NCBI GenBank assembly: GCA_041661795.1
Contig: JBAZTS010000002.1
Coordinates: 36,263-100,262, forward strand
DNA from: Minisyncoccota bacterium
GTDB lineage: Bacteria; Patescibacteriota; Minisyncoccia; UBA6257; JAGOQP01
Length of the DNA stretch: 64,000 bases
Direction: 5' to 3'
In this document: piece after piece, positions 1 through 64,000 of the stretch
Position numbering within the stretch: position 1 is the first letter of the stretch
How the letters are laid out: every line of letters starts with the position of its first letter
Made by a program: the position numbers and the translations under genes
The notes under the pieces: model-generated
Told to the model about the DNA's origin: nothing
The model's input: the letters and a program-made list of their open reading frames with translations, nothing else
The model's database searches: none

Positions 1-1468
1 AGAAGTTGAGGAAAAAAGGGCTCATTTGATTGAAAAAATAGTTGAAAAAGATGAGGTCTCAATGGAAAAATATTTAAACGGCCAAGAGGTTGATTTGGAT
101 ACTTTAAGAAAAATTATGCGCAAGGCCACCATTGAAAATGAAATTTTTCCGGTTTACTGCGGTTCAGCTCTAAAAAATAAAGGAACTCAATTGGTTCTGG
201 ACGGAGTAATTGATTATTTGCCTTCTCCTCTGGACATAGGTCATTTAAAACCGATAAAAGGAACAAATCCGAGTACGGGAGAAGAAATAATAAGAAAACC
301 AAGCGATGAAGAACCGTTAACGGCTTTGGCTTTTAAAATAGCCACTGATCCATTTGTCGGAAATCTTACTTATTTTAGAGTCTACAGCGGAATAATAAAA
401 AAAGGGACTTATATTCTTAACTCTTCAAAAGAAAATCAGGAAAGAATCGGTAGAATAGTCCGTATGCATGCCAATCACAGAGAAGATGTGGAGGAAATGT
501 ACGCTGGAGATATCGGCGCTATTGTAGGATTAAAAAATACATCCACGGGGGACACTCTTTGTGACCCTGAAAATCCAATAATTCTTGAAAAGATCATTTT
601 CCCAGAACCGGTTATTAATCTTAAAATTGAACCTAAAACCAAAATTGACCAAGAAAAAATGGGCATGGCTCTTAGGCGTTTGTCCGAAGAAGACCCAACC
701 TTTAGAGTTACGGGAGATTCGGATACTGGAGAAACTATTATTTGGGGAATGGGAGAATTACATTTGGAAATTTTGGTGGAAAGAATGAAAAGAGAATTTG
801 GAGTTGAAGCCGACGTAGGAAGGCCTCGGGTTTCTTATAAAGAAACTATCAAGGGGTCTGCCGAAGCGGAAGGTAAATATATCAGGCAATCGGGAGGACG
901 TGGTCAATATGGACACGTTAAGGTAAAAATTAAACCTCTTGAAAGAGGTAAGGGTTTTGTTTTTGCTAATCAGATCAGAGGAGGTGTTATTCCTCAAGAA
1001 TTTATTTCAGCCGTTGAAAAAGGTATAAAGGAATCTATGGAAAAAGGAGTTGTGGCAGGATATACTTTAACTGACTTTGAAATAACTCTTTTTGATGGTT
1101 CTTATCATGAGGTTGACTCTTCGGAGGCAGCTTTCAAAATTGCCGGGTCTATGGCTTTGCAAGAAGCGGCTAAACAAGCTCAGCCGGTTATATTGGAGCC
1201 AGTTATGAAAATTCAGGTTACTATGCCCGCTGATTTCTTGGGAGACGTTACAGGGGACTTGAACTCAAAAAGAGGTAGAATAGAATCGTTGTCTGACAGG
1301 GCTTTTGCTAAAGTTATTGATGCCAAGGTGCCCTTGTCGGAAATGTTTGGATATGCTACAAAGTTAAGATCAATTACTCAAGGAAGAGGGTCTTTTACCA
1401 TGGAATTTGACCATTATGAAGAGGTTCCTAAAAGCGTTGAACTATTAATTATAGAGGGAAAAAAATAA
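1..1468 (+). CDS. fusA: Elongation factor G, C-terminal portion (5' end lies outside the window)
   Basis: Translation matches EF-G domains II-V (…[12 protein letters not shown]…, …GRGQYGHV…, …[10 protein letters not shown]…); the reading frame is open from base 1; the rplM-rpsI context fits. Confidence 0.9.
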
Positions 1469-1472
1469 ATTT

Positions 1473-1814
1473 ATGGAATATACAATTGATTGCAAGGGGA
1501 GGAGTTTAGGAAGAGTGGCTTCGGAAGTTGCCTCTATTTTGCAAGGTAAAAGGGATCCTTCTTATGAACCGAGATTAGTCGGGGACGATACGGTTGTTAT
1601 CAAAAATGTTGACCAAATTAAACTTACCGGCAATAAGGGTCAGCAAAAAATTTATTATTCTCATACAACTCAGCTGGGACATCTTAAAGAAAGAAAAATA
1701 AAAGACGTTATCCAAAAACACGGAATGAAATTTATTTTGAAAAAATCGATTGTTAATATGCTTCCTAAAAATAAATTGAGAGTTGCGAGAATTAAAAAGA
1801 TGTCATTTGAATAA
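1473..1814 (+). CDS. rplM: 50S ribosomal protein L13
   Basis: 113 aa starting MEYTIDCKGRSLGRVASEVA…; typical L13 N-terminus and length; immediately followed by S9. Confidence 0.9.
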   Translation: MEYTIDCKGRSLGRVASEVASILQGKRDPSYEPRLVGDDTVVIKNVDQIKLTGNKGQQKIYYSHTTQLGHLKERKIKDVIQKHGMKFILKKSIVNMLPKNKLRVARIKKMSFE

Positions 1815-1819
1815 AAAAT

Positions 1820-2245
1820 ATGGAAAAGAAAAAAACAACCAAAAAGGCGGAGAAATATTTTGAGGCGGTCGGGAGAAGAAAAACTTCTACAGCCAGAATC
1901 AGAATATATCTTTCTAAAAAAGGAGACGACGGGTTTTTGATAAACGACAAGAATATATCTTCTTATTTTCCCATAAAAAATCATCAAGATACTGTTTTGA
2001 GCCCATTTAAAAGGTTGGATAATTTAGGCGATTTTTCCTTAACCGTTAAAGTTTCAGGTGGAGGAGTTTCTTCACAAGCCCAAGCTATAAGGCATGGTAT
2101 TGCCAGAGCTTTAATAATATTCAACCCCGATTTTAGAAAAAAGCTAAAATCTCTTGGATACCTTAAAAGGGATCCTCGTATGGTTGAAAGGAAGAAATAT
2201 GGATTGAAAAAAGCCAGACGAGCCCCTCAGTGGTCAAAGAGATAA
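1820..2245 (+). CDS. rpsI: 30S ribosomal protein S9
   Basis: C-terminal …GLKKARRAPQWSKR and GGG…QAIRHGIARAL are S9 hallmarks; conserved L13-S9 operon order. Confidence 0.9.
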   Translation: MEKKKTTKKAEKYFEAVGRRKTSTARIRIYLSKKGDDGFLINDKNISSYFPIKNHQDTVLSPFKRLDNLGDFSLTVKVSGGGVSSQAQAIRHGIARALIIFNPDFRKKLKSLGYLKRDPRMVERKKYGLKKARRAPQWSKR

Positions 2246-2321
2246 TTGGTATCTTGTAGCTTGTGATGTGTATTTTGGATGATAACCAGATACGAGCTAC
2301 TAAATACTAGCTACTAATAAC

Positions 2322-2756
2322 ATGACTGTTTCCCTAAAACCAATAGTTATCTTTTTTGTTGTTGTATTTATCATCTATATACCCACAATGATTTTTCAGT
2401 GGTATGTAGATTTACCTTGGATTGATATCCCTTTGCACCTAATGGGTGGAGCTTGGGTAGCTTTGCTTTTCTTTCGTCTTTTTGGAGACCTGTTTTTTGA
2501 GAAACTCTATGAACACAAATATGAGGCGGCTAGAGTTTTAATTTTGGCTGTGGCCTTTAGTGTATTAATAGGAGTTTTTTGGGAATTCTTTGAATATCTA
2601 CTCACTCAATATACCCCCATTGAATTTCAAGGGAGCTTGACTGATACCATGGGAGATCTTTTAATGGATATATTAGGTTCTCTGGCTATGGCTTATTTTA
2701 TCCTTTTTTATCTTTTCCCCAAGAAGAGGCAGGTCGTCTCTCAATTAGAAGGATAA
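2322..2756 (+). CDS. hypothetical integral membrane protein
   Basis: 144 aa with 3-4 predicted hydrophobic helices; no recognisable motif. Confidence 0.4.
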   Translation: MTVSLKPIVIFFVVVFIIYIPTMIFQWYVDLPWIDIPLHLMGGAWVALLFFRLFGDLFFEKLYEHKYEAARVLILAVAFSVLIGVFWEFFEYLLTQYTPIEFQGSLTDTMGDLLMDILGSLAMAYFILFYLFPKKRQVVSQLEG

Positions 2757-4019
2757 ATTAACTGAAGAAATCTTTCCTTCCTTAAGAAGATAAACAACTT
2801 CTTCTTCTTTGTCGTAAACCCAGGATCCCGGGTTATTTTTTATAGTAAACTTGTTGGCCGGCTTATATATACTTAGGTCTGAAATATCCAGAGTTTTTGA
2901 GGAATAATCTATAATGAAATGAAACGAATCATCAAGCCACTCAATCTGCTTGGTTTTTAGGGCGTCTATTATCTCAATTTTCATAATTTCTCCTTTTTTC
3001 TTTTCCAGTGTTACAATTTCGTCTTCAATAAAATAAATAAACGACTTTCCGTCTTTATCCTGATAAAACACTTTCTTTTCGTCAGGAGATATTTTAGCTG
3101 TTTTACCTGAGTGAGCCAATTGGAAAAAATTCTCATCTTTATTATTATAAAACCATATGCTTCCGTCTTTTAATATAAACAGTTGATAATTTTGACTGAC
3201 ATCAATGTTTTCTATTTGATTTCCGTTGAACGGGAGTTTTATTCTTCTGGTTTCTTCAATTAAATTCAAATCAGTGGTGGTGATAAAAGAGTCGGTTGAT
3301 GTGGAATTTTTTTGTTTTGTTGGTAATTCCACCAAATAAAGATTATTTCTTGCCACTGTCATTTTTTCTAAAATTCCCTCTTTTATTGTTTTAAAACTCT
3401 GTTTATTTATGTCTATCCAATAAATCCCCGTAGAAGTCCTGACTATAATTTTGTTTTCTTCTTGAGGATAAATACGAATGTCTTCTATTTTTTGTCTAAA
3501 AAAAGAGGATATTTTTGAATTAAGATTTATTATATTCGGACTATTTAGATTGTATAAGTAATAAATATTCTTTTGGTCGTCCAGAACAATGATTCTCTTA
3601 TCTTTTTTATCTAAAATAATATTTCCCTTAACGTTGTCGATTAATTGTTGTTCATCTATTTTTTGAGGAGCAAGTATGACATTGGAGATTCTGGCAACCT
3701 GAGAAGGGAAAACTTCTATATTTTTTTCATAATCAAGATATCCCTCCTTTTTTAATTCAAGGCGGTATTTTTTAGGCAAGACATTGGAGATTAAAGTCCC
3801 TTTTTGGATTAACCCTAAAGAACTGTCGTATTTTTTATCATTAAGGAATATATCCAAAGATCTTGGTTGCGCCTCAACATAAACAGCCCCAGTTTTAGTG
3901 GCGCTTAGAGTGGAGAAATCAAATCTATATCCTTGGGAATAATAAATAACCCCGGTTCCTATCAATAGGAAAATGACCAAAAAAGAGTAAAAAAGTTTTC
4001 TTCTGAATGGCAGAGTCAT
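2745..4019 (-). CDS. membrane-anchored PEGA-domain protein with a beta-rich C-terminal region
   Basis: N-terminal TM anchor; the segment …GAVYVEAQPRSLDIFLNDKKY…LPKKYRLELKKEGYLDYEKNIEV resembles the PEGA domain; the remainder is repetitive and beta-rich. Confidence 0.45.
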   Translation of the reverse strand: MTLPFRRKLFYSFLVIFLLIGTGVIYYSQGYRFDFSTLSATKTGAVYVEAQPRSLDIFLNDKKYDSSLGLIQKGTLISNVLPKKYRLELKKEGYLDYEKNIEVFPSQVARISNVILAPQKIDEQQLIDNVKGNIILDKKDKRIIVLDDQKNIYYLYNLNSPNIINLNSKISSFFRQKIEDIRIYPQEENKIIVRTSTGIYWIDINKQSFKTIKEGILEKMTVARNNLYLVELPTKQKNSTSTDSFITTTDLNLIEETRRIKLPFNGNQIENIDVSQNYQLFILKDGSIWFYNNKDENFFQLAHSGKTAKISPDEKKVFYQDKDGKSFIYFIEDEIVTLEKKKGEIMKIEIIDALKTKQIEWLDDSFHFIIDYSSKTLDISDLSIYKPANKFTIKNNPGSWVYDKEEEVVYLLKEGKISSVNLSF

Positions 4020-4117
4020 GTTGTAAAGTTGGCTATTTATGAATATTATTAACTAATACAGTTTTAAGCATACCTTTAAGTTGGGCTGTTTTCAATGACG
4101 ATTTATTTGACATTTTT

Positions 4118-5374
4118 ATGAAATTTATAGTAAACGGTAATAAAAAACTCAACGGGAACGTTGATATTAAGGGAGCTAAAAATGCCGCCTTAAAAATAAT
4201 TCCCGCGTCTATTCTGGCTTCTTCTCTTTGTGTTATAAAAAATATTCCACAAATAACCGATATAGAAAAACTTCTGGAAATATTAAAAGGAATAGGGTCA
4301 AAAGTTGAATTTAAAGACGGAGTACTCAAGATAGGTAATAAAGACATTAATTCTTTCCATCCGGATGAAAAATTGGTTAATAAATTCAGAGGATCTATAG
4401 TTCTAATCGGTCCTCTTTTGGCGAGATTTGGCGAGGCAGTTCTTAGTGAACCGGGGGGATGTTTAATTGGTTCAAGACCGATTGATGACCATTTAGATCT
4501 TTTTGAGCAAATGGGAGTTGGTATTGAATATAAGGATAATAAATTTTATTTTCACGGGAAACCAAAAAGCGGTCACATAGTTCTAAAAAAGATGAGTGTT
4601 ACGGCAACTGAAAATGCCATTATGGCGTCAGTTTTTTCCAAGGGTATTACTAAAATTCATATAGCGGCGGCTGAACCGGAAATAAAAGATCTGGCTGATT
4701 TTCTCAATAAAATGGGAGCTAAAATAAAGGGAGCCGGAACCAATGAGATAGAAATAGAAGGAGTGGATGAATTAAAAGGAGCGGAGTATGAAGTTTTGCC
4801 GGACAGAATTGAGATGGGAACATATTTAATAGCCGGTATTTTGACTAACTCGGAAATTACAGTTGGTCCGATTATTTCTTGCCATTCTGACCTGTTTTTT
4901 AAAAAATTAAAGGATGTTGGGGCAAAATTTGAAATAATAGAGAAAGACGGCAAAAAATATGTAAGAACTTTAAAAAGAGGGGATTTAATTCCTCAAAACA
5001 TAGACCCAAGACCATATCCGGGATTTGCCACCGATCTTCAGCCCCAATACGCGGTCTTAATGACTCAGGCCCAAGGCAAAACGGAAATTTTTGATACTAT
5101 GTTTGAAGGAAGATTTAGGTATATTGAGGAATTAAAATTAATGAAGGTTGAAGCCGAAATTTTAAATCCCAATAAAGCCATTATAAATGGTCCCGCTCAT
5201 CTAAAGGGAGCCGAGGTGTCGTGTTTGGATATTAGAGCTGGAGTAGCAGTGGTTCTGGCTTCTCTTATAGCGGAAGGAAAAACAACCATAAATAACATTG
5301 AATTTATAGACAGAGGGTACGAGGATATAGATGGAAAGCTAAGAGAGTTGGGGGCGGATATTAAGAGGGAATAA
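4118..5374 (+). CDS. murA: UDP-N-acetylglucosamine 1-carboxyvinyltransferase
   Basis: 418 aa; MKFIVNGNKKLNGNVDIKGAKNAALKIIPASILAS… matches the MurA N-terminus and full-length architecture. Confidence 0.9.
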   Translation: MKFIVNGNKKLNGNVDIKGAKNAALKIIPASILASSLCVIKNIPQITDIEKLLEILKGIGSKVEFKDGVLKIGNKDINSFHPDEKLVNKFRGSIVLIGPLLARFGEAVLSEPGGCLIGSRPIDDHLDLFEQMGVGIEYKDNKFYFHGKPKSGHIVLKKMSVTATENAIMASVFSKGITKIHIAAAEPEIKDLADFLNKMGAKIKGAGTNEIEIEGVDELKGAEYEVLPDRIEMGTYLIAGILTNSEITVGPIISCHSDLFFKKLKDVGAKFEIIEKDGKKYVRTLKRGDLIPQNIDPRPYPGFATDLQPQYAVLMTQAQGKTEIFDTMFEGRFRYIEELKLMKVEAEILNPNKAIINGPAHLKGAEVSCLDIRAGVAVVLASLIAEGKTTINNIEFIDRGYEDIDGKLRELGADIKRE

Positions 5375-5378
5375 TAAG

Positions 5379-5990
5379 ATGATTGAATTAGTATTATCTT
5401 GGATTGCCAATATTGTCATAGTAATTATTAACTCTACTGGTTATTTGGGGATTTTTTTGTTAATGGCTTTAGAAAGCGCTAATATTCCAGTGCCTTCGGA
5501 AATTATTATGCCCTTTTCAGGATTTTTGGTTTTTGGGGGAAATTTTAGTTTTTGGTTAGTGGTTTTAGCAGGAACATTTGGAAATCTTTTTGGTTCTCTG
5601 GTTTCTTTCCGGTTTGCCGAGTGGATAGTGGCTAGTCGTTCCAAATTTAAATTAATATCCCATATTTTTTCAGAAAAGTTTTTGTACAAATCTCATGTTT
5701 GGTTTGAGAAGTATGGCTATTGGTCAGTATTTTTTTCCCGTCTCTTACCGGTAGCAAGGACTTTTATTTCTCTCCCAGCCGGATTGGCAAAAATGAACAT
5801 ATGGAAATTTTCCATACTAACTCTTTTCGGGTCGTTTATCTGGTCTTGGATTTTAACTTACATTGGCTTATTTTTAGGGGTTAATTGGCACACTTTGGGT
5901 AAATATTTCAGACAACTTGATTTATTGATATTAGTGATTGTACTTATTCTATTTTTTTGGTGGCTTTATAATCACAATAAACGACACTAA
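5379..5990 (+). CDS. DedA/SNARE-associated family membrane protein
   Basis: LLMALESANIPVPSEIIMPFSGFLV… matches the DedA (VTT domain) signature; multiple TM helices. Confidence 0.75.
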   Translation: MIELVLSWIANIVIVIINSTGYLGIFLLMALESANIPVPSEIIMPFSGFLVFGGNFSFWLVVLAGTFGNLFGSLVSFRFAEWIVASRSKFKLISHIFSEKFLYKSHVWFEKYGYWSVFFSRLLPVARTFISLPAGLAKMNIWKFSILTLFGSFIWSWILTYIGLFLGVNWHTLGKYFRQLDLLILVIVLILFFWWLYNHNKRH

Positions 5991-6043
5991 TGCTCGTGTC
6001 TAAACACCTTTTTTAAAACGATTCTTTCTGGTAAAATTAATAC

Positions 6044-6769
6044 ATGTCTAAATTGGTGGTTTTAAATTGGAAGATGAATTTGCCCGATCTGCCGTCTTGG
6101 AGTGAAGCTTTGAAATTTAAAGGGAATAATAGAATTGTAGTTTGTCCTTCTTTCACTCATATAAATAAGCTAAGGAATTTATTAAAAGGAAAGGGGATAT
6201 ATATTGGGGCCCAAAACGTTTCTTATAAAGAAAATGGAGCTTTGACTGGAGAGGTGTCGGTTGAGATGTTAAAAGATGTCGGCGCTTCATATGCAATTAT
6301 AGGACATTCTGAAAGAAGATATGTTTTTGGAGAAACCGATGAAATTATAGCTAAGAAAGCAAAAGTTGTTCTTGAAGGCAGAATTACTCCTATTCTTTGT
6401 GTGGGAGAAACAAAGAAAATGACTAGAGAAAAATCCTGGAATTTTATCCGCTCTCAACTTCAAAAAGACTTATCTCTTACCCCTTACCCCTTACCCCTTA
6501 CCACTAGTTTAGTTGTGGCTTACGAGCCGGTCTGGTCTATTGGGGGAAATAAAAATATTGATGCGTCACATTCGGCTCATCTAATCGACAGAATAAGAGA
6601 GTTTCTATATACTAACTACAAGATGCGAGCCACCATCTTATACGGCGGAAGTGTTAATAGTAAAAATATTAAATCGCTTTTGTCTGTTGGTGAAATTGAC
6701 GGATTTTTGGTCGGGTCCGCCAGTTTAAAAAAAGAAGAAGTTAAAAAATTATTAAAATTAATAAATTAA
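6044..6769 (+). CDS. tpiA: triosephosphate isomerase, with an in-frame heptamer-repeat insertion
   Basis: …AYEPVWSIGGNK…, …YGGSVN… and IGHSERR motifs; the LTPYPLPLTTS segment is encoded by (TTACCCC)n at 6478-6505. Confidence 0.9.
   Translation: MSKLVVLNWKMNLPDLPSWSEALKFKGNNRIVVCPSFTHINKLRNLLKGKGIYIGAQNVSYKENGALTGEVSVEMLKDVGASYAIIGHSERRYVFGETDEIIAKKAKVVLEGRITPILCVGETKKMTREKSWNFIRSQLQKDLSLTPYPLPLTTSLVVAYEPVWSIGGNKNIDASHSAHLIDRIREFLYTNYKMRATILYGGSVNSKNIKSLLSVGEIDGFLVGSASLKKEEVKKLLKLIN
6478..6505 (+). repeat. (TTACCCC)x3 plus TTACCAC in-frame within tpiA
   Basis: Direct reading. Confidence 0.85.
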
Positions 6770-6773
6770 TAAA

Positions 6774-7553
6774 ATGAACGAACAATCAAAAAATTCTCTT
6801 TTCGGAGCGCTAACTTTATTTGTCTTGGTTCTCACTGTTATTTTTGTTTATTCAATTTTTTGGGGACCTCTTCACAGATATTCTCAATCTTTAATCTCCC
6901 CAAGAACAATGGCGGTTTCGGCCTCGGATAAAGTAACCGTAAAACCGGATATAGCCAATTTATCTTTTTCGGTGATTACCGAGGGGATGGATACAGCCAA
7001 AGTTGTTGATGAAAACAATAAAAAAATAAATTTAGCCATAGATATTATTAAACAAGAAGGAGTAAGCGAGGAGGATATAAGAACATCAGAATACAATCTT
7101 TCTCCCGTTTATACCTATCCTACCAGGAGCTCTTCTGGCGAGTTTGTCCCAAAAATTGCCAAGTATACTCTGACCCAGTCGGTTTCTTTAAAAATCAGGG
7201 ATTTTACAAAAATCTCTGTTGTTTTACAAAAACTTCCGGCGCTTGGTATAAACAAGATTGAAAATATCTATTTTAGCATTGATGATCCAGATATATTTCT
7301 TTCCAGTGCTAGAGAAGGAGCTTTTAAAAAGGCCTTTGAGAAAGCGGATAAAATGGCCAGACAAAACGGAGTTAGCTTGGGAAGAGTCGTAAGCATTTCG
7401 GATTATTCCAATAACTATTATCCTACCTATGAAAAATATGGAATGGGAGGGGATATGATGTCGTCTTCTGCGTCACCCATCAGCGCTCCTGATATTCAGC
7501 CGGGAAGCAAGGAGTTGACTGTTAATGTTAGTGTCGTTTATGAAATCAAATAG
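6774..7553 (+). CDS. SIMPL/DUF541-like secreted protein
   Basis: N-terminal TM or signal; …VTVKPDIANLSFSVITEG…EEDIRTSEYNLSPVY… resembles the SIMPL (BP26-like) domain. Confidence 0.5.
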   Translation: MNEQSKNSLFGALTLFVLVLTVIFVYSIFWGPLHRYSQSLISPRTMAVSASDKVTVKPDIANLSFSVITEGMDTAKVVDENNKKINLAIDIIKQEGVSEEDIRTSEYNLSPVYTYPTRSSSGEFVPKIAKYTLTQSVSLKIRDFTKISVVLQKLPALGINKIENIYFSIDDPDIFLSSAREGAFKKAFEKADKMARQNGVSLGRVVSISDYSNNYYPTYEKYGMGGDMMSSSASPISAPDIQPGSKELTVNVSVVYEIK

Positions 7554-8328
7554 GAAAAAATTTGGAGCTTCTGTTGTTGTTATTTTGGTTGGGTTAATGA
7601 CTATAATCGGACTTTCTGATATCATTTTTATTATTCCCAATCAAAATAACCAAACAGATAATCAAGCCAAAACAATGGAAGAATCCGGTTTCTTAAACGC
7701 CAGCGATGGCAAAAAGATTTCCTATCAATACTTTAAATCTCCAGACCCAAAAGGATGGGTTGTTTATCTACATATGATGCCTTCTACTAAGGAGTCATTT
7801 TTTGATTTAGCCGTAAAACTACAAACTCTTGGATATGAAGGGATAAGTATAGATTTTAGGGGGCATGGGCAATCGGAAGGAGGGCCTGACGGTTATTTGA
7901 ATTTTTCTGATAGTGAGCATCAAAATTATTATAATGATGTTTTGGGAACCGTTGATTTTCTTGTAAGCCAAGGAGCCAAAAAAGAAAAGATATATTTTGT
8001 GGGCGCTTCTATTGGAGCTAATGTTGCTCTAAAATATTTATCTTTAAATAAAGAAACTACAAAAGCAGTCCTGCTTTCTCCTGGGTTTAATTATCGTGGA
8101 ATTACCACAAAAGATTTAGTTGTTAATCTTAGCGAAACAAAAGACATTCTTTTTGTATCCAGCCAAGACGACGAATCTAATTCTGGCGAGGTTGAAGAGT
8201 TATTTTCCTTGGTTCCGCAATCTGCAAAAAAAGATAAAGTTATTTTTGAAAAGGCCGGTCATGGGACTGATATGTTCGCCGTCCAGTCGGATTTATATGA
8301 AAAAATAATTAGTTTTATTACCAATTAA
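7525..8328 (+). CDS. alpha/beta-fold hydrolase (dienelactone-hydrolase-like)
   Basis: GASIGANVAL nucleophile elbow (G-x-S-x-G); IDFRGHGQSEG; C-terminal GHGTD histidine. The annotated start overlaps the upstream gene; an alternative ATG lies at about 7540. Confidence 0.6.
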   Translation: MLVSFMKSNRKKFGASVVVILVGLMTIIGLSDIIFIIPNQNNQTDNQAKTMEESGFLNASDGKKISYQYFKSPDPKGWVVYLHMMPSTKESFFDLAVKLQTLGYEGISIDFRGHGQSEGGPDGYLNFSDSEHQNYYNDVLGTVDFLVSQGAKKEKIYFVGASIGANVALKYLSLNKETTKAVLLSPGFNYRGITTKDLVVNLSETKDILFVSSQDDESNSGEVEELFSLVPQSAKKDKVIFEKAGHGTDMFAVQSDLYEKIISFITN

Positions 8329-8341
8329 ATTAAAAAATAAG

Positions 8342-8956
8342 ATGGCCATAAAAAAGGATTACTTGTTGGTGTCTCTTATTGGACTGCTCTTTGGGTTGTT
8401 CTCGGCTCCTATTATAAAAAATCTAAATCTCTCATTTTTACCTTTTAGCTGGGTCGCTGTCATTGTTATTGTTGTATTGTTTACTTTGGGAGCTCCCGTT
8501 GCTCTTTTTATAGCGTCTTTTGTCGGCAAGAAAATTCCTGTCATTTTTCAATTTGCCAAATTTGCGGCTGTTGGAGCATTAAATACATTCGTTGATTGGG
8601 GAATATTGAACTTTTTAATATTACTAACTGGAACTGTTACCGGAGTAGGTTTTAGTATTTTTAAAGGAATTTCTTTCCTGTTTTCTGCGTCTAACAGTTA
8701 TGTTTGGAATAAATTTTGGACTTTTGGAGCAACTAATAAAGAAAATTCAGGAAAAGAATTTGGTAAGTTTATTATTATTAGTTTGATAGGATTTCTAATA
8801 AATGTAGGAGTGGCTTCTTTCATAGTAAATTATATATCTCCCTTCGGTGGCTTTTCTTTGACTCAGTGGGCTAACTTAGGAGCTTTGGTGGCTACTTTAG
8901 TGGCTCTTGTCTGGAATTTTGTGGGTTATAAGTTCTTTGTGTTTGACAGTAAATAA
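8342..8956 (+). CDS. GtrA-family membrane protein
   Basis: KFAAVGALNTFVDWGILNFLI…YVWNKFWTF is the GtrA-family signature; four TM helices. Confidence 0.65.
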   Translation: MAIKKDYLLVSLIGLLFGLFSAPIIKNLNLSFLPFSWVAVIVIVVLFTLGAPVALFIASFVGKKIPVIFQFAKFAAVGALNTFVDWGILNFLILLTGTVTGVGFSIFKGISFLFSASNSYVWNKFWTFGATNKENSGKEFGKFIIISLIGFLINVGVASFIVNYISPFGGFSLTQWANLGALVATLVALVWNFVGYKFFVFDSK

Positions 8957-9036
8957 AAAAGAGAGTATAATGCCTCTTGAGTGAAGTGCCGAGCAGCCCT
9001 CTGCGATGATATCGATAGAGGATTGCCCTTTCGTTT

Positions 9037-9067
9037 CCCTCCGCCCTCGGGCGGAGGGTTTTGTTTT
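9037..9067 (+). terminator. rho-independent terminator (CCCTCCGCCC-loop-GGGCGGAGGG followed by a T-run)
   Basis: Perfect 10-bp GC stem followed by TTTTGTTTT, downstream of the GtrA-like gene. Confidence 0.7.
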
Positions 9068-9175
9068 CATATATGTTTTTTGTTATTATATTAGTGGTGG
9101 TGGGAGAGCACTCACTCATAATAAAAAAACGGAGGTCACCCCCGCCACCATGAAATATAAGGTTCTCATTTAGTT

Positions 9176-10078
9176 ATGTTTATTAGGAAAAATGTTTTGT
9201 TGAAAAATTACAGCGGTTATAAGATCGGAGGACCAGCCGATTTTTTTTGTGAACCCAAATCAAAAAAAGAGCTTTTAACGGCTCTTAATTTTTCACTTAA
9301 AAAAAATATTCCGGTTTATATGTTAGGCGGAGGATTTAATATTTTAATTTCGGATAGTGGTTTTAGAGGTTTGATAATAAAGCCGAAAATAAATTATCTG
9401 GCTGTTAAAAAGAATGGTATGATCGCCGGAGCTGGTGTTGATTTAGGCAGGGCAATTAAATTTTCTTTGAAAAACGGATTGCTTGGACTTGAAGAATTCT
9501 CTGGAATTCCTGGAACTATTGGTGGGGCTCTTTACATAAATATTCATTATTATCAGGCGCTTTTAAATAATTTTGTAGAATGGATTGAATGTGTCGATAA
9601 TAAATTGAATTCGTACTTAATTAAAGCCAAGAACGAAAATTGGAAATATGAATTCTCTCAAATTCAAAAAAGCGGACTTATTGTTGTCAGGGCTTGTTTT
9701 AAACTAAAGAAAGTTAACCAGGAACAAAAATGGAAAGCAATTGGTAAGGCCGAAGAAATTATCCGGACTCGCTTTTACAAATACCCGCAAGAACCGTCGG
9801 CTGGCAGTGTTTTCCAAAACATTGATTCTAAAAATTTTTATGGGGCTCCTTCAATATCAGCGGCTCATTATATTGATCGCTTGGGTATGAAAGGAACGAG
9901 GGTGGGTGGAGCAGAAATTTCCGGGAGGCACGCAAATATGATTATAAATAAAGGCGGAGCTACCGCTAAAGATGTTATTAAGTTAGCTTCTTTAATCAAA
10001 AAACGAGTGAAGAATAAATTTGGAATTGAGTTTAAGCCAGAAGTTCAGTTTATTGGATTTAAAAGTGATCCTTTTTAA
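9176..10078 (+). CDS. murB: UDP-N-acetylenolpyruvoylglucosamine reductase
   Basis: YSGYKIGGPADFFCEPKSKKELLTAL…VYMLGGGFNILISD (FAD-binding) and the C-terminal MurB domain motifs. Confidence 0.8.
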   Translation: MFIRKNVLLKNYSGYKIGGPADFFCEPKSKKELLTALNFSLKKNIPVYMLGGGFNILISDSGFRGLIIKPKINYLAVKKNGMIAGAGVDLGRAIKFSLKNGLLGLEEFSGIPGTIGGALYINIHYYQALLNNFVEWIECVDNKLNSYLIKAKNENWKYEFSQIQKSGLIVVRACFKLKKVNQEQKWKAIGKAEEIIRTRFYKYPQEPSAGSVFQNIDSKNFYGAPSISAAHYIDRLGMKGTRVGGAEISGRHANMIINKGGATAKDVIKLASLIKKRVKNKFGIEFKPEVQFIGFKSDPF

Positions 10079-10276
10079 GAAAAAAGTTTAAAAAAGAAAA
10101 AATTTTTAACTGTCGTGAAAGTTATCCACAGTTTTGGTTTCCATTTTGTTGTAAAATGTTCTAAAATTAGATTAGTAAAAGGTTAAAAACTTTTTCAACA
10201 TCATAGTTGAATAGTCGGCGGCTCTGGTGTTGGTAAAATTTATTTTTCTTCCATTAATCTTGGGAGAAATCATAAA

Positions 10277-10363
10277 ATGGCTAAGAAAAAAGCGGCCAAG
10301 AAAGGCAAGAAAGTTGCCAAAAAGGCCAAAAAATCAAAAAAATCAAAGAAATCAAAAAGATAA
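10277..10363 (+). CDS. putative 28-aa lysine-rich peptide (MAKKKAAKKGKKVAKKAKKSKKSKKSKR)
   Basis: GGGAGA RBS 6 nt upstream of the ATG; an extended -10 candidate (TGgTAAAAT) upstream; a strong terminator (AAAAACCCC-TTTT-GGGGTTTTTGTTTTTTT) immediately downstream. Confidence 0.3.
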   Translation: MAKKKAAKKGKKVAKKAKKSKKSKKSKR

Positions 10364-10390
10364 ATTTTTGAACTAATTTTTAAGATTTAC

Positions 10391-10420
10391 AAAAACCCCT
10401 TTTGGGGTTTTTGTTTTTTT
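10391..10420 (+). terminator. rho-independent terminator
   Basis: aaaaaCCCCttttGGGGtttttgttttttt. Confidence 0.7.
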
Positions 10421-10421
10421 A

Positions 10422-10450
10422 CCCCCACACTAATGGAATTAGTGTGGGGG
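10422..10450. repeat. hairpin repeat CCCCCACACTAAT-n5-ATTAGTGTGGGGG (family copy a)
   Basis: Perfect 12-bp inverted repeat. Confidence 0.8.
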
Positions 10451-10469
10451 TTTATGGTAATATACTGGG

Positions 10470-10787
10470 ATGAAGATAATAGTAAAATCAACAGGTTTAG
10501 AGCTTTCTGAGGCGCTAAACGAATTTATAAGTATTAAGCTATCTTCTCTGTCTAAATTTATTGTAAAATTTGAGAAGAAATCAGAAGCTATTTTAAAAGT
10601 TGAAGTGGCTAGATCCACTAAGCATCGCCATAAAGGGGATGTCTATTACGTGGAGTTGTCATTAGCGCTTCCAAAAAATGATTTAAGAATAGAACAATAC
10701 GATGAAGATATAAGATCGGGAATTGATAAAGCCAAAAGAAAAATGGCTCTTGAAATAAAAAAGATTGATGACAAGCATTTTAGATAA
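10470..10787 (+). CDS. hpf: ribosome hibernation promoting factor (short RaiA/YfiA type)
   Basis: 105 aa; MKIIVKSTGLELSEALNEFISIKL… is typical of the S30AE family. Confidence 0.7.
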   Translation: MKIIVKSTGLELSEALNEFISIKLSSLSKFIVKFEKKSEAILKVEVARSTKHRHKGDVYYVELSLALPKNDLRIEQYDEDIRSGIDKAKRKMALEIKKIDDKHFR

Positions 10788-13350
10788 AATTTTTTCTCCT
10801 CTTGGTTCTTACCGTAAGAGAGTGGTTAAGATAAATGATTTTGAAAAAGAATTGTCTTTGCTCTCTGATGAGGAAATTAAGAATAAATCTCTTAAATTAA
10901 AAGAGGGTTTTTCCGGTGATCAAGAATATCTGGAAAACAACCTTGAATTGGCTTTTGCTTTAGTTAGAGAATCCTCCAAAAGAAATTTAAAGCAAAGACA
11001 TTTTGATGTCCAGCTTATTGGAGGTTTGGCAATGTCAGATGGAAAAATAGTTGAAATGGCAACGGGAGAAGGAAAAACTTTATCAGCCACACTGCCGGCT
11101 TATCTTTATGGAATCAGTGGAAAAGGAGTTCATGTTATTACTGTCAATGATTATCTTGCCAAAAGAGACGCTGTCTGGATGGGACAGATATATGATTTTT
11201 TAGGATTAACAGTTAGTTGTTTAGTTCATGACGGGGCGTATGTGTATGATTCTAAATATACAAATGAAATTCAAAGTGAAGAAGTGGCAGATGAAAAAAG
11301 AGATGTTGTTGGGGGTTTTAAAGTAATTCAAGAGTTTTTGAAACCAATATCAAGAAGAGAGGCCTATTTGTCAGATATAGTTTATGGAACTAACCACGAG
11401 TTTGGTTTTGATTATCTTAGAGATAATTTGGCTTACAATTCTAAAAATCAGGTCCAACGAGAGCATTATTTTGCTATTATTGACGAGGTAGACAGTATTT
11501 TAATAGATGAAGCCAGAACTCCTTTGATTATTTCAGCTCCAGACGTTGAAGCGGCTCAATACTACAAGGTTTTTGCCAAAGTAGTTAGTTCTTTGGAGAT
11601 TGAAAAGGATTATACAGTTGAAGAGAAAGATAGATCGGCCGTTATGACAGATGATGGTATTGCCAAGGTGGAAAAAATGCTGAATATAGAAAATATTTAT
11701 GATGCTCAATCTGCTTCCCTAGTTCACTATCTTGAAGAATCTTTAAAAGCCAAAGCTCTTTTTAGAAGAGACAGGCATTATGTTGTTAAATCCACTCCTT
11801 CTGGCGAGGGAGAAATTATTATAGTTGATGAATTTACCGGTCGCTTAATGCATGGAAGAAGGTATTCTGGGGGACTTCACCAGGCCATTGAAGCCAAAGA
11901 GGGGGTGAGAATTCAAGAGGAATCAAAAACGTTTGCTCAAATAACTATACAAAATTATTTTCGTCTTTATGAAAAAATAAGCGGAATGACGGGAACCGCC
12001 AAAACCAGCGCTGAAGAATTTAGGAAGGTTTACGGATTGGAAGTTGCTGTTATTCCATCCAATAAGCCCAGAGTAAGAAACGATAAATCGGATTTGATTT
12101 TCAAAACAAAAGAATCCAAATATCAGGCCATCGTGGGTGCTATAAAAGAAATGGTTGAAAAAGGCCAACCGGTTTTAGTTGGCACAACATCAATAGATGA
12201 GAACGAACTTTTATCCTCATATTTTTCCAATGCGGGAATAAAACATGAAGTGCTTAATGCCAAAAACCACGAAAGAGAGGGAGAAATAATTGCTCAGGCC
12301 GGAAGGTCGGAAGGCGTAACTTTAGCCACCAACATGGCTGGAAGAGGAGTGGATATAGTTTTAGGAGGAAATCCTCAAGATGTTTTGGATGCGCAAAAAG
12401 TTAAAGATGCCGGAGGACTTTTTGTTTTAGGAACTCAAAGAAATGAAGCCAGAAGAGTTGATAATCAGTTAAGAGGGCGCTCGGGAAGACAGGGGGATCC
12501 CGGAGAAACACAATTTTTTCTTTCTTTGGAGGATGATATGTTAAGAATTTTTGGAGGAGACAGAATCAAGTCAATGATGAATAGAATGAATATGCCCGAT
12601 GACGTTCCCATAGAATCATCTTTAATCGGAAAAGTAGTGGACGAAGCCCAAAAGAAAGTTGAAGGAATGAATTTTGATATCAGAAAACACCTGTTGGAAT
12701 ATGACGATGTTTTAAACAAACAAAGAAAAGCTGTTTATAGGAAAAGACAAAATATCTTAGAAAGGTTAGAAAAAGGGGAGTTGGAAGATGTTTTAAAAGA
12801 ATTGATTTTAGACGTCCTTAAATTTATTTTTTCAAATCCAACCAAGGATTTGGATTCTATAAAACAATGGTTTGAAGAAGTCGGGTTGGTTAGTAAAGAA
12901 GAAAAAGACAGTTTTAACGTTGAACAAGTGGAAAGCTCAATAAATCAGGGAGTGTTGGATGAATTTATTCTATCTAAAATAAATAACGTCTGTCAGGACC
13001 CGCAAGTTGGATTAAAAATACTTGGGTCCTTGGACGGGTTTTGGACTAATCACTTGGAAAATCTGGAGGCCTTATTGGAATCGGTAAGGATGAGAGCTTA
13101 TGGTCAAAAGGACCCACTGGTTGAATATAAAAGAGAAGGCCATCAGCTTTTTAAGGATTTAATAATTAACGCTCAAGTTTGGGTTGTCTCTAATGTTTTT
13201 AAGGAAATTCAAATCAATCCCAACAAAAATGTTTCTCAGAAATCTTTAGATACGATATACGATATACGAAATACGGATTCCAAATTAGGCCGTAATGACC
13301 CTTGTTATTGCGGAAGCGGTAAAAAATATAAAAAGTGCCATGGAAAATAA
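10765..13350 (+). CDS. secA: preprotein translocase ATPase SecA
   Basis: 861 aa; DEAD-like motor motifs (MATGEGKTL, …DEVDSILIDEARTPLIIS…); C-terminal zinc finger CYCGSGKKYKKCHG. Confidence 0.95.
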   Translation: MMTSILDKIFSPLGSYRKRVVKINDFEKELSLLSDEEIKNKSLKLKEGFSGDQEYLENNLELAFALVRESSKRNLKQRHFDVQLIGGLAMSDGKIVEMATGEGKTLSATLPAYLYGISGKGVHVITVNDYLAKRDAVWMGQIYDFLGLTVSCLVHDGAYVYDSKYTNEIQSEEVADEKRDVVGGFKVIQEFLKPISRREAYLSDIVYGTNHEFGFDYLRDNLAYNSKNQVQREHYFAIIDEVDSILIDEARTPLIISAPDVEAAQYYKVFAKVVSSLEIEKDYTVEEKDRSAVMTDDGIAKVEKMLNIENIYDAQSASLVHYLEESLKAKALFRRDRHYVVKSTPSGEGEIIIVDEFTGRLMHGRRYSGGLHQAIEAKEGVRIQEESKTFAQITIQNYFRLYEKISGMTGTAKTSAEEFRKVYGLEVAVIPSNKPRVRNDKSDLIFKTKESKYQAIVGAIKEMVEKGQPVLVGTTSIDENELLSSYFSNAGIKHEVLNAKNHEREGEIIAQAGRSEGVTLATNMAGRGVDIVLGGNPQDVLDAQKVKDAGGLFVLGTQRNEARRVDNQLRGRSGRQGDPGETQFFLSLEDDMLRIFGGDRIKSMMNRMNMPDDVPIESSLIGKVVDEAQKKVEGMNFDIRKHLLEYDDVLNKQRKAVYRKRQNILERLEKGELEDVLKELILDVLKFIFSNPTKDLDSIKQWFEEVGLVSKEEKDSFNVEQVESSINQGVLDEFILSKINNVCQDPQVGLKILGSLDGFWTNHLENLEALLESVRMRAYGQKDPLVEYKREGHQLFKDLIINAQVWVVSNVFKEIQINPNKNVSQKSLDTIYDIRNTDSKLGRNDPCYCGSGKKYKKCHGK

Positions 13351-13387
13351 AAACCCCGACACTGTCGGGATTTTTATTGATAGAATA

Positions 13388-15280
13388 TTATTGTTCTATA
13401 CAGTAAAGTCTATTAGTCAAGTTGCATGCCTCAATACCAGTGTAAGCCCAGCCACCGATAGCAGTGTTGGTGTATCCATAAGCTCCGTATCCACCCGCAG
13501 AGTTAGTTGTCCAGTTTGAACAGTCACTTGCCCCCTTGTAAAGTCCGGTAAAATCAAAATCTGTCCATACATAATCATTAACAAGAGTTCCATTTTCATC
13601 ATACTCTACTTTATTCATTAGATAATTTGTGCCATCAAATCTTACCCACGGCATTACGTATGGAGAAGTTGTTGTTGCCAAGCTAGAATCGGCGACAACA
13701 TAACCACCCATATTAATTAAACGTATCCAGTTATATCCTATTGTTGTTATTGGTTCTACGGTTGTACTGTATTGTCCAATAATTGCCTCCCACGTTCCGC
13801 CTAAGCTAGCAGCGTTTGCTCGTGCCTGACACTTAGCATGAGCTCCAGAAACTCCACCAAGATTTCCGTCATATAGAGCGGATGTTACAAATACTCTTTT
13901 TGTGAGAGTTGTTGTTGCCGATCCAGAAGCAACAGCCGCGTCAACATAGGCCTTTGTAGTGGCATCGGAATCAGCTGTGGGAGCAGCTAAGTTGGTTAGT
14001 TTGTATGTCGGCGTTGCACCAGTAAGTTTTATATTACCTTTAACTTCAAGCGCTTCTGTTGGAAGAGTTGAAGAAGATAATCCTATCCCAACTTTTGAAT
14101 TAGTTAAGTCCAAAGTCAGTGTTGATGTATCGGATAAAACTTGATAACCGGCAATACAAGGATTTCCAAGACAGATGTCATCTGTAAGAAGAAATTGAAC
14201 ATTTTTTCTACCATAAAATATCATATCATTAAGGGAACTTACTGCCGAAGATGCTCTGCCAAACCACCCTACCGCATAACCTTCATCATCTTCATTGCCA
14301 AAAGAACTTTTTGCTCTACTGGATGAGAATCCATATTGTGGTTCCGATGATACTCCTTCTGCCCACCAATATCCAAAATTATAAGGAGCTCTTGCAGACA
14401 AAACTGATCCGGCCACATCCAGTTTCGCTTTATATGCTGCTGACGTTGATGTTCCTATAACAACTTTATCTCCACTATTACCAACGGTAAAAACAGAAGT
14501 GCTTGAAGCTTTTATTCCCCCTGCGGTTTCTAAACTATAAGACGGAGCTGTTGTGCCTATTCCCACATTTCCTTGCACAATAAGTCCGTTTGAAGGAGCT
14601 GTGCTAGCTCCGGCATATGAAGACCCGATAGCCGCGCCTCCTGCTACGTCCAATTTATTTATTAAAGTTGAAACCCCTATCCCAACGTTTCCGGAAAATG
14701 CAGCGTTCTTCCATCTGGTTGGATTTATTCCAACAGAATATGAGTTGTCCGTTCCGGGAAGCAAATCGGAATCAAATGTCGCTGCCGAAGCTCTGGAAAC
14801 AGCTGATCTCAAACTTCTTGTTACGTTATTTCCTCCAACGTCTTGAGCAGATGATAAAGCCAAATCAATTTGAACCACGTCTTTTCCGGGATATTGAGTT
14901 AACTTCTTAAATTCTAAAGAATCAACCACCACTTTTTCATTAGTAAGCGCTTGAGCTGAATTATTTCCTTCTCTTATGTAAATTTGTCCTCCAGAAAGAT
15001 AAATTGTGGATGTGGTCGTATCTTTCATTCTTAGAACTAAGGAATCAGTGCTGGCTCCCGCTCCTATTTCTATTACGCTGGACTCTTTAACTAATCTTTG
15101 AATGGTATTCATCACAAAATTCAATTGACCCGATAACTCATTTTCAGCAGATTGCTCGACTTGGGTTTTTGTTACCGTTGTCATTATGCCAGTAATAATT
15201 CCTGTAGATATTGCCAAAATACCCACATAAATAAGCACCTCGGTTAAAGTAAAACCTTTGTTTTGTTTGTAGATTCTCAT
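13388..15280 (-). CDS. type IV pilin-like protein (prepilin N-terminal methylation motif) with a large lectin-like C-terminal domain
   Basis: N-terminus MRIYKQNKG|FTLTEVLIYVGILAIS (class III signal: G-FTLxE plus hydrophobic helix); 630 aa; C-terminal Cys-containing region with a WIxL motif; the gene is GC-richer than its flanks. Confidence 0.65.
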   Translation of the reverse strand: MRIYKQNKGFTLTEVLIYVGILAISTGIITGIMTTVTKTQVEQSAENELSGQLNFVMNTIQRLVKESSVIEIGAGASTDSLVLRMKDTTTSTIYLSGGQIYIREGNNSAQALTNEKVVVDSLEFKKLTQYPGKDVVQIDLALSSAQDVGGNNVTRSLRSAVSRASAATFDSDLLPGTDNSYSVGINPTRWKNAAFSGNVGIGVSTLINKLDVAGGAAIGSSYAGASTAPSNGLIVQGNVGIGTTAPSYSLETAGGIKASSTSVFTVGNSGDKVVIGTSTSAAYKAKLDVAGSVLSARAPYNFGYWWAEGVSSEPQYGFSSSRAKSSFGNEDDEGYAVGWFGRASSAVSSLNDMIFYGRKNVQFLLTDDICLGNPCIAGYQVLSDTSTLTLDLTNSKVGIGLSSSTLPTEALEVKGNIKLTGATPTYKLTNLAAPTADSDATTKAYVDAAVASGSATTTLTKRVFVTSALYDGNLGGVSGAHAKCQARANAASLGGTWEAIIGQYSTTVEPITTIGYNWIRLINMGGYVVADSSLATTTSPYVMPWVRFDGTNYLMNKVEYDENGTLVNDYVWTDFDFTGLYKGASDCSNWTTNSAGGYGAYGYTNTAIGGWAYTGIEACNLTNRLYCIEQ

Positions 15281-15334
15281 ATGAGATTATTATATCACAA
15301 TGGTGATTTTTATTCACTAAGATTGTGGATAAAT

Positions 15335-15361
15335 CCCCACACTAATTCTATTAGTGTGGGG
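15335..15361. repeat. hairpin repeat CCCCACACTAAT-tct-ATTAGTGTGGGG (family copy b)
   Basis: Same stem sequence as copy a; between the lepB-like gene and the pilin-like gene. Confidence 0.8.
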
Positions 15362-15367
15362 ATAAAC

Positions 15368-15973
15368 TTACCAGACAACCTTGCCTATGATGTTTTCTTT
15401 GGGTATTAAACCAAATCTGGTGCTATCCAAACTTCCTTCCGGAATGTTTCCTAAAATCAAAAAAGTGTCTTTTGGAATAATGGGATAATCTTTGGTATAC
15501 AACTTGAGCATGGCAGATTTTTGAGTAGATAAAACATAAGGAATAGATTGCTGGTTTCTCAATACTTTTTCGTTAACTATTATTTGATATCCGCTGTTTA
15601 TTTTTTTTAAGTTCCAAGAATCTCCATCTATGGCTTTTACTGTTTTTATGAGCGGTTCAGGATTGCCTGCATATTTGTATATGACAATATCATCTCTTTT
15701 GACTGGATTACACTTATAATATCCTTCCAAAACTTTTATTTTAGTTCCCGACTCTATTAATCCGCTCATGGAAGAACCAACTACGATGTCTTCTTTTTCG
15801 TCGTACGCGCAAGAAGAATTATTGGCAGAAACTATTTGTTTATCAGGGTGTTGGTTAATCTGAATCAGCTGGTCCGTGTTGCTTGATATGTTGAAAATAA
15901 TAATCAACAAAAAAATAACCGAGACGAGAACAAATATTTTGAATGTTTTTTTAAAAATCTTTGAATTTATCAT
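15368..15973 (-). CDS. lepB: signal peptidase I (S26 family)
   Basis: VVGSSMSGLIESGTKI (SM box), RDDIVIYKY, …LGNIPEGSLDSTRFGLIPKENIIGKV (GDN…S.DSR.FG box E). Confidence 0.6.
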   Translation of the reverse strand: MINSKIFKKTFKIFVLVSVIFLLIIIFNISSNTDQLIQINQHPDKQIVSANNSSCAYDEKEDIVVGSSMSGLIESGTKIKVLEGYYKCNPVKRDDIVIYKYAGNPEPLIKTVKAIDGDSWNLKKINSGYQIIVNEKVLRNQQSIPYVLSTQKSAMLKLYTKDYPIIPKDTFLILGNIPEGSLDSTRFGLIPKENIIGKVVW

Positions 15974-16012
15974 AAATTGAACTTGATGCCTATTTAAATT
16001 ATACTTCTTTGT

Positions 16013-18334
16013 ATGTTAAGCGACAATATACGCAATTTTTGTATTATAGCCCACATAGATCACGGCAAATCTACATTGGCTGATAGGTTGCTTGAAATTA
16101 CAGGAACTATAGATAAGAGGAAGATGAAGAACCAATATCTTGATCAATTGGAATTGGAAAGAGAAAGAGGGATAACTATCAAAATGGCTCCTGTCCGCAT
16201 GCTCTATGCGCTGACTAACGCCGACTCTACGCCGACTGACGCAGACAATAAGAAATTAGATAATGCGAGTAGTCAATTATTGTATGAAGATTTAACCTAT
16301 AAAATAAGAGGAGTGTTGTTTGGCGTAAAGAAAAAAATAGGACTTGGTCATAAAGAAGTTATTTACCAAAAGGCCATAGAAGAAGAATTGACAAAAGAGA
16401 ACATACCTTTTGAAAAAGAAAAAATAATTAATATAGAACTTGATAATAAAAGTCTTGGCGTATACAGACCAGATTTTGTTATTGATAATAAAATTATATT
16501 AGAGATAAAATCTTTGCCTTTTATTGGAGATGTTGAGAAAAGGCAAGTTTGGACATATCTTAAGGGATCAGAATATAAATTGGCTTTATTAGTCAATTTC
16601 AATTCTAGAGATATTGATATTAAAAGAGTTGTGTATGATACAGCCAGAGAAATTCAGCGTGAGTCAGCGTTTAGTCAGCGTAAGTCGGCGCAGGTTGAGC
16701 AGTATGTGCTCAACCTGATAGACACTCCCGGGCATCCGGATTTTGGTTATGAAGTTTCCAGAGCTTTGGAAGCGGTTGAGGGGGCAATTTTGTTGGTTGA
16801 TGGAATGCAAGGAATACAAGCACAAACGTTATCTAATTTTTATGCTGCCAAAAAAGCCGGACTTACAATTATTGGCGCGGTTAACAAAGTGGATTTAAAT
16901 ATTCCTGACATAGATAAAGTTGTAATGGAAACAGCGGAGCTAATTGGTTGTGGGCCAGAACAAATTCATAAAATATCAGGAAGAACAGGAGAGGGAGTTC
17001 AACAGCTTTTGGGAGCAGTTATTCTTAGAATCCTACCTCCAAAAGCTGTAATTCCCAATTTCCAATTCCCAATTTCCAATTTTGGAAGGGCATTAATATT
17101 TGATTCTTTTTATGACGACCACAAAGGAATTATAGCCAGTGTCAGGGTATTTAATGGAGAATTTAATCAGTTTGATGATGTGGTTTTGGTGGCTGCTAAA
17201 GAAAAATTTAAAACAAAAGAAGTCGGATATTTTTCTCCGACCCTAAATCCTTCAAAAAGAATTTTAGAGGGAGAGATAGGTTATTTGGTTACCGGGATAA
17301 GAGACCCGTATAAAATAAAAATCGGTGACACGGTAATAGGTCACAAATCACAAGTCGCGCATCACGAATCGTATGCTTTGCCCGGATACAAAGAACCAAA
17401 GCCGGTGGTGTTTGTTTCTTTCTATCCAGACAATCCGGATGAATATGATGATTTAAAAAAATCTTTGGAAAGATTAAAGCTTAACGACTCTTCTTTTGCT
17501 TTTGAGCCGGATTTAAATGAAGTGTTGGGCAGGGGATTTAAAGGAGGATTTTTGGGAAAGCTTCATTTTGAAATAATTTCTCAGCGTCTTGAAAGAGAGT
17601 TTGGAATAAAAACAATCACATCTTTTCCTTCGGTCAGTTATAAAATAAAAACTTCTTCCAAACACTTAGCTCATCTAAAATTGGACGAAGATGGATTTTT
17701 CATAGCGTATAATCCCAAAGATATTCCTGAAGAATTTGAAAAGATATTAGAACCGATGATAAAAGTTGAAATTGTTTCATCACAAAAAATATTGGGAACA
17801 GTTTTGGGACTTAAAGATGCTTTTCGTTGGGAATACATAGAGACCCAACAATTGGGAGAAAAAGTTATTATTAAAACCAGAATGCCCTTGGCTGAGCTTA
17901 TCTCGGATTTTGACGACCAGTTAAAATCGGTTTCAGGTGGATTTGCTTCTTTTAGTTATGAAGAAGACGGCTATCAACAGGGCGATTTAATTAGGATGGA
18001 TATTTTAGTGGCAGACGAAATAGTTCCTGGGCTTTCTAGAATTCTTCCCAAAAAAGACATAGAATATCCGGCCAGGAAAATGGTTGTTCGCTTAAAGGAA
18101 GTATTGCCTCATCAGCAATTTACCCAAGCTATTCAAGCCAAAGTCGGAGGGAGAATTATAGCCAGAGAAACTATTGCGGCTTTAAGAAAAGATGTGACCG
18201 GATATCTTTATGGAGGAGACAGAACAAGAAAAATGAAACTTTGGAAAAAACAGCAAAGAGGCAAAAAGAAACTTCTTTCTATGGCCAAAGTGACCATATC
18301 TCCAGAAAACTTCAAGAAACTTCTTTCAAAATAA
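16013..18334 (+). CDS. lepA: elongation factor 4 (LepA) carrying a ~165-aa in-frame insertion (GxxExxY/PDDEXK_3 domain) in the G domain
   Basis: N-terminal NFCIIAHIDHGKSTLADRLL, …LIDTPGHPDFGYEVSRAL…, NKVDL, and the LepA C-terminal domain; the insertion lies between the ITIK (G2) and DTPGH (G3) motifs. Confidence 0.9.
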   Translation: MLSDNIRNFCIIAHIDHGKSTLADRLLEITGTIDKRKMKNQYLDQLELERERGITIKMAPVRMLYALTNADSTPTDADNKKLDNASSQLLYEDLTYKIRGVLFGVKKKIGLGHKEVIYQKAIEEELTKENIPFEKEKIINIELDNKSLGVYRPDFVIDNKIILEIKSLPFIGDVEKRQVWTYLKGSEYKLALLVNFNSRDIDIKRVVYDTAREIQRESAFSQRKSAQVEQYVLNLIDTPGHPDFGYEVSRALEAVEGAILLVDGMQGIQAQTLSNFYAAKKAGLTIIGAVNKVDLNIPDIDKVVMETAELIGCGPEQIHKISGRTGEGVQQLLGAVILRILPPKAVIPNFQFPISNFGRALIFDSFYDDHKGIIASVRVFNGEFNQFDDVVLVAAKEKFKTKEVGYFSPTLNPSKRILEGEIGYLVTGIRDPYKIKIGDTVIGHKSQVAHHESYALPGYKEPKPVVFVSFYPDNPDEYDDLKKSLERLKLNDSSFAFEPDLNEVLGRGFKGGFLGKLHFEIISQRLEREFGIKTITSFPSVSYKIKTSSKHLAHLKLDEDGFFIAYNPKDIPEEFEKILEPMIKVEIVSSQKILGTVLGLKDAFRWEYIETQQLGEKVIIKTRMPLAELISDFDDQLKSVSGGFASFSYEEDGYQQGDLIRMDILVADEIVPGLSRILPKKDIEYPARKMVVRLKEVLPHQQFTQAIQAKVGGRIIARETIAALRKDVTGYLYGGDRTRKMKLWKKQQRGKKKLLSMAKVTISPENFKKLLSK
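16209..16693 (+). mobile_element. in-frame inserted element: GC-rich terminal inverted repeats (tandem decamers CGCYGACTNA / inverted AGTCRGCG) flanking an AT-rich GxxExxY (PDDEXK_3) nuclease-domain cargo
   Basis: Left TIR 16209-16244 (cgctgactaa cgccgactcta cgccgactgac); right TIR 16661-16693 (gagtcagcgt ttagtcagcgt aagtcggcg); cargo YKIRGVLFGV…GLGHKEVIYQKAIEEEL…YRPDFVIDNKIILEIKS…LALLVNFNS…IKRVV matches the GxxExxY family. Confidence 0.7.
17050..17084 (+). repeat. heptamer array AATTCCC-AATTTCC-AATTCCC-AATTTCC-AATTTTG in-frame within lepA
   Basis: Direct reading; encodes IPNFQFPISNF. Confidence 0.85.
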
Positions 18335-18365
18335 TTTTTATTTGTGTCTTTTTTTAAATAAGCTT

Positions 18366-18462
18366 TAGGAAAGATTTTGAGGCCATGCGGAAGACGGCGG
18401 TCTGAGCTAGAGGGATTTTTCAGCAGAAAAATACCCGTGCCTAAAAATTTTTTCTAAAGCGG
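18366..18462 (+). repeat. ~100-nt MITE-like element, copy 1 (imperfect TIRs GAAAGATTTTGAGG / CCTAAAAATTTTTTC flanking a conserved 60-nt core)
   Basis: Core GGCCATGCGGAAGACGGCGGTCTGAGCTAGAGGGATTTTTCAGCAGAAAAATACCCGTGCC; its reverse complement recurs at 46836-46932. Confidence 0.7.
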
Positions 18463-18472
18463 ATTAGTATTA

Positions 18473-18787
18473 TTGGTTGTAAGTTATTGGCTGTCTTGTT
18501 ATTATTTACTTATGAGTGTTAAGAGGGCTGTTTGGCTGACGGTTTTTGGTTTGTTTTTGCTACTTTTGTGGGTTAATTTATTTGTCATATTTAAAGAATT
18601 AAGAAAGTTGTCTTTGGAATACAAGCAAGTGAGTGAAGATTTTGTGAAACTGGAAGATGAAAACAAGATGATAGAAAGAGATATAGCTTTTTATTCTTTT
18701 CCGGCTAATTTAGAAAAGAATTTAAGAGAGAAATTTAATTATAAAAAAACGGGGGAGAAAATGATTATTGTTGTTCCGGGAAATTAA
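18473..18787 (+). CDS. FtsB/DivIC-like septum formation initiator (small bitopic membrane protein)
   Basis: A TM helix, then a coiled-coil (LRKLSLEYKQVSEDFVKLEDENKMIERDI), then a C-terminal …NLREKFNYKKTGEKMIIV resembling the FtsB C-terminal motif; the true start is probably the internal Met at about 18512. Confidence 0.45.
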   Translation: MVVSYWLSCYYLLMSVKRAVWLTVFGLFLLLLWVNLFVIFKELRKLSLEYKQVSEDFVKLEDENKMIERDIAFYSFPANLEKNLREKFNYKKTGEKMIIVVPGN

Positions 18788-18789
18788 AT

Positions 18790-19374
18790 ATGATTTTGTT
18801 TTTAAACAAGTACAAAAAATTGACCATTATTTTGTTAATAATGGCTCTTGTTGCGTTCGTTTTTATTTTAATTATCGGATTTGGAATTTATCCTTTGGCT
18901 ATAGCTGATGGAAAAATAATCACATCTCGCCAATACTACAAAAGCTATAATTTGGCTTACAATTATTTTAGCTATTTTAATAATTTTTACGGAGTCAAAG
19001 ATTCTCCCGAATTTGAAAAAGAAATGAAATTAACAGTAATGCAAGGATTAATTGACGAAATTATTGTTGATAAAAAACTTGCGCAGGAATTTAAAAAATC
19101 TGAATTACAGCAAAAAGTGAATGAGAAAGTAAATCAGATGTATGAGGGTGAAAACTTCAAAAAGATATTATCTGAAATCACCAAAGTTTCCGAAGATGAT
19201 ATAAAGAATTATTTTATTGAAAATCAGGCAAAAAATGATATATTGGCCGGTAGGCTGGATTTAGAAGGAAAAAACGTTGTCTCTTGGTTAGTTGAAAAAA
19301 GAAAAGAGATTAAAATTTATCTGTTGGCTCCACATATGAAATGGGAGAAAGGAGAAATAGAATGGAAAGATTGA
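18790..19374 (+). CDS. hypothetical membrane-anchored protein
   Basis: N-terminal TM helix and a charged C-terminal domain; no clear family. Confidence 0.35.
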   Translation: MILFLNKYKKLTIILLIMALVAFVFILIIGFGIYPLAIADGKIITSRQYYKSYNLAYNYFSYFNNFYGVKDSPEFEKEMKLTVMQGLIDEIIVDKKLAQEFKKSELQQKVNEKVNQMYEGENFKKILSEITKVSEDDIKNYFIENQAKNDILAGRLDLEGKNVVSWLVEKRKEIKIYLLAPHMKWEKGEIEWKD

Positions 19375-19385
19375 TATATAATTTG

Positions 19386-19456
19386 AGCGGGATACGGGAA
19401 TCGAACCCGCGCTTCAACCTTGGGAAGGTCGTGTATTACCACTGTACTAATCCCGC
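19386..19456 (-). tRNA. tRNA-Gly (anticodon CCC)
   Basis: Reverse complement reads GCGGGAU…CGACC-UUCCCAA-GGUUG…GGGUUCGAUUCCC…AUCCCGC-U: 7-bp acceptor stem, T-loop UUCGAUU, anticodon loop UUCCCAA. Confidence 0.85.
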
Positions 19457-19477
19457 ACTAAGCATCTAGATAAGTTT

Positions 19478-20668
19478 ATGAAATATCTTAGAAATGTCAA
19501 AATAGAAAAGATAAGAAACAAAACCTGCGTTTTAAGGTTGGGTTTGGATATAAAGGATGGTGAGTTAAAAAATTCGTTGAGAGTTATAAAATCTATCCCG
19601 ACACTCAAATTTCTATTAAAAAACGACTGCAAAGTAGTGATAATTTCACATCGAGGTAGACCTCAAGAGGGGAAAGAGGAAAGTGAAAAGAGGAAAGTGA
19701 AAAGAGAAGAAACTTTAAGATCATTTGTGGAGATTTTTGAAAAACTACTAAAAACAAAGATTAGTTTTGATGACTCTTTTGATTTTAAAAAGATGAGTGA
19801 AAAGATTAAAAAACTTCACTCAAAATCTATAGTTATTGTTGAAAATATAAGATTAGTAAAAGGAGAAAAGGATGATAACGATAAGCTAGGGAGAGAATTG
19901 GCTTCTTTGGGAAATTTTTATGTGAATGATGATTTTTCTACCAGTCACAGAAAAAACGCTTCTTTATGTGCGATAACAAAATTCACACCTTCTTATGTTG
20001 GCCTGCAGTTTGAAGAAGAAATAAAGAATTTAGACAAAGTTCTTAAAAATCAAAGGAAGCCAGTTGTTCTGATTGTAGGGGGAGTTAAATTGTCGGACAA
20101 AGTTGGCGTAATAAAAAATTTCTTAAACAAGGCAGATTATGTTTTGACCGGTGGGGGAGTTTCCAATACTTTCTTTGCTGCTAAAGAAATTCCAGTTGGT
20201 GATTCGTTAATTGATAAAGAAATGATGAAAATGGCAAAAACCTTACTTAAATCAAAAAAAATCATTTTACCCCAAGACGTTAGGATAAAAGGAAAATCTA
20301 TATTGGATATAGGGGATAAAACCATTGAAGAATATAAAAAAATAATAGAAAAAGCAGGGACTATTATTTGGGGTGGACCGTTAGGATATTTTGAGGACAA
20401 AAAATTTGCCAAAGGAACATTTGAAATAGCCAGAGCGATTTTAAAATCAAAAGCTTTTTGTGTTATTGGCGGCGGAGAAACTACAGTCGCCTTTCTTAAG
20501 GCAACTCGCGGACTTACACGGACTTCACGCAGAACTACGCGGAAAACAGTCAGCGTCAGTCAGCGTTCAGTCGGCGTTGGTCAGCGCTTGTTTCTGTCTA
20601 CTGGTGGAGGGGCAATGTTGGAATATCTAGCAGGTAAAAAATTACCGGCTTTGGAAGCGCTTAAATAA
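19478..20668 (+). CDS. pgk: phosphoglycerate kinase with two in-frame repeat insertions
   Basis: …KVVIISHRGRPQ…, …YVNDDFSTSHR…, …GGGETTVA…STGGGAMLEYLAGK. Extra segments KEESEKRKVKREE (14-mer tandem repeat) and TRGLTRTSRRTTRKTVSVSQRSVGVGQRL (GC-rich TIR element). Confidence 0.9.
   Translation: MKYLRNVKIEKIRNKTCVLRLGLDIKDGELKNSLRVIKSIPTLKFLLKNDCKVVIISHRGRPQEGKEESEKRKVKREETLRSFVEIFEKLLKTKISFDDSFDFKKMSEKIKKLHSKSIVIVENIRLVKGEKDDNDKLGRELASLGNFYVNDDFSTSHRKNASLCAITKFTPSYVGLQFEEEIKNLDKVLKNQRKPVVLIVGGVKLSDKVGVIKNFLNKADYVLTGGGVSNTFFAAKEIPVGDSLIDKEMMKMAKTLLKSKKIILPQDVRIKGKSILDIGDKTIEEYKKIIEKAGTIIWGGPLGYFEDKKFAKGTFEIARAILKSKAFCVIGGGETTVAFLKATRGLTRTSRRTTRKTVSVSQRSVGVGQRLFLSTGGGAMLEYLAGKKLPALEALK
19668..19713 (+). 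repeat. purine-rich 14-mer (GAGGAAAGTGAAAA)x2 with degenerate flanks, 7-nt periodic, in-frame within pgk
   Basis: Direct reading; encodes KEESEKRKVKREE. Confidence 0.85.
20507..20588 (+). mobile_element. cargo-less copy of the GC-rich decamer-TIR element, in-frame within pgk
   Basis: cgcggactta cacggacttca cgcagaacta cgcggaaaa | cagtcagcgt cagtcagcgt tcagtcggcgt tggtcagcg: the same direct-then-inverted subrepeat architecture as the lepA element; 50-60% GC against a ~35% background. Confidence 0.6.
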
Positions 20669-20673
20669 TTATT

Positions 20674-21522
20674 ATGAAAGATATTGTTGTTTTATATCAT
20701 AAAGATTGCTGGGACGGATTTGGAGCTGCTTGGGCGGCTTGGAAAAAATTTGGCGATAAAGCTCAATATATCCCAGTTGGCTACGAAGAAAATCTACCCA
20801 AGGGTTTAATTAATAAGGAAATATATCTAGTTGATTTTTGCTATGAAGATAATTTAATGAAGAAGATTATTGGTAATAATAAAAAAGTTATAGTTATTGA
20901 CCATCATTTTAGTAGGGAGAAATTTATAAAAAGTGTTAAGGGTTGTATTTATGGAAGAAATAATTCTGGGTCAATTCTCTCTTGGAAATATTTTCATCCA
21001 AACAAAAAAGTTCCCATATTTTTGAAACACATAGAAGACATTGATCTATGGAGTTTTAAATTAAAAGATTCTTACGAAATTATGCTGGCGGTTGATTTAA
21101 AAACTCGCGATTTTAATAGTTGGAGTAAAATTGCCAAAGATTTAGAAGATAAAAAAACAAAAGGTAAATATATAAATGAGGGTAAGATAATTTTAAATTA
21201 TACCAATAGAATCGTAACTGATATTGCAAAAAAAGCTGTTCCTGTTTTGATTGACGGTAAAAAAGCCATGGCGGTTAATGGACCTCATTTTATACATTCA
21301 GAAATAGGAAATGTTTTACACAATAATGAATATCCAATCGGTCTGATTTGGCGAGCGGAAGGAAACAACATTTTTGTTTCTTTGAGGTCAAAAAAAGGAG
21401 GGAAAACAGATGTTTCTAAAATTGCCAAAAAATATGGTGGCGGGGGACATAAATCGGCATCGGGATTCGGGATAAAAAATGGGTTAGGTAAAAAACTTCC
21501 CTGGCGTATTATTAAGCAGTAG
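20674..21522 (+). CDS. DHH/DHHA1 family phosphoesterase (NrnA-like)
   Basis: N-terminal HKDCWDGFGAAW (DHH-type metal site), VIDHH, and C-terminal GGGHKSASGF (DHHA1 GGGH motif). Confidence 0.65.
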   Translation: MKDIVVLYHKDCWDGFGAAWAAWKKFGDKAQYIPVGYEENLPKGLINKEIYLVDFCYEDNLMKKIIGNNKKVIVIDHHFSREKFIKSVKGCIYGRNNSGSILSWKYFHPNKKVPIFLKHIEDIDLWSFKLKDSYEIMLAVDLKTRDFNSWSKIAKDLEDKKTKGKYINEGKIILNYTNRIVTDIAKKAVPVLIDGKKAMAVNGPHFIHSEIGNVLHNNEYPIGLIWRAEGNNIFVSLRSKKGGKTDVSKIAKKYGGGGHKSASGFGIKNGLGKKLPWRIIKQ

Positions 21523-21604
21523 CTTGTATATAGTAGCTCGTATCTTGTATAAGAGAAGATTGTATGCCAACTACTAGCTACAAGATACTAGATACAATTT
21601 TATT

Positions 21605-22030
21605 ATGAATAAAATTATCATTTATACTGATGGAGGTTCTCGGGGGAACCCCGGGCCTTCGGCTCTGGGGGTTTATTTTAAGGATTTAAACAAAAAATAC
21701 TCCCAACATCTTGGCAAAGTCACTAATAATGAAGCTGAGTATCAGGCCATTGTTTTTGCTTTAAAAAAATCCAAACAATTAATTGGGAAGAAAAAAAGCG
21801 ATAAATCTCATATTGAAATTAGGTCCGATAGCCAGCTCATAGTCAACCAGTTGAGCGGAGAGTTTAAGTTGAAAGAAAAAGGCCTATGGAAATATTTTAT
21901 AGAAATTTGGAATTTAAAGCAGGAATTTGAGAAGGTGGATTTTGTTTATATTCCACGGGAGGAAAATAAAGTGGCCGATAGATTAGTTAACGAAGAATTG
22001 GATAAAGCGGGTGCCTCTAAATTATTTTAA
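21605..22030 (+). CDS. rnhA: ribonuclease HI
   Basis: IYTDGGSRGNPGPSALG…NNEAEYQAIVFAL…IRSDSQLIVNQ…ADRLVNE: the RNase H catalytic D/E/D/D arrangement. Confidence 0.8.
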   Translation: MNKIIIYTDGGSRGNPGPSALGVYFKDLNKKYSQHLGKVTNNEAEYQAIVFALKKSKQLIGKKKSDKSHIEIRSDSQLIVNQLSGEFKLKEKGLWKYFIEIWNLKQEFEKVDFVYIPREENKVADRLVNEELDKAGASKLF

Positions 22031-22038
22031 TTTTAGCT

Positions 22039-22067
22039 TTGACTTTTTCGATGTTGAGTTGTATTAT
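22039..22067 (+). promoter_or_regulatory. sigma70-like promoter for the RNase P RNA (TTGACT-N17-TATTAT)
   Basis: TTGACT at 22039-22044, a 17-nt spacer, TATTAT at 22062-22067, placing the TSS at about 22074, the 5' end of the P1 helix. Confidence 0.6.
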
Positions 22068-22071
22068 CTTA

Positions 22072-22418
22072 AAAGATAAGTGAGTGATTGCCCTGACATT
22101 TGTTGGGGAGGAAAGTCCGGACTCCCATCTCCGACGTAACGTCGGAGTAAACGTATTCGCTAACAGCGAACTATCGCAAGATAAGAGGTGCGAACAGAGA
22201 CGAGTCCTAATGGAAACATTAGGGGTGAAACGGTCCCGACGCCTATTTCGGGTTAGGGACTCCGACATCCGCAAGGATCGTCGGAGCTAAATCCTTGCGG
22301 GGTGCAAGACCGTATCCGCCCAGGGCGGGTGAGTCGCTTGAACCTGAGAGTAATTGAAGGTCCAGACAAATAATCACTATCCCGACGTAACGTCGGGACA
22401 CAGAATCCGGCTTATAGC
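22072..22418 (+). ncRNA. rnpB: RNase P RNA (bacterial type A)
   Basis: P4 consensus GGAGGAAAGUCCGGACUCC at 22109-22127; ACAGAAUCCGGCUUAUAG (ACAGARxxGGCUUA) near the 3' end; P1 pairing AGAUAAG/CUUAUCU; GC-rich relative to its surroundings. Confidence 0.8.
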
Positions 22419-22500
22419 TTATCTAAACATATCAAGAATCTCTCCTTAACGGGGGGATTTTTGATTGATTTATTAAGGGTTTTTTGATACTTTTAACAAG

Positions 22501-23556
22501 TTGCTTATGTTTAAAAAATTTCAAGAAACTCTAAGTTTTGATGATGTTCTGCTGGTTCCGATTTATTCTGAAATTGTTTCCAGAAAAGAGGTTTTGTTAC
22601 AAACCAATCTTTCTTTAAAAAGAAAATTTATTTTAGATATTCCTATTTTTTCGGCTGCGATGGATACTGTTACCGAAAGTAAGATGGCAATTGCTTTAGG
22701 GAAAATGGGCGGGATAGGAATAATTCATCGTTTTATCACAACCGAAAAACAAGTAGTTGAAGTCAAAAAATCTAAATCCGCTGGTGTTAGAGTCGGAGCG
22801 GCGGTAGGAGTTAAAAATGGAGAAATGGAAAGAGCTAAGGCATTGGTCAACGCTGGAGTTGACCTTTTGGTTTTAGATATAGCTCATGGGCATTCCAAAT
22901 ATGGACTTGAAAAAACGAAATTGTTGAGAAAAATGTTTCCTAAAACTTTTATTATTGCCGGAACCGTGGCAACAGGAAAAGGATTTTTGGATTTAGCTAG
23001 AGCTGGAGCTGACGCTGTTAGAGTTGGAATTGGAGCCGGTTCCATATGTACTACTCGCATAGTTACCGGATTTGGAGTTCCTCAAATTTCGGCTATTTTG
23101 GATTGTCTTAGCGCTTCTAAAAAAACGGGAGTGGGTCTAATTTCTGATGGAGGAATAAAAAATTCCGGTGATATTGTTAAGGCCTTGGCAGCTGGGGCTT
23201 GTGCGATAATGACCGGAAATATTTTAGCTGGGACCGACGAAGCGCCCGGCAAGTTAATTACCTATCAGGGAAAGAAATTTAAAGTTTATAGAGGAATGGC
23301 TTCTTTACAAGCCAACCTTTCCAGGTTCGATAAAAAGAATAATAAAAATGAAATTATTGCCGAAGGAGTTTCGGGAGCAGTTCCTTATAAAGGAAGTGTT
23401 GTTGATGTTATTAAAAAAACGATCGGAGGCATCAGGTCGGGCCTAAGCTATGCTGGCGCCAAAGACATAAAAACTTTTCAGAAAAAAGCGTCCTTTATTA
23501 GAATTACTCCTTCTGGGTTTAGGGAAAGTAATTTTCATGATATATTTGTTAAATAG
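22501..23556 (+). CDS. IMP dehydrogenase / GMP reductase family protein (no CBS insert)
   Basis: …FDDVLLVP…, [13 protein letters not shown], active-site loop [11 protein letters not shown]; 351 aa, so a CBS-less form (GuaC-like or short GuaB). Confidence 0.8.
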
Positions 23557-23564
23557 TAAAAATT

Positions 23565-23975
23565 ATGAACAATAACAGTGATAAAAACAGTCCATTTTTT
23601 TCAGACATTTTTTGGAGGTATCTTACTCATATTTGGACAGTTGTTTTCATAATTTTAGTTGTCTGTGATTTTTTATACACCGGTAAATTTGAATATCTTC
23701 TTACTCCATTTTCCATTATCTATGGAGCGATTTTAAGCATTTTTGTTGGTACCAAGGAATTTGATAGATGGTATAACGTTTATAAATCAAAACAGCATCC
23801 TGGGGAATTATTTGTCATAGCTTGGAGCATTGTCGTTTTTGGCCTAGTTATCGCTTCTTGGGCTTTAGGGAAGAATTATCAAATTTCTTCCGATGTAATT
23901 TCCGTCTACATAATGGTACTGACAGTTTTTGCTATTACCCAAGGTTCAAAGAGGTTGCATCACAAAAGGAGGTAA
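23565..23975 (+). CDS. hypothetical membrane protein
   Basis: 136 aa with four hydrophobic segments. Confidence 0.35.
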   Translation: MNNNSDKNSPFFSDIFWRYLTHIWTVVFIILVVCDFLYTGKFEYLLTPFSIIYGAILSIFVGTKEFDRWYNVYKSKQHPGELFVIAWSIVVFGLVIASWALGKNYQISSDVISVYIMVLTVFAITQGSKRLHHKRR

Positions 23976-23979
23976 ATTT

Positions 23980-25950
23980 ATGAGTATTTTAAAAAGAACA
24001 TTAATTTTTCTTTTTGGGGCGTTTATTCTTTTTTCTGTCGGAAATTTTGCCTATGCTCAAGGGGCTGATTCTTTAAAATATTACTATTACAAATTAATAG
24101 ACGTTTCTTTGTTTGTTAATTCCGACTCAAGCGTTAATGTAACGGAAAAACAAACGTTCAGTTATCAAGGGAATTTTCATAAAGGATGGAGAAGTATCAA
24201 CTTAGACGGGATTGGCGAAGTGAGTGACGTTTCTATTGTAGATGGAACTACTGGAAAGGCGCTAGAATATTCATATTCAAAACTCAGCCCCGAGGATTCA
24301 TCCAGCTGGGGGAAATTTACTCATTATAAATCTAGTGGAGACGAAGGAGTTTATCAAAATATTGAGTGGTACTATAATCTCTCCGATACTGACCACGATT
24401 GGATTATAAGATATAAAATTGCGGATTCAGTTTCTTTTTATGATAATTATGATCGTCTTTATTTGGATATTTTTTCTGACAGTGCTTATAACGTTCCGAT
24501 AGATCAGGTGGATGTCTCTGTTTATTTCCCCGGGCATACTTTGGACCAAAATTATCAGGCATTATATTACAGGTCTTTTGGCAAAAACGGAGATTTTACA
24601 CTAAATCAAAATAGTAATACTCTCGTGTCAAAGGCCTCCAATTTTTCTTCAAAGGAATTCTTAACTGTTGATGTTAAATTTCCAAAGGGGATTGTTGTTG
24701 AAATTTTTAGACCCAAGGCGTCTTTAGGAGATCTTTGGGGAATATTTGCGTCCATAGCTATCTCAATTATTTGTCTTATCATCGGATTTTTCTATTGGCT
24801 TTTTCAGGAGAAATTTAAAAAGGGCAAAGGAGTTATAATTCCGCAATATGAACCGCCAAAAGGCATTAAGCCGGCCATGGCCGAGTTTGTGATAAAAGAA
24901 TCGGTTGGACCCAAAGGAATATCTGCTACTATTGTGGATTTGATTGTCAGGAAATATATAGAGATTGAAGAAATGCCCGTAAAAAAATCAAAGATGCTTC
25001 TTCTCAAGATATTTGTGGGGATTATTCCTCTTGCTGTTTTAGCATCCTTTCTCGTATCTGTTTTGCTTTCTGACGCCGGAAGTGTTTTTTTTGGACTGTG
25101 GCCCTTCTTTGCCATTATAATTGTTATTTCTTTGGCTAAAATATTTTTCTCTTTTGGAAAGAATTTTTCTAAGACGCGTAAGTCATTTAAAATGATTTTA
25201 ATTAAGGACTATCAAAATGATCTACATTTAAACCATTATGAAAAGAAACTTCTTGATACGATTTTCTCTGAAAATAACAGTTTAATGTTTGGATGGGGTA
25301 TTCCTTTTTCAGAATCCGCAAAGTTTAGAAAAATGTATAGCGGAATTTTGGAATTTAAAAAAGAAGTTGGAGAAGAGTTGGAAAAAATAAGCGGAATATA
25401 CACGGCTTCTCCATCCAAGGAATACAGGTGGAAAGTCAGAGTTTTTCTTTCTTATATATTAGCTACCGGAATATTCATATTTGGTTCGTTCTTTTCTGTC
25501 TTTGTGGGCGGAGTGGAATATTCTCATCAGATGGTAATGTTTTGGGCTTATGGTTTTGCCGCCATTTATTCATTGCGTTCTTTTATAAAATACGAAACCC
25601 GGCTTTCTCACGAGGGGAATATTTTAAAAGAACATCTCTTGGGTTTTAAATATTTTTTGGAAACGGTTGAGGGAAGAAGAATACAGGATCTAACTCCGGA
25701 AATGTTCCAGACATTTTTTCCTTACGCGGTTGTTTTTGGAATAGAAAGCAAGTGGACTAATCATTTTTCATCTTTATTTATTCAAGACCAGCAACTTTCA
25801 GGCGGGTATATTAATCCGTCCATAGCGGTTGGACTTTCTTCGTCTTTGTCGTCTGCTTTTAATGTTGGCGCAACTGGAGGAGGAAGTGGTGGATTTGGAG
25901 GCGGAGGCGCAGGTGGTGGTGGAGGAGGCGGTGGCGGTGGAGCCAGTTAG
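23980..25950 (+). CDS. DUF2207-like large membrane protein with a C-terminal poly-Gly tail
   Basis: AAAGGAGG RBS 7 nt before the ATG at 23980; signal peptide, extracellular domain, a TM cluster, and the C-terminal …GATGGGSGGFGGGGAGGGGGGGGGGAS that is typical of DUF2207 proteins. Confidence 0.45.
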   Translation: MSILKRTLIFLFGAFILFSVGNFAYAQGADSLKYYYYKLIDVSLFVNSDSSVNVTEKQTFSYQGNFHKGWRSINLDGIGEVSDVSIVDGTTGKALEYSYSKLSPEDSSSWGKFTHYKSSGDEGVYQNIEWYYNLSDTDHDWIIRYKIADSVSFYDNYDRLYLDIFSDSAYNVPIDQVDVSVYFPGHTLDQNYQALYYRSFGKNGDFTLNQNSNTLVSKASNFSSKEFLTVDVKFPKGIVVEIFRPKASLGDLWGIFASIAISIICLIIGFFYWLFQEKFKKGKGVIIPQYEPPKGIKPAMAEFVIKESVGPKGISATIVDLIVRKYIEIEEMPVKKSKMLLLKIFVGIIPLAVLASFLVSVLLSDAGSVFFGLWPFFAIIIVISLAKIFFSFGKNFSKTRKSFKMILIKDYQNDLHLNHYEKKLLDTIFSENNSLMFGWGIPFSESAKFRKMYSGILEFKKEVGEELEKISGIYTASPSKEYRWKVRVFLSYILATGIFIFGSFFSVFVGGVEYSHQMVMFWAYGFAAIYSLRSFIKYETRLSHEGNILKEHLLGFKYFLETVEGRRIQDLTPEMFQTFFPYAVVFGIESKWTNHFSSLFIQDQQLSGGYINPSIAVGLSSSLSSAFNVGATGGGSGGFGGGGAGGGGGGGGGGAS

Positions 25951-25960
25951 TTTATTATAA

Positions 25961-26000
25961 AAAAATCCCGTCCCGACAATTCTATCGGGACGGATTTTTT
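25961..26000. terminator. bidirectional intrinsic terminator
   Basis: aaaaaTCCCGTCCCGAcaattctaTCGGGACGGAtttttt: an 11-bp stem flanked by A-runs and T-runs on both sides, between convergent genes. Confidence 0.7.
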
Positions 26001-26002
26001 GA

Positions 26003-26257
26003 TTACATCTTTTCCTCTTCTTTTTTGTCTACTTTACACTCTGGGCAATCTTTGCAATCTTTCCAACTCTTACAGCTTTTACATCCGCACCATGAGCAAC
26101 CCCAACCACTTTTACACTTATGTTTGAAGCACAAACTAATTCCAACAACTATCAAAGCTATGGGCCAAATAAACCCCCAAACGCTTCCGGCCACTATTCC
26201 CAATGTTTCCAAAAGGAATACAGCTCCGATGATAACTAATATCAATCCTAAAACCAT
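26003..26257 (-). CDS. small membrane protein with a Cys-rich C-terminal tail
   Basis: Two TM helices followed by CFKHKCKSGWGCSWCGCKSCKSWKDCKDCPECK (11 Cys in 33 aa). Confidence 0.4.
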   Translation of the reverse strand: MVLGLILVIIGAVFLLETLGIVAGSVWGFIWPIALIVVGISLCFKHKCKSGWGCSWCGCKSCKSWKDCKDCPECKVDKKEEEKM

Positions 26258-26371
26258 ATTTTTATTTGCTATTACAAACCGCGACCTTTTCTGTTACAAT
26301 ACGTCTAATCTAATGTAGTGATTATACAGAGTCGTCTGTATAAATCAATTATCAATAATAAATAAACAAGT

Positions 26372-27334
26372 ATGAGAAAATTATCAGTATTATCATTAGT
26401 TTTAGCGGGTCTTTTGATGGGAACTTTGGCTTTTGCCCAAAATTCTACCGGTACCAATCCGGCTATTTGGGGCATAAAGCAGGATATAAAAGAAGAAAGG
26501 GAAGATTTTAATGACGATACAAATAAGTTGCGGGAGCAAAACAGGGAGGAAATTAAAAATACTCTCAAAAACTCTATTGAACAAAACAAGGAGTTAAAAG
26601 AACAGTTTAGAGAGAAATTTCTTAAAACTGCTACCGCTACAATTGAAGAGATAAAAGATCAAAGAGAGCAGATGACGAAAGTATTAAAGGATAATAGAGA
26701 AGACGCTAAACAGTTTATTGAAGAAAAGAGAGAAGCTCTTAAGGAAAGTTTTGAAAACAGAAGAGAGGCCTTTAAACAAATGGTTGAACAGAAGAGGGAA
26801 GAAATAAAAGATTTAATAGAGCAACGCCGAGAAGAGTTTAAAAATAAGCTTGAAGGATTTAAAGATGAAAAGAAAAAAGAAGTAGCCCAAAGAGTTGATG
26901 ATAATTTGGACAAAATAAACAAAAATCGTTCCGATCATTTTGCCTCAGTTGTTGATAGGTTGGAAAAGATTTTGGCTAACATTGAATCAAGAACTGACAG
27001 GGCTCAAAGTGCTGGTCTTGATGTGACTTTAGTTAGAACCGCAATTACTGAAGCAGAAAATGTTATAGCTTCTGCCCGAACAGCCATAGAAAAACAAGCG
27101 GGAAATACTTACGTAGTTACTTTAACTACCGAAAACAGCTTGGGTCAGGATTTGAAAACTGCCAGAGAGAAACTTTACAACGACTTAAAAGTTGTTAAAG
27201 AGGCGGTGGAAAAAGCTCGTGACGCTGTCCATAAATCAGCCACCACTCTTGGACAAGTTCAGGGAATAAATGATTTGGATGATGACGATGATGATGACGC
27301 AACTGCAACTTCAACAGCTACATCAACAAATTAA
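26372..27334 (+). CDS. secreted coiled-coil protein with a poly-Asp/Thr-Ala C-terminus
   Basis: Signal peptide MRKLSVLSLVLAGLLMGTLAFA; a highly charged heptad-like E/K/R-rich middle; ends DDDDDDDATATSTATSTN. Confidence 0.45.
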   Translation: MRKLSVLSLVLAGLLMGTLAFAQNSTGTNPAIWGIKQDIKEEREDFNDDTNKLREQNREEIKNTLKNSIEQNKELKEQFREKFLKTATATIEEIKDQREQMTKVLKDNREDAKQFIEEKREALKESFENRREAFKQMVEQKREEIKDLIEQRREEFKNKLEGFKDEKKKEVAQRVDDNLDKINKNRSDHFASVVDRLEKILANIESRTDRAQSAGLDVTLVRTAITEAENVIASARTAIEKQAGNTYVVTLTTENSLGQDLKTAREKLYNDLKVVKEAVEKARDAVHKSATTLGQVQGINDLDDDDDDDATATSTATSTN

Positions 27335-27357
27335 AATTAATCAACTCAAATAAAAAT

Positions 27358-27654
27358 ATGGAACAGATGCAAAATCAAACTCCTAATATGGAAAATATGT
27401 CATCGGGAGAAAAATCAAAGTCATGGGTTTATGTAGTTGTTGCTGTAATTGCGATTCTTGTTTTTTGCTGGTTTTTCTTTGGAGAAAGGATAAAGACCTA
27501 TGACTTTAACAACCAATCACTTCTTCCTTCGGAACAGAGTCAGAACACCTCTCCTGATTCTTTAACTTCTATAAATGGTGATTTACAGAGTATTGATTTG
27601 GGAGATTTGAACGTAGAATTTCAGGCGGTGGATAAGGATATAAATTCGTTGTAA
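27358..27654 (+). CDS. small membrane-anchored protein
   Basis: One TM helix (VYVVVAVIAILVFCWFFF); translationally coupled to the upstream gene. Confidence 0.3.
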   Translation: MEQMQNQTPNMENMSSGEKSKSWVYVVVAVIAILVFCWFFFGERIKTYDFNNQSLLPSEQSQNTSPDSLTSINGDLQSIDLGDLNVEFQAVDKDINSL

Positions 27655-27781
27655 TTGGTAGAGGAAAGAGATAAGAGAAAAGGGAAAAGTAATAAGTAAT
27701 AAGCAACAAAACAAGACGCTCTAAACGGGTGTTTTGTTGATATTTATCGGGTTTTGATGTAAATTTTGAAAGGTAACTAAT

Positions 27782-27852
27782 TGGGAGATCGTCTAATGGT
27801 AGGACAGCGGCCTTTGAAGCCGTGAATCGGGGTTCGAATCCCTGTCTCCCAG
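27782..27852 (+). tRNA. tRNA-Gln (anticodon UUG)
   Basis: UGGGAGA…GCGGC-CUUUGAA-GCCGU…CGGGGUUCGAAUCCCUG…UCUCCCA-G: cloverleaf with the T-loop UUCGAAU. Confidence 0.85.
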
Positions 27853-27856
27853 CAAT

Positions 27857-28315
27857 ATGAACATTGTAGATAAGGCCGAATTGTTTGCTAAAGAAAGATA
27901 TTTAGCAAACGACCCAATTCATCAGTGGAGACATATTCAGAATGTAATGGAAAGGGCTCTTTTGATTGCTCAGAATTTTGATGACATTGATTATGAAACT
28001 CTTAAGTTAGCAGTAATTTTTCATGATATAGATTATCGGTCATATGATACACATGTTGATGCAAGCGCAAAAGTTGCAGAGAAATTTCTAAGTGAGAATA
28101 ATTATCCTAGGGAAAGAATTAATAGGGTGAAGGAAGTTATATTTGATCATTCAACGCCACATCGCGAAAAACAAGGAGAAGCGGAGTCTTTAGAAGGAAA
28201 GATAATTTATGATGCGGATAAATCTATATTTATCACTGACAAAAAAACGTACGATAAATATTATCCAAAATTATATTTAAAAGAAACCAAAAATTTGGTT
28301 GTTATCTATAAATAA
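27857..28315 (+). CDS. HD-domain phosphohydrolase
   Basis: H…HD motif (…FHDIDY…) plus a downstream D (YDADKS). Confidence 0.65.
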   Translation: MNIVDKAELFAKERYLANDPIHQWRHIQNVMERALLIAQNFDDIDYETLKLAVIFHDIDYRSYDTHVDASAKVAEKFLSENNYPRERINRVKEVIFDHSTPHREKQGEAESLEGKIIYDADKSIFITDKKTYDKYYPKLYLKETKNLVVIYK

Positions 28316-28414
28316 ATTATTAACCAAGACGCGTCGGGGTTTTTGTTGGAATGTATTTAAAAAAGCTTTATAATACTTACGTATTCTAGTCCTAAACTGG
28401 AATACACCGTAATT

Positions 28415-28918
28415 ATGACAAATAAAATATCACATGATAGTGAAACTTTAGCTGATGGACAGCAGGTTATAACTGCTTGTGCTTTTATCCATCAAAAATT
28501 TAATGGAATTGAAAAAGTTTTTTTACCAAAAAGAGCAACGACAAAAAAGTTTTTGCCGGATGTATATGAACTGCCTGGTGGTCACATTAACTACAGAGAA
28601 GATATTGTTGACGGTCTTAAGCGTGAAATAATGGAGGAATTTAATATGAAAGTAAGAGTTGGTGATCCATTTGCTGTCTTTACATATAATAACGACATCA
28701 AAAAATCTCATTCTATTGAAGTTATTTATTTTGCTGAGTTTTCCGATCCAATAGAAAATATCAAGATTCATCCGGAGGACCATTCTTGTTTTGATTGGGT
28801 TGGAGAGAACGAATTGGATAAAGTTTATACAGAGAATAAGAAATCCGATGACCCGGAAATGCAATCTATACAAAAAGGATTTAAAATTCTAAACGGAGAA
28901 TCGCCAGCGTTTAATTAA
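28415..28918 (+). CDS. NUDIX hydrolase
   Basis: Nudix box LPGGHINYREDIVDGLKREIMEEFNMKV (GX5EX7REUXEEXGU). Confidence 0.75.
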   Translation: MTNKISHDSETLADGQQVITACAFIHQKFNGIEKVFLPKRATTKKFLPDVYELPGGHINYREDIVDGLKREIMEEFNMKVRVGDPFAVFTYNNDIKKSHSIEVIYFAEFSDPIENIKIHPEDHSCFDWVGENELDKVYTENKKSDDPEMQSIQKGFKILNGESPAFN

Positions 28919-28920
28919 AT

Positions 28921-29634
28921 ATGAAAAACATCAAAACAAAAAAGCAGAGTTTAAAAAAAATTGGTCCTGACCGCATGACCACAGAGGGGAGAAAAAAATT
29001 CTTTGGTTTTTATAAAACTAATAGATCAAGAGCTCTAATAGGTTTTTTAAAGGATATTGCAAAAAGCAAGACCAACAGAAAAAGAATTTCTGCTTATTTA
29101 GGAAATAGAGAAAAAATAAACTGTTTGATTATGGGTTGTTCACATTGGGCTAATCCTAGAGACACGGCGAATTTTTTGAAAAGTTTTAATAAAAATTTAA
29201 ATATTAATCTTGCGGTTCTGGACGTATTACCCGATGCTCTTTTGGAAAGTGTTAGACATAATATTGATTGTTTGCCCATCATAACTCCCGCGCAAAAAAC
29301 TCCGTTTTTGGATAATTATTTTGATATTATAATCTGTGACTGTCTTTTGACTTGTTGTAGTTTTGACCAGCACGAACCAGTAATCAAAGAAATGAGTAGG
29401 GTCATAAAAAGAAAGGGTCTACTTATACTGGGAATTGTGCATTCTAAACGTAATATCACTTTTAAAATGACGGAACGACCTATTGTGAACTATTGCAGAC
29501 CGTTTAAGGATTATCAGAAACTTTTTGGTAAATATAACTTCATATTTCCGCCAAACTCTTCGGTTGAAACGCAACTTCCGGGAAAATGGAGCCAGATGAA
29601 AATCGCAAATGGTATTGTGATCAAGAGAAAATAA
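28921..29634 (+). CDS. putative class I SAM-dependent methyltransferase-like protein
   Basis: Weak motif I-like LIMGCSHW, post-I VLDV, FDIIICD and IKRKGLLILG; not a DNA methyltransferase (no D/NPPY). Confidence 0.4.
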   Translation: MKNIKTKKQSLKKIGPDRMTTEGRKKFFGFYKTNRSRALIGFLKDIAKSKTNRKRISAYLGNREKINCLIMGCSHWANPRDTANFLKSFNKNLNINLAVLDVLPDALLESVRHNIDCLPIITPAQKTPFLDNYFDIIICDCLLTCCSFDQHEPVIKEMSRVIKRKGLLILGIVHSKRNITFKMTERPIVNYCRPFKDYQKLFGKYNFIFPPNSSVETQLPGKWSQMKIANGIVIKRK

Positions 29635-29648
29635 TTAAAAGATTCGTT

Positions 29649-29900
29649 ATGTTCTTTGTTTATATTCTCAAATGCTCCGATAAATCTCTTTACGTAGGAT
29701 GTACCAATGACCTTGAGAAGAGATTAAAACAACACAACGAGTCAAAGCAGGGAGCGCATTATACTAAAATCAGAAGGCCGGTCACGTTAAAATATTCTCA
29801 AAAATTCAGGACTCTGGCTCAGGCAAGAAAAAGGGAAGCCGAAATAAAAACATGGCGCAGAAGCGAAAAAATTAAATTAATAAATTCTATAAAAAAATGA
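29649..29900 (+). CDS. GIY-YIG nuclease-domain protein (UPF0213-like, 83 aa)
   Basis: MFFVYILKCSDKSLYVGCTNDLEKRLKQHN…: the canonical GIY-YIG N-terminal motif. The start is the internal ATG of the listed ORF. Confidence 0.7.
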   Translation: MFFVYILKCSDKSLYVGCTNDLEKRLKQHNESKQGAHYTKIRRPVTLKYSQKFRTLAQARKREAEIKTWRRSEKIKLINSIKK

Positions 29901-30015
29901 TTATCCTTGGCCGTATCCCGCGTTAGCGGGTAGACTACAACAACGAAATGTTCACCCCCTGACATTTTTATAAAAATTTATGAGGGTTAACAAAGTGATA
30001 TAATAAGAATTAAAT

Positions 30016-30579
30016 ATGAAAAAGGTTTTATTATTACCAGGGTGGATGAGAACTCTTAGATTATACAAAGCTCACAATGATTTTGATGTGCGCATAGGAA
30101 AACTAGATGATGAATCTGTACTAGCTGATTATGTTATTGGTTTGAGTTTGGGAAGTTTAGCTGTATTGCAACAAGTTGAAAGTATCAAAGGAAAAATAAT
30201 TTTAATAAATCCTCCTCTTCCAAAAAAAAGCATTCTAATTTGGTTTGTTAACTGGCTGAAGTTTATTGTAACCGAGGGTCTATTTTTTGAAAGACAAAAA
30301 TTTACCAGAAATCCGATCAAGTTTATTTCCGCGTTAATTGTCTGTGTAAAATTACTTAATGTAGATTTTTCAAAAACGTTGGACAGCATAAAAGGGCGGT
30401 TATTGATAATTAGAGGAAGAAACGATAGATTTTTCTGTAATGATAAGACTATAAAATTTCTGAGTGCCAGGGAAATTAGAATTATAGAAATTAATGGAGG
30501 ACATAATTGGTGTGAAGAAATAGAAAAAACAATAAACGATCTGACTAAAGACACCGGTTCAGAATTATTGCCAAAGTGA
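30016..30579 (+). CDS. small alpha/beta-hydrolase-like protein
   Basis: GLSLGS (G-x-S-x-G) and a C-terminal GGHNW histidine. Confidence 0.4.
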   Translation: MKKVLLLPGWMRTLRLYKAHNDFDVRIGKLDDESVLADYVIGLSLGSLAVLQQVESIKGKIILINPPLPKKSILIWFVNWLKFIVTEGLFFERQKFTRNPIKFISALIVCVKLLNVDFSKTLDSIKGRLLIIRGRNDRFFCNDKTIKFLSAREIRIIEINGGHNWCEEIEKTINDLTKDTGSELLPK

Positions 30580-30591
30580 TATAATAAACTT

Positions 30592-30903
30592 ATGAGTTTC
30601 ATAAAAAACTACATTAATTATCTGAAAGATAATCCTAATAAATATTGGTTTAAGAGAAAACTGTATGGATGGGGATGGGTGCCGGTTAGATGGCAGGGAT
30701 GGGTTGTTATATTGGCTTTTATTCTTTTTATTGTATTGAGCGGAATGGATATGGAGTCCAATATAACTCCCACAGACGGCCAGTTAATATTGTTTTTTGT
30801 AAAAATTGTTTTATCTGTAGCGGTAGTGATGTGGATTTGCTACAAAACCGGAGAAAAACCCAAATGGCAATGGGGACCGCCTCAAAATTCAAATCAAAAA
30901 TAA
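30592..30903 (+). CDS. small membrane protein
   Basis: Two TM helices. Confidence 0.3.
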   Translation: MSFIKNYINYLKDNPNKYWFKRKLYGWGWVPVRWQGWVVILAFILFIVLSGMDMESNITPTDGQLILFFVKIVLSVAVVMWICYKTGEKPKWQWGPPQNSNQK

Positions 30904-30906
30904 ATT

Positions 30907-31602
30907 ATGCAAATAAAAATTCTTTCTTGGAATATATGGTGGGATTGTCAATTTGAGCAAGTTGCCGAGTTTTTGAATTCTTCCAATGCCGATATTATCG
31001 GTCTGCAGGAAGTATCTCCAGAGGATAAAAATAGGGATGTTATCGGCTATCTAACAAAACTTGGTTATCAATATGTATTTTCTCCAATTGTAGATATACA
31101 AAACAAAGGTTATAAAAAAGAACCTGTAGGGAACGCTATTTTTAGCAAGTTTGATATCTTAAAAAGCGAAACCCATATTTTGTCTGAAGTGGATAGTAGG
31201 ATTGCCATAGAGGCAGATTTCAAAATAGGAGATAAAGAACTCAATGTTTTCAACGTTCACTTGCTCCATACTCATCAAAATCCATCAGAGATACAAGCTC
31301 TTCAAGCCGAAAATCTTATCAAAATTCTTCCTGATAAAAATACTGTTGTTATGGGCGACTTTAACGCCACACCAGAAAGCGATGCAATAAAAAGTATGAA
31401 CAGTGTTTTAAAAAATGTTGCTGATGATTCAAATCCGACCTGGAGTTTGGATGAGAAGGGTTGCCCTGTGTGTAAGGTGGGGGACTTAAAATATTGTTTG
31501 GATTATATCTTTGTTAGCAAAGATATCCAATCACACTCATTCAAAATCGAAAATCCTAAAGGATCTGATCATTTGCCGATTTCGGTTATGATTGAAATAT
31601 AA
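30907..31602 (+). CDS. endonuclease/exonuclease/phosphatase (EEP) family protein
   Basis: ILSWNIWWD…GLQEV…GDFNATPES…GSDHLPI: the canonical EEP motifs. Confidence 0.75.
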   Translation: MQIKILSWNIWWDCQFEQVAEFLNSSNADIIGLQEVSPEDKNRDVIGYLTKLGYQYVFSPIVDIQNKGYKKEPVGNAIFSKFDILKSETHILSEVDSRIAIEADFKIGDKELNVFNVHLLHTHQNPSEIQALQAENLIKILPDKNTVVMGDFNATPESDAIKSMNSVLKNVADDSNPTWSLDEKGCPVCKVGDLKYCLDYIFVSKDIQSHSFKIENPKGSDHLPISVMIEI

Positions 31603-31607
31603 GAATT

Positions 31608-32186
31608 TTGTCATATCTTAAAACAGAGTCAAAAATAAAAATGGAAAAAATAACTCACCAGGGGAAAATAATAGAAGTTGTTCAAAAAGAAGTTGAGCAA
31701 AACGGGAAAGTTAAAACTTTTGAATTTGCGCGCCGTTCTCCCGGGACACGTCTGATTATCCCAAAGGAGGACAAAATTCTCTTGTCAAAAGAATTTAGAC
31801 ATGAAGTAGAAGGATATGACTACCGTCTCCCGGGAGGGAAAGTGTACGACTCTTTGGAAGAATACAATTTGGCTCTTCAATCGGGTGTGGATATTGGCGA
31901 AATGGCAAAAAAGGCGGCCATAAAGGAAGCGCGAGAAGAAACCGGAATTGAAATAAAAGATATTTCATTTATACATAAGTCGGTTTGCGGAGCAACTGTG
32001 GTTTGGGATTTGTTTTATTTTGTTGTAAACGACTTTAGTGAAACATCCAGACAGTTGGAGGATGGCGAAGATATAGAGGTTGAATACGTTTCTCGCGACA
32101 AAGTGAAAGAGATGTGTCTAAACGGAACAATCGGAGAGGAGCGATCCGCCCTTGTTTTGATTAGATATTTGGGTGGTGGATTCTAA
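31608..32186 (+). CDS. NUDIX hydrolase (ADP-ribose pyrophosphatase-like)
   Basis: RLPGGKVYDSLEEYNLAL…AIKEAREETGIE Nudix box. Confidence 0.7.
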   Translation: MSYLKTESKIKMEKITHQGKIIEVVQKEVEQNGKVKTFEFARRSPGTRLIIPKEDKILLSKEFRHEVEGYDYRLPGGKVYDSLEEYNLALQSGVDIGEMAKKAAIKEAREETGIEIKDISFIHKSVCGATVVWDLFYFVVNDFSETSRQLEDGEDIEVEYVSRDKVKEMCLNGTIGEERSALVLIRYLGGGF

Positions 32187-32236
32187 AATGACTATTATAG
32201 AGCTTGTGGAGGTCCAATGTTAGTAGATAAAGATTT

Positions 32237-32863
32237 ATGAGTAAAGAACTATCACATAAAGAAATAACAGACTATTTCCGATCTAATATTTATGAGGCTA
32301 TTTCTTCATATAATGCTTGGAAAATGTTGTCGTATTCTAAATCTAATAAAGTGGTTTCTGATGATATGGCAAAAAGATATCTTGAAATACAAAATTACCA
32401 TCCGGGATTTTTTGCGACAGCAGAGCGTGCCTTTTTAGTTGATTTTGTGATTATGTCACTACATCCATTTGACCACAGAGATGATTCTTATTCACTTTAT
32501 AAAATAAACAAGGAAGATACAGAAGATTTTATTAATAACAATGAGAGTGTGGTAGCCGCTTTACGGAATTTAAGGAATAAACTTTTTGCACATAGAGATG
32601 CTGATATAAATAATACAAAAAACTTAATAATTCCTTCGGTTGTTAATCAAAATAAATATTTTGAAAATTTAATTGATTTTTATAATAAGCTTACTTCTGT
32701 GGTTGACGAGTCATCAACAAATTTCGTTAATGCGAAGGAGATTAAATTAGATATAGAGAATTTATTTATGAATTTATATCGAGGCGAGGCTATTAGGAAA
32801 AAACAAATTGATATTGAATGGTTGTGGGAGAAAGACAATAAAAAAGCTTCAGATATTTTATAA
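32237..32863 (+). CDS. hypothetical protein with an R-x5-H (HEPN-like) motif
   Basis: …LRNLRNKLFAHRD… fits the HEPN Rx4-6H signature in an alpha-helical context; translationally coupled (3-nt gap) to the next ORF. Confidence 0.35.
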   Translation: MSKELSHKEITDYFRSNIYEAISSYNAWKMLSYSKSNKVVSDDMAKRYLEIQNYHPGFFATAERAFLVDFVIMSLHPFDHRDDSYSLYKINKEDTEDFINNNESVVAALRNLRNKLFAHRDADINNTKNLIIPSVVNQNKYFENLIDFYNKLTSVVDESSTNFVNAKEIKLDIENLFMNLYRGEAIRKKQIDIEWLWEKDNKKASDIL

Positions 32864-32865
32864 AT

Positions 32866-33309
32866 TTGATGAATTTAAATAAAATCCAAGAATTCGCTAA
32901 AAAGATATTAAGAAATTCAACTAAGACAAAGAATTCTTTGTCTAGCTTGGCAAAAGATAATTGTAGTGAACTGACTAGATTAGTGGGGTGTTTTATTCTA
33001 AAATCACAAAGTGGAGTTACTGTATATGTGTTAAAAGGGGACAGAGTTTTTGGTAAGAAACAATCTCATGATATATTGGCTTTACATGATAAAAACGGGG
33101 TTTTTGTTATAGACCCATCCGTTTGGCAGTTTTTTCCAAACAAGAAGAGTATTCTTATATCCAACAGTAAGAATATAAAGGACGCTATTAAATCAGCAGA
33201 AAAGATATATGGCGGAAAGTGGAAAGTATCCGAAAAACTGTCGCTGAAGAAATGTTTGAAAAATCAAAAAAAGTGGATTTCTGTCATCCGTAAAAATAAT
33301 CAAAAATAA
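32866..33309 (+). CDS. hypothetical protein (partner of the HEPN-like ORF)
   Basis: 147 aa, basic, no clear family; its start lies 3 nt after the upstream stop. Confidence 0.3.
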   Translation: MMNLNKIQEFAKKILRNSTKTKNSLSSLAKDNCSELTRLVGCFILKSQSGVTVYVLKGDRVFGKKQSHDILALHDKNGVFVIDPSVWQFFPNKKSILISNSKNIKDAIKSAEKIYGGKWKVSEKLSLKKCLKNQKKWISVIRKNNQK

Positions 33310-33311
33310 TC

Positions 33312-33878
33312 ATGAAAACAGCCGTAATCATTCACGGGAGTCCGACTAAAAAAGAATATTTTACACGCAAGAAACCAAGTCAGTCCAATAAACACTGGTT
33401 GTCCTGGATACAAAAAGAACTCAATTTGAAAGGTATTCTTGCTCAAACTCCTGAATTTCCGGAACCCTACAAACCTGTTTACGAAAAATGGTGTTCTGTT
33501 TTTGAGCAATTCAAAATTGATGAAAACACCATGCTTATAGGTCACAGCTGTGGCGGGGGATTTTTGGTAAGATGGCTAAGTGAAAACAAAGTAAAAGTTG
33601 GAAATGTAGTTTTAGTAGCTCCTTGGATAGACCCAAATCATTATTTAAAAACCAATTTTTTTGATTTTAAAATAGACCCAAATTTAGCGAAAAGAACCAA
33701 AAAGCTGATCATTTTTGAATCCAATAATGATTTTAAAGAGATACAGAAAAGCATTGATATATTAAGAACCAAGCTAAAAGGCGCCAATTTTAAAAAATTC
33801 AAAAATATGGGGCACTTTATATCAAGTAGTATGAAAACCGACAAATTTCCTGAATTATTGAAAGAGCTTATAAAATGA
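33312..33878 (+). CDS. serine hydrolase, RBBP9/YdeN-like (alpha/beta fold)
   Basis: MKTAVIIHGSPT…, GHSCGGGFLVRWL nucleophile elbow, C-terminal GHF. Confidence 0.5.
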   Translation: MKTAVIIHGSPTKKEYFTRKKPSQSNKHWLSWIQKELNLKGILAQTPEFPEPYKPVYEKWCSVFEQFKIDENTMLIGHSCGGGFLVRWLSENKVKVGNVVLVAPWIDPNHYLKTNFFDFKIDPNLAKRTKKLIIFESNNDFKEIQKSIDILRTKLKGANFKKFKNMGHFISSSMKTDKFPELLKELIK

Positions 33879-33891
33879 AGTATATAAAAAT

Positions 33892-34470
33892 ATGAACAAA
33901 TTATTTGATAAAAACAAAACTGCGTTAGTTATTATTGATCTTCAAAAAGGAATAATAAACCGACAAACTTATCCACGTAAATCTTCCGTTGTTGTCTCAA
34001 ATGCCACTAAATTAGCCGACGTATTCAGAGAAAATTCTATGCCTGTATTTTTGATTCGGGTTACTGCATCTCCAGATATGAAGGATGGCTTAAAGCCAAT
34101 TACTGACAGTCCGACTGGAACGGAAAATAAAAAAGATCCTGATTGGGCGGACATTGTTTCGGAGCTCGTTCCAAAAGAAGACGATTTTGTAATAACTAAA
34201 AGGCAATGGGGTGCTTTTTATAACACAGAGCTGGATCTTCAGCTAAGAAGACGTAAAATTGAAACCATTGTGCTTTGTGGCATTTCAACTAATATCGGAG
34301 TAGAAAGCACGGCTAGATTTGCCTATGAGTATGGCTATCAGCAAATTTTTGTAGAAGACGCTATGGCATCAGGAAAATCAAAAGAAGAACACGAAGCAAC
34401 AATAAAGTATATTTTTCCAAGAATAGGGCGTGTACGAAAAACCGACGAGATTATCAATGAGTTTAAGTAA
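33892..34470 (+). CDS. isochorismatase-family cysteine hydrolase
   Basis: TALVIIDLQKGII…, …IVLCGISTNIGVESTAR (catalytic Cys), D/K/C triad spacing. Confidence 0.75.
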   Translation: MNKLFDKNKTALVIIDLQKGIINRQTYPRKSSVVVSNATKLADVFRENSMPVFLIRVTASPDMKDGLKPITDSPTGTENKKDPDWADIVSELVPKEDDFVITKRQWGAFYNTELDLQLRRRKIETIVLCGISTNIGVESTARFAYEYGYQQIFVEDAMASGKSKEEHEATIKYIFPRIGRVRKTDEIINEFK

Positions 34471-34515
34471 ATTACATATAAAAATTTATGAAACGGGTTA
34501 TTATAGTCCATTGTT

Positions 34516-35196
34516 ATGCTGAATAAGATATTTAATAGAATCCCCAAACTTCCATTATCCGCTTTAATATTTTATTTGGTTGTTCTTTTGTTTTGGAAAC
34601 TTGGTATTATTCCCAGCCCAGCCAATGCCCTTACCTTTCTTGAGGGGTTGTATGAATCTTACGGATTGGTAGGTCTTTTTATTGCTTCGTTTCTTGAGGG
34701 AGTAGTTTATCTTGGGCTTTATTTCCCTGGTTCTTTTATAGTTGCTTTGACGGTTATTTTGTCCAACGGTTCGTTTCTGTCCTTGCTTTCCATAAGTTTG
34801 GTCGTAGCTTGCGCGCTAACCATAACTTCTCTGATTAATTATCTTATTGGAAAAAGCTTAACCAAAAATAAACCAAATAGTAGTTCGTTGACAGTCAACA
34901 AACAAATTGTATCTAAAGGTTTAGTCGCTTCTATGCTACACCCCAATTCTCTGGCTTTTTATTTTTTAAACTTGGGAATAAAAAAGGAAAATTTACTAAA
35001 AATAGTATTTGTTCCTATTTTTATGACTCTTTACGGTCTTGCTCTGGGGTACCTGCTTTATTCAGTAAAAGAACCTCTAAAAAGAGCGGCCGATAGTCCC
35101 TACGCTCTTATAACCTTAATTTTTATCTGGATAATAATCGCTTTTATCGTGGAGAGTCGCAGAAATAAAGATCTTGAGAAAGATAAACAATTATAA
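34516..35196 (+). CDS. DedA/VTT-like membrane protein
   Basis: LEGLYESYGLVGLFIASFLEGVVYLGLYFPGS resembles the DedA core; multiple TM helices. Confidence 0.45.
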   Translation: MLNKIFNRIPKLPLSALIFYLVVLLFWKLGIIPSPANALTFLEGLYESYGLVGLFIASFLEGVVYLGLYFPGSFIVALTVILSNGSFLSLLSISLVVACALTITSLINYLIGKSLTKNKPNSSSLTVNKQIVSKGLVASMLHPNSLAFYFLNLGIKKENLLKIVFVPIFMTLYGLALGYLLYSVKEPLKRAADSPYALITLIFIWIIIAFIVESRRNKDLEKDKQL

Positions 35197-35201
35197 AACA
35201 T

Positions 35202-35921
35202 ATGAGAAGCATACTAATCAAATCTATTAACGGCAGAAAAATGCCTCTTGTTATGGCGCATATGGGGGGATTGTCTCATGGGAGACCAAATTCCATTCAA
35301 GCTATTAGAAATAGTACAAAATACAATCCTGACATATTTGAAATTGATGTTAGAAAAAGCAGAGACAATATTCTTTTTTGTCACCATGGTTCTTTGCCAT
35401 TCGGTATAATATTTTCTCAAATCCTCTTTCTCTTTCGGTTCAATTTTATAGTTAAATTGCTTGGACAGATAAATACTCTTGATGAGATATTGGAAGCTAT
35501 TCCCCAAAACATTATTGTGTATTTGGATATAAAAAGCGGTTATATTACAAGTGATGACTTATTGAAAGTTATTAACAAATATCCAGCTCATCAAATATGG
35601 ATGGCTGCATATAACTTGAATTATTTAAAAAGATTGCGCGCAAAACTCGGAGAGAATTATGTATATGTTTTTAATCGTCCCATAGTTTTCTTAAATCACT
35701 TTTTAAACAACTCAAAAGGCATTGCTGATATTGTTCAATTGTTTATATGGCAGTGGAAAGAGCGTGTTGTCCAAAAAGTAAACAGTAACGGTATTGAAGT
35801 TCATTTGGCTCACTGGTTCGTTCCTCTGTCCAGAAAATATATAATTGGTAAGAAATATAATAATATATGGCTCACTTATGATGATCTTCGTTTGACACAA
35901 ACATCAAAGCAACTTTCTTAA
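35202..35921 (+). CDS. glycerophosphodiester phosphodiesterase-like protein
   Basis: VMAHMGG…RPNSIQAIRNS…IFEIDVRKSRDNILFCHH parallels the GP-PDE HR…ENT…E.D…HD motifs. Confidence 0.5.
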   Translation: MRSILIKSINGRKMPLVMAHMGGLSHGRPNSIQAIRNSTKYNPDIFEIDVRKSRDNILFCHHGSLPFGIIFSQILFLFRFNFIVKLLGQINTLDEILEAIPQNIIVYLDIKSGYITSDDLLKVINKYPAHQIWMAAYNLNYLKRLRAKLGENYVYVFNRPIVFLNHFLNNSKGIADIVQLFIWQWKERVVQKVNSNGIEVHLAHWFVPLSRKYIIGKKYNNIWLTYDDLRLTQTSKQLS

Positions 35922-35979
35922 TTTATTGAATAAAAAATCAACTATTCTTACAATGTCTTCTTTGCCTCTTTTATAGATT

Positions 35980-36627
35980 TTAGTATCTTAATACCTTATT
36001 AATTCTCTCTACCGCCAAATTCATATTCCTCATTCCCTGACCGACAGGATAGTAGGTTGGATAAACTAAAAACTTTTTGTTTCTGACATTTAAAGTTTCA
36101 CCTTCTTTATTTTTATAATTGCTTACTTTTATTTTTTTATCCAAAAGAATCGAACTTACTTGATTCCCAAAGGTTATAATTTTTTTGGGATTGACCGACA
36201 AAATTTCTCGGAACATCAAATCCAGATATTCTCTAAAAATTCTATCATTAAGGGAATGAGCGTCTATTTGGGTGCACTTTGCTAAATTGGTTATATAAAC
36301 TTTGTTTTCGTTAATTTCTTGATAGATATTTTTTGAAAAGTCATAAGTCCAGTCACCAAACTTGATCTTTTGCGTTTTGTCAAAACTGCTTTTGGAAATA
36401 AACTCTAATTTATATAAAAGCTTCCATATATTTTTTGTTCCCAGCCACGGAGCTCTCAACCCTTTCCAATTTTTATCGGCGGATATGTTCCTTGCCGTGG
36501 GATTCATAAAAATAAGCATAATCTGGGGACTTCTAATACACCCGGCTCCGTATACGGAATTGAGATTAGAATGGCCGTGTAGAACCTGTAGTCGGTCAAA
36601 TCTTTTATGTAGGTGCTTTAACTGCAT
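35980..36627 (-). CDS. uracil-DNA glycosylase superfamily-like protein
   Basis: …MLIFMNPTARN… resembles the MUG/family-6 GxNPG-type motif. Confidence 0.4.
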   Translation of the reverse strand: MQLKHLHKRFDRLQVLHGHSNLNSVYGAGCIRSPQIMLIFMNPTARNISADKNWKGLRAPWLGTKNIWKLLYKLEFISKSSFDKTQKIKFGDWTYDFSKNIYQEINENKVYITNLAKCTQIDAHSLNDRIFREYLDLMFREILSVNPKKIITFGNQVSSILLDKKIKVSNYKNKEGETLNVRNKKFLVYPTYYPVGQGMRNMNLAVERINKVLRY

Positions 36628-36861
36628 TTGTTTTATTATATACTATCAGTGTACAATATCCCTATGGACCAATTGGACCCAAAAATAACAGAAACACTTG
36701 AACAGAAAATAGATAAACTTCAGCGTTCAATAAGCAGATTAAATAAAATATTTCTTTGGACACTGATAATAGGTGTTGTCTTGTTTGTCTTGCCTTTGAT
36801 TGGACTTTTGTTTGTGATACCTCAGCTGTTTTCAAGTTATAGTAATGTATTGAATTTTTAA
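36628..36861 (+). CDS. small membrane protein
   Basis: One or two TM helices at the C-terminus. Confidence 0.25.
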   Translation: MFYYILSVYNIPMDQLDPKITETLEQKIDKLQRSISRLNKIFLWTLIIGVVLFVLPLIGLLFVIPQLFSSYSNVLNF

Positions 36862-36864
36862 TAT

Positions 36865-37176
36865 ATGAAAATAATAAAAAATGCTTTAGTGAGCGCGGTG
36901 CTGGCGGTTTTGTATATAGGATTAGTCGCCACAGTAATGACCAACATAGAAAAATTATTTGGTGAGGGAGATCCAAAAACTGTTTTGGTTCCGATGTCAT
37001 TTTTGATTTTATTCGTATTCTCAGCGGCCTTGATGGGAATAATTATTCTTGGAAAACCGATTTTGTGGTATCTGGACGGATTTAAGAAAGAGGCGGTTAA
37101 ACTTGTTTTTTATACATTAGGATTTCTGTTCATGTTTCTTGTTGTGGCTTTTCTTGTTCTTGTTTTGTTTTTTTAG
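36865..37176 (+). CDS. small membrane protein
   Basis: Three TM helices. Confidence 0.3.
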   Translation: MKIIKNALVSAVLAVLYIGLVATVMTNIEKLFGEGDPKTVLVPMSFLILFVFSAALMGIIILGKPILWYLDGFKKEAVKLVFYTLGFLFMFLVVAFLVLVLFF

Positions 37177-37310
37177 CCATACTATTCTTTTTACACCATC
37201 CTCTCTGCGCTTTTTATCAGCTCTTCCTTTTTTCTTTTGTTTATTGTATACCCTAATCAGTACTAAAAGAGAGCGATAAGGGCTCTTTTTACAGCTCTTT
37301 GACAGATACA

Positions 37311-37369
37311 CCCCCACACCAATTTTGCTTATTATCGTCAAGTGCGTGTTGGCAGAATTGGTGTGGGGG
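37311..37369. repeat. hairpin repeat variant CCCCCACACCAATT-n30-AATTGGTGTGGGGG (family copy c)
   Basis: 14-bp inverted repeat related to copies a and b, with a larger loop. Confidence 0.7.
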
Positions 37370-37418
37370 TAAATAGCGACTCTGCAAATCAGATTTAATA
37401 GAGTTTTAATGCAAAAAT

Positions 37419-38006
37419 ATGAAAAAAATAGCTTTTCTTACGGCTTTTTTGGTCTTGGGAGTAATCTTAGTATCCGGCGTAGCTAAAGCCGAATCTACTG
37501 ACGGAGTAGTAACAGTTGTAAGTCAGGAAGAGGTTTTAACTCCAGAGCTTTCTCAAATTCTTAAAGATGGATTGGATGCTTTGGAAATTACCTTAAATCA
37601 GGTAAAAGCTCGTCTTGACTCTCAGTTGATCTCAGAAGAGAAAAAACCGATTGTTGACCAAAGTTTGGTGATTATAAAAAATAGCTTGGTAACTATTGAT
37701 TATACTCTTGAAACTTTAAGCTTAGCTCCGTCTGCCGATTCGTCCGTTGCTTCCGATGTAAATCTTTCTCCGATTGTTATTAATCCGGCGGAAAATCAAG
37801 AAACATCCAATGTCGCATCTAAAGATAACTTGCTGACAGGAACAGTGTCTAATAAAACAACTTTGACTGTTGTGGGAGCGATTGTGGGATTAGCGCTGAT
37901 AGGACTAATAATGTGGTTTATTATGCGGAAACCAAAATCTAAAACCCTTCAAACAGTTCAGACGCATCAAACTCAAGAATCTTCAGATATTCCAAAACAG
38001 GCCTAA
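37419..38006 (+). CDS. secreted protein with a C-terminal TM anchor
   Basis: Signal peptide, Ser/Thr-rich linker, C-terminal TM; a terminator hairpin follows at 38008-38040. Confidence 0.35.
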   Translation: MKKIAFLTAFLVLGVILVSGVAKAESTDGVVTVVSQEEVLTPELSQILKDGLDALEITLNQVKARLDSQLISEEKKPIVDQSLVIIKNSLVTIDYTLETLSLAPSADSSVASDVNLSPIVINPAENQETSNVASKDNLLTGTVSNKTTLTVVGAIVGLALIGLIMWFIMRKPKSKTLQTVQTHQTQESSDIPKQA

Positions 38007-38007
38007 A

Positions 38008-38040
38008 AATAAATCCTCTCATTTCGAGAGGATTTATTTT
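38008..38040 (+). terminator. rho-independent terminator
   Basis: aaataAATCCTCTCatttcGAGAGGATTtatttt. Confidence 0.65.
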
Positions 38041-38168
38041 TATAATATTTTGTGTAATTTTTATATCTATCATTTCTTGCTACAGCAACCAGATTTATAT
38101 ATAACCGGTACTTAATATGTAATTTTTTGTATATAGTATTTGGTATACGGTATACGATATTCGGTATT

Positions 38169-39272
38169 CTATTTTAGATTCTCTATTATAGCTATCTCAA
38201 AGGGCACCAAGGGGAAAGGATTGTATTTCATTTGGGAGTAGGCGGTGATGAGCGCTTTTATAAGTTTTATCTGCTCGTCCGTATCTATTTTAGCCGAATG
38301 TTTTTTTATTTCTTTTATTTGGCTTTCGGCCAATTCCTTTTCAAATATCTTTTCCAGTTCCGGATTAAGATGTAAAGAAAGAACCCTTCTTAAATATTCT
38401 GTCAGATCTTTGTTAAATTGAAAAAGATTGTATCCCTGACTGTTTATTTCGTATAAAAATTCCAGCGACTTTTGTAAGTCCTTTTTTATGACCAAATCGG
38501 CCATTTTTATTGTTTTTAGAAAATCAACTTTTCCCAAGATGCTTTCCACGTATTCAACGGTAATATTCTTGCCCTTCATGGAAACAATCTGGTCAAAAAG
38601 AGATTCGGCATCTCTTAAACTTCCTTCAGCTAAAAAGGCAATCATTTCCAAAGCTTCTTTTTCGTATTCTACTTTTTCTTCTTTGGCGATAAATGAAAGT
38701 TTTTTTATAATCTCCTGTAGTGTCAGCTTTCTAAAATGAAATCTCTGGGTTCGGGAAACAATAGTGGGAGGGAGCTTGTCGTATTCGGTGGTGGCTAATA
38801 TAAAAACGGCATGGGCTGGCGGTTCTTCTAAAGTTTTTAAAAGAGCGTTAAATGCCTGTGGAGTGAGCATGTGAACTTCATCTATGATAAAGATTTTGTA
38901 TTTAAGATAAGAGGGGAGTGTTTTTATGTTTTCTTTGAGATTTCTTATTTCATCTATTCCTCGGTTGGAAGCGGCGTCAATTTCAACGACATCCAAAGCT
39001 CTGCCTTCTTCAACTTGTAAACAGGCGTGACATTCTCCACAGGGCTCTCCTTGCTTGGCAAAGTTTTCGTCCTCTTGTCTTTTCTGGCAGTTAATTATTT
39101 TGGAAAAGATTCTGGCGATAGTTGTTTTGCCGGTTCCTCTTGAACCGTAGAAAAGATAGGCATGAGAAATTTTACCTTCCTTAACTGAATTTTGAAGTAT
39201 GGTAACCGTATTTTCCTGACCGTAAATATCAGCAAGTTTTTTTGGTCGGTATTTTCTATAAATAGCTAACAT
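38169..39272 (-). CDS. dnaX: DNA polymerase III subunit gamma/tau (short form, 367 aa)
   Basis: KYRPKKLADIYGQENTVTIL…GSRGTGKTT (Walker A), Zn module CGECHAC, DEVHML, SRTQRF sensor. Confidence 0.85.
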   Translation of the reverse strand: MLAIYRKYRPKKLADIYGQENTVTILQNSVKEGKISHAYLFYGSRGTGKTTIARIFSKIINCQKRQEDENFAKQGEPCGECHACLQVEEGRALDVVEIDAASNRGIDEIRNLKENIKTLPSYLKYKIFIIDEVHMLTPQAFNALLKTLEEPPAHAVFILATTEYDKLPPTIVSRTQRFHFRKLTLQEIIKKLSFIAKEEKVEYEKEALEMIAFLAEGSLRDAESLFDQIVSMKGKNITVEYVESILGKVDFLKTIKMADLVIKKDLQKSLEFLYEINSQGYNLFQFNKDLTEYLRRVLSLHLNPELEKIFEKELAESQIKEIKKHSAKIDTDEQIKLIKALITAYSQMKYNPFPLVPFEIAIIENLK

Positions 39273-39278
39273 ATCAAT

Positions 39279-39315
<37 letters not shown>

Positions 39316-39324
39316 GCTATGAAA

Positions 39325-39366
39325 TAAAAAAAGCCCGCCGGTGTCTTCCGAGGAAGTCCTGGCGGG
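39325..39366 (-). terminator. intrinsic terminator of the minus-strand GC-rich transcript
   Basis: Minus-strand RNA …CCCGCCAGGACUUCC-UCGG-GGAAGACACCGGCGGG followed by UUUUUUU. Confidence 0.65.
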
Positions 39367-39922
39367 GTGGAACAGGTGGTGCGACCTTAGCTCACTCGGT
39401 GCTGTCGAGTTCGCTCGCCCGATATACTCTCCGGGTGATACGAGAGCTCGAATCTGCCGAGACGTGACGCGTGGTCACTTTTTGCTAAGGTTTTTTGGGG
39501 TGCTGCTCCTCTTCCTGTTCGGTACTTTCTAAGAACGGTTCCCACACCGTTCTCGCCGGCGAGCTTAGCTCGCGCAGGGTAGAGGCGCCTCCTAAAGGAG
39601 GCAAAACATGAGTACAAATTCGGAATTGGATTTTTGTGAGTTTCCGGACTCACTATCTCGTTTGGTGCACCTCCCGAGAAGTCCTTTTCCTTCCACTTAT
39701 TATTGGGCCAGTTTGAGATCAGCGGTGGACACTCAAACTGTTTGCGTGCTTTCACCGAGCTTGCCGGATTTACTCGGATCTTTGGTGAGATGGCGCAACC
39801 CCACAGTTTTGACCTCCCTCAGCTGCGCGCGCAACTGAGTTGTCAGCTCACCTAGTGACAGAGGCCCCCTTTTTGACCGTTTTTTCTTCTTGGTCCGGAA
39901 GGGTTTCCGTGCTACATTTTTA
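39335..39922 (-). ncRNA. unclassified GC-rich structured transcript (~590 nt) upstream of and co-directional with dnaX; candidate SRP RNA, tmRNA or other ncRNA
   Basis: Consensus promoter (TTGACA-N16-TATAAT at 39930-39957, minus strand) and intrinsic terminator; 55-60% GC; many hairpins (CCUCCuuuaGGAGG, GCGAGCuaaGCUCGC, GAGAACGGUgugggaACCGUUCUU); no convincing long ORF. Confidence 0.4.
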
Positions 39923-39929
39923 TGCCTGT

Positions 39930-39957
39930 ATTATACTCCTTTTGTTTTATTTGTCAA
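39930..39957 (-). promoter_or_regulatory. consensus sigma70 promoter (TTGACA-N16-TATAAT) on the minus strand
   Basis: Reverse complement of 39930-39957 reads TTGACAaataaaacaaaaggagTATAAT. Confidence 0.6.
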
Positions 39958-40020
39958 GTACCCATAATAAAGTTCTAAAAACCTTGGAATTTAGTGTTTT
40001 TGGCTATATAATTAATTAGT

Positions 40021-40737
40021 ATGTTTGAAATGAAGTCGGTTGAGTTCTCTGGGCCCCTGGACAAGCTTTTGGAACTTATTGAGGGGAAAAAAATGGATAT
40101 AACCAGAATCAGTTTAGCCGAAGTGACGGCTGATTTTTTGACATATCTTAAAGACCTAACGCAGGCAAATCAAGAAAATAAAAATGACTCTCTTTCAAGA
40201 ATAATAGCTGATTTTTTAGTGGTGGCTTCTCAATTGATTTTGATAAAATCTAAAGCTATACTGCCCGAGATAGAACTTTCTGAAGAGGAAGAGGAGAGCA
40301 TTCAAGATTTGGAGAAACGCTTGGAGCTTTACAATCAAATCAAACCGATGTTGGCTGTCTTAAAAAAATCGTGGAAAGAAAACAGTCCCTCTTTTTCAAG
40401 AGAAATGTTTTCTTCAATACAACCGGTTTTCTATCCTCCCTTAAAAATTTCAATAAATGACTTAAAACTTTCACTGCAGTCGCTGGTTGATTCGCTGGGA
40501 TCATTTATTCTGGAAACGGAAAAGATAGAAAGACAAATATTTACGCTGGAGGAAAAAGTGGCAGAACTTTCCCAAAGAATTACAGATGGGATTTCAAAGT
40601 TTTCCCAGGTTATTTCAAAGAAATCAAGACAGGAGGCGATTGTTATGTTTTTAGCCCTGCTTCACTTGTTAAGAGATCAGGTTCTAAGAGTCAAACAATC
40701 GGAAATTTTTAAAGAAATAGAATTAGAAAGAGTATAA
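40021..40737 (+). CDS. scpA: segregation and condensation protein A
   Basis: MFEMKSVEFSGPLDKLLELIEGKKMDITRISLAEVTADFLTYL…: ScpA N-terminal consensus. Confidence 0.75.
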   Translation: MFEMKSVEFSGPLDKLLELIEGKKMDITRISLAEVTADFLTYLKDLTQANQENKNDSLSRIIADFLVVASQLILIKSKAILPEIELSEEEEESIQDLEKRLELYNQIKPMLAVLKKSWKENSPSFSREMFSSIQPVFYPPLKISINDLKLSLQSLVDSLGSFILETEKIERQIFTLEEKVAELSQRITDGISKFSQVISKKSRQEAIVMFLALLHLLRDQVLRVKQSEIFKEIELERV

Positions 40738-40746
40738 AATAATTTC

Positions 40747-41325
40747 ATGGAAGAAAATAAACAAAATCAAAATAATGTGGCGGCTTTGGAGGCGGTAATG
40801 TTTTTATACGGGGAACCGATGGATTTGGAAAAATTGTCCAAGGTTATGAAAATTTCTACAGAGGAAGCCAAGACGGCTCTGGAGGAATTGAAAAATAATC
40901 TCTTGTCGGAAAATAGGGGACTTATCCTTATTGAAAAAGGAGGGTCTTTTGTCTTGGCCACTAAGCCGGAGTTTTCATCTTTTTTGGATAACTTTGTCAG
41001 AGAAAATTTAAAAGAGGATTTAACTCCCGCGTCCTTGGAAACTCTCTCTTTAATCGCTTATTTTTCTCCAATTTCCAGAGCTCAAATTGATTATATCAGA
41101 GGAGTCAATTCCAGCTTTATATTAAGAAACCTACTAATAAGAGGTCTTGTGGATAGAAAAATGAAAGGTAATATGTATCTTTACGAACCAAGTTTTGATT
41201 TCTTAAAACATCTTGGACTGGAGAACATTTCCCAGCTTCCAGAATTTGTTCGCTTCCAACAGATAAAAGATAATTATTTTTCTGCAGAATCAAGTAAATC
41301 CGAAAATCAACCAGCATTCATATGA
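40747..41325 (+). CDS. scpB: segregation and condensation protein B
   Basis: ALEAVMFLYGEPMDLEKLSKVM…: tandem winged-helix ScpB pattern; follows scpA. Confidence 0.75.
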   Translation: MEENKQNQNNVAALEAVMFLYGEPMDLEKLSKVMKISTEEAKTALEELKNNLLSENRGLILIEKGGSFVLATKPEFSSFLDNFVRENLKEDLTPASLETLSLIAYFSPISRAQIDYIRGVNSSFILRNLLIRGLVDRKMKGNMYLYEPSFDFLKHLGLENISQLPEFVRFQQIKDNYFSAESSKSENQPAFI

Positions 41326-42269
41326 AATTACAAGCTCTTATTTTAATATTTGTCATTGTGATTTCTTTTTATGTATTAAAGGAAGGATCGTCCATATCCC
41401 AAGGCAAATCCGAAATTGACCAGTCGGTCGGCATGGCTTCTTTGGGGGAAATTAATAATGGTGAACCAATAGTGGTAAAAGAAGAAATTACTGTTATCCC
41501 TGCCAACGCTGTTGTTGAGTCGCCTAAAATAGAAAAAGATGAAGAGCTTCCGATAAATTGCCGGTCGGTTAGTTCTAAAATTTTTGCCATAAAAGATTTG
41601 GATGATAATAAAGTTATTTTAGAAAAAAATCCTGATAACCATTGGCCGGTCGCTTCTATTACCAAGTTGATGACGGCCATAGTTGCTTTAGAAAATCTTA
41701 ATCTTTCCAGTGTCGTGGAAATAACTCAGGAAGCTATTTTGTCGGCTGACGGTTTTAGTACGCTGGCGATAAAAGAAAAGTATTCAGTTGAAGATTTATT
41801 GGAGGCCTCTTTGGTTTTTTCCAGTAACGACGCTTCTTATGCTTTAGCGCAGGGGTTAGGGCAAGATATATTTGTTCAAAAGATGAACGACAAAGCCAAA
41901 GAAATAGGTATGAGTCAAACATCTTTTGTTGAGCCGTCGGGACTCTCTTATCTTAATCAATCAACCGCCAATGATCTGGCTACACTACTATCATATATAT
42001 ACAGAAACCATCCTCTTATTTTAAATATGACCAGGCAGAAAACCGCTTCAATAAAAGAAAGAGTTTCTGGGAAAACAAAAAAGTTTTCCAATATAGATTT
42101 GTTTGCCGGACAATCCAACTTCTTTGGAGGAAAAACTGGGTTTATAGACCAGTCGGGAGGAAATTTGGTTACTTTATTTCAGAAAGGTGGTAAGATGTTT
42201 TTTGTAGGAGTTTTGGGAAGTCAGGACAGATTTGGAGAAGTGAGTAAATTATTAGAGTGTATTGAATAA
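41322..42269 (+). CDS. D-alanyl-D-alanine carboxypeptidase (S11, PBP5-like)
   Basis: SxxK = WPVASITKLMT, SxN = SSND, KTG = GKTGF; signal peptide. Confidence 0.75.
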   Translation: MKLQALILIFVIVISFYVLKEGSSISQGKSEIDQSVGMASLGEINNGEPIVVKEEITVIPANAVVESPKIEKDEELPINCRSVSSKIFAIKDLDDNKVILEKNPDNHWPVASITKLMTAIVALENLNLSSVVEITQEAILSADGFSTLAIKEKYSVEDLLEASLVFSSNDASYALAQGLGQDIFVQKMNDKAKEIGMSQTSFVEPSGLSYLNQSTANDLATLLSYIYRNHPLILNMTRQKTASIKERVSGKTKKFSNIDLFAGQSNFFGGKTGFIDQSGGNLVTLFQKGGKMFFVGVLGSQDRFGEVSKLLECIE

Positions 42270-42271
42270 TT

Positions 42272-43321
42272 ATGTTAAGTTCCCAGGTCATAAGAGTTTT
42301 AATGTTGATGGGCGTGTCGTTCGTAACGGCTTTGCTTTTAACACCCTTGGTAACCAAGTTTCTTTATCGTTACAAAATGGGAAAGCAAATCAGGCAAAGT
42401 GCCGAAACCCCCATATTTTCCGCTTTACATAAAAACAAAGAAGGAACGCCAACTATGGGCGGAATAATAATTTGGGCAACCGTTCTTGGTTTGTCTCTTA
42501 TCTTTTTTATTCTTAATCTTATTTTTGACGGATTTTGGGATTATTTTAATTTTGTTGACAGAGCGCAAACTTATCTTCCGATTGCAGCTATGTTGATTGC
42601 CGCTATCTTAGGACTAGTAGATGATTTGTTTGGAGTTTTTAAAAGAGGGCCTAATGGCGGGGGAATGTCTGCTAAAAGAAAGTTAATAATTTATCTTGTT
42701 ATATCTTTGATTGGTGCTTATTGGTTTTATTTCAAACTTAACTGGACGATTCTTCATATTCCTTTTTTAGGGAGCTTTGAAATTGACGGATGGTATATTC
42801 CCTTGTTTATATTTATTATTTTTGCCTCGGCTTTTTCGGCTAACGAAACTGATGGCTTAGACGGGCTTTTGGGCGGAGTTTCTCTTTTTTCATTTGGCTC
42901 GTTGGCGGTTGTCTCTTTTGCTTTGGGAAGATACGAGCTGGCGGCTTTTTCTACTGTAGTGGCTGGAGCCCTGTTGGCTTTCTTGTGGTTTAATATTTAT
43001 CCGGCCAAGTTTTTTATGGGGGACACTGGTTCTATGGCTCTTGGTATTACCATGGGAGTTATAGCTTTGCTCACCAATACCATTATATTCTTACCTTTAT
43101 TTGCTCCGATATTGGTTATTGAATCGCTGTCCGTAATAATTCAGATGATTTCTAAAAAACTTTTTAAAAAGAAAATATTTCTTTCCACTCCCATTCACCA
43201 TCACTTTGAGGCCTTGGGGTGGCATGAATCCAAAGTAACAATGAGATTTTGGATTATAACGGCCGTCTCCAACGGCCTGGGACTAGTCCTGTTTTTCCTT
43301 TCAAGAATCGTGTTGAGATAA
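42272..43321 (+). CDS. mraY: phospho-N-acetylmuramoyl-pentapeptide transferase
   Basis: …NETDGLDGL…, …FMGDTGSMALG…; 10 TM helices. Confidence 0.85.
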   Translation: MLSSQVIRVLMLMGVSFVTALLLTPLVTKFLYRYKMGKQIRQSAETPIFSALHKNKEGTPTMGGIIIWATVLGLSLIFFILNLIFDGFWDYFNFVDRAQTYLPIAAMLIAAILGLVDDLFGVFKRGPNGGGMSAKRKLIIYLVISLIGAYWFYFKLNWTILHIPFLGSFEIDGWYIPLFIFIIFASAFSANETDGLDGLLGGVSLFSFGSLAVVSFALGRYELAAFSTVVAGALLAFLWFNIYPAKFFMGDTGSMALGITMGVIALLTNTIIFLPLFAPILVIESLSVIIQMISKKLFKKKIFLSTPIHHHFEALGWHESKVTMRFWIITAVSNGLGLVLFFLSRIVLR

Positions 43322-43324
43322 ATA

Positions 43325-43930
43325 TTAAAGAAATTCTTTTAGAACTTTAAAATCCTCTTTTAAAGTGTCTTTTGTTTTATTGTTGTAGATAGCAACTGCC
43401 GGGTGGTAGAGAGGAATAATAGTTATTAATCTTCCCGAAAGTGAATTTGTTTTAAAAACTTTCCCATGAAGTTGGCTTATCGGTCCAAGCTCGTTGTGGA
43501 GTCCCATCTTTTCCATTATATAAGCCATAGAAAATCTTCCCAAAGAAGCAATAACTTCTGGTTGAATAATTTCAATTTGTCTGTCTAAAAAAGGTCCATA
43601 TATTTTTATTTCTTCTGGTAACGGGTCTCTGTTTTGTGGGGGTCTGTCTTTAACGATGTTGGTTATGTAAACATTTTCTCTTTTAAGACCTATTGAATCG
43701 CAAAGCTCATCTAAAATCTTTCCTGCCGCTCCGCAAAATGGATGACCTGTTTTTGCTTCGTTTCTTCCTGGACCTTCTCCTACAAACATTATTTTGGCAT
43801 AGTGGCTCCCTTGCCCGATAACGGGAAAGTAATTATTGTCTACCCGATATTGGTAGAGAGGAGAGTCCTTTAAGTCAATTACCTCATCTCTTATCTTTTT
43901 TAATTCTTCATCTCTATTTGTGTCTTTCAT
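43325..43930 (-). CDS. uracil-DNA glycosylase, family 4
   Basis: FVGEGPGRNEAKTGHPFCGAAGKILDEL (GEGPG…PF.G.AG motif A) and a C-terminal HPA motif. Confidence 0.8.
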   Translation of the reverse strand: MKDTNRDEELKKIRDEVIDLKDSPLYQYRVDNNYFPVIGQGSHYAKIMFVGEGPGRNEAKTGHPFCGAAGKILDELCDSIGLKRENVYITNIVKDRPPQNRDPLPEEIKIYGPFLDRQIEIIQPEVIASLGRFSMAYIMEKMGLHNELGPISQLHGKVFKTNSLSGRLITIIPLYHPAVAIYNNKTKDTLKEDFKVLKEFL

Positions 43931-43992
43931 ATTTTGGACAAATGCTATTTTTTATGTAATTATACCAGAAAGAGTTCTTTTTCAAAATTTTT

Positions 43993-44721
43993 ATGTATAA
44001 AAGAAGTGATCCTTTCAAACAAGGAGAAGATTTCAAATTAAGCCGAAGCAAACTTGAAGCATTTACACAATGCCCAAGATGTTTTTATTTGGACAGACGT
44101 TTAAAAATTCCTCAGCCCTCAGGGCCGGCCTTTACTCTTAATTCGGCAGTTGATGCTCTTTTAAAGAAAGAATTTGATATTCACAGGGCTAAGGGTTCTA
44201 CCCACCCTCTTATGAAGGAGTATGGAATAAAAGCAATTCCTTTTTCCCATGAAAATATAAATATTTGGAGAGAGAATTTTAAAGGTGTGACTTTTTATCA
44301 CGAGCCCACTAAGTTAACAATTTCAGGGGCTATTGATGATATTTGGCAAGACGATTCTGGAAAACTTTTTATAGTTGATTATAAAGCCACCAGCACTACC
44401 GCTGAACTTTCTTTGGATACCGAATACCGTCAGGCCTATAAGAGACAAATGGAAATATATCAGTGGCTTTTTAGGAGAAACGGATTTGATATTTCTGATA
44501 TCGGATACTTTGTTTATGCCAACGGAAGAAAGGATAAGGAGGCCTTTGACGGCAAACTGGAATTTGACGTTCAAATCATTACTTATCATGGAAATGATTC
44601 ATGGGTGGAAAAAACGATAATTGATGCCAGAAAATGCCTTGATTCAGATGATCTTCCTCAAAGTTCTCCAACTTGCCAGTTTTGTGAATATAGGAAAAAG
44701 GCCGTCAAAGTAGAAGAATAA
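43993..44721 (+). CDS. Cas4-like PD-(D/E)XK nuclease (stand-alone, Cys-cluster containing)
   Basis: N-terminal FTQCPRCFY; core …IDDIWQDDSGKLFIVDYKAT… (D…D/ExK); C-terminal CQFCEY Cys pair, so an iron-sulfur-cluster RecB-type nuclease topology; no CRISPR nearby. Confidence 0.55.
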   Translation: MYKRSDPFKQGEDFKLSRSKLEAFTQCPRCFYLDRRLKIPQPSGPAFTLNSAVDALLKKEFDIHRAKGSTHPLMKEYGIKAIPFSHENINIWRENFKGVTFYHEPTKLTISGAIDDIWQDDSGKLFIVDYKATSTTAELSLDTEYRQAYKRQMEIYQWLFRRNGFDISDIGYFVYANGRKDKEAFDGKLEFDVQIITYHGNDSWVEKTIIDARKCLDSDDLPQSSPTCQFCEYRKKAVKVEE

Positions 44722-44730
44722 ATACATGAC

Positions 44731-45426
44731 ATGAAAGTGCATCGATTTTTTATTGACAAAGATCTGTCGGAATACAATCTAAATCTTTCCGATTCAAAAA
44801 TTATTAATCAAATAAAAAATGTTTTGAGATTGAAAATTGGAGAGGAAGTGTCTTTTTTTAATGGCCGAGATGAAGTTTTGGCAAAGATAAATTCATTGGA
44901 AAAAGATAAAATTCTTTTTTCGTGCAAGAAGATATCCATCAAAAAAGACAGAGGAATTATAGTTTCTTTGTACTGTTCCGTTGTCAAAAAGGACAAATTT
45001 GAATGGATTGTGGAAAAAGCATCCGAAGTGGGGATTTTTAAAATTATTCCTGTCATATCTTCCAGAACAATAAAAACATCTCTTAATCTAAAAAGATTGA
45101 ACGATATATCCAAAGAAGCGTCCGAGCAGTCAGGAAGGATAACCTTGCCTCTTATTAGCGATATAATGACTTTTAGCCAATCCATAGAAGATGCCAAATT
45201 CAATAAAATGAATGTTTTTTTAAACACCGATATTGATGATCGAAAAATTCCCAAAATCGGAGATGGAGAAAGTATTGGAATATTTGTAGGTCCAGAAGGC
45301 GGATGGACTCAAGAAGAATCTGATCTTGCCAAAAAGAATGGGTTTTTGGAAAAGTCCTTAGGGAATAATATTTTTAGAACCGAAACTGCTGCTATTGTTG
45401 CTTCCTATTTATTTGCCAATAGCTGA
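44731..45426 (+). CDS. rsmE: 16S rRNA (uracil1498-N3)-methyltransferase
   Basis: MKVHRFFID…; C-terminal GPEGGWTQEE…LGNNIFRTETAAI (SPOUT knot region). Confidence 0.75.
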   Translation: MKVHRFFIDKDLSEYNLNLSDSKIINQIKNVLRLKIGEEVSFFNGRDEVLAKINSLEKDKILFSCKKISIKKDRGIIVSLYCSVVKKDKFEWIVEKASEVGIFKIIPVISSRTIKTSLNLKRLNDISKEASEQSGRITLPLISDIMTFSQSIEDAKFNKMNVFLNTDIDDRKIPKIGDGESIGIFVGPEGGWTQEESDLAKKNGFLEKSLGNNIFRTETAAIVASYLFANS

Positions 45427-45448
45427 AGTTTTGTATTAGAATACAGAC

Positions 45449-45901
45449 ATGACAAGAAAAAAATACTTTATGTTGGCGGGCGTGGTGGTGGTTATTTTAG
45501 TAGGTGTTTTTCTGTTTTTAAATAAAGACGGAGGATTTACGGTTTTGGCTTCTTATAATAATCCGATTTATAAATATAGTTTAGGTATACCCAAAGAGTG
45601 GCAGGGAAAATATGAAATTCAAGAATCGTCAGATTTTAGGACGGCCTCTTTTATTTATTCCAACGACCAAAAAAAGAGTCCTATTATGACTTTGGTTATT
45701 TTTAATAAAAATGAATGGGATTTAATTCCGGATAAATCTGGGGCCGGGACAGAGCTTGGAACAAAAGATAATAATGTCTTTCTATATTTGGCTTATCCTA
45801 TTTCTCAAGGCAATCCTTATGAAGGCCAGGCAGGAAAAGAATTTTCTTCTTTTGTAAAACAAGCTAATTTGGTAGCTAAAACATTTAAATTTGCTGAGTA
45901 A
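45449..45901 (+). CDS. secreted hypothetical protein
   Basis: Signal-anchor and soluble domain; no family recognised. Confidence 0.35.
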   Translation: MTRKKYFMLAGVVVVILVGVFLFLNKDGGFTVLASYNNPIYKYSLGIPKEWQGKYEIQESSDFRTASFIYSNDQKKSPIMTLVIFNKNEWDLIPDKSGAGTELGTKDNNVFLYLAYPISQGNPYEGQAGKEFSSFVKQANLVAKTFKFAE

Positions 45902-46328
45902 TTTTATGTGGCTTTTATACGCTTTTTTGGCATCTGTTTTCGCTGCTTTGGTGGCTGTTTTGGGAAAATTAGGCCTGAAAAATATAGACCCGATTTTGGC
46001 AACTACAGTCAGAGGGATAATTATGGCGATCTTTCTTTTTGTTGTAACTTTAGGTTTGAACAAAATAAATCTGACTAATATTAAATCAATTTCTACAAAA
46101 GATTGGGGGTTTATAGCTGCATCGGGAATAGCCGGAGCTTTGTCTTGGCTTTTCTATTTTGTGGCTCTTAAAAACGGCAGCGCTTCAAAAGTTTCGGCTA
46201 TTGACAGGACCAGTATAATTTTTGTCATTTTTTTGTCCGCCTTATTTTTAGGAGAAAGTTTTGGATGGAAAAGCGCTTTCGGGGCTTTGTTTATAGCTTT
46301 GGGAGCGATTCTTATTACTCTTAGATAA
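45891..46328 (+). CDS. EamA-like (DMT) small transporter
   Basis: Four TM helices; …VLGKLGLKNIDPILATTVRG… EamA-type motif; the real start is probably at about 45906. Confidence 0.5.
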   Translation: MLSNFMWLLYAFLASVFAALVAVLGKLGLKNIDPILATTVRGIIMAIFLFVVTLGLNKINLTNIKSISTKDWGFIAASGIAGALSWLFYFVALKNGSASKVSAIDRTSIIFVIFLSALFLGESFGWKSAFGALFIALGAILITLR

Positions 46329-46331
46329 TTA

Positions 46332-46817
46332 TTATTTTATCTTCTGTATTGAAACATCATCTTCTTTTTGAATGGACAATTTGTCTATAGTTCCGGCATT
46401 TATTTCTAAGACCATATCAATTAATTGCTGAGGTAAAATTGTTATCGGATCTTCTCCGTTTTTTGGGTAATCAACATTTTTATCTACTCTCACCACTTTA
46501 TTGTTATTAATCCAGACAAAGTCCAGCGGGAATTTCATTTCTCTCATTGAAAATCCAACCGCCTGGCTTGTTCCAAAAATGAATAACATTCCTTTATCTT
46601 CTTCCATGAAAACTACTCCAGAAAGGCCTTGCGCTTTTTTATATGAAGAAGCCGAAACTTGAGCTTCTATTTCTTTTCCGTTGATTGATATTATGGCCGT
46701 GTTTTCGTCGTTCCATTCTATTTCTCCCTTTTGATAATAATTACTTACGATAAACCAAATCAAAAACAGCAAAGCAACGGAGATTATTATGATGAATAAA
46801 ATAGTAATCATTTTCAT
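46332..46817 (-). CDS. DUF192-family protein
   Basis: …GMLFIF…FSMREMKFPLDFVWINNNKVVRV… resembles the DUF192/COG1430 core. Confidence 0.5.
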   Translation of the reverse strand: MKMITILFIIIISVALLFLIWFIVSNYYQKGEIEWNDENTAIISINGKEIEAQVSASSYKKAQGLSGVVFMEEDKGMLFIFGTSQAVGFSMREMKFPLDFVWINNNKVVRVDKNVDYPKNGEDPITILPQQLIDMVLEINAGTIDKLSIQKEDDVSIQKIK

Positions 46818-46835
46818 GGGTTTTATTATTTCGTT

Positions 46836-46932
46836 TCAGAAAAGGTTTTGGGGCACGGGTATTTTTCTGCTGAAAAATCCCTCAAGCTCAGCCCGTCGGC
46901 TTCCGCACGGTCCCAAAACCTTTTCTAAAACT
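46836..46932 (-). repeat. ~100-nt MITE-like element, copy 2 (TIRs AGAAAAGGTTTTGGG / CCCAAAACCTTTTCT)
   Basis: Core is about 90% identical to the reverse complement of 18381-18441; 15-bp perfect flanking inverted repeats. Confidence 0.7.
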
Positions 46933-46955
46933 ACAAATATGTTAAAATCATTATT

Positions 46956-47384
46956 ATGAAAAATTATCTATATATAGCAATTGTGTTGGTTTTAGTTATC
47001 GGGGGAATCGTATATAATTCTTATAATAAAAATAACATAAATAATATGAGTAATACACAAGAGGGACTTATTATTGAGGACTTGATAGTTGGCGGTGGAA
47101 AAGAGGCGCAGGTTAAAGATAGTGTGGTGGTGAATTATGTAGGCACTCTTACCGATGGAACTAAGTTTGATAGCTCTTATGATAGAGGTCAGCCATTTCC
47201 TTTTATACTGGGAGCGGGCGACGTCATAAAGGGTTGGGACAAGGGAGTTTTAGGGATGAAAGTCGGTGGTAAAAGAAAATTAACAATTTCTCCCGAACTG
47301 GCTTATGGCGACAGTGGAGCCGGGTCAATTATCCCTCCCAACGCCACCTTGATATTTGAAGTTGAGTTATTAAAAGTTGAATAG
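46956..47384 (+). CDS. FKBP-type peptidyl-prolyl cis-trans isomerase
   Basis: [61 protein letters not shown]…LIFEVELL. Confidence 0.85.
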
Positions 47385-47386
47385 AA

Positions 47387-48235
47387 ATGAAAATGAGGAT
47401 TGGGGCTCATGTTTCTGCTTCCGGAGGTTTAGGAGAAACGATAAAGAGAGCTAAAGAAATAGGTGCTAACACCATTCAAATTTTTGGCGCTTCTCCTGTC
47501 AGATGGCAAGCGTCTTTACCGGATAAAAAAGAGGCGGAAAAATTTTATTTAGAAGCAAAAGAAAACGACATCTTACCTATTTTTCTTCATGCCCCCTATC
47601 TTATTAATTTACCCAGTCAAAAAGAAAATTTACCCTCTCTTTCAAAAAATCTTTTAAAAAAACATTTGGAAATATCAAATGCCATTAAAGCCAATGGTGT
47701 TATTTTTCATATAGGTTCTAGGGGAGACAGGGAAGAAAAAGAAGGTCTAAAAATTGTAATTGATTCAATTAAACAAATATTAGAAGACGTTAAAGAAGGA
47801 AATCTTCTGATAGAAAACAGCGCTGGAGCTGGAAATTTGGTTGGTGACACCTTAGAAGAGATATCGGAAATCATAAAGAGTGTGAAAAGTAATCGCTTAG
47901 GAATGTGTTTGGATACGGCTCACGCTTTTGAATCGGGAATACTTCCCGACTATTCCAAAAAATCCATTGATGAATTTTCAAAAAAAATTGATAAGTTAAT
48001 CGGATTTGATAAGATTTTGGCTGTCCATCTTAACGACAGCAAAACGCCCTCTTTCTCAAACAAAGACAGACATGAAAATATAGGGGAGGGAATGATAGGA
48101 AAAGAGGGTATAAAGAATTTTATTAACCATAAGGACTTTAAAAAACTCCCATTTCTTCTTGAAGTTCCCGGGTTTGACGATAATGGACCGGATAAAAAGA
48201 ATATTGATATAGTCAAATCTCTCGTGGTAGAATAA
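47387..48235 (+). CDS. nfo: deoxyribonuclease IV (AP endonuclease family 2)
   Basis: MRIGAHVSASGGL…IQIF…, …HAPYLINL…, …HLNDSK…: Nfo TIM-barrel metal-site motifs. Confidence 0.85.
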   Translation: MKMRIGAHVSASGGLGETIKRAKEIGANTIQIFGASPVRWQASLPDKKEAEKFYLEAKENDILPIFLHAPYLINLPSQKENLPSLSKNLLKKHLEISNAIKANGVIFHIGSRGDREEKEGLKIVIDSIKQILEDVKEGNLLIENSAGAGNLVGDTLEEISEIIKSVKSNRLGMCLDTAHAFESGILPDYSKKSIDEFSKKIDKLIGFDKILAVHLNDSKTPSFSNKDRHENIGEGMIGKEGIKNFINHKDFKKLPFLLEVPGFDDNGPDKKNIDIVKSLVVE

Positions 48236-48240
48236 GCAAG

Positions 48241-48321
48241 ATGAATAAGAAAAGAAAAATTGCCGGCAGGAAACACGCTAAAAAAGCTGGCAAGAAGATA
48301 AAGTCAATTCGTAACCGTTAA
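48241..48321 (+). CDS. putative 26-aa basic peptide (MNKKRKIAGRKHAKKAGKKIKSIRNR)
   Basis: Short Lys/Arg-rich ORF between nfo and the HAD gene; compositionally like the 10277-10363 peptide; weak RBS. Confidence 0.25.
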   Translation: MNKKRKIAGRKHAKKAGKKIKSIRNR

Positions 48322-48326
48322 GGTTT

Positions 48327-48998
48327 ATGAAACCCCTGGCTATATTTGATATAGACGGAACTATATTTAGAAGCTCTTTAGTTATAGAACTTAACAGGGC
48401 TTTAGTTAAATATGGTGTTTTTCCTCCGATAGTGGAAAAGGAGATAGAACATCATTATATAAAGTGGGTGAATAGAAAAGGTGACTATGATGATTATATC
48501 AATCAAGTTATTAAGGCATTTGATAAAAGGATAGAGGGATGTTCGGTGGAGGATATAAAAAGAGTCAGTGAGGTTGTTATCAAGGAACAGAAAGATAAAG
48601 TATATCGTTTCACTAGAGATCTTATAAAAGAAATAAAAAAGAAGTATGTTTTGGTGGCTATTTCCGGGTCTCCTATTGAAATTGTAAAGATATTTGCAAG
48701 AAAATGGGGATTTGAAGTTTTTTATGGAACTTTCCATTATTCTAAAAATGGAAGATATACCGGTGAAATTAACGTGCCGGCAAGAAACAAAGAGAAAGTA
48801 GTTCTTGATTTGAAAAATAAAACTGGTTGGAGTTTAAAAAACTCTATTGGTGTAGGGGATACTGAAACTGATATCGGATTTTTGAAATTAGTTTCTAAAC
48901 CAATTTGTTTTAATCCCAACAAAAAACTTTACAATATCGCTAAAAAGAACGATTGGAAGATTGTTGTTGAAAGAAAAGACATGGTCTACAAAATATAA
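48327..48998 (+). CDS. HAD-superfamily hydrolase (HAD-IB / phosphoserine-phosphatase-like)
   Basis: Motif I IFDIDGTI; motif III/IV …GVGDTETD. Confidence 0.75.
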   Translation: MKPLAIFDIDGTIFRSSLVIELNRALVKYGVFPPIVEKEIEHHYIKWVNRKGDYDDYINQVIKAFDKRIEGCSVEDIKRVSEVVIKEQKDKVYRFTRDLIKEIKKKYVLVAISGSPIEIVKIFARKWGFEVFYGTFHYSKNGRYTGEINVPARNKEKVVLDLKNKTGWSLKNSIGVGDTETDIGFLKLVSKPICFNPNKKLYNIAKKNDWKIVVERKDMVYKI

Positions 48999-49663
48999 TG
49001 TTATACGTTGTTTCTACTCCAGTCGGTAATTTAAAAGATATTTCGGAACGTGCTTTAGAAACATTGAAAAATGTTGATTTTATAATTGCTGAAAGTCCGA
49101 CCGACTCAATAAAACTTCTTAACGCTTATTCTATAAAAAAAGAAATAGTTAAGTATAACGACAAAAATAACAAGTTGGTTGTTAATAAAATTGTTGAACG
49201 GCTGGAGAATGAAAATGCCGCTTATATAACGTCTGCTGGAACTCCTGGCATAAGTGATCCTGGTGCTGATTTGGTTAAAAAAACAAGAGAAACTGGAGTG
49301 ATAATAAATATAATTCCTGGAGCATCGGCTTTAGTTAGTGCCGTTGCCGTTTCTGGAATAAGAGCCAAGCTGTTTACATTTATTAGTTTTCCGCCAAAAA
49401 AATCGGGGCAGATGAAAAATTTTTTTGATGAATATAAAGAAAGAAAAGAAGTTTTGGTATTTTTTGAATCAACCCATCGTATATTAAAAACTTTAAATAT
49501 TTTAAAAGAAACAGTGCCTGATTGTTATGTTTGTGTAGCCAAAGAAATGACCAAGATATTTGAAAATTATTTTACCGGAAGTCCACAGGAGGTTATTGAT
49601 AAAATTAGTGAATTGCCTAAAAACGTAAGAGGGGAGTTTACGATTGTGATTGACTTTAAATAA
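48998..49663 (+). CDS. rsmI: 16S rRNA (cytidine1402-2'-O)-methyltransferase
   Basis: MLYVVSTPVGNLKDISERALETLKNVDFIIAE… (tetrapyrrole-methylase fold, RsmI N-terminus). Confidence 0.8.
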   Translation: MLYVVSTPVGNLKDISERALETLKNVDFIIAESPTDSIKLLNAYSIKKEIVKYNDKNNKLVVNKIVERLENENAAYITSAGTPGISDPGADLVKKTRETGVIINIIPGASALVSAVAVSGIRAKLFTFISFPPKKSGQMKNFFDEYKERKEVLVFFESTHRILKTLNILKETVPDCYVCVAKEMTKIFENYFTGSPQEVIDKISELPKNVRGEFTIVIDFK

Positions 49664-49698
49664 ATAAAAAGATATTTTTCTGTTAAGGGGGATGGATA

Positions 49699-49926
49699 AT
49701 GGCTAGAAGAAAACCGGCAAGATCGATAACCATAGATAGGATGACAAGGATGATTTGCGGAGTGCTGATTCCGTCAATTATCCTTCCTCGACTACAAGAG
49801 GCGGAAGACATCGCCCTTCGGACTCTGGGGGCTTTAGGAAAGTCCCAGAGTGAAGCTCGTCATCTTTTCTGGGTGGCTATTGAGACACTCGCCAAGAGTG
49901 AGCAGATTTCCAACGGCACGCAATAG
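49699..49926 (+). CDS. GC-rich small hypothetical protein (75 aa)
   Basis: AGGGGGA RBS about 5 nt upstream of the ATG; candidate promoter TTGACT-N17-TATTTT at 49649-49677; hairpin GGCGCGGAACttgtTCCGCGCC downstream; about 50% GC against a ~35% background. Confidence 0.35.
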   Translation: MARRKPARSITIDRMTRMICGVLIPSIILPRLQEAEDIALRTLGALGKSQSEARHLFWVAIETLAKSEQISNGTQ

Positions 49927-49975
49927 ACAGCTCTTTCCAACTATAGGCGCGGAACTTGTTCCGCGCCTTCTGCAT

Positions 49976-51133
<1,158 letters not shown>

Positions 51134-51178
51134 TTATAATAATCATATACCGAATACAGTATACCGTATACCGCAAAA

Positions 51179-52666
51179 ATGACTAAGTATATTAAATCTA
51201 AATTAAATAGTTGCTTTTCTTATCCCGATATACGGTCTACGGTTTACAGTTCCCGTTCCTTCACCCTTGTAGAACTCCTCGTCGTCATAGGTATCCTAGC
51301 AGTCCTTACTACAGCAGTCGTTATCATCCTCAATCCTGCTGATTATCTTGCTCAATCTCGTGACTCTAGAAGAATGAATGACCTCTCTCTCCTCAATAAC
51401 TCTCTCCAGAACTTAGAAGCCATAGACCCTACCATATCTTTTGGAACATCTCTTACCGTCTATATCTCCATCCCAGACGATGCTTCTTCTACCTGTGGAA
51501 CCTTAGGATTACCCAATCTTTCTTCAGGATATACATATAACTGTGTCTCTACAGCTAATCTCACCAAAACAGATGGTACAGGTTGGGTTCCTGTCAACTT
51601 TACTACTCAATCTATTGTTCAATTATCTGCTCTTCCTATAGATCCTACTAATACCCCTACAGATGGACTTTATTATACATATACTCCTGGAGGGAGTTGG
51701 CATCTAAGATCTATTCTTGAATCATCTAAATATCAATCCAAAGCTCTAAACGATGGAGGCACATCAGACAACGCCTTTGAAACAGGAACGAACATGGCTC
51801 TTGCTCCAGCAGTATTCCCCAACAACTGGATAAAGGTTCCCGGAAGCTCCACATACAATACCTCTGATTTTTGGGTTATGAAGTATGAGGCCAAGTATGA
51901 CAAGGATAATGATGGAAAAGGAGATGCAACATCATATTGTAGATACGGTGGTTATAATTCAATTTCTATTGGTTGTGTTACTGGTGGCAGTTTTATATCC
52001 TCAGCTTATGGTTTTCCTGTTGCTACCGCTTATTCTGCTTCTGACGCTAACAATGCCTGTTCTTCTACCGGTGCTCATCTTGTTACAAATAACGAATGGA
52101 TGACGATCGCCAGAAATGTAGAACAAGTTGATTCCAACTGGACAGGCGGTTCTGTTGGTTCCGGAAAATTATTTATTGGCAACTATGGTTATTGTTATGG
52201 AGTTAGTAATTGCTATACCTTTAGTGGCACGTTTCAAGATTATGGAACTAATAGAAACTCAAGAGCAAAGTTGACTCTTTCCAATAAGGAAGAAATATAT
52301 GACTTTTCTGGTAATATGGCCGAAAATGTAAAACTCGGATCTTCTTTTGCTATTACCGAAGCAAATCATCCGGATGCGATCAGTATAGGAGATTGGGCCA
52401 ATAATGATTTTTTATCTCTTACTAGTTATGGAGATTTTTCTTCTTATGATAATCTAGGACCATCTGATGACTCATGGACTAATGCCAGTCAAGGAGTTGG
52501 ATATATGTATCATTGCGATGGATGTTCTTCTGGTGGCGCCTCAACAATAATTAGAGGAGGATCAGTTGATTCTCAAGCCGCTGGAGCTCCTGGAATATAT
52601 ACGATTCGTCTGCGTTATATAGGTGGCGATTATAATGCTTATAGTGGTTTTCGCTGCGCTAAATAA
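51179..52666 (+). CDS. type IV pilin-like protein with a C-terminal FGE-sulfatase/C-type-lectin-like domain
   Basis: …RS|FTLVELLVVIGILAVLTTAVVII (prepilin-type N-terminal helix); C-terminal …NNEWMTIARN…DFSGNMAENV… resembles FGE-sulfatase-domain motifs; C-ending codon bias unlike its neighbours. Confidence 0.55.
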   Translation: MTKYIKSKLNSCFSYPDIRSTVYSSRSFTLVELLVVIGILAVLTTAVVIILNPADYLAQSRDSRRMNDLSLLNNSLQNLEAIDPTISFGTSLTVYISIPDDASSTCGTLGLPNLSSGYTYNCVSTANLTKTDGTGWVPVNFTTQSIVQLSALPIDPTNTPTDGLYYTYTPGGSWHLRSILESSKYQSKALNDGGTSDNAFETGTNMALAPAVFPNNWIKVPGSSTYNTSDFWVMKYEAKYDKDNDGKGDATSYCRYGGYNSISIGCVTGGSFISSAYGFPVATAYSASDANNACSSTGAHLVTNNEWMTIARNVEQVDSNWTGGSVGSGKLFIGNYGYCYGVSNCYTFSGTFQDYGTNRNSRAKLTLSNKEEIYDFSGNMAENVKLGSSFAITEANHPDAISIGDWANNDFLSLTSYGDFSSYDNLGPSDDSWTNASQGVGYMYHCDGCSSGGASTIIRGGSVDSQAAGAPGIYTIRLRYIGGDYNAYSGFRCAK

Positions 52667-52668
52667 TT

Positions 52669-54618
52669 TTATGAAGATGCTTTTTTAATTGCCTCCATTT
52701 CTTTTTTTATTTGAGTAGCTTTTTCAAACTGTAAATTTCTCTGTGCCATTTCCAGTTTTTGCCTTAATTCTTTCAAATAATCCCTCTTAAATTCACTGCT
52801 GATATTTTTGAACTCTTCGCTTTTCTCTTCTTTATTATCTAATAATGTATTTTTTATTTCTTTTATTATGGCCTGTGGCTTTTTATTGTGTTTGCGATTA
52901 TATTCCTGCTGAATTTTTCTTCTTCTGTCCATTTCGGATATTGCTCCTTTCATTGATTTAGTAGTTTTGTCGGCATACATAATCACATGGCTGTTTAAGT
53001 TTCTGGCAGATCTTCCGGCAATTTGAATGAAAGAAGTTTTATCTCTTAAAAATCCTTCTTTGTCGGCGTCTAAAATAGCTATTAATGAAACTTCAGGTAA
53101 ATCCAATCCCTCTCTTAATAAGTTTATCCCAACCAGAACATCAAACTTTCCGGTTCTCAAATCAAAAAGAATTTTTGGTCTTTCCAATGTATCAATTTCG
53201 GAATGTAAAAACTCAGCTTTTATTTTTTTATCCTTAAAATGTTGAACTAGGGCTTCTGACAAGCGCTTGGTAAGAACAGTTACTAAAACTCTTTCTTTCC
53301 TTTTTATTCTTTCTTCTATTTCTTTTATTAAGTCAGGGATTTGATTTTCCGTGGGGCGAATCTCAGTTTCCGGGTCCAAAAGATAAGTTGGTCTGACAAT
53401 CTGTTGGGCAACCAAAGATGATTTTTCCAATTCATATTCAGCTGGGGTAGCCGAAGCAAACAAACATTTATTTATTTTTGAATGAAACTCGTTAAATTTA
53501 AGAGGTCGATTATCTAAGGCCGATGGTATGCGAAATCCGTGTTCTATAAGAGTTTCTTTTCTGGCTTTGTCGCCGTGATACATCCCTCTTACCTGAGGAA
53601 GAGTCATGTGGGACTCGTCTATAATCATCAAAAAATCTTTAGGAAAATAATCAATCAAAGTGAATGGGGGACTGTCTGGTTTTCTTCCCTCAAAATAACG
53701 GGAATAATTTTCAATTCCTTTACACCAGCCAACTTCAGATATCAAAGCCATATCATAATTAGTCCTTCTCTTGAGACGCTCGGCTTCTATCATTTTTCCT
53801 CTTTCCTGAAGTTTTTTAACTTGTTCTTCCAAATCCAAACGTATATTGGATATGGCTACTTGTCTTACACTCTCTTCCGATGACCAGAATTTTGCCGGAA
53901 ATAAATTAATTTCTTTTATATCTTTACTTTTTCCAAACGGCGCTTCCATTTCCACTATTTTCTCAATTGATTCGTGGTTTATCTTAAATCTGTATAAAAT
54001 ATCTCCTCCCGGGGGCCAAACATCTATAAACTCGGCCCTCTGTCTAAAATTTCCTCTCCAAAAACCAAATTCGTTTCTCTCAAACTGTAAAGTTAGTAAT
54101 TTTTTTAGAAGTTCTCTTTTAGTTGTTTTTTGACCCACTTTTATTTTTAAAGAAAGATTTTTGTATGCCTCTGGAGAACCCAAATTATAAATACAGGAAA
54201 CAGAAGCCACGATTATGGTGTTTGGATTTTTTAAAACTGATTGGACGGCCGCGTGTCTTAGTTTGTCTATCTCTTCATTAATTTGAACTTCCTTTTCTAT
54301 ATAAGTATCGGATGTGGGTAAGTAGGCCTCTGGTTGGTAGTAGTCGTAGTAGGAAACAAAATAATGGACATTGTCTTTAGGAAATATCATTTTAAATTCT
54401 TCATAAAGCTGGGCGGCTAAAGTTTTGTTATGGGAAATAACTAAGGTGGGCTTGTTAAGTGCCTGAATGGTGTGGGCCATAGTAAACGTTTTACCGCTTC
54501 CGGTAACTCCCAAAAGTGTCTGGAATTTATTGTTTTTACGGAACCCAGAAACTATCTGTTTTATAGCTTTGGGTTGATCGCCAGCTGGCTTTAGTTTTTT
54601 TGATATATTAAATGGCAT
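52669..54618 (-). CDS. uvrB: excinuclease ABC subunit B
   Basis: …LLGVTGSGKTFTMA…, DESH, helicase motifs, and a C-terminal UVR coiled-coil (…LQFEKATQIKKEMEAIK). Confidence 0.95.
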   Translation of the reverse strand: MPFNISKKLKPAGDQPKAIKQIVSGFRKNNKFQTLLGVTGSGKTFTMAHTIQALNKPTLVISHNKTLAAQLYEEFKMIFPKDNVHYFVSYYDYYQPEAYLPTSDTYIEKEVQINEEIDKLRHAAVQSVLKNPNTIIVASVSCIYNLGSPEAYKNLSLKIKVGQKTTKRELLKKLLTLQFERNEFGFWRGNFRQRAEFIDVWPPGGDILYRFKINHESIEKIVEMEAPFGKSKDIKEINLFPAKFWSSEESVRQVAISNIRLDLEEQVKKLQERGKMIEAERLKRRTNYDMALISEVGWCKGIENYSRYFEGRKPDSPPFTLIDYFPKDFLMIIDESHMTLPQVRGMYHGDKARKETLIEHGFRIPSALDNRPLKFNEFHSKINKCLFASATPAEYELEKSSLVAQQIVRPTYLLDPETEIRPTENQIPDLIKEIEERIKRKERVLVTVLTKRLSEALVQHFKDKKIKAEFLHSEIDTLERPKILFDLRTGKFDVLVGINLLREGLDLPEVSLIAILDADKEGFLRDKTSFIQIAGRSARNLNSHVIMYADKTTKSMKGAISEMDRRRKIQQEYNRKHNKKPQAIIKEIKNTLLDNKEEKSEEFKNISSEFKRDYLKELRQKLEMAQRNLQFEKATQIKKEMEAIKKASS

Positions 54619-54842
54619 AATTTTCTGCCACCTTTTTGGTCAGAAAAAGGTGGCGCCAAAACTGACAACCCTGTATATCCTCTCAAACAAATGAAACAAA
54701 TATCTCGCTTTGTCTTGAACTCGTATCTGCTATACTCACACACTCAAGACACTAAAAGCTCATATTTGCTTTATTTGTTAGTGTTCGGACATACGGGTTG
54801 ATATTTAGCTAATAATAGCCCTAAATCTAGTGTTTGTTAATA

Positions 54843-54871
54843 TTGACTTATTAGTAATAATATGATATACT
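54843..54871 (+). promoter_or_regulatory. consensus sigma70 promoter TTGACT-N17-TATACT preceding the GC-rich membrane-protein gene
   Basis: ttgact tattagtaataatatga tatact; a ~90-nt structured GC-rich leader follows. Confidence 0.55.
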
Positions 54872-54962
54872 CAAAACAAGTTTCGAAACCGCTTCACTGC
54901 CGTGAACAACACTACAGAAAGAGCGGTCGGAGCACTGCTCTTTCACAGAAAGGGGAACTTCG

Positions 54963-55361
54963 ATGAGTGGGATCGCTTGGTTTTTCGAGGTGTTCGCTCT
55001 GCTGTTTTTCGTGGGGACTCTGGGCGTTGCTTTCATCGGACGCCGCATCCTCAAGGCGGAGCAGGAGTCGTCGGTTCTGATGTCTTTCCTCCAGATCTGC
55101 AGTGGAGCGCTCTTCATCTTCTACGTTTTCGGACTGGGTCAACTCATGGCTCTGTCTGGACTGGAAGGTGCAAGGGCGCCCCGGTGGCTGATTCCGGGCA
55201 CCTACATCACTCTCACCATCTTCAGCGCGTTGACTCGGCTGGCTCTTCCAAGGTGGGGCAGTGACAACAAAGCGATGCAACTCTGGAGTGTCGTCAGCGT
55301 CCTGACGTTCCTACTCGGCACGTTCTGCCTCGGGGCGTACTCGTCCAACTACTTCGAGTAG
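54963..55361 (+). CDS. GC-rich (~58% GC) 4-TM membrane protein of unknown function
   Basis: AAAGGGGAAC RBS before the ATG at 54963; four hydrophobic helices; terminator hairpin at 55386-55420; overlapping alternative-frame ORFs were rejected. Confidence 0.4.
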   Translation: MSGIAWFFEVFALLFFVGTLGVAFIGRRILKAEQESSVLMSFLQICSGALFIFYVFGLGQLMALSGLEGARAPRWLIPGTYITLTIFSALTRLALPRWGSDNKAMQLWSVVSVLTFLLGTFCLGAYSSNYFE

Positions 55362-55385
55362 GTCTCCTTCTTCAGCTCTTCAACT

Positions 55386-55420
55386 GGCGGCGTCTCTCAC
55401 GAGGCGCCGCACTGCTTTTT
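55386..55420 (+). terminator. intrinsic terminator (GGCGGCGucucucacgagGCGCCGC followed by a T-run)
   Basis: GC stem followed by ACTGCTTTTT. Confidence 0.55.
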
Positions 55421-55467
55421 ATATGGTTATAAAATTTATATAAATTTCCCCGTCAATATAAATCCGC

Positions 55468-56607
55468 TTAATCGGTATATGTCCGTGACCGACGTAGTCG
55501 GTGGTATCGTATAGCAAATCTGTGGGCTTCGTTTCTTAACGAAAGTAATGTATTTTTAACATCTTCGGGGATTTGGCTCAAGCTGATAGGGGATTTTGAA
55601 TAGGGACTGTAAATCAATCCTTTTGTTTGTGATCTTTTATATTTCTTGCCAACATCGTTAATTAACTTACCATTACAATTAGAACGATCGTTGTAATTGT
55701 AATGGTGTGGATTATTACCCACAGATTGCAATTTGCCCACGTTTAGTTTTGCTAGAGCTATCATCGGAATCTTAATTGTTTTGAGTTGTGAGATTTGTGA
55801 TTTTCCTCCGTCAATGATAATTAAATCCGGATATTTCCATTCTTTGTGGTTAAGGCGTCTTTCTATAATTTCTTTTATTGAAGCCGGGTCATTGGCTCCT
55901 TTTATCGTTTTTATTTTAAATTTTCTGTAAAGATTTTTATTAGGTTTATTTCCGATAAACGTTACCATTGAGCCAACTGACAAACTACCTTGGGTATTGG
56001 AAATGTCGTAGCACTCAATATGTGTTTTTTCTCCATTATATAAACGAAGAAAAGTTTTTAATCCATTAACCACCTGGATGTATTTTTTTACTTCGATATT
56101 ATGAGCGGAACATAACCCTAAGTGATAATACAAGCACGGCTTTTCCGGTTTATTTTTACATGTGCGATAGGGGAATATTCTTCTGATTATCAATAAGAGA
56201 TGCTTAATCTCTTTTGCGTCTACAAACGGGCCAACAAAATCGGCTTTAAATTTTTTTGTTTGGTGTGTTAAAAGCACTCTGGGGTACTTTTCGTCGGTAA
56301 AAGCTATATACAAAAAATCCTTGTCATCTTTAAGTTCAATGTTATATTTTGGCTGATACTGTCTAACTAATTTTCTTTCTAAAATCAAGGCGTCTTTTTC
56401 AGATGGGGTTTCTATAAAATCTAAGTCAGCTACTTGTTTGTAAAAATTAATAGAAGCATTCTCTTGTCTAGAAAAATGCGATTCTATTCTCTTTTTTATA
56501 TTAATAGCTTTTCCGATATACAAAATCTTCTCATTCTTATCTTTGAAAATATATACTCCCGGTTTCTTAGGAAGTGCTTTTATCTTATTCTTCAGGATTG
56601 TTTTCAC
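55468..56607 (-). CDS. uvrC: minimal UvrC-like endonuclease (GIY-YIG, Cys motif and C-terminal endonuclease domain; no UvrB-binding or HhH domains), with a 36-bp palindrome in-frame
   Basis: GVYIFKDKNEKILYIGKAINIKKRIESHF (GIY-YIG); YRTCKNKPEKPCLYYHLGLC; IECYDISNTQG…DLIIIDGGKSQ…NEAHRFAIRYHR matches the UvrC catalytic D/D/H triad region; 379 aa. Confidence 0.7.
   Translation of the reverse strand: MKTILKNKIKALPKKPGVYIFKDKNEKILYIGKAINIKKRIESHFSRQENASINFYKQVADLDFIETPSEKDALILERKLVRQYQPKYNIELKDDKDFLYIAFTDEKYPRVLLTHQTKKFKADFVGPFVDAKEIKHLLLIIRRIFPYRTCKNKPEKPCLYYHLGLCSAHNIEVKKYIQVVNGLKTFLRLYNGEKTHIECYDISNTQGSLSVGSMVTFIGNKPNKNLYRKFKIKTIKGANDPASIKEIIERRLNHKEWKYPDLIIIDGGKSQISQLKTIKIPMIALAKLNVGKLQSVGNNPHHYNYNDRSNCNGKLINDVGKKYKRSQTKGLIYSPYSKSPISLSQIPEDVKNTLLSLRNEAHRFAIRYHRLRRSRTYTD
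55670..55705. repeat. 36-bp palindrome CCATTACAATTAGAACGATCGTTgTAATTGTAATGG (copy 1, in-frame inside the uvrC-like CDS)
   Basis: Near-perfect palindrome; translated as …HHYNYNDRSNCN… within the 379-aa ORF. Confidence 0.85.
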
Positions 56608-56645
56608 TGTTTTTTTATTTTTATCCTTATCTTAATCTTAATCTA

Positions 56646-56681
56646 CCATTACATTTAGAACGATCGTTCTAAATGTAATGG
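56646..56681. repeat. 36-bp perfect palindrome CCATTACATTTAGAACGATCGTTCTAAATGTAATGG (copy 2, intergenic)
   Basis: Between the uvrC-like start and the PaaX-like stop. Confidence 0.85.
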
Positions 56682-56684
56682 TGG

Positions 56685-57245
56685 CTAGATTTTCTTTATA
56701 GTCCCCATTTTTCCTATTTCCAATATCTCCACGTATTCGTTTATTCTCATTTTTTCTAAATCTTCCACAAACTTTTTAGGAATTTTTATTTTTCCTATCC
56801 AGACACTTTTTTGCAACATTTCAAATCCAATATTCTTTACAGCTGATCTTAACCAAGCCCTCTTCCTTTTAAATTTTTCCGGAACATCAAAAGCTATCAA
56901 AATAACATTGTTTCCGGCTTCTTTCTTATAATCTAAAGCTGGAGATTGATTATTGGATACCCGGTTAATAAGTTTTTTGGCTTTTTTAGTAATCTTGATA
57001 ATCAACCCCTCTTTTTGTTCTATGAGTCCGTCTTTCTTAAGACGATAAATCATTACCCTATATCTGTTTCTTATTTTTTCTTTCTCTGTTTTGATAGTCT
57101 CATTTTTAGTGCCGATTCTATTTAAATTGTCTCTTAATATAGACGTTGAGCCCCAAGAGAATAAAAACGCTTCAAAAGCATTAGAGTATGTTTGTCTATC
57201 TACATTATTTAGAAAACTTATTGTTTCTCTATTTCTTGCCCTCAT
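56685..57245 (-). CDS. PaaX-like regulator: N-terminal winged helix plus a C-terminal Cas2/VapD-like domain
   Basis: …RNRYRVMIYRLKKDGLIEQKEGLIIKITKKAKKLI (wHTH) followed by VILIAFDVPEKFKRKRAWLRSAVKNIGFEMLQKSVWIG (PaaX C-terminal-type fold). Confidence 0.45.
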   Translation of the reverse strand: MRARNRETISFLNNVDRQTYSNAFEAFLFSWGSTSILRDNLNRIGTKNETIKTEKEKIRNRYRVMIYRLKKDGLIEQKEGLIIKITKKAKKLINRVSNNQSPALDYKKEAGNNVILIAFDVPEKFKRKRAWLRSAVKNIGFEMLQKSVWIGKIKIPKKFVEDLEKMRINEYVEILEIGKMGTIKKI

Positions 57246-57270
57246 AACAATATTATATCATCATTTATTA

Positions 57271-57306
57271 CCATTACAATTAGAACGATCGTTCTAATTG
57301 TAATGG
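57271..57306. repeat. 36-bp perfect palindrome CCATTACAATTAGAACGATCGTTCTAATTGTAATGG (copy 3, upstream of the PaaX-like gene)
   Basis: Lies 26 nt upstream of the PaaX-like start codon. Confidence 0.85.
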
Positions 57307-57417
57307 AGGGAGTATATATGATTAAGAATATTAAATAATTATCATAGAGTTATTATGATTATAGATTGATTTTATCGTTTTAATTAAAGAGTGCCTTATA
57401 AATTAGCACGGACCGCT

Positions 57418-57570
57418 TTATGGGCGGTCCGGGATGGGTGGAGCGGGTGCGGGCTTGACCACTTTGGCCACGAGGCCGATTAATATGGTCAGCATTGAAA
57501 CGGGTACTACGGTGGCGATGATGACGGACGATTCCACCACCACCAGAGACCACTTGACTAGGTAGTGCAT
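57418..57570 (-). CDS. GC-rich 50-aa hydrophobic peptide (MHYLVKWSLVVVESSVIIATVVPVSMLTILIGLVAKVVKPAPAPPIPDRP)
   Basis: AGGAGG 4 nt upstream of the ATG; single TM; terminator hairpin GGACCGC/GCGGUCC overlaps the stop codon. Confidence 0.3.
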   Translation of the reverse strand: MHYLVKWSLVVVESSVIIATVVPVSMLTILIGLVAKVVKPAPAPPIPDRP

Positions 57571-57689
57571 TCAACCTCCTTTCTTCTGAGAATCTTGGTG
57601 ATCCACAGATAGAGGTTGTATCCTGTTTGAATAACGTGGGCCATCTTTTGGCCCAGTATTGTCGTCCGATGAAACGTTGTTGTAGACAT
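57558..57689 (-). CDS. GC-rich 43-aa peptide (MSTTTFHRTTILGQKMAHVIQTGYNLYLWITKILRRKEVECTT)
   Basis: AAAGGAGAC RBS 5 nt before the ATG; the downstream part of the listed 57558..57860 ORF, whose upstream part is the wrong frame of the neighbouring gene. Confidence 0.25.
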   Translation of the reverse strand: MSTTTFHRTTILGQKMAHVIQTGYNLYLWITKILRRKEVECTT

Positions 57690-57703
57690 CACGTCTCCTT
57701 TGG

Positions 57704-57949
57704 TTAGGCGATGGCGCCGGGGTATTCTTCGGAGATCTTCTCGATCTCTTTTTCCTCTTTCTTCACTTGGTCTGTGAGCACAAGGAAGAAAAAGATGATG
57801 GCCATGATTCCCACAAGAGTGGCAAAGGCCCATGAAAAGCTCTTGGGGAGTTGGAACCATCGTGATAAGTGATATCCTCCAAAAGTGAGAATTACCACGG
57901 CCACGGTCGCTCCAACTTTACGGAGCAAGTTGAGTAGTCCCGGGAACAT
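57704..57949 (-). CDS. GC-rich 81-aa 2-TM protein
   Basis: AAGGAGG RBS 6 nt before the ATG; two hydrophobic helices. Confidence 0.3.
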   Translation of the reverse strand: MFPGLLNLLRKVGATVAVVILTFGGYHLSRWFQLPKSFSWAFATLVGIMAIIFFFLVLTDQVKKEEKEIEKISEEYPGAIA

Positions 57950-58193
57950 TACTCTCCTCCTTTTTGGTGTACATCTTTCGAAGTTTCTCCTGTAGAGCGT
58001 TGAGCCCCGTGAAGACCAGGGCTCCGGTCAGAAACCCGATACAAGCCAACGATCCTCGGATCTCCAATCCTGGAGGCAGTGGAACTCGGTCTGCCCATAG
58101 GACCGTGAAGAAACAGGAAGCAGCAGTTGAAAGGCCAACGAAAGTGAACCAAACCACTCTTGCGATCAACTCCAGAACTTTTCCGATTTTCAT
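57918..58193 (-). CDS. GC-rich 91-aa 2-TM protein
   Basis: GAGGAGG RBS 7 nt before the ATG; first gene of a 4-ORF GC-rich micro-operon. Confidence 0.3.
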   Translation of the reverse strand: MKIGKVLELIARVVWFTFVGLSTAASCFFTVLWADRVPLPPGLEIRGSLACIGFLTGALVFTGLNALQEKLRKMYTKKEESNVPGTTQLAP

Positions 58194-58280
58194 GCTCTGA
58201 TCCTCCTCTGTTTTTCACATTATAATAATCATTGAATTTTGTCCATGTTTGATTTAGAATAACCCTTTGGTTGGCATTTT

Positions 58281-61193
58281 ATGAAAAAAGAGAATCAATC
58301 AATAGAAATAATCGGGGCGCGTGTCCACAACTTAAAAAATGTGGATGTTTCTATACCTAAAAATAAATTGGTAGTTGTTTGCGGAGTTTCTGGTTCCGGA
58401 AAATCATCTTTAGCTTTTGATACTTTATACGAAGAGGGACAGAGAAGATATTTAGAAAGTTTGTCCTCTTATGTCAGACAGTTTTTAGGAGGATTTAAAA
58501 AACCAGATGTTGAAAAAATAATCGGCTTGTCTCCGACTATCGCCATCAACCAAAAAAGCGTTTCTTCCAATCCGCGTTCAACTGTGGGCACAATAACTGA
58601 AATTTACGATCATCTCCGTCTTCTCTTTGCTCGAGTTGGAATTCCTCATTGTCCAAATGACAACATTGTCATAACCGCTCAGACACCACAAGAAATCGCC
58701 AATAGAATTATTGACTTGGCTCATAACAACGAAATTGTTTTGCTGGCTCCAATAATCTCGGGGAAAAAGGGTCAGCACCAGGCGATTTTTGACGAGATTG
58801 AGAGGGGCGGATATTCACAGGTCAGGGTTGATGGGTATTTTTATCCCATTGCCGAAGCCAAAAATATTTCTCTGGATAAAAATAAAAAACACGATATCGA
58901 AGTTACCGTAGGTAAGTTTTTTACTGGAGTAAAAATAGATATCCAAAGAAATATATCCAAAATGGAAAGAGAGGCATTGAAAAACAAAAATAAAAAGATA
59001 GATAAGTTGATAAAAGAAGAAAAGTTAGAACTTTTAGAAAACATCAGAAAAGGACTGGCCATGGGGCAGGGAAATATTGTTGCTCATACCAAGGGGAAGG
59101 ATTTTTCCTTTTCCGAGAATTATTCCTGTTCTAAATGCGGATTTTCTTTACCCAAAATTGAACCCAGAACTTTTTCATTCAACAGTCCTTTTGGAGCTTG
59201 TAAAAATTGTCAGGGATTGGGAACTAAACTTGAAATAGATTTGGATTTGATAATCAACCCGGAAATCTCTTTGGAAGCGGGAGCTATAAAGCCCTGGTTT
59301 TCTTTAAGCCGTATGGGAAGAAGAGCTCTTGGCGCCAATTGGCAGAGATTTGTTACTGAGACCATTATTAGGGATTCTGGGCTGTCCCCAAGAACTCCTT
59401 TTGGAAAACTTCCCAAAGAAGTCCAGGATAAAATTTTATATGGTGATAAAGAAAATTATACTCATCTTAAAGACGGCGATTGGGAAGGAAAAACTTTATT
59501 TGAGGGAATTATTCCTCGCTTGGAGCGACTTTATTACGAAACTGAATCTGATTTTATCAGACAGGAACTTTCTAAATACATGCTTGAAAAAACCTGTCCC
59601 GTTTGTAATGGGTCGCGTTTAAGAGAAGAAGCATTGGCGGTAAGAGTGGGAGGAAAGAACATTTCTGAATTGACTTCAATGGCGGTTTTGGATTTTGTTA
59701 GTTTTTGCCAAAAACATATTTATGAAAAAATGTCGGAAAATCAAAAAACGGTTGCTGTTTCAATAATCAAAGAAATTTCCACTAAATCAAATTTTTTAAT
59801 TAACGTTGGTTTGGAATATATGAACTTGGGAAGGTCAGCGACTACTTTGTCAGTAGGAGAAAATCAAAGAATCCGCCTGGCTACCCAGTTGGGTTCTGGA
59901 TTGTCTGGAGTGATTTATGTTTTAGACGAACCGACTATTGGGCTTCATCCTCGCGACACTGACCGTCTCATAAAAACATTAAAAGAACTTAGAGATTTAA
60001 ATAATACCGTGATTGTGGTGGAACATGATGAGAGGGTTATAGAAAGCGCCGATTGGGTTATTGAAATTGGACCATTAGCCGGAGAAGAAGGTGGCAAGGT
60101 TGTTTTTGAAGGAACGCCATCAGATTTGAAAAAATCAAAAACGTTAACTGGATTATATTTTGCCGGCAAGAAAAAAGCGCAATCGGGACTTTCTAAAAAT
60201 AATTCTGAAAATAAAGAATTTATAAAACTGTATGGCGCTTCACAGTTTAATTTAAAAAACATAAATCTTTCCATTCCTTTAAAAAAATTTGTCTGTGTGG
60301 CAGGAGTTTCGGGCTCGGGTAAAAGCACGTTAATGTTAGATGTTTTTGCCAAGGCCCTTCAGAAAGAAGTTCTTAGGATGAGCGTGGCTGTAGGTGAATA
60401 TAAAAAACTTGAGGGGGAAAGAAATATAGACAAAGTGGTTATTATTGACCAAAGTCCTATCGGCAGAACCCCTCGTTCCAATCCGGCTACTTATACGGGA
60501 ATTTTTACTCCCATTAGACAATTTTTCACTCGCTTGGAAGAGTCGCAGATAAGGGGATATGGGCCATCATATTTTAGTTTCAACGTTAAGCCGGGAAGAT
60601 GTGAGGCCTGCAGAGGGGAAGGATTTAAAAAGGTGGAGATGTATTTTTTGCCGGATATGTACGTAGAGTGTGAAGTTTGTAAAGGCACCAGATTTTCTCC
60701 CGAGGTTTTGGATGTTAAATATAAAAACAAAAACATTGCTGATGTTCTTTCTATGAGCGTTAAGGAAGCGCTGGCGTTTTTTCACCAGTTTCCTTTTATT
60801 GGCGATAAGTTAAAAATTCTTGATGAAATCGGTCTTGGATATATGAAACTGGGACAGCCGGCGACAACTTTGTCGGGAGGAGAAGCTCAAAGGATAAAAC
60901 TTTCCGATGAACTTGCCAAAAGAGCTACAGGAAGGACTATTTATATTTTAGACGAACCGACTGTGGGACTTCACTTTGAAGACACAAAAAAACTTTTATA
61001 TATTTTGCGCTCGTTGGTTCTAAAAGGTAATACGGTTTTAGTTATAGAACACAATCCTGATGTTTTAAAAGAATCGGACTGGATTATTGAACTTGGTCCC
61101 GAAGGTGGAGACAAGGGAGGAAAAATAATTTTTGAGGGAACACTGGAAGAGATAAAAAAGAAAAAAACAATGACGGGGAAGTATTTAATATGA
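58281..61193 (+). CDS. uvrA: excinuclease ABC subunit A
   Basis: 970 aa; two ABC modules ([12 protein letters not shown]…, LSGGE), zinc-finger Cys pairs, C-terminal …[16 protein letters not shown]. Confidence 0.95.
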
Positions 61194-61411
61194 AGATAAT
61201 AATCATCGTAAAACCAAATAAAAAAGAAAATAAGGTTGTGAAAATAGGAGAGAACATTTTTGAAATTTATACGAATCAACCGGCTAAAGAAAATAAAGCC
61301 AATTTGGATATTATTCAACAAATGTCCAAGTATTTTAAAGTATCAAAATCAAAGGTTTCTATATCTTCCGGATTAAAGTCAAAGAAGAAAATTTTGGAAA
61401 TAAATATATAA
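61190..61411 (+). CDS. DUF167 (YggU-like) family protein
   Basis: 73 aa; …KANLDIIQQMSKYFKVSKSKVSISSGLKSKKKILEI matches the DUF167 C-terminal consensus (AN…L…VxKsxVxIxxGxxSRxK). Confidence 0.65.
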   Translation: MKIIIIVKPNKKENKVVKIGENIFEIYTNQPAKENKANLDIIQQMSKYFKVSKSKVSISSGLKSKKKILEINI

Positions 61412-61443
61412 AAAAAGGGGGCTCCCGGTGTTGCTGGGAGCCC
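61410..61443 (-). terminator. intrinsic terminator of the minus-strand GC-rich transcript (GGGCUCCCagcaacaccGGGAGCCC followed by UUUUUUU)
   Basis: Seen on the reverse complement; it also caps the convergent DUF167 gene. Confidence 0.6.
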
Positions 61444-61940
61444 AAAGTGCGGTAAGGAGGTCAATGTACGATGCGGTGCCTGCCGTGCGTCGCTTCGCTC
61501 GTTCGGGTCTTGGTGGTTCAGATCAGGGCCAGTCGTGCCCGAAAACTTAACTTTCTGGCCCATTGCTTCTCGGCACGCATGGTTTCTCCTTGCATGGATT
61601 TTTGGTCCACGCAGCTCTGCCCTCAGCGCTTGACGGTGGCCTCGTCGTTGGTGCGGTGGTTGTTCTGACGCTGTTGCATGGGATTTCTCCTCGCGTGAAC
61701 GTCGTCGGTTGTTGGTGCTAGCTATGGCTCAAGTCAAGCTTTCTTTTCGGTGAGCTTGACGAGCAGTGCTAGCGCCTGTTCTGGGTTTCGTTTTTTATCG
61801 GTATAACCTTCACAAGGTTATACCAGGGTTTCCTTCCTGATTGGCGGTCAAGAAGGTTGTTTAATCATCCAGCATTGTCCTAACTAACGGAACGGCGGTT
61901 CGACGTCCACGTGCATCGCTTTCCTCCTTATGTAGTTTAC
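61443..61940 (-). ncRNA. GC-rich (~57% GC) transcript with only mini-ORFs (10, 18 and 20 codons, each with a strong SD); function unknown
   Basis: Promoter TTGACT-N17-TATCCT (minus strand, 61948-61976); first mini-ORF UAAGGAGGAAAGCG-AUG (MHVDVEPPFR); ends at the terminator at 61410-61443. Confidence 0.35.
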
Positions 61941-61947
61941 TTATTTC

Positions 61948-61976
61948 AGGATAAAACAAAAACGGCTATTAGTCAA
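61948..61976 (-). promoter_or_regulatory. sigma70-like promoter (TTGACT-N17-TATCCT) on the minus strand
   Basis: Reverse complement reads TTGACTaatagccgtttttgtttTATCCT. Confidence 0.5.
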
Positions 61977-61991
61977 ATATTTTTGTGAAAC

Positions 61992-62693
61992 TTACTTTTG
62001 ATGCTGAAACACATCTATTATCAAATTTTGGTCGGGGATAATTTCTTTTTTTAATGCTTTGACAATGACCTGAGCAACTTGATTTGGAGTATGTTTTGGT
62101 TCATGGTCGGGAAAACATGTTTTAAACATTCCAGTATCGGTTGAGCCGGGAGTAATTGTAAAAACGTCTATATTGTATTTGGAAAGTTCGTCTTTTAACG
62201 ACTGAGAAAGATTTATAATCGCCGCTTTAGTTAGAGAATAAATAGAGAGTCCTTCAATCCCGTAAAATCCGGCTCCAGAAGAAATATTGACGATTAATCC
62301 GGATTTCTTTTCTTTCATAATTTCAAGAACCCTTTTTATAACATTTAAAGTTCCTTTGATGTTAACGTCTATAATAAAATTCCAGTCAGGATAATCGGTT
62401 TCTTCAAAATTTTTATTCTGGGCAACAGCCGCATTGTTTACTAAAATATCTATACTTCCGAATTTATCAATCGTTTCTTCAATAACTTTTTCAACATCTT
62501 CTTTTGTTCTTATATCGCCTTGAGTAACTAAAAAATTGGGATTTTTTAAAATCACTTCCGTATCCAAATTATCGGGGATATTAATGGAAACCGTAGAAAC
62601 TTTACATCCTTGGTCAAGCAAGAGTTTGGCTGTTTCAAGACCTATTCCCGACGTTGCTCCAGTTATAAATACAACTTTATTTTTTATGTCCAT
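61992..62693 (-). CDS. short-chain dehydrogenase/reductase (SDR)
   Basis: VVFITGATSGIGLETAK (TGxxxGxG), NNAA, and a S…YxxxK catalytic tetrad arrangement. Confidence 0.8.
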   Translation of the reverse strand: MDIKNKVVFITGATSGIGLETAKLLLDQGCKVSTVSINIPDNLDTEVILKNPNFLVTQGDIRTKEDVEKVIEETIDKFGSIDILVNNAAVAQNKNFEETDYPDWNFIIDVNIKGTLNVIKRVLEIMKEKKSGLIVNISSGAGFYGIEGLSIYSLTKAAIINLSQSLKDELSKYNIDVFTITPGSTDTGMFKTCFPDHEPKHTPNQVAQVIVKALKKEIIPDQNLIIDVFQHQK

Positions 62694-62699
62694 AAGATT

Positions 62700-62734
62700 A
62701 GTATATAGTATTTAGTAGTTAGTATATAGTATAA
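62700..62734. repeat. heptamer tandem array AGTATAT-AGTATTT-AGTAGTT-AGTATAT-AGTATAA
   Basis: Direct reading; in the divergent SDR/rmuC promoter region. Confidence 0.75.
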
Positions 62735-62743
62735 TAGAAACAA

Positions 62744-63790
62744 ATGGATACCCAAAGCTTTGTAATTCTCATAATTATCCAAGCCGCTTTTCTTGCGGGT
62801 ATTTATTTTGTATTTAAAAAATTATCTACAAAAAAGCCGGAGGATTCTTCTTTCTTGATGATCCAAAATCAGCTTAATGAGCTGACTAAAAATATGGACT
62901 CTAAACTGGGGGAATCACATAAGGCCGCTCAGCACCAATTCTCCGAGAGCGCCAAAATTATTCGCGATGTTACCGAACGCTTAACCCGTCTTGATGAAAC
63001 CAATAAGCAGGTTATTGATATCACCGACCAGCTTAAGAATCTTCAAGATATTTTAAAAAATCCAAAACAAAGGGGAGTTCTTGGGGAATATTATCTAGAA
63101 ACAGTTTTAAAAAATGTTTTGCCTCCCGGAGTTTTTCAAATGCAATACGAATTTGCCGACGGCAATATCGTTGATGCGGTAGTTTTTGTGAAAGACAAAA
63201 TAATTCCCATTGATTCCAAGTTCAGTTTGGAAAATTACAACAGAATTCTGGAAGCTAAAACGGATGAGGACAGAAAAAGATTTGAAAACGCTTTTTCCCA
63301 AGATTTAAAAAACAGAATTGATGAAACATCCAAATATGTTCGTCCGGAAGAAAAAACGACCGAGTTTGCTTTTATGTTTATTCCATCCGAAGCGGTGTTT
63401 TACGACTTATTAATAAACAAGGTTGGAGTAATGCAATCCAACACCAGGAGCTTGATTGATTATGCTTCGGGAGAAAAGAAAGTGGTAATTGTTTCTCCAA
63501 CAACATTCTTGGCTTATTTACAAACTGTGCTTCAGGGCCTTAAAGCCATGCAGATAGAAGAATCGGCTAAAGAAATCAAAAAAAGAGTTATTGATTTGGG
63601 AAAACATCTGGCCGGTTACGACAGTTATTTTAGTAAGCTTGGAAATCATCTTTCTACGACCGTTAATGCTTATAACTCGGCTTATAAGGAACTGGGAAAA
63701 ATTGACAAGGATGTTTTGAAAATCTCTGGCGTAGCTCCGGGGATAGAAGTCAGCCAGATAGAAAAACCAAGAGAAGAAGAGGAGGAATAA
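62744..63790 (+). CDS. rmuC: DNA recombination protein RmuC
   Basis: N-terminal TM, a long coiled-coil, and C-terminal …YEFADGNIVDAVVFVKDKIIPIDSKFSLENY… (RmuC nuclease-like domain). Confidence 0.7.
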   Translation: MDTQSFVILIIIQAAFLAGIYFVFKKLSTKKPEDSSFLMIQNQLNELTKNMDSKLGESHKAAQHQFSESAKIIRDVTERLTRLDETNKQVIDITDQLKNLQDILKNPKQRGVLGEYYLETVLKNVLPPGVFQMQYEFADGNIVDAVVFVKDKIIPIDSKFSLENYNRILEAKTDEDRKRFENAFSQDLKNRIDETSKYVRPEEKTTEFAFMFIPSEAVFYDLLINKVGVMQSNTRSLIDYASGEKKVVIVSPTTFLAYLQTVLQGLKAMQIEESAKEIKKRVIDLGKHLAGYDSYFSKLGNHLSTTVNAYNSAYKELGKIDKDVLKISGVAPGIEVSQIEKPREEEEE

Positions 63791-63899
63791 ATTTTTGTTG
63801 ACTTTGTTAAGAATTTGAATAGAATTTTGACTGTAAAGAGCAGGGTCGAAAGCTTAACTTTACAAACCTTTAACTTTATAAACTTTAATAACTAATAAT

Positions 63900-64000
63900 A
63901 TGAATTTAAAACCACTTTCTAATCGTATAGTTCTTGAGCCGGTAGGCGAGGAAAAAGTAACTCAATCGGGGATAGTTCTTCCCGAAAGCTCGGAGGCAAA
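63900..64000 (+). CDS. groES: co-chaperonin GroES, N-terminal part (the gene continues beyond the window)
   Basis: MNLKPLSNRIVLEPVGEEKVTQSGIVLPESSEA: canonical GroES start. Confidence 0.85.
   Translation, partial: MNLKPLSNRIVLEPVGEEKVTQSGIVLPESSEA

What the first reader, a model, noticed from the sequence alone, without database searches (positions are those of the whole stretch)
18366..18462. ~100-nt MITE-like element present twice in opposite orientation (second copy 46836-46932)
A 60-nt core (…TGCGGAAGNCGNCGGNCTGAGCTNGAGGGATTTTTCAGCAGAAAAATACCCGTGCC) is about 90% identical between the two loci. It contains an internal hairpin (GGGUAUUUUU-CUGCUG-AAAAAUCCC) and is bounded at each locus by roughly 15-bp terminal inverted repeats (AGAAAAGGTTTTGGG…CCCAAAACCTTTTCT at locus 2). 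One copy follows lepA; the other lies in the divergent DUF192/fkpA promoter region. This fits a miniature inverted-repeat transposable element, or a conserved small regulatory RNA or riboswitch-like unit.
Basis: seen in the sequence. Interest (0 to 1): 0.5.

Follow-up and report, generated by a model that had tools for sequence, protein, structure and literature searches.

The report
Structured 99-nt interspersed repeat, Paceibacterota
A 99-base palindromic element that folds into a three-armed hairpin sits at three or more unrelated intergenic spots in one uncultured Paceibacterota (CPR) genome; it is most likely a small mobile repeat kept in shape by selection, which is a familiar kind of element, though this is a new family with a few odd features.

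Summary
There are two 99-nt copies, at 18362-18460 (+) and 46833-46931 (-). They are 83/99 identical and share an exact 32-mer. A third copy lies on another contig of the same MAG (L049 7644-7742).

All three fold into the same three-way junction: a 22-bp closing stem P1, a hairpin P2 with a GGA/GA internal loop, and a hairpin P3. Pairing is kept in 98% of cells, and 7 pairs show compensatory double changes. All 5 wobble pairs are G-U on one strand. The 55-nt core is nearly invariant, whereas P1 varies.

Homology stops exactly at the stem ends. The three contexts are unrelated: after lepA, in the DUF192/FKBP divergent spacer, and upstream of a DGR target-gene promoter. Orientation relative to the neighbouring genes is inconsistent. 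The nearest relatives lack the element at sites 1 and 3.

I found no Rfam family, target-site duplication, transposase, shared promoter or decayed copies. There were no hits in GTDB representative genomes, viral contigs, phages or plasmids.

Verdict: a discrete, species-restricted, structure-constrained interspersed repeat, MITE/ERIC-like in the broad sense. It is not a riboswitch. A multicopy stand-alone ncRNA is the main rival. Interest is modest.

The parts
18362..18460 (+). Copy 1 of the 99-nt element (favoured folding strand is +)
   Evidence: Alignments A2/A4. CM R1 115.6 bits, R2 111 bits. RNA MFE -38.9 kcal/mol against -28.9 on the complement.
18362..18383 (+). Copy 1, P1 5' arm (22 nt, the 'left TIR')
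   Evidence: Pairs with 18439-18460. 21 of 22 pairs form, 2 of them G-U.
18387..18407 (+). Copy 1, hairpin P2: GC / GGA..GA internal loop / AGAC-GGCG-GUCU
   Evidence: MFE and RNAalifold structures. Pair 33-40 is A-U here and C-G in copies 2 and 3.
18412..18436 (+). Copy 1, hairpin P3: GGGAUUUUUC-AGCA-GAAAAAU(A)CCC, invariant in all copies
   Evidence: Lies within the exact 32-mer.
18439..18460 (+). Copy 1, P1 3' arm (the 'right TIR')
46833..46931 (-). Copy 2 of the element (favoured folding strand is -)
   Evidence: CM R1 115.8 bits, R2 114.9 bits. RNA MFE -46.8 kcal/mol against -43.2 on the complement.
46910..46931 (-). Copy 2, P1 5' arm
   Evidence: Pairs with 46833-46854. 21 of 22 pairs form, one of them U-G.
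46886..46906 (-). Copy 2, hairpin P2 (AGCC-GACG-GGCU with the GGA/GA internal loop)
46857..46881 (-). Copy 2, hairpin P3
46833..46854 (-). Copy 2, P1 3' arm
16013..18334 (+). lepA (with a PD-(D/E)XK_3 insertion), upstream neighbour of copy 1. Context only.
   Evidence: Pfam. In relatives the LepA-DivIC spacer is 36-53 nt, against 177 nt here.
18477..18505 (+). Promoter-like site (TTGTAA-17-TATTAT, TG-extended) for the DivIC-like gene (ATG 18512). It lies downstream of copy 1, so copy 1 is not in that gene's leader.
46332..46817 (-). DUF192 gene. Its ATG is 15 nt from the 3' end of copy 2. Context only.
   Evidence: Pfam.
46956..47384 (+). FKBP-type PPIase gene, divergent from DUF192. Its ATG is 24 nt from the 5' end of copy 2. 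Context only.
   Evidence: Pfam.

Best explanation
This is a discrete, non-autonomous interspersed repeat of 99 bp. It is MITE-like in the broad sense and closest in behaviour to ERIC/Correia-type palindromic repeats. It has spread to at least three intergenic sites of one Paceibacterota genome.

Shown:
- The unit has identical boundaries in all three copies, at the ends of a 22-bp terminal stem.
- The three sites are unrelated, and the nearest available relatives lack the element at two of them.
- One strand folds into a three-way junction (P1, P2, P3). Its pairing is preserved by compensatory and G-U changes, and the 55-nt core is almost invariant.

Inferred:
- It was dispersed by an enzyme acting in trans that has not been found. 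That enzyme, or the selection that retains copies, recognises the folded structure and core rather than the sequence of the terminal repeats.
- When neighbouring transcription reads through it (from lepA for copy 1, from the predicted promoter at 46980-46953 for copy 2), the transcript forms a long double-stranded stem. That stem could serve as an RNase III-type processing site or a 3'-end stabiliser, as described for Correia and ERIC elements. The element would then modulate its neighbours rather than sense a ligand.
For: - Three full-length copies score 111-116 bits with the CM.
- All three are in the same MAG. The neighbouring proteins have adjacent NCBI accessions in two MAG versions (MFA6136036/6136075/6136345 and MFA6353046/6352689/6352787), and both contigs come from the same ENA sample.
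- Homology ends exactly at the P1 ends.
- The contexts are unrelated.
- Site 1: syntenic relatives have a 36-53 nt LepA-DivIC spacer and no CM hit.
- Site 3: relatives at 58-65% identity keep the promoter and leader of the DGR target gene but have no element upstream.
- The Logan k=31 contigs break inside the element, as expected for a repeat.
- Structure: 98.2% of cells are paired and 7 pairs have changes on both sides, against 0-2 in slid controls and 1/500 shuffles. RNAalifold gives the same fold independently.
- All 5 wobble pairs are G-U on one strand, and that strand is 3.6-10.5 kcal/mol more stable in every copy.
- There is no shared promoter or terminator.
- Size, TIRs, AT-rich intergenic location and stem-loop transcripts match the published MITE description (PMC10969869, section 2.1).
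Against: - No target-site duplication at any copy.
- No transposase, parent IS or extra TIR-like sites in about 103 kb of the genome.
- Only three copies are known, and a filter-free CM search found no decayed or partial copies.
- The terminal repeats vary more than the core: 16/44 against 5/55 variable columns, Fisher p=0.0012. This is the reverse of what is expected if a transposase reads the TIR sequence.
- The copies differ by 11-16%, so there was no recent burst.
- The relatives used as 'empty sites' are distant (LepA 64-72% identity), so a lineage-specific RNA gene would also be absent there.
- Transcription and RNase III cleavage are not shown.
Confidence: 0.55

Rival explanations
1. 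A small family of stand-alone, trans-acting (or protein-binding) structured ncRNA genes. The conserved 55-nt core is the functional part, and P1 is a closing or processing stem that only needs to pair.
For: The core is nearly invariant while P1 covaries. All copies are full length and structurally intact, with no decayed copies. G-U pairs occur on one strand only, and that strand is more stable in all three copies. There is no TSD and no transposase. A GGA/GA internal loop compatible with tandem sheared G-A pairs, and an invariant AGCA loop, could be protein or RNA contact sites (read from the sequence).
Against: There is no shared promoter or terminator, and homology stops exactly at the stem ends, so any duplication carried no regulatory flank. 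Copy 3 on the favoured strand is antisense to both neighbours and has no promoter-like site. No relative or other taxon has it: GTDB pattern scan, about 100 kb of relatives scanned with the CM. No Rfam family matches.
Confidence: 0.2
2. A mobile element or recombination substrate that is read as folded single-stranded DNA, in the manner of IS200/IS605-derived PATEs, REP/RAYT or attC. G-T wobbles are tolerated on one strand, and no TSD is made.
For: There is no TSD. Structure is conserved rather than terminal sequence. The strand asymmetry also holds with DNA parameters. The unit has discrete boundaries.
Against: No Y1 transposase, RAYT or integron integrase appears among the called genes of about 103 kb. 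The element has long terminal inverted repeats, which IS200/IS605 ends lack. Its ends read GTTTTAG...CTAAAAC, the reverse arrangement of the attC R''/R' cores (RYYYAAC...GTTRRRY; from my own knowledge). There is no conserved flanking tetranucleotide. Copies 1 and 2 are in opposite orientation within a stretch of uniformly positive GC skew, so there is no consistent orientation relative to replication.
Confidence: 0.12
3. A cis-regulatory leader or riboswitch that controls the downstream gene (DivIC-like or DUF192).
For: On the favoured strand, copies 1 and 2 lie 5' of a same-strand gene. The three-way-junction architecture superficially resembles small riboswitches.
Against: The downstream genes are unrelated. 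Copy 3 is antisense to both neighbours. The promoter of the DivIC-like gene is predicted downstream of copy 1. Relatives with the same gene order lack the element. There is no expression platform or terminator. No Rfam family matches.
Confidence: 0.03
4. A chance similarity or an assembly artefact.
For: None beyond the metagenomic origin of the sequence.
Against: 0 of 100 shuffles give even one 32-mer match. Each copy has unique, individually compensated P1 arms. The same copies appear in independent assemblies from ENA, JGI/NCBI and Logan.
Confidence: 0.01

Closest known systems
Bacterial MITEs of the Correia (CREE, Neisseria) and QMITE2 (Coxiella) type
   Same: About 100-150 bp with no ORF. 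TIRs of 20-30 bp. Located in AT-rich intergenic DNA next to gene ends and promoters. Transcripts fold into long stem-loops. Correia stems are cut by RNase III (PMC10969869).
   Different: There is no TSD (Correia makes TA, QMITE2 has 7-9 bp direct repeats). No sequence similarity. The TIR is less conserved than the core. Only 3 copies are known. No cognate IS is known.
ERIC / IRU sequences of Enterobacteriaceae
   Same: An imperfect palindrome of about 127 bp in transcribed intergenic regions, in either orientation, with no known transposase. From my own knowledge (Wilson & Sharp 2006, listed as ref. 44 in PMC10969869): its evolution is compatible with constraint on RNA secondary structure. 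The copy number can be low (about 30 in E. coli K-12).
   Different: Unrelated sequence and host phylum. ERIC is a single long hairpin, whereas this element has a three-way junction with two inner hairpins. ERIC is shared by many genera, whereas this element has been seen in one species only.
REP / REPIN elements mobilised by RAYT
   Same: Short palindromic intergenic repeats that act through a folded single strand and make no TSD.
   Different: REPs have a conserved 5' GTAG and conserved arms around a variable loop, and they come with a RAYT gene. Here the arms vary, the interior is conserved, no GTAG is shared, and no RAYT was seen.
Multicopy sRNA paralogue families (e.g. Qrr1-5, LhrC1-5; from my own knowledge)
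   Same: Several dispersed copies with a conserved functional core and covarying stems.
   Different: Those paralogues carry their own conserved promoters and Rho-independent terminators. Here homology ends at the stem ends, and no promoter or terminator is shared.

Membership tests
MITE (prokaryotic; definition in PMC10969869, section 2.1) | Length under 500 bp with no coding capacity | tested here: met
   99 bp. The only overlapping ORF is a spurious 56-aa frame that spans the intergenic spacer.
MITE (prokaryotic; definition in PMC10969869, section 2.1) | Terminal inverted repeats of about 4-30 bp | tested here: met
   22-bp arms, with 21-22 of 22 positions paired in each copy.
MITE (prokaryotic; definition in PMC10969869, section 2.1) | Flanking direct repeats (target-site duplication), at least in young copies | tested here: not met
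   No direct repeat of 3 nt or more within 3 nt of either junction in any of the 3 copies. The review notes that direct repeats fade with age, so this is not decisive.
MITE (prokaryotic; definition in PMC10969869, section 2.1) | Several dispersed copies in AT-rich intergenic regions, with stable stem-loop transcripts | tested here: met
   3 copies at unrelated intergenic sites of one genome. Folding z-scores are -5.9 to -6.1. Transcription itself was not tested.
MITE (prokaryotic; definition in PMC10969869, section 2.1) | A cognate autonomous IS or transposase with matching TIRs | tested here: inconclusive
   None was found in about 103 kb of the genome (gene lists; TIR search). The rest of the MAG could not be reached.
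MITE (prokaryotic; definition in PMC10969869, section 2.1) | Evidence of insertion (empty sites in related genomes or strains) | tested here: inconclusive
   Relatives lack the element at site 1 and site 3. They are distant (58-72% protein identity), and no same-species strain without the element was available.
Riboswitch / cis-regulatory leader | A constant position and orientation in the 5' UTR of functionally related genes, conserved across species | tested here: not met
   The neighbours are unrelated, copy 3 is antisense, a promoter lies downstream of copy 1, and relatives lack the element.
Any described RNA family (Rfam 15, including self-cleaving ribozymes, SRP, 6S, Y RNA) | A covariance-model match at or near the gathering score | tested here: not met
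   The gathering scan found only RNase P and 2 tRNAs. E-value scans of both loci gave only sub-threshold miRNA-precursor-type hairpin noise.
Integron attC site | R''(RYYYAAC)...R'(GTTRRRY) cores, and an integrase or cassette array | tested here: not met
   The ends read GTTTTAG...CTAAAAC, the reverse arrangement. The interior sequence is conserved. No integrase or array is nearby. The attC consensus is from my own knowledge.
REP/REPIN | A conserved 5' GTAG plus conserved palindrome arms, and a RAYT gene in the genome | tested here: inconclusive
   No shared GTAG, and the arms are the variable part. RAYT was not seen in the accessible 103 kb, and the whole genome was not testable.

The most novel reading that the evidence does not exclude
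The element is a new class of functional structured RNA specific to this Paceibacterota lineage. The invariant 55-nt three-way-junction core, with its tandem-GA-type internal loop and AGCA loop, would be a catalytic or protein-binding module. The 22-bp stem would be its processing or mobility handle. It might be copied to new sites through an RNA intermediate by one of the genome's reverse transcriptases; a DGR reverse transcriptase lies 1.7 kb from copy 3.
Probability: 0.08. Interest if true: 0.7.

Novelty: new member of a known kind. Interest (0 to 1): 0.3.

Why it matters
CPR/Patescibacteria genomes are tiny and streamlined, and little is known about their repeats and non-coding RNAs. This would be a dispersed element in such a genome that is kept intact by selection on structure. 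It has a near-invariant core and covarying terminal stems, and it lacks the usual transposon hallmarks. That makes it a small but clean test case for how palindromic repeats persist, and for whether they act as RNA, in reduced genomes. In practice it also breaks k-mer assemblies and sits directly upstream of promoters, so it matters for annotation of these MAGs. On present evidence it does not open a new biological question.

Tried and rejected
- **Rfam.** A gathering scan of the window and E-value scans of both loci found no family.
- **GTDB pattern scan.** The pattern GCGGAAGN{7,12}CTGAGCTNGAGGG returned 42 stretches. All are chance matches, mostly coding '..AELEG..' frames, and none has the P3 hairpin or a CM hit.
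- **Viral scans.** Searches gave 0 hits. One search used a wrong gap (9 N instead of 8) and is void.
- **Metagenome scan.** It gave one hit, copy 3. It did not return copies 1 and 2, although JGI is listed as a source of their neighbouring proteins. Negatives from that collection are therefore soft.
- **blastn against phages and plasmids.** Only short chance matches inside coding genes.
- **DUF192 homologue search for an empty site 2.** The best relatives are 40% identical or less, so this was useless.
- **Look-up of the 194-aa neighbour for strain variants.** Not on record.
- **Weak CM hits.** Hits at window 37310, 56643 and 57271, and at L060 553 and L003 2720, are unrelated simple hairpins that match only the P1 pairs.
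- **Motifs considered by eye and rejected.** Hammerhead: the CUGA and GAA are present, but the junction strands are in the wrong order. Classical K-turn: the bulge is 1 nt, not 3. SRP RNA domain IV: the GGAA and AGCAG are 35 nt apart. tRNA-like T-loop: position 58 is wrong. CRISPR repeat or tracr-like: the GTTTTAG...AAAAC ends are suggestive, but there is no array and no cas gene.
- **A 36-nt hairpin in the leader next to copy 3 as a deleted derivative.** It is unique, not repeated.
- **Orientation relative to replication.** No consistent pattern.

Full report
**1. Observation**

Reading the two loci and aligning them with flanks shows a 99-nt unit at 18362-18460 (+) and 46833-46931 (-). The two copies differ at 16 of 99 positions. 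A 32-mer is identical in both. It occurs exactly twice in the window, and none is expected from shuffles. The same holds for the 5' half of the core. The pair is the longest inverted repeat in the 64-kb window.

The terminal inverted repeats are 22 bp rather than about 15. Pfam confirms the neighbouring genes:
- LepA (16013-18334) ends 27 nt before copy 1.
- A DivIC-like gene (ATG 18512) follows copy 1.
- Copy 2 fills 99 of the 138 nt between the divergent DUF192 and FKBP genes.

**2. Structure**

Each copy folds into the same three-way junction:
- a 22-bp closing stem, P1;
- hairpin P2: GC, a GGA/GA internal loop, then a 4-bp stem with a GRCG loop;
- hairpin P3: GGGAUUUUUC-AGCA-GAAAAAU(A)CCC.

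Z-scores are about -6. RNAalifold predicts the same architecture independently.

On the three-copy alignment A4, the pair counts are as follows:
- 98.2% of pair cells form standard pairs.
- Seven pairs carry changes on both sides, six in P1 and one in P2b. Slid-partner controls give 0-2, and 1 of 500 column shuffles reaches this number.
- All five wobble pairs are G-U on one strand (+ for copy 1, - for copies 2 and 3). On the complement they would be A-C mismatches.

That strand is the more stable one in every copy, in kcal/mol (the same direction holds with DNA parameters):

| Copy | Favoured strand | Complement |
|---|---|---|
| 1 | -38.9 | -28.9 |
| 2 | -46.8 | -43.2 |
| 3 | -47.0 | -36.5 |

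Variation is concentrated in P1: 16 of 44 columns vary there, against 5 of 55 in the core (Fisher p=0.0012). With only three sequences the wobble asymmetry is suggestive rather than conclusive (one-sided p about 0.03). P3 never varies, so the data say nothing for or against it.

**3. Origin, and the third copy**

The window comes from a 156-kb metagenomic contig (ENA ERZ27249449 k141_214873). NCBI labels the organism Candidatus Paceibacterota bacterium.

A low-noise pattern built only from loop and junction bases was checked on the window first. In the JGI metagenome collection it found one further copy, on Ga0172379_10001246 (L049 7644-7742, - strand). That copy scores 111.8 bits and has an identical core. 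Its P1 is again different and fully compensated.

The same contig is present in the same ENA sample and the same Logan run as the window (L054, L055). The proteins next to the three copies have neighbouring NCBI accessions in two MAG versions. The three copies therefore belong to one genome.

In total I could scan about 103 kb of that genome: the window, two 8.5-10 kb extensions, and 20.7 kb around copy 3. CM searches found exactly three full-length copies, and filter-free searches found no degenerate ones. The Logan k=31 contigs break inside the element, as expected for a repeat with an exact run of 31 nt or more.

**4. Context**

Outside the element, the copy-3 contig has no similarity to the window. 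Copy 3 lies 17 nt after the stop of a lamin-tail-domain gene and 6 nt before the -35 of a strong promoter (TTGACT-17-TATAAT). That promoter drives a 247-aa gene followed by bAvd and a reverse transcriptase, i.e. a DGR cassette. On its favoured strand, copy 3 is antisense to both neighbours, and no promoter-like site precedes it.

Copy 1 is co-oriented with lepA and the DivIC-like gene. The promoter-like site of the latter lies downstream of the element. Copy 2 sits in a divergent spacer, with a promoter-like site upstream of it on its own strand.

The three copies share no promoter, terminator or flanking motif. Homology ends within a base of the P1 ends in all three.

**5. Relatives**

*Site 1.* The nearest LepA relatives (64-72% identity) keep the gene order S26 peptidase-LepA-DivIC-194 aa-PGK. 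Their LepA-DivIC spacers are only 53 and 36 nt, against 177 nt here, and they give no CM hit in 22 kb each.

*Site 3.* Relatives whose target protein is 58-65% identical keep the promoter and an alignable leader of about 110 nt. Upstream of the -35 they have unrelated short sequence instead of the element.

*Site 2.* This could not be tested, because DUF192 homologues are 40% identical or less.

*Wider searches.* The GTDB pattern scan returned only chance coding matches. Viral contigs, phage records and plasmids gave nothing. The metagenome scan is not exhaustive: it missed copies 1 and 2, although JGI is listed as holding their neighbouring proteins. Absence elsewhere is therefore soft evidence.

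**6. Interpretation**

Four features point to a unit that was inserted, i.e. a non-autonomous interspersed repeat:
- exact, shared boundaries;
- unrelated insertion contexts;
- inconsistent orientation;
- absence at equivalent sites in relatives.

It meets the descriptive MITE criteria of size, TIRs, AT-rich intergenic location and stem-loop transcripts (PMC10969869, section 2.1). It fails or leaves open the mechanistic ones:
- no target-site duplication;
- no transposase or parent IS in the accessible DNA;
- terminal repeats that are the least conserved part.

That last point, together with compensatory evolution, one-strand G-U pairs, 11-16% divergence between copies and no decayed copies, indicates selection on a folded single strand and on the core sequence. 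This resembles what has been argued for ERIC sequences, and the RNase III-processed Correia elements (the ERIC constraint is from my own knowledge of Wilson & Sharp 2006).

I therefore favour, at about 0.55, a structure-dependent mobile repeat that acts when co-transcribed with its neighbours. The main rival, at about 0.2, is a small family of stand-alone structured ncRNAs. A substrate folded as single-stranded DNA (IS200/REP/attC-like) stands at about 0.12. A riboswitch or leader is essentially excluded. Transcription, cleavage and the mobilising enzyme are all inferred, not shown.

**7. Novelty and score**

The sequence family is new: it has no Rfam match and no similar sequence in any collection searched. 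The kind of element, a small palindromic interspersed repeat, is well known. The unusual details make it a neat case in a CPR genome, but not a surprise to a specialist. Those details are a three-way junction, a core conserved more strongly than the TIRs, and the lack of a TSD. Interest 0.3.

The most novel reading not excluded is a new functional or catalytic RNA module that spreads through an RNA intermediate. I put it at about 0.08.

Noticed in passing
window 16013-18334 (+): LepA carries a PD-(D/E)XK_3 (GxxExxY) nuclease-like domain inserted at aa 93-206, inside the GTPase domain. Dozens of Paceibacterota, Liptonbacteria and Wolfebacteria LepA homologues share the insertion, while others lack it.
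   Followed up: partly
window 55669-55706, 56645-56682, 57270-57306: There are three copies of a 38-nt near-perfect palindrome, ACCATTACAATTAGAACGATCGTTCTAATTGTAATGGT. They lie around the 3' part of uvrC and a PaaX_M-domain gene, between uvrB/uvrC and uvrA, next to about 1 kb with no called gene. This may be a second small repeat family or a set of operator sites.
   Followed up: no
window 10418-10455, 15329-15366, 37310-37370: A family of hairpins shares the arms CCCCACAC(T/C)AAT...ATT(A/G)GTGTGGGG. They are probably terminators with a shared stem sequence.
   Followed up: no
L053 9850-10000 (= L049 7743-7893); relatives L056 7283-7457, L059 2150-2299: The promoter (TTGAC-17-TGCTATAAT) and a leader of about 110 nt (…ACAAACTGGAATAAGGTGACATTGGGTCAYCTTGTCCAGA…AAGAAGTGAAC[variable hairpin]CAGAAAGGGAAAGCTCATG) upstream of the 247-aa DGR target gene are conserved among Paceibacterota whose proteins are only 58-65% identical. 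This is a candidate cis-regulatory RNA, and no Rfam family reaches its gathering score there.
   Followed up: partly
L053 10001-12508 and 12832-17951: The copy-3 contig carries a DGR cassette (247-aa target, bAvd on the opposite strand, RVT_1). It also holds a 23S rRNA gene with a group I intron (LAGLIDADG ORFs are called in the ENA version), 5S rRNA, tmRNA, and an IleRS with a His_Phos_1 domain insertion.
   Followed up: partly
window 18500-18514 and 46944-46958: -10-like boxes end only about 6-7 nt before the ATG of the DivIC-like and FKBP genes. The same holds in relatives L003 and L004, which suggests leaderless mRNAs are common in this lineage.
   Followed up: no
window 22072-22430 (+), 19386-19456 (-), 27782-27852 (+): RNase P RNA (class A, 138.8 bits) and two tRNA genes. 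These are the only Rfam families at gathering score in the window.
   Followed up: yes
Metagenome-contig collection: The pattern scan returned only the copy-3 contig, although JGI/IMG is listed as a source of the proteins that flank copies 1 and 2. The collection, or the stored contigs, are incomplete or broken at the repeat, so negative scans should be read cautiously.
   Followed up: no

What the first reader, a model, noticed from the sequence alone, without database searches (positions are those of the whole stretch)
20507..20588. Cargo-less copy of the same decamer-TIR element in-frame inside pgk
Between GGGETTVAFLKA and LSTGGGAM, PGK has an extra roughly 28 aa (TRGLTRTSRRTTRKTVSVSQRSVGVGQRL). 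They are encoded by an 82-nt GC-rich block with the identical design: direct subrepeats CGCGGACTTA-CACGGACTTCA-CGCAGAACTA-CGCGGAAAA, then inverted subrepeats CAGTCAGCGT-CAGTCAGCGT-TCAGTCGGCGT-TGGTCAGCG. It looks like a MITE-type solo derivative of the lepA element, again without breaking the frame. Two independent in-frame insertions of one repeat family in two housekeeping genes argue for a genuine selfish in-frame element rather than chance.
Basis: seen in the sequence. Interest (0 to 1): 0.75.

Follow-up and report, generated by a model that had tools for sequence, protein, structure and literature searches.

The report
In-frame palindromic repeat element inside pgk
A GC-rich, hairpin-forming repeat of about 90 bases sits in frame in a surface loop of the glycolytic enzyme PGK of a tiny candidate-phylum bacterium. 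It is the cargo-less relative of a nuclease-carrying cassette lodged in frame in the neighbouring lepA gene, and it points to a largely undescribed family of elements that live inside housekeeping genes without breaking them.

Summary
Window 20507-20588 is a 59% GC block in a 36% GC Paceibacterota genome. It is built of four left units (CGCGGACTTA-like) and four inverted right units (CAGTCAGCGT-like) with a 10-11 nt period. Its right arm matches both arms of the lepA-embedded GxxExxY (PF13366) cassette, 3.8 kb away, at 84-87% over 38-39 nt.

It is in frame. It enlarges a PGK loop from 17-20 aa to 39 aa, and it is modelled as a disordered excursion from an otherwise confident PGK fold. Stop avoidance (CGCTGA changed to CGCGGA or CGCAGA) indicates that it is translated.

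- There are two copies in 82 kb.
- There is no target-site duplication.
- The same PGK site holds related elements in roughly 25 of the 120 nearest homologues.

Wider searches show a conserved architecture: nuclease ORF, two inverted unit arrays, and often short hairpins pairing host codons with the element ends. It is embedded in frame in LepA, RecG, GatB, AsnB, RtcB, transketolase and glycosyltransferases, and cargo-less forms occur at the same sites and in RNase P RNA.

The mobility mechanism is inferred, not shown. The closest analogue is the Rickettsia palindromic element. I found no published description.

The parts
19478..20668 (+). pgk (phosphoglycerate kinase, 396 aa), the host gene
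   Evidence: ORF. Pfam PF00162 at 1.2e-92 over profile positions 5-379 of 379. 100% identical to an NCBI/JGI 'Candidatus Paceibacterota' PGK. AlphaFold model with mean pLDDT 92.
20485..20506 (+). Left junction mini-hairpin (H1). Host codons AGTCGCCTT (20485-93) are followed by the loop TCTT and the element's first segment AAGGCAACT (20498-506).
   Evidence: 9-bp stem with 1 mismatch. The equivalent stems are perfect in other PGK loci and follow the host's codon choice: L001 AGTCGCCTCT/AGAGGCGACT and L003 AGTCGCTGTTT/AAACAGCGACT.
20507..20546 (+). Left arm: four direct units (CGCGGACTTA, CACGGACTTCA, CGCAGAACTA, CGCGGAAAA), period 10-11 nt
   Evidence: It is degenerate relative to the complement of the right arm. 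The exact complement would contain TGA in all three frames (reading of the sequences).
20547..20589 (+). Right arm: four inverted units (CAGTCAGCGT, CAGTCAGCGTT, CAGTCGGCGTT, GGTCAGCGC)
   Evidence: TRF period 10, 3.8 copies. 34/39 and 32/38 identity to the lepA arms.
16013..18334 (+). lepA (EF4, 773 aa), which hosts the cargo-bearing element
   Evidence: TIGR01393 at 7e-194 in two stretches.
16204..16246 (+). Left arm of the lepA cassette (GCGCTGACTAA, CGCCGACTCTA, CGCCGACTGA, CGCAGAC)
16268..16648 (+). GxxExxY / PDDEXK_3 nuclease domain. It has no start or stop codon of its own and is read as part of LepA.
16654..16696 (+). Right arm of the lepA cassette (TCAGCGTG, AGTCAGCGTTT, AGTCAGCGTA, AGTCGGCGCAG)
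16691..16717 (+). Right junction mini-hairpin (H3) of the lepA cassette. Element segment CAGGTTGAGCA is followed by the loop GTATG and the host codons TGCTCAACCTG (V-L-N-L).
   Evidence: Perfect 11-bp stem. The exact reverse complement of the host Leu-Asn-Leu codons is present.

Best explanation
**What it is.** The block is a cargo-less, palindromic DNA element of the same family as the GxxExxY-nuclease cassette embedded in lepA 3.8 kb upstream. The family's architecture is:
- an optional short segment complementary to the upstream host codons;
- an array of about four 10-11-nt units (core CGCNGAC);
- an optional nuclease ORF without its own start or stop;
- the inverted array (core GTCNGCG);
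- an optional segment complementary to the downstream host codons.

**What is shown for the pgk copy.** It lies in a solvent-exposed linker between the GGGET strand and the STGGGA motif. It is read through by the ribosome as a basic Arg/Thr/Ser/Val-rich, disordered peptide of about 30 aa. It persists because it does not break PGK. Selection on the reading frame has removed the stop codons that an exact left arm would carry, so the left arm is eroded and the hairpin is imperfect.

**What is inferred.** The unit arrays, spaced at one helical turn, are binding sites for the cassette's Cas4/RecB-like PD-(D/E)XK nuclease. That nuclease would promote copying or repair-mediated spread of both cassette and cargo-less forms into sites that resemble a unit. 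The host sequence here is AGTCGCC; in lepA it is GTCCGC. The two copies in this genome would be related by a local copy or by gene conversion. The steps of the mobility mechanism are not established.
For: **Family relationship.** Unit enrichment is, and arm identity of 84-87%, far above the null, is. The same DNA units are read in different frames in lepA (QRESAFSQRKSAQ) and pgk (VSVSQRSVGVGQR). The similarity is therefore at the DNA level, not the protein level.

**Insertion status.** Insert-free PGK loops are 17-20 aa, including the closest relatives.

**Translation.**
- All 11 lepA inserts with DNA are multiples of 3.
- Three recG cassettes are in frame.
- Six PGK inserts with DNA are open.
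- About 25 of 120 PGK homologues carry open inserts of this type, and only one ORF is broken at this site.
- Left arms use CGCGGA or CGCAGA where the right arms imply CGCTGA.
- Hairpin mismatches coincide with stop avoidance: CAA rather than TAA opposite a TTA codon.

**Tolerated location.** In the PGK model, pLDDT is below 50 at residues 353-366 and 90 or more elsewhere.

**Cargo and cargo-less pairs.** At the lepA site there are cassettes in W, L004, L126-L129 and L134, and cargo-less forms in L147-L150.

**Nuclease.** The domain is full length. D/E/K are invariant. The model has pLDDT 94. The nearest folds are Cas4, Dna2 and RecE. The cargo is as conserved as the host LepA.

**Generality.** The family has 29,231 representatives, many embedded in RecG, GatB, AsnB, RtcB, transketolase, GT4, P-type ATPase and Wzy, always with arm-encoded peptides on both sides. 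Free-standing copies are also flanked by inverted arrays.

**Recent mobility at this loop.** A 54-nt in-frame presence/absence polymorphism of another hairpin element lies in the same PGK loop, between contigs that differ by 2 of 1167 nt.

**Not RNA-specific.** Arm hairpins are no more stable on the sense strand.
Against: - Only two elements of this unit type are present in 82.3 kb, so proliferation in this genome is not shown.
- No empty-site allele of this lineage exists in the databases searched. The nearest PGK is 53% identical. The insertion event and its boundaries are therefore inferred from distant comparisons.
- The same PGK site carries 38-39 aa loops with four plus four units in lineages whose PGKs are only 45-53% identical. 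This fits a single old insertion as well as repeated insertion.
- In the syntenic relative L150, the pgk and lepA elements use different units. Within-genome matching of copies is therefore not general.
- No biochemical evidence links the nuclease to the units.
- One lepA cassette (L004) has an in-frame TAA. Three fragmentary lepA ORFs end just after the right arm. The one examined has a scaffold gap there.
Confidence: 0.62

Rival explanations
1. The repeats were generated locally rather than by a mobile element. Replication slippage and template switching (quasi-palindrome formation) in a mutation-tolerant loop built the tandem and inverted arrays in place. Gene conversion with the nearby lepA arrays made the two loci alike. 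The nuclease gene is simply another passenger in such repeat-rich spots.
For: - The genome is full of short-period tandem repeats, many in frame in ORFs.
- One-armed arrays without an inverted partner occur in frame in L003 pgk and RNase H, and in W and L150 lepA.
- The same loops (PGK C-terminal loop, PGK after HRGRP, LepA sites 1-3) carry unrelated repeat types in different lineages.
- Host flanks resemble units.
- Junction hairpins could be maintained by template-switch correction rather than by selection.
- There are only two copies in 82 kb.
Against: - The architecture is highly stereotyped (about 4+4 units, period 10-11, loop of 38-39 aa) in six PGK lineages. The same architecture flanks GxxExxY ORFs in many unrelated host genes and in free-standing copies.
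- Identity of 84-87% over 39 nt, with the same unit order, between two loci in different genes requires transfer of sequence between loci in any case.
- A clean whole-element (54 nt) presence/absence polymorphism lies in this loop.
- A cargo-less element occurs in an RNase P RNA gene.
Confidence: 0.2
2. It is an RNA-level element. The arms and the junction hairpins, which pair exon codons with the element ends much as P1/P10 or a bulge-helix-bulge would, direct excision of the block from pgk mRNA. Alternatively they form a regulatory or processing hairpin, so that the mature protein lacks the insert.
For: - Hairpins pair host codons with the element termini at both junctions of lepA elements, with compensatory changes. 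In H1, 5 of 11 pairs have double changes and 0 of 500 shuffles reach the observed value. In H3, there are exact complements of five different Leu-Asn-Leu codon combinations, with a chance of 0.0026 per locus.
- One lepA cassette carries an in-frame stop yet has an intact downstream ORF.
- An element sits in an RNase P RNA helix.
Against: - Frame and openness are preserved in essentially all cases and stop codons are purged from left arms. Neither is needed for a spliced element.
- The sense strand shows no folding advantage or G-U enrichment. Summed energies are -583 kcal/mol sense and -617 antisense over 14 elements.
- There is no Rfam family or ribozyme core, and 90 nt is too small for a self-splicing intron.
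- The single stop in L004 is a C-to-A change that also breaks the hairpin, so it looks like a recent lesion.
- The nearest folds are DNA nucleases.
Confidence: 0.06
3. It is an ordinary lineage-specific PGK loop, ancestral or adaptive (for example a basic surface patch). It only coincidentally resembles the lepA repeats.
For: Loops of 38-39 aa occur at this position in several Paceibacteria lineages, and the peptide is strongly basic.
Against: - The peptide sequences are not conserved between lineages, whereas the DNA repeat architecture is.
- The closest relatives lack the loop.
- DNA identity to the lepA arms is far above chance, and the units are read in a different frame there.
- The region is modelled as disordered.
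Confidence: 0.03

Closest known systems
Rickettsia palindromic elements (RPEs; Ogata et al. 2000, from my own knowledge; mentioned in PMC1779305 and PMC10969869)
   Same: Both are short (about 100 nt) palindromic repeats inserted in frame in housekeeping protein genes and also in RNA genes. Both are translated, sit in surface-exposed regions, and have no known transposition mechanism.
   Different: - The sequence and the host phylum are unrelated.
- The arms here are arrays of 10-11-nt sub-repeats.
- The family has a cargo-bearing form encoding a PD-(D/E)XK nuclease, whereas RPEs have no associated gene.
- Copy number in this genome is low.
- The ends often pair with host codons.
REP/REPIN elements with their RAYT gene
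   Same: In both, a single gene for a nucleic-acid enzyme is flanked by inverted copies of the repeat. That repeat also exists elsewhere without the gene.
   Different: RAYT is an HUH/Y1 IS200/IS605-like transposase and REPINs are extragenic. Here the enzyme is a Cas4/RecB-like PD-(D/E)XK nuclease, and the elements lie inside coding sequences, in frame.
MITEs
   Same: Both are small, non-coding, bounded by terminal inverted repeats, and related to a longer element that carries a gene.
   Different: - No target-site duplication was found.
- The parent does not encode a DDE transposase.
- Only two copies were seen in 82 kb.
- The terminal repeats are arrays of sub-repeats, a design known from eukaryotic Foldback elements (my own knowledge).
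Inteins and other homing-endonuclease-bearing intervening elements
   Same: Both have an in-frame nuclease-containing insertion at the same conserved site of essential genes in many lineages: LepA beta2-beta3 turn, RecG between motifs II and III. Both have mini forms that lack the nuclease.
   Different: There are no splicing residues at the junctions (sequences) and no ribozyme. The insert appears to stay in the protein.
Intervening sequences of 23S rRNA carrying small ORFs (four-helix-bundle S23p family; my own knowledge)
   Same: Both are inverted-repeat-bounded insertions in conserved genes, and the GxxExxY and four-helix-bundle families are both small, highly paralogous proteins. A cargo-less element extends a helix of RNase P RNA in L128.
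   Different: Those elements lie in rRNA and are removed by RNase III. This one is in an mRNA and is translated.

Membership tests
Rickettsia palindromic elements (as a kind: in-frame palindromic repeats) | Palindromic repeat of about 100 nt inserted in frame in a protein-coding gene without disrupting it | tested here: met
   Hairpin. In frame and open. The PGK domain is intact and the fold is confident.
Rickettsia palindromic elements (as a kind: in-frame palindromic repeats) | Many dispersed copies per genome | tested here: inconclusive
   Two elements of this unit type in 82.3 kb of a 156-kb contig. The rest of the genome was not available.
Rickettsia palindromic elements (as a kind: in-frame palindromic repeats) | Sequence homology to RPE-1 to RPE-8 consensus sequences | not tested
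   No RPE consensus was available in the tools. Both the organism (Patescibacteria) and the unit structure differ.
MITE | Target-site duplication flanking the element | tested here: not met
   Only the Phe-Leu codons (TTTCT) recur on both sides in the window. No consistent direct repeat is present in L001, L003 or L150-L152. The clean 54-nt polymorphism in the same loop has no duplication.
MITE | Terminal inverted repeats shared with an autonomous element that encodes a transposase | tested here: inconclusive
   The arms are shared with the lepA cassette. Its protein, however, is a PD-(D/E)XK nuclease of unknown function, not a recognised transposase.
REPIN/RAYT | Associated gene is an IS200/IS605-like Y1 (HUH) transposase | tested here: not met
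   The associated gene is PF13366/TIGR04256 and has a Cas4/Dna2/RecE-like fold.
Intein | Nucleophile (C/S/T) at the insert N-terminus and His-Asn plus C/S/T at the C-terminal junction | tested here: not met
   The junction sequences vary and lack these residues, for example Y|ALTNAD...SAQVEQ|Y in the window and Y|HPDRG...|Y elsewhere.
Group I / group II intron | Ribozyme core detectable by covariance models | tested here: not met
   Rfam finds only RNase P and two tRNAs in the window and nothing on the block even at E up to 10.
GxxExxY / PDDEXK_3 protein family (the cargo of the lepA element) | Full-length match to TIGR04256/PF13366 with the PD-(D/E)XK catalytic residues | tested here: met
   1.9e-30 and 7e-29, full length. 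D68, E78 and K80 are invariant and present.
IS200/IS605-type single-strand elements and their palindrome-associated derivatives | Subterminal hairpins, with guide sequences pairing to flanking cleavage sites; insertion without target duplication | tested here: inconclusive
   Flank-pairing hairpins are present and there is no duplication. But the pairing is 9-15 nt rather than 4-5 nt, and no TnpA-like protein is present.

The most novel reading that the evidence does not exclude
The pgk block is the cargo-less form of a previously undescribed class of bacterial selfish element. These would be in-frame 'nuclease cassettes' that encode a Cas4/RecB-like PD-(D/E)XK protein (GxxExxY, PF13366, function unknown until now). 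They are bounded by inverted arrays of helical-period sub-repeats and by guide-like segments complementary to the host codons on either side. They would colonise the same conserved loops of housekeeping genes across Patescibacteria much as inteins do, but would stay in the mRNA and the protein. The flank-complementary ends would specify or stabilise the insertion site.
Probability: 0.4. Interest if true: 0.85.

Novelty: new variant of a known kind. Interest (0 to 1): 0.7.

Why it matters
If the reading is right, four things follow.
- It gives a first biological context to a very large protein family of unknown function. PF13366/TIGR04256 has about 29,000 clusters at 50% identity.
- It shows that in Patescibacteria many essential enzymes (PGK, LepA, RecG, GatB, RtcB and others) carry translated selfish DNA in their loops. 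This affects gene calling, protein-family alignments, structure prediction and phylogenomics of these organisms.
- It offers a second, independent example of the Rickettsia phenomenon of 'selfish DNA inside proteins'. This one has an associated enzyme, which makes the long-open question of how such elements move experimentally testable.
- The junction hairpins that track host codon choice are an unexplained feature that could reveal a new targeting or repair mechanism.

Tried and rejected
- **Genome-collection scan.** I scanned with AGTCVGCG x3. None of those loci carries a GxxExxY gene. The scan was wasted, so copies elsewhere in this genome could not be counted that way.
- **Contig extension.** Extending the contig by 18.3 kb found no further copies.
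- **Rfam.** Nothing on the block or the window beyond RNase P and tRNAs.
- **Literature.** Searches for GxxExxY, PDDEXK_3, CPR with palindromic and in-frame, and Parcubacteria with inverted repeats found no description. The one survey lists PF13366 as 'unknown'.
- **PDB sequence search.** No relative was found, so a fold search was needed.
- **Sense-strand RNA structure.** I tested whether the arms prefer the sense strand and rejected the idea.
- **Host against cargo co-divergence.** The test was inconclusive. Pearson 0.58 is driven by one close pair, and Spearman is not significant.
- **Target-site duplication.** Not found.
- **Target duplication of a palindromic site.** I considered this for the junction hairpins, prompted by the RNase P case. 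I rejected it for lepA because the two junction hairpins are unrelated in sequence.
- **Truncated lepA ORFs.** The fragmentary ORFs ending after the right arm (P0123-P0125) could not be resolved. The one contig examined has a scaffold gap there.
Full report
**1. What is in the window**

The window is AT-rich (35.9% GC). It comes from a 'Candidatus Paceibacterota' metagenome-assembled genome. Its PGK is identical to an NCBI/JGI/ENA entry, and the contig is ENA ERZ27249449 k141_214873, 156,027 nt.

pgk is the ORF 19478-20668 (396 aa). It gives a full-length Pfam PGK match. The reported block at 20507-20588 is there exactly as described. It is 82 nt at 59% GC. It has four direct units of 10-11 nt (CGCGGACTTA, CACGGACTTCA, CGCAGAACTA, CGCGGAAAA), followed by four units of the opposite polarity (CAGTCAGCGT, CAGTCAGCGTT, CAGTCGGCGTT, GGTCAGCGC). 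Tandem Repeats Finder sees both arrays. The block folds as an imperfect hairpin on either strand, with z of -2.1 and -3.2.

**2. Relation to the lepA element**

lepA (16013-18334, 773 aa) contains a complete GxxExxY/PDDEXK_3 domain in frame (TIGR04256 1.9e-30, PF13366 7e-29). The domain lies between inverted arrays of the same units.

- The 8-mer AGTCRGCG occurs 10 times in the window against 0.83 expected. Nine of the ten lie in the two lepA arms and the pgk block.
- The pgk right arm aligns without gaps to the reverse complement of the lepA left arm at 34/39, and to the lepA right arm at 32/38. Scores are 53 and 46, against a maximum of 22 for random window segments.
- The unit order and spacing are the same.
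- The shared DNA is read in different frames in the two genes (…QRESAFSQRKSAQ… in LepA, …VSVSQRSVGVGQR… in PGK). The relationship is therefore at the DNA level.
- The pgk left arm is much more diverged.

The exact complement of the pgk right arm would contain TGA in all three frames. The T of CGCTGA is replaced by G or A in the pgk left arm. The same replacement is seen in the left arms of PGK elements from five other lineages, whereas the right arms keep TCAGCG.

**3. An insertion, but at a recurrently occupied site**

In an alignment of the 120 best PGK homologues (all Patescibacteria-like, 44-56% identical), the segment between GGGE and STGGG is 16-20 aa in most. This includes the three closest relatives, which have 19 aa. 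It is 39 aa in the window. So the block is not ancestral PGK.

The net gain is 19-22 aa, and part of the ancestral linker has been replaced. About 25 of the 120 homologues carry long inserts of the same kind at exactly this position, scattered over a neighbour-joining tree.

DNA was obtained for six of them: the window, L001, L003, L150, L151 and L152. All have 38-39 aa loops built of four left and four right units. The core CGC(G/A)GA / TC(C/A/T)GCG is shared, but the flanking unit bases are lineage-specific and co-vary between the arms: GGAT with ATC, GGAA with TTC, GGAC with GTC.

The syntenic relative L150 has the gene order lepA-divIC-orf-pgk-[free GxxExxY]-DHH. Its loop has the same length but a different unit, ACGCAGATAAA / ATCTGCGT. 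One old insertion followed by within-genome homogenisation and repeated insertion are therefore both possible.

Only one homologue has an ORF broken at this site. Open, in-frame inserts are thus strongly favoured.

**4. The element is translated and tolerated**

- All 11 lepA inserts for which I have DNA are multiples of three: 495, 486, 501, 513, 501, 531, 471, 102, 90, 102 and 81 nt.
- Three recG cassettes are in frame: 495, 504 and 513 nt.
- Stop codons are purged from the frame in use but not from the other frames or the other strand.
- Where a perfect hairpin would need TAA opposite a TTA Leu codon, the element has CAA.
- An AlphaFold model of the window PGK is confident overall (pLDDT 92) but falls below 50 at residues 353-366. 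The insert reads as an extended helix followed by a disordered loop protruding from an intact fold.
- The arm hairpins show no folding advantage on the sense strand. Summed energies over 14 elements are -583 kcal/mol sense and -617 antisense, with fewer G-U pairs on the sense strand. No Rfam family matches.

I therefore reject an mRNA-level role as the main explanation.

**5. The wider family**

A search with the lepA insert found the same cassette at the same LepA position. That position is the beta2-beta3 turn, after PVRMxY and before YxLNLIDTPGH. In most CPR LepAs this turn is only two residues long.
- Cassettes: L004, L005, L126-L129 and L134.
- Cargo-less elements at that site: L147, L149 and L150. 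L148 carries a heptamer-unit version.

The cassette also sits in frame at one site of RecG, between motifs II and III, in L130-L132.

Free-standing GxxExxY genes are likewise flanked by an upstream left array and a downstream right array. The unit differs from copy to copy (CGCGGA, CACGGAT, GCTGAT, ATTAGCA…).

A profile search of 1.84 billion representatives finds 29,231 family members. Many of the best hits are long proteins with the domain embedded internally:
- RecG
- LepA-like GTPases
- GatB
- asparagine synthase
- RtcB
- transketolase
- GT4 glycosyltransferases
- a P-type ATPase
- O-antigen ligase

In every case arm-encoded peptides (…TQIDADK… upstream, …QRESA… downstream) lie on either side of the domain.

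Cargo-less elements also occur in a pseudouridine synthase (L004) and inside an RNase P RNA gene (L128). One-armed arrays occur in frame in L003 pgk and RNase H.

**6. The cargo**

The PD-(D/E)XK residues D, E and K are invariant across 53 homologues and are present in the window copy. Among seven lepA cassettes the cargo is as conserved as LepA itself: 52-79% against 51-85% identity. It is therefore under purifying selection and is presumably active. The one survey that lists PF13366 gives its function as unknown.

**7. An unexpected feature: hairpins that pair host codons with the element ends**

*Left junction.* At the left junction of lepA elements, the codons for V-R-M-x are followed, after the Tyr codon, by their reverse complement. 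An example is L129 GTTCGAATGGT-gt-ACCATTCGAAC. There are perfect stems of 9-12 bp in 6 of 12 loci.

*Right junction.* The element ends with the reverse complement of the following x-L-N-L codons. An example is the window's CAGGTTGAGCA-gtatg-TGCTCAACCTG. There are stems of 11-15 bp in 5 of 11 loci.

*Background.* Perfect stems of 9 bp or more occur at 0.6 per kb in these loci.

*Co-variation.* The element-side half follows synonymous differences in the host half.
- In the left hairpin, 5 of 11 pairs show changes on both sides, and 0 of 500 shuffles reach the observed value.
- Five different Leu-Asn-Leu codon combinations are each matched exactly, with a chance of 0.0026 per locus.
- This explains the recurring 'H-[PST]-[DNH]' and 'Q-V-E' peptides at the junctions.

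*PGK.* PGK elements have the left hairpin: window 9 bp with one mismatch, L001 10 bp, L003 11 bp, and weaker or absent in L150-L152. They have no clear right one.

*Exceptions.* The L126/L127 lepA clade has neither the left nor the right flank-complementary segment; L127 has only an 8-bp palindrome within the host codons. The feature is therefore frequent but not obligatory.

*Unresolved.* I cannot decide among three explanations:
- guide-like ends that define the target;
- inverted copies of the flanks made during a hairpin-mediated insertion;
- quasi-palindromes kept perfect by template switching.

The single in-frame stop found (L004 lepA) is a C-to-A change that also breaks the right hairpin. 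It looks like a recent lesion.

**8. Evidence for recent mobility at this very loop**

Two contigs, L155 and L156, differ by 2 of 1167 nt in pgk and are identical upstream. They differ by a clean 54-nt, in-frame insertion of another GC-rich double hairpin (TCCCGCC…GGCGGGA, twice). It lies inside heptamer repeats in the same PGK loop, and there is no target-site duplication. This is a different repeat family. It still shows that whole hairpin elements are gained or lost in frame at this position on short time scales.

**9. Copy number in this genome**

A profile search of all six frames finds one GxxExxY gene in the window. Extending the contig by 9.8 and 8.5 kb adds no further array of this unit type. 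That makes two elements, 3.8 kb apart, in 82.3 kb. A local copy or gene conversion between them is the simplest reading of their similarity. A 'prolific MITE' is not shown.

**10. Verdict**

It needs correcting on size and boundaries, on the MITE label, and on the idea of a simple independent recent insertion.

The closest known phenomenon is the Rickettsia palindromic element. The differences are:
- arms made of sub-repeats;
- the associated Cas4-like nuclease embedded in frame in host genes;
- the hairpins that pair with the flanks.

I found no description of this in the literature available here. How the elements move remains inference.

Noticed in passing
window 17050-17082 (in lepA): A heptamer repeat AATT(C/T)CC x4.7 is read in frame as NFQFPISN, just before the conserved ALIFD motif. 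The same heptamer and peptide fill the PGK C-terminal loop in other lineages (P0033, P0038, P0083, L155/L156). In L150 the same LepA site holds a different repeat insert.
   Followed up: partly
window 17339-17375 (in lepA): A one-armed heptamer array (CACAAAT CACAAGT CGCGCAT CACGAAT) is read in frame as HKSQVAHHES. The same LepA site carries a palindromic four-plus-four-unit element in L150. At this site a whole clade of LepA ORFs (P0234, P0262, P0268, P0277, P0287, P0290, P0295, P0298) ends prematurely, some on contigs of up to 57 kb. This suggests a stop-bearing intervening element there.
   Followed up: no
window 19671-19706 (in pgk): A purine-rich 14-nt repeat x2.4 is read in frame as GKEESEKRKVKREE, just after the HRGRP motif. 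It has low pLDDT (64-75) in the PGK model. The same site carries unit arrays in L003 and L151, so it is a second insertion hot spot in PGK.
   Followed up: partly
window 2240-2317 and 21530-21595: Two intergenic hairpins are built from the same short units (TAGCTTGTAT… / …ATACTAGCTAC). This is a second sub-repeat palindrome family in this genome. Similar heptamer arrays lie at 38125-38169, 39279-39311, 51146-51250 (with an inverted partner) and 62699-62733.
   Followed up: no
window 39380-39800, 54900-55420, 61400-61800: These are GC-rich (0.53-0.60), strongly folding regions in an AT-rich genome. For two of them (39380-39800 and 54900-55420) a permissive Rfam search also found nothing; none of the three contains an ARAGORN tRNA/tmRNA gene or a gathering-threshold Rfam match. 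They could be unannotated structured RNAs.
   Followed up: partly
window 56645-56682 and 57270-57306: Two near-identical 37-38-nt perfect palindromes (ACCATTACA(T/A)TTAGAACGATCGTTCTAA(A/T)TGTAATGGT) bracket a 186-aa ORF on the minus strand with a PaaX_M domain. They look like operator sites.
   Followed up: no
L128 1039-1135: A cargo-less element of four plus four units, with flanking mini-hairpins, is inserted in a peripheral helix of the RNase P RNA gene. The elements are therefore not confined to protein-coding genes.
   Followed up: partly
L155 4063-4116 versus L156 (PGK P0012 versus P0033): A clean 54-nt in-frame presence/absence polymorphism of a GC-rich double hairpin (TCCCGCC…GGCGGGA, twice) lies in the PGK loop between nearly identical contigs. 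There is no target-site duplication. Related 'PPAG/RGGGPRG' peptides appear in other PGKs (P0060, P0039, P0054).
   Followed up: partly
L130-L132; P0321-P0441: The GxxExxY domain is embedded in frame, with arm-encoded peptides on both sides, in RecG, GatB, asparagine synthase, RtcB, transketolase, GT4 glycosyltransferases, a P-type ATPase and O-antigen ligase. P0164 is a fusion to the N-terminus of a type IV pilin-like protein. Many proteins of about 265 aa are tandem double GxxExxY domains.
   Followed up: partly
L004 6669-6671; L157 1590-1720: One lepA cassette has a TAA immediately after the right arm, yet lepA continues in the same frame. Another is followed by an AT-rich stretch with a scaffold gap that replaces the LNLID codons. 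They may be recent pseudogenes, assembly problems, or something else.
   Followed up: partly
L150 5191-5660: In the syntenic relative, a free-standing GxxExxY gene lies directly downstream of pgk. Its left array (GCGAAT units) overlaps the last pgk codons, and its right array (ATTAGCA units) is AT-rich. Unit sequences therefore differ widely between cassettes.
   Followed up: partly

What the first reader, a model, noticed from the sequence alone, without database searches (positions are those of the whole stretch)
39325..39960. Strongly expressed-looking ~590-nt GC-rich transcript upstream of dnaX with a consensus promoter and terminator but no credible ORF
On the minus strand a textbook TTGACA-N16-TATAAT promoter (39930-39957) drives a 55-60% GC region that ends in a classic intrinsic terminator (39325-39366) just upstream of dnaX. 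The region is full of stable hairpins (CCUCCuuuaGGAGG, GCGAGCuaaGCUCGC, GAGAACGGU…ACCGUUCUU). The scr(SRP RNA)-dnaX linkage is classical in Firmicutes, so an SRP RNA is one possibility. I could not recognise the domain-IV GGAA tetraloop motif with confidence, and the length is too large for 4.5S or 6S and longer than typical tmRNA. RNase P RNA is already accounted for at 22072-22418. It may be a large or unusual SRP RNA, a tmRNA precursor, two adjacent ncRNAs, or a novel ncRNA.
Basis: partly seen in the sequence, partly recalled or inferred. Interest (0 to 1): 0.6.

Follow-up and report, generated by a model that had tools for sequence, protein, structure and literature searches.

The report
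Orphan 600-nt structured RNA gene

Summary
On the minus strand a perfect TTGACA-16-TATAAT promoter (39957-39930) is followed by about 598 nt of 52-57% GC sequence (genome 36%) and a -18.9 kcal/mol intrinsic terminator (39366-39326). The dnaX start codon lies 54 nt further on. The unit is non-coding: it shows no 3-nt periodicity, has no ATG/SD ORF, and no credible protein homologue. It is not SRP RNA, tmRNA, 6S, RNase P, OLE, ROOL, GOLLD or any other Rfam 15 family (nothing real at E<=10), and ARAGORN finds nothing. The host is a Candidatus Paceibacterota MAG.

Relatives with 76-79% DnaX identity keep the scpA<->dnaX synteny. In that spacer they carry differently sized units (about 175, 290 and 600 nt) with the same promoter, GC-rich hairpin body and terminator, co-oriented with dnaX. 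These units share no detectable sequence with each other or with the window unit. Other relatives have an empty spacer.

My best reading is a stand-alone, lineage-specific structured ncRNA cassette in a fast-turnover slot. dnaX looks leaderless with its own promoter, so the unit is unlikely to be a dnaX leader. Function is unknown and no covariation test is possible. Interest is moderate.

The parts
39930..39957 (-). Sigma-70-type promoter TTGACA-16 nt-TATAAT with an A-rich spacer ending in GAG. The predicted start is about 39923-39925.
   Evidence: 12/12 match, one of only two in the window against 0.07 expected. The same promoter style (TTGACA, A-rich spacer, GAGTATAAT) drives the small RNA at 8975-9070 and unit 2 of L170.
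39326..39925 (-). Predicted primary transcript of about 598 nt: GC 52-57%, sense strand A 29 / C 27 / G 26 / U 18 %, a chain of about 12 mostly near-perfect hairpins joined by A-rich linkers.
   Evidence: No 3-nt periodicity (chi-square p=0.78). No Rfam family.
39818..39839 (-). Hairpin CUCAGUUGCGCGCGCAGCUGAG (9 bp, -14.8 kcal/mol).
39709..39740 (-). Hairpin CAGUUUGAG...CUCAAACUG (12 bp, -12.7 kcal/mol).
39636..39653 (-). Hairpin GUGAGU-CCGGAA-ACUCAC.
39587..39602 (-). Hairpin GCCUCCUUUAGGAGGC, an anti-SD-like CCUCC paired with an SD-like GGAGG. No start codon follows on this strand.
39531..39577 (-). Two adjacent hairpins, GCGAGC-UAA-GCUCGC and GAGAACGGU-GUGGGA-ACCGUUCUU (-12.0 and -13.2 kcal/mol).
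39381..39393 (-). Second copy of the internal 13-nt repeat GAGCUAAG(G/C)UCGC. The first copy is at 39559-39571.
   Evidence: family D4, 12/13 identical
39326..39366 (-). Intrinsic terminator: branched GC-rich stem 39366-39334, then C and U7.
   Evidence: -18.9 kcal/mol, 73% of the ensemble
39273..39313 (-). Context, not part of the RNA: 5 copies of the ACTTTAT tandem repeat carrying TTTATA-17-TATACT. The TATACT ends 7 nt before the dnaX ATG (39272) and there is no SD, which suggests dnaX has its own promoter and a leaderless mRNA.
   Evidence: The same TATACT-6/7 nt-ATG arrangement occurs in L085 and L092.
39984..40012 (+). Context: divergent scpA promoter TTGGAA-17-TATAAT, back to back with the RNA promoter. 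It is conserved in relative L086.

Best explanation
It is a stand-alone gene for a non-coding, hairpin-rich RNA of about 598 nt. Transcription starts at a consensus sigma-70 promoter and stops at an efficient intrinsic terminator, and the RNA itself is the product. It is not the dnaX leader, because dnaX appears to have its own proximal promoter and a leaderless start. It is an accessory, lineage-specific cassette sitting in a fast-turnover slot between the divergent scpA and dnaX genes, not a housekeeping RNA. Shown: the signals, the composition, the non-coding nature, the absence from known families, and the presence of non-homologous cassettes with the same architecture at the same place in relatives. 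Inferred: that it is made, that it is stable, and that it acts in trans. A role as a protein- or RNA-binding scaffold or sponge, using GC-rich hairpins separated by A-rich linkers, is a guess.
For: The 12/12 promoter is one of two in 64 kb against 0.07 expected, and both precede GC-rich terminated non-coding units. The strong terminator sits exactly at the end of the GC-rich block. GC is +16-20 points over the genome, like the RNase P RNA and tRNAs of the same window. Folding z is -4.5 to -5.2, or -3.05 without the terminator. Coding is excluded as far as can be tested: no periodicity in the whole unit or in the 122-aa and 76-aa ORFs (p=0.78, 1.0, 0.77), whereas dnaX, scpA and the GC-rich ORFs of islands I2 and I3 are strongly periodic. 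There are only 2 ATG codons on the sense strand, no Pfam hit, and no six-frame hit among 5.8 billion proteins. No gene was called here in the source assemblies. The unit is identical in two independent assemblies (ENA ERZ27249449 and Logan SRR6484324), so it is not an assembly artefact. Relatives carry units with the same promoter, GC-rich non-coding body and terminator, co-oriented with dnaX, in the same spacer. These are L085 (79% DnaX; TTGACA-17-TATACT, about 600 nt, z -7.5 to -8.2), L170 (76%; about 290 nt and about 175 nt, z -4.1 and -5.2) and L092 (59%; about 277 nt). dnaX has TATACT 6-7 nt before its ATG and no SD in the window, L085 and L092.
Against: No homologue was found anywhere, so there is no covariation or any other evidence of purifying selection on the RNA. 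Tests run: nhmmer, blastn and Smith-Waterman against 176 loci; phage and plasmid records and IMG/VR. Close relatives do without it: L086 (78%) and L087 (74%) have short AT-rich spacers, and L001 (73%) has different synteny. Structure evidence is moderate once the terminator is removed (z -3.05). The antisense strand folds even better. The GC-rich protein-coding islands I2 and I3 also score z about -3. Hairpins are near-perfect and mostly lack GNRA/UNCG loops, unlike old, ornate functional RNAs. The sense strand has C>=G and is U-poor. No expression data could be consulted.
Confidence: 0.55

Rival explanations
1. It is foreign or selfish 'moron-like' DNA with no host function. Under this view the island is a recently acquired GC-rich fragment (with or without its own promoter and terminator) from an unsampled phage, plasmid or donor. 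It is transcribed but neutral or decaying, and the slot is simply a permissive insertion site.
For: The window holds three more GC-rich orphan islands with their own promoter and terminator. I2 (54963-55361) is a 132-aa membrane-protein gene with GC3 0.74 against 0.35 in native genes, and its only database match is itself. I3 encodes small membrane proteins. I4 is non-coding. Presence, absence and replacement among relatives fit gain and loss. No conservation of I1 was found.
Against: There are no terminal repeats, target-site duplication or mobile-element genes. There is no match in 50,697 phage records, 72,556 plasmids or IMG/VR, and no six-frame protein match. The promoter lies in native-looking AT-rich DNA and shares its style with another RNA promoter in the same genome. 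A perfect promoter and terminator framing the block exactly is not expected for a random fragment. This rival overlaps the best explanation, because a functional ncRNA can also be of foreign origin.
Confidence: 0.22
2. It is a long structured 5' leader or attenuator of dnaX. Transcription from the strong promoter would be gated at the terminator to control dnaX.
For: The unit is co-oriented with dnaX and only 54 nt upstream. All five such units in relatives are also co-oriented with dnaX. Only weak promoter-like hexamers lie between the terminator and dnaX.
Against: dnaX carries a -10-like TATACT 6-7 nt before its ATG and no SD in three genomes. This is the leaderless arrangement, and it would not be translated well from inside a long transcript. 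Relatives express dnaX with a 131-nt AT-rich spacer and no island. The leaders would have to be non-homologous and range from 175 to 600 nt. No antiterminator alternative was seen. The co-orientation is equally explained by selection against antisense transcription into scpA.
Confidence: 0.08
3. It is a small-protein gene. Candidates are the 122-aa GTG ORF on the sense strand (39755-39387), the 76-aa ORF on the plus strand (39608-39838, preceded by AAGGAGG and 6 nt), or micro-ORFs.
For: The 122-aa ORF is somewhat longer than in shuffles (P=0.04). phmmer against 1.84 billion representatives gave three hits (best E=1.2e-12) to giant secretins, aligned at residues 58-114. The plus-strand ORF has a textbook SD and spacing.
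Against: None of these ORFs shows codon periodicity (p=1.0 and 0.77). The three hits are proteins with 6-18 tandem BON repeats. Each single stretch scores at most 33.5 bits at 31-39% identity, which is far from significant at library scale, and the total is inflated by summing near-identical repeats. The ORF does not match Pfam BON even at E<=10. The sense ORF has no SD or ATG. The plus-strand SD is just the mirror arm of the palindromic hairpin, and that strand has no promoter or terminator. L085's counterpart has no ORF either.
Confidence: 0.05
4. It is a highly divergent or expanded housekeeping RNA (SRP RNA, tmRNA or 6S) that escapes the models.
For: It occupies the classical scr position upstream of dnaX. 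One stretch, CAGGAAGAGGAGCAGCA, loosely resembles the SRP domain IV 3' side.
Against: No SRP, tmRNA or 6S model matches even at E<=10 with relaxed filters. The stretch cannot form the apical 3-bp plus GNRA hairpin that defines helix 8 (reading). ARAGORN is negative. The unit is not conserved among genus-level relatives. It is twice the length of large SRP RNA.
Confidence: 0.03

Closest known systems
Bacterial large SRP RNA (scr/ffs, Rfam RF01854) in its classical position upstream of dnaX
   Same: Both are stand-alone stable-RNA genes with their own promoter and terminator, GC-rich, immediately upstream of and co-oriented with dnaX. The linkage was verified here in L161 and L163.
   Different: No model match at any threshold, no domain IV (helix 8) motif, about 598 nt against about 270 nt, and not conserved even at genus level.
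Large GC-rich bacterial ncRNAs found as long GC-rich intergenic regions in AT-rich genomes (OLE of about 600 nt, ROOL, GOLLD, raiA; Breaker-lab approach, e.g. PMC11109978, PMC6429828)
   Same: Similar size (about 600 nt), a GC excess over an AT-rich genome, strong predicted structure, no ORF, own promoter and terminator.
   Different: No hit to any of those Rfam families. Those classes have highly conserved sequence blocks and covarying irregular helices, while this RNA has no homologue and consists mainly of simple near-perfect hairpins.
Phage 'morons': promoter-cargo-terminator cassettes of deviant base composition inserted between conserved genes (from general knowledge of lambdoid phage genomics)
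   Same: An autonomous unit framed by a sigma-70 promoter and a factor-independent terminator, composition far from its surroundings, inserted between conserved syntenic genes, and present or absent among relatives. The window's islands I2, I3 and I4 fit the same description.
   Different: It sits in a bacterial chromosome between core genes, not in a phage. The cargo is non-coding. No phage, plasmid or IMG/VR match.
Species-specific sRNA genes and type I toxin-antitoxin loci in variable intergenic slots
   Same: Lineage-restricted, highly structured transcripts with strong promoters in spacers whose content varies between relatives. Island I4 has a 5' SD that can pair with a 3' CCUCCUUA, reminiscent of the fold-back in type I toxin mRNAs.
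   Different: At about 600 nt it is far longer than typical sRNAs. No hydrophobic peptide ORF with a start signal and no antisense partner was seen in I1.

Membership tests
SRP RNA (RF00169 / RF01854 / RF01857) | Match to the covariance model at or near gathering score | tested here: not met
   No hit at gathering score or at E<=10 on 39200-40100. As a positive control, L163 scored 172 bits and L161 142 bits.
SRP RNA (RF00169 / RF01854 / RF01857) | Domain IV / helix 8: GNRA-capped 3-bp apical stem flanked by the CAGG/AGCA symmetric loop | tested here: not met
   The only look-alike, ACAGG-AAGAGG-AGCAGCA, has no room for the apical hairpin (sequence).
SRP RNA (RF00169 / RF01854 / RF01857) | Conserved among related genomes as a universal housekeeping RNA | tested here: not met
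   Absent or replaced by unrelated sequence at 73-79% DnaX identity.
tmRNA (RF00023 and permuted forms) | tRNA-like domain plus tag reading frame | tested here: not met
   ARAGORN finds only two tRNAs in the window. No Rfam hit.
6S RNA (RF00013) | Rod of about 185 nt with a central bubble; model match | tested here: not met
   No Rfam hit at E<=10. At 598 nt it is multi-hairpin, not a rod.
RNase P RNA | Model match | tested here: not met
   The genome's RNase P RNA is at 22072-22430 with 138.8 bits. There is no match in the island.
OLE / ROOL / GOLLD / HEARO / raiA and other large Rfam ncRNAs | Model match with conserved sequence blocks | tested here: not met
   cmscan of all 4227 Rfam 15 models at E<=10 gave only a chance HgcG hit in the AT-rich flank.
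Group I / group II introns and small ribozymes | Model match to catalytic cores | tested here: not met
   No hit.
Protein-coding gene | Three-base periodicity of composition | tested here: not met
   p=0.78 for the whole unit, 1.0 for the 122-aa ORF and 0.77 for the 76-aa ORF. Controls: dnaX 4e-11, scpA 2.5e-8, I2 ORF 1.7e-6.
Protein-coding gene | Homologous proteins or domains | tested here: not met
   No Pfam hit. Six-frame query against 5.8 billion proteins: none. The three phmmer hits are artefacts of summing repeats in BON-repeat secretins.
Independent intrinsic-terminated ncRNA gene (generic) | Own promoter, own terminator, non-coding body | tested here: met
Independent intrinsic-terminated ncRNA gene (generic) | Transcript actually made and stable | not testable with these tools
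   No expression data are available.
Conserved structured RNA family (any) | Homologues with compensatory base changes | tested here: not met
   No homologue was found, so no covariation test was possible.
Moron-like cassette | Promoter-cargo-terminator unit of deviant composition between conserved genes, variably present | tested here: met
Moron-like cassette | Resides in or derives from a phage or mobile element | tested here: not met
   No phage, plasmid or IMG/VR match, no flanking repeats and no mobile-element genes.

The most novel reading that the evidence does not exclude
The island may be one member of an unrecognised phenomenon in Paceibacterota. The spacer in front of the leaderless dnaX gene, and other spacers in the same genome, would act as slots for strongly expressed, GC-rich, hairpin-chain RNA cassettes that are swapped or rewritten so fast that genus-level relatives share architecture (consensus promoter, 175-600 nt structured body, terminator, orientation) but no sequence. 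Such hypervariable, highly expressed RNAs in an obligate episymbiont would point to a conflict- or host-interaction-related RNA function such as defence, a decoy, or an exported RNA, and not to housekeeping.
Probability: 0.3. Interest if true: 0.7.

Novelty: new member of a known kind. Interest (0 to 1): 0.45.

Why it matters
CPR/Patescibacteria have tiny genomes with little room for ballast, and almost nothing is known about their non-coding RNAs. This unit has the strongest promoter type in the window, is about 600 nt long, and takes up most of a core-gene spacer, yet it is invisible to every RNA family model. Its positional counterparts in sister lineages are unrelated in sequence. If the RNA is made and functional, it shows that these organisms keep lineage-specific large RNAs that turn over quickly. 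That is a cheap, testable entry point into CPR RNA biology, using metatranscriptomes from the same samples. If it is not functional, it documents repeated capture of GC-rich foreign DNA into core-gene spacers of a streamlined genome. Either way, the classical inference 'RNA upstream of dnaX means SRP RNA' fails here.

Tried and rejected
1. Rfam 15 at gathering score on the whole window, and at E<=10 on the island, on L085, on L170 and on I4: nothing real.

2. ARAGORN for tmRNA: none.

3. Homologue searches all came back empty:
- nhmmer, blastn and Smith-Waterman with shuffles, for the island and its counterparts against 176 fetched loci and the window: only self-hits. The shared 11-mer AGCAGCACCCC with L170 unit 2 is not significant.
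- Six-frame translation queried against 5.8 billion proteins, to catch spurious ORF calls over homologous RNAs: none.
- Exact-product look-up of the 122-aa ORF: not on record.
- IMG/VR with two 20-23-mers, and blastn against phage and plasmid collections: none.

4. phmmer of the 122-aa ORF against 1.84 billion representatives gave 3 hits to secretins with BON repeats. I rejected these as artefacts of summing repeats.

5. Enriched motifs across the non-coding islands: GCUAAG occurs 5 times against 0.5 expected and GCACC 10 against 2.4. Neither is significant after correcting for the number of k-mers tested.

6. ATG depletion: not significant with dinucleotide shuffles.

7. Flanking direct or inverted repeats as mobile-element ends: none.

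8. Origin of replication: no DnaA-box cluster or skew switch at the locus.

9. Similarity among the four GC-rich islands of the window: none.

Those relatives were recovered through the protein search plus contig look-ups instead.

11. A covariance model built from a single sequence was considered and not built, because the MFE fold of a 600-nt orphan is too uncertain for a negative result to mean anything.

Full report
WHAT IS THERE

Reading the minus strand of 39100-40300 shows, in order:
- the start of scpA on the other strand (40021);
- a perfect TTGACA-16-TATAAT promoter at 39957-39930;
- about 598 nt of GC-rich sequence;
- a branched GC-rich stem followed by C and U7 (39366-39326);
- five copies of ACTTTAT;
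- the dnaX ATG at 39272.

The consensus scan reports the promoter as 12/12. The pattern TTGACA-N16-18-TATAAT occurs only twice in the 64 kb on both strands, against 0.07 expected from shuffles. The terminator folds at -18.9 kcal/mol and takes 73% of the ensemble.

GC is 0.475-0.565 across the block. The flanks are 0.33-0.40 and the window as a whole is 0.359.

The whole unit folds at -212.9 kcal/mol, with z about -4.5 to -5.2. Much of that excess comes from the terminator, and without it z is -3.05. For scale, a dnaX coding segment gives +0.6 and the window's RNase P RNA gives -4.9. No internal promoter or minus-strand terminator divides the unit.

IT IS NOT CODING

- Base composition by codon phase is flat for the whole unit (p=0.78), for the 122-aa GTG ORF on the sense strand (p=1.0) and for the 76-aa plus-strand ORF (p=0.77). 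dnaX (4e-11), scpA (2.5e-8) and the GC-rich ORFs of two other islands (1.7e-6 and 2.6e-4) are strongly periodic.
- The sense strand has two ATGs, and neither has a ribosome-binding site.
- The plus-strand ORF's neat AAGGAGG-6 nt-ATG is the mirror arm of the palindromic hairpin GCCUCCUUUAGGAGGC. That strand has neither a promoter nor a terminator.
- Pfam finds nothing.
- A six-frame concatenate found nothing among 5.8 billion proteins.
- The assemblies' gene callers left the region empty.
- A full phmmer pass over 1.84 billion representatives gave three hits (best E=1.2e-12). All three are giant secretins with 6-18 tandem BON repeats, aligned to ORF residues 58-114 at 31-39% identity. The best single stretch is 33.5 bits, which is not significant at that library size, and the total is the sum of near-identical repeats. 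The ORF also fails to match Pfam BON at E<=10. I treat this as an artefact.

IT IS NOT A KNOWN RNA

Rfam 15 at gathering score finds only RNase P RNA (22072-22430) and two tRNAs in the window. At E<=10 with relaxed filters, the island yields one chance match in the AT-rich flank. ARAGORN finds no tmRNA.

Bacteria_large_SRP scores 172 and 142 bits immediately upstream of dnaX in the non-CPR loci L163 and L161. None of the about 40 CPR dnaX loci scanned has an SRP RNA there. The only SRP-like stretch in the island, ACAGG-AAGAGG-AGCAGCA, cannot form the GNRA-capped apical stem of helix 8.

WHO CARRIES IT

The DnaX, ScpA and ScpB neighbours and their best matches place the window in a Candidatus Paceibacterota (Patescibacteria/CPR) MAG. 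The same sequence, base for base, is in ENA ERZ27249449 (156-kb contig), in Logan SRR6484324 and in NCBI GCA_041664185.1. It is therefore not an assembly artefact, but there is also no strain variation to exploit.

WHAT RELATIVES SHOW

The nearest DnaX proteins in a 15-billion-protein collection are 79, 78, 76 and 74% identical. Their contigs keep the divergent scpA<->dnaX arrangement.

| Locus | DnaX identity | What lies upstream of dnaX |
|---|---|---|
| L085 | 79% | 756-nt spacer. TTGACA-17-TATACT, about 600 nt of 55% GC non-coding sequence, strong terminator, co-oriented with dnaX. z -7.5 to -8.2 |
| L170 | 76% | Two such units: about 290 nt and about 175 nt. The second has a promoter 24/28 identical to the window's |
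| L092 | 59% | One unit of about 277 nt |
| L091 | 59% | A tRNA-like unit |
| L086 | 78% | Short AT-rich spacer, no island |
| L087-89 | 74% | Short AT-rich spacer, no island |
| L172, L174 | 74-75% | A peptidase gene in the slot |
| L001 | 73% | Different synteny |

None of these units is detectably similar to the window's island or to one another. This was tested by nhmmer (also with --max), by blastn with word size 7, and by Smith-Waterman against dinucleotide shuffles. No k-mer is convincingly enriched across them. An orthologous housekeeping RNA would still be alignable at this distance. What is shared is architecture and position, not sequence.

RELATION TO dnaX

In the window, L085 and L092, a -10-like TATACT lies 6-7 nt before the dnaX ATG and there is no Shine-Dalgarno sequence. 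This is the arrangement of a leaderless mRNA with its own promoter. Relatives without an island express dnaX from a 131-nt AT-rich spacer. This argues that the island is an independent unit and not a dnaX leader. Its constant co-orientation with dnaX is explained as well by selection against antisense transcription into scpA.

GENOMIC CONTEXT

The window holds three more GC-rich orphan islands, each with its own promoter and terminator.
- I2 (54963-55361) is a 132-aa membrane-protein gene. Its GC3 is 0.74 and its only database match is itself.
- I3 (about 57400-58210) encodes three small membrane proteins.
- I4 (61405-61935, minus strand) is another non-coding, strongly folding unit of about 530 nt.
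- The only other perfect promoter in the window (8943-8971) drives a terminated, GC-rich small RNA of about 95 nt.

None of these resembles another. So this genome carries a set of autonomous cassettes of deviant composition, some coding and some not. That is formally like phage morons, but there is no phage, plasmid or IMG/VR match and there are no element ends.

INTERPRETATION

The best-supported reading (confidence about 0.55) is a stand-alone, lineage-specific gene for a structured RNA of about 598 nt, in a fast-turnover slot between scpA and dnaX. The signals, the non-coding nature and the exclusion from known families are shown. Expression, stability and a trans-acting role are inferred.

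Rivals:
- a functionless, transcribed foreign insert (0.22, partly overlapping the best explanation);
- a dnaX attenuator (0.08);
- a small-protein gene (0.05);
- a divergent housekeeping RNA (0.03).

The main weaknesses are the total lack of homologues (so no covariation evidence), the modest z-score once the terminator is removed, the better fold of the antisense strand, and the 'young-looking' perfect hairpins with few GNRA/UNCG loops.

NOVELTY AND SCORE

It belongs to no described family. As a kind, it is an orphan bacterial ncRNA gene revealed as a long GC-rich spacer in an AT-rich genome, which is a known category (PMC11109978, PMC6429828). The unusual part is the comparative pattern: the same slot and the same architecture with unrelated sequences. 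If that pattern is general, it would define a new class of hypervariable RNA cassettes in CPR bacteria (probability about 0.3). Overall interest is 0.45.

Noticed in passing
window 8943-9075 (+): This is the only other perfect TTGACA-17-TATAAT promoter in the window, again with an A-rich spacer ending in GAG. It drives a GC-rich RNA of about 95 nt that ends in the terminator CCCTCCGCCCTCGGGCGGAGGG plus a T-run, just upstream of a murB-like ORF. There is no Rfam hit at gathering score.
   Followed up: partly
window 61405-61935 (-): Island I4 is a second large (about 530 nt) GC-rich (53-56%) unit with no codon periodicity. It has a promoter-like TTGACT-17-TATCCT and a strong terminator, z -6.0 without the terminator, and no Rfam match at E<=10. 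It contains three SD+ATG micro-ORFs (10, 18 and 20 aa). Its 5' UAAGGAGG can pair perfectly with a 3' CCUCCUUA, like a fold-back that hides a ribosome-binding site.
   Followed up: partly
window 54845-55420 (+): Island I2 has a promoter (TTGACT-17-TATACT), a 132-aa four-helix membrane-protein ORF (54963-55361) and a terminator, lying between uvrB and uvrC. GC3 is 0.74 against 0.35 in native genes. Its only match among 5.8 billion proteins is itself, so it is an orphan gene that looks foreign.
   Followed up: partly
window 57400-58220 (-): Island I3 is a block of about 50% GC between a PaaX-like gene and uvrA. It carries three small hydrophobic ORFs (91, 81 and 50 aa), each with a GGAGG-type ribosome-binding site. 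There is no Pfam family above threshold. It could be a holin- or toxin-like membrane-peptide operon.
   Followed up: no
window 39273-39313; L085 3989-4003; L092 2489-2503: dnaX has a -10-like TATACT 6-7 nt before its ATG and no Shine-Dalgarno sequence in three related genomes, which suggests a leaderless dnaX mRNA in this clade. In the window the promoter lies inside five tandem ACTTTAT repeats, at which the Logan contigs break.
   Followed up: partly
L085 3282-3915; L170 753-1077 and 1100-1310; L092 2160-2471: These are positional counterparts of the finding in relatives: promoter, GC-rich non-coding body of 175-600 nt and terminator, upstream of and co-oriented with dnaX. All are mutually unrelated in sequence. 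L085's unit has the strongest fold (z about -8).
   Followed up: yes
L091 about 2255-2445: Upstream of dnaX in this relative (59% DnaX) there is a unit of about 170 nt with a promoter and a terminator. Its core looks like a tRNA with a long insertion in the anticodon region: GGGCUUGUAGCUCAA...UUCGGUUAAAAUCCGAA...GAGCUCACC.
   Followed up: no
L111 1330-1900: A more distant CPR genome (44% DnaX) has another orphan GC-rich (54% against 37%) non-coding island of about 570 nt. It lies one gene away from dnaX, has no Rfam hit, and folds with z -4.7 to -6.4.
   Followed up: partly
L085 5127-5486; L174 3633-3992: A 23S_rRNA_IVP / bAvd-family four-helix-bundle gene sits immediately downstream of dnaX in two relatives but not in the window. 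These genes are often linked to diversity-generating retroelements or rRNA intervening sequences.
   Followed up: no
L170 1400-1590: A long AT-rich tandem repeat (units of about 66 nt) and two DnaA-box-like TATCCAC(A/C) motifs lie between the RNA units and dnaX in this relative. There is no comparable cluster or skew switch at the window locus.
   Followed up: partly
Absence from those scans is therefore not evidence of absence.
   Followed up: yes
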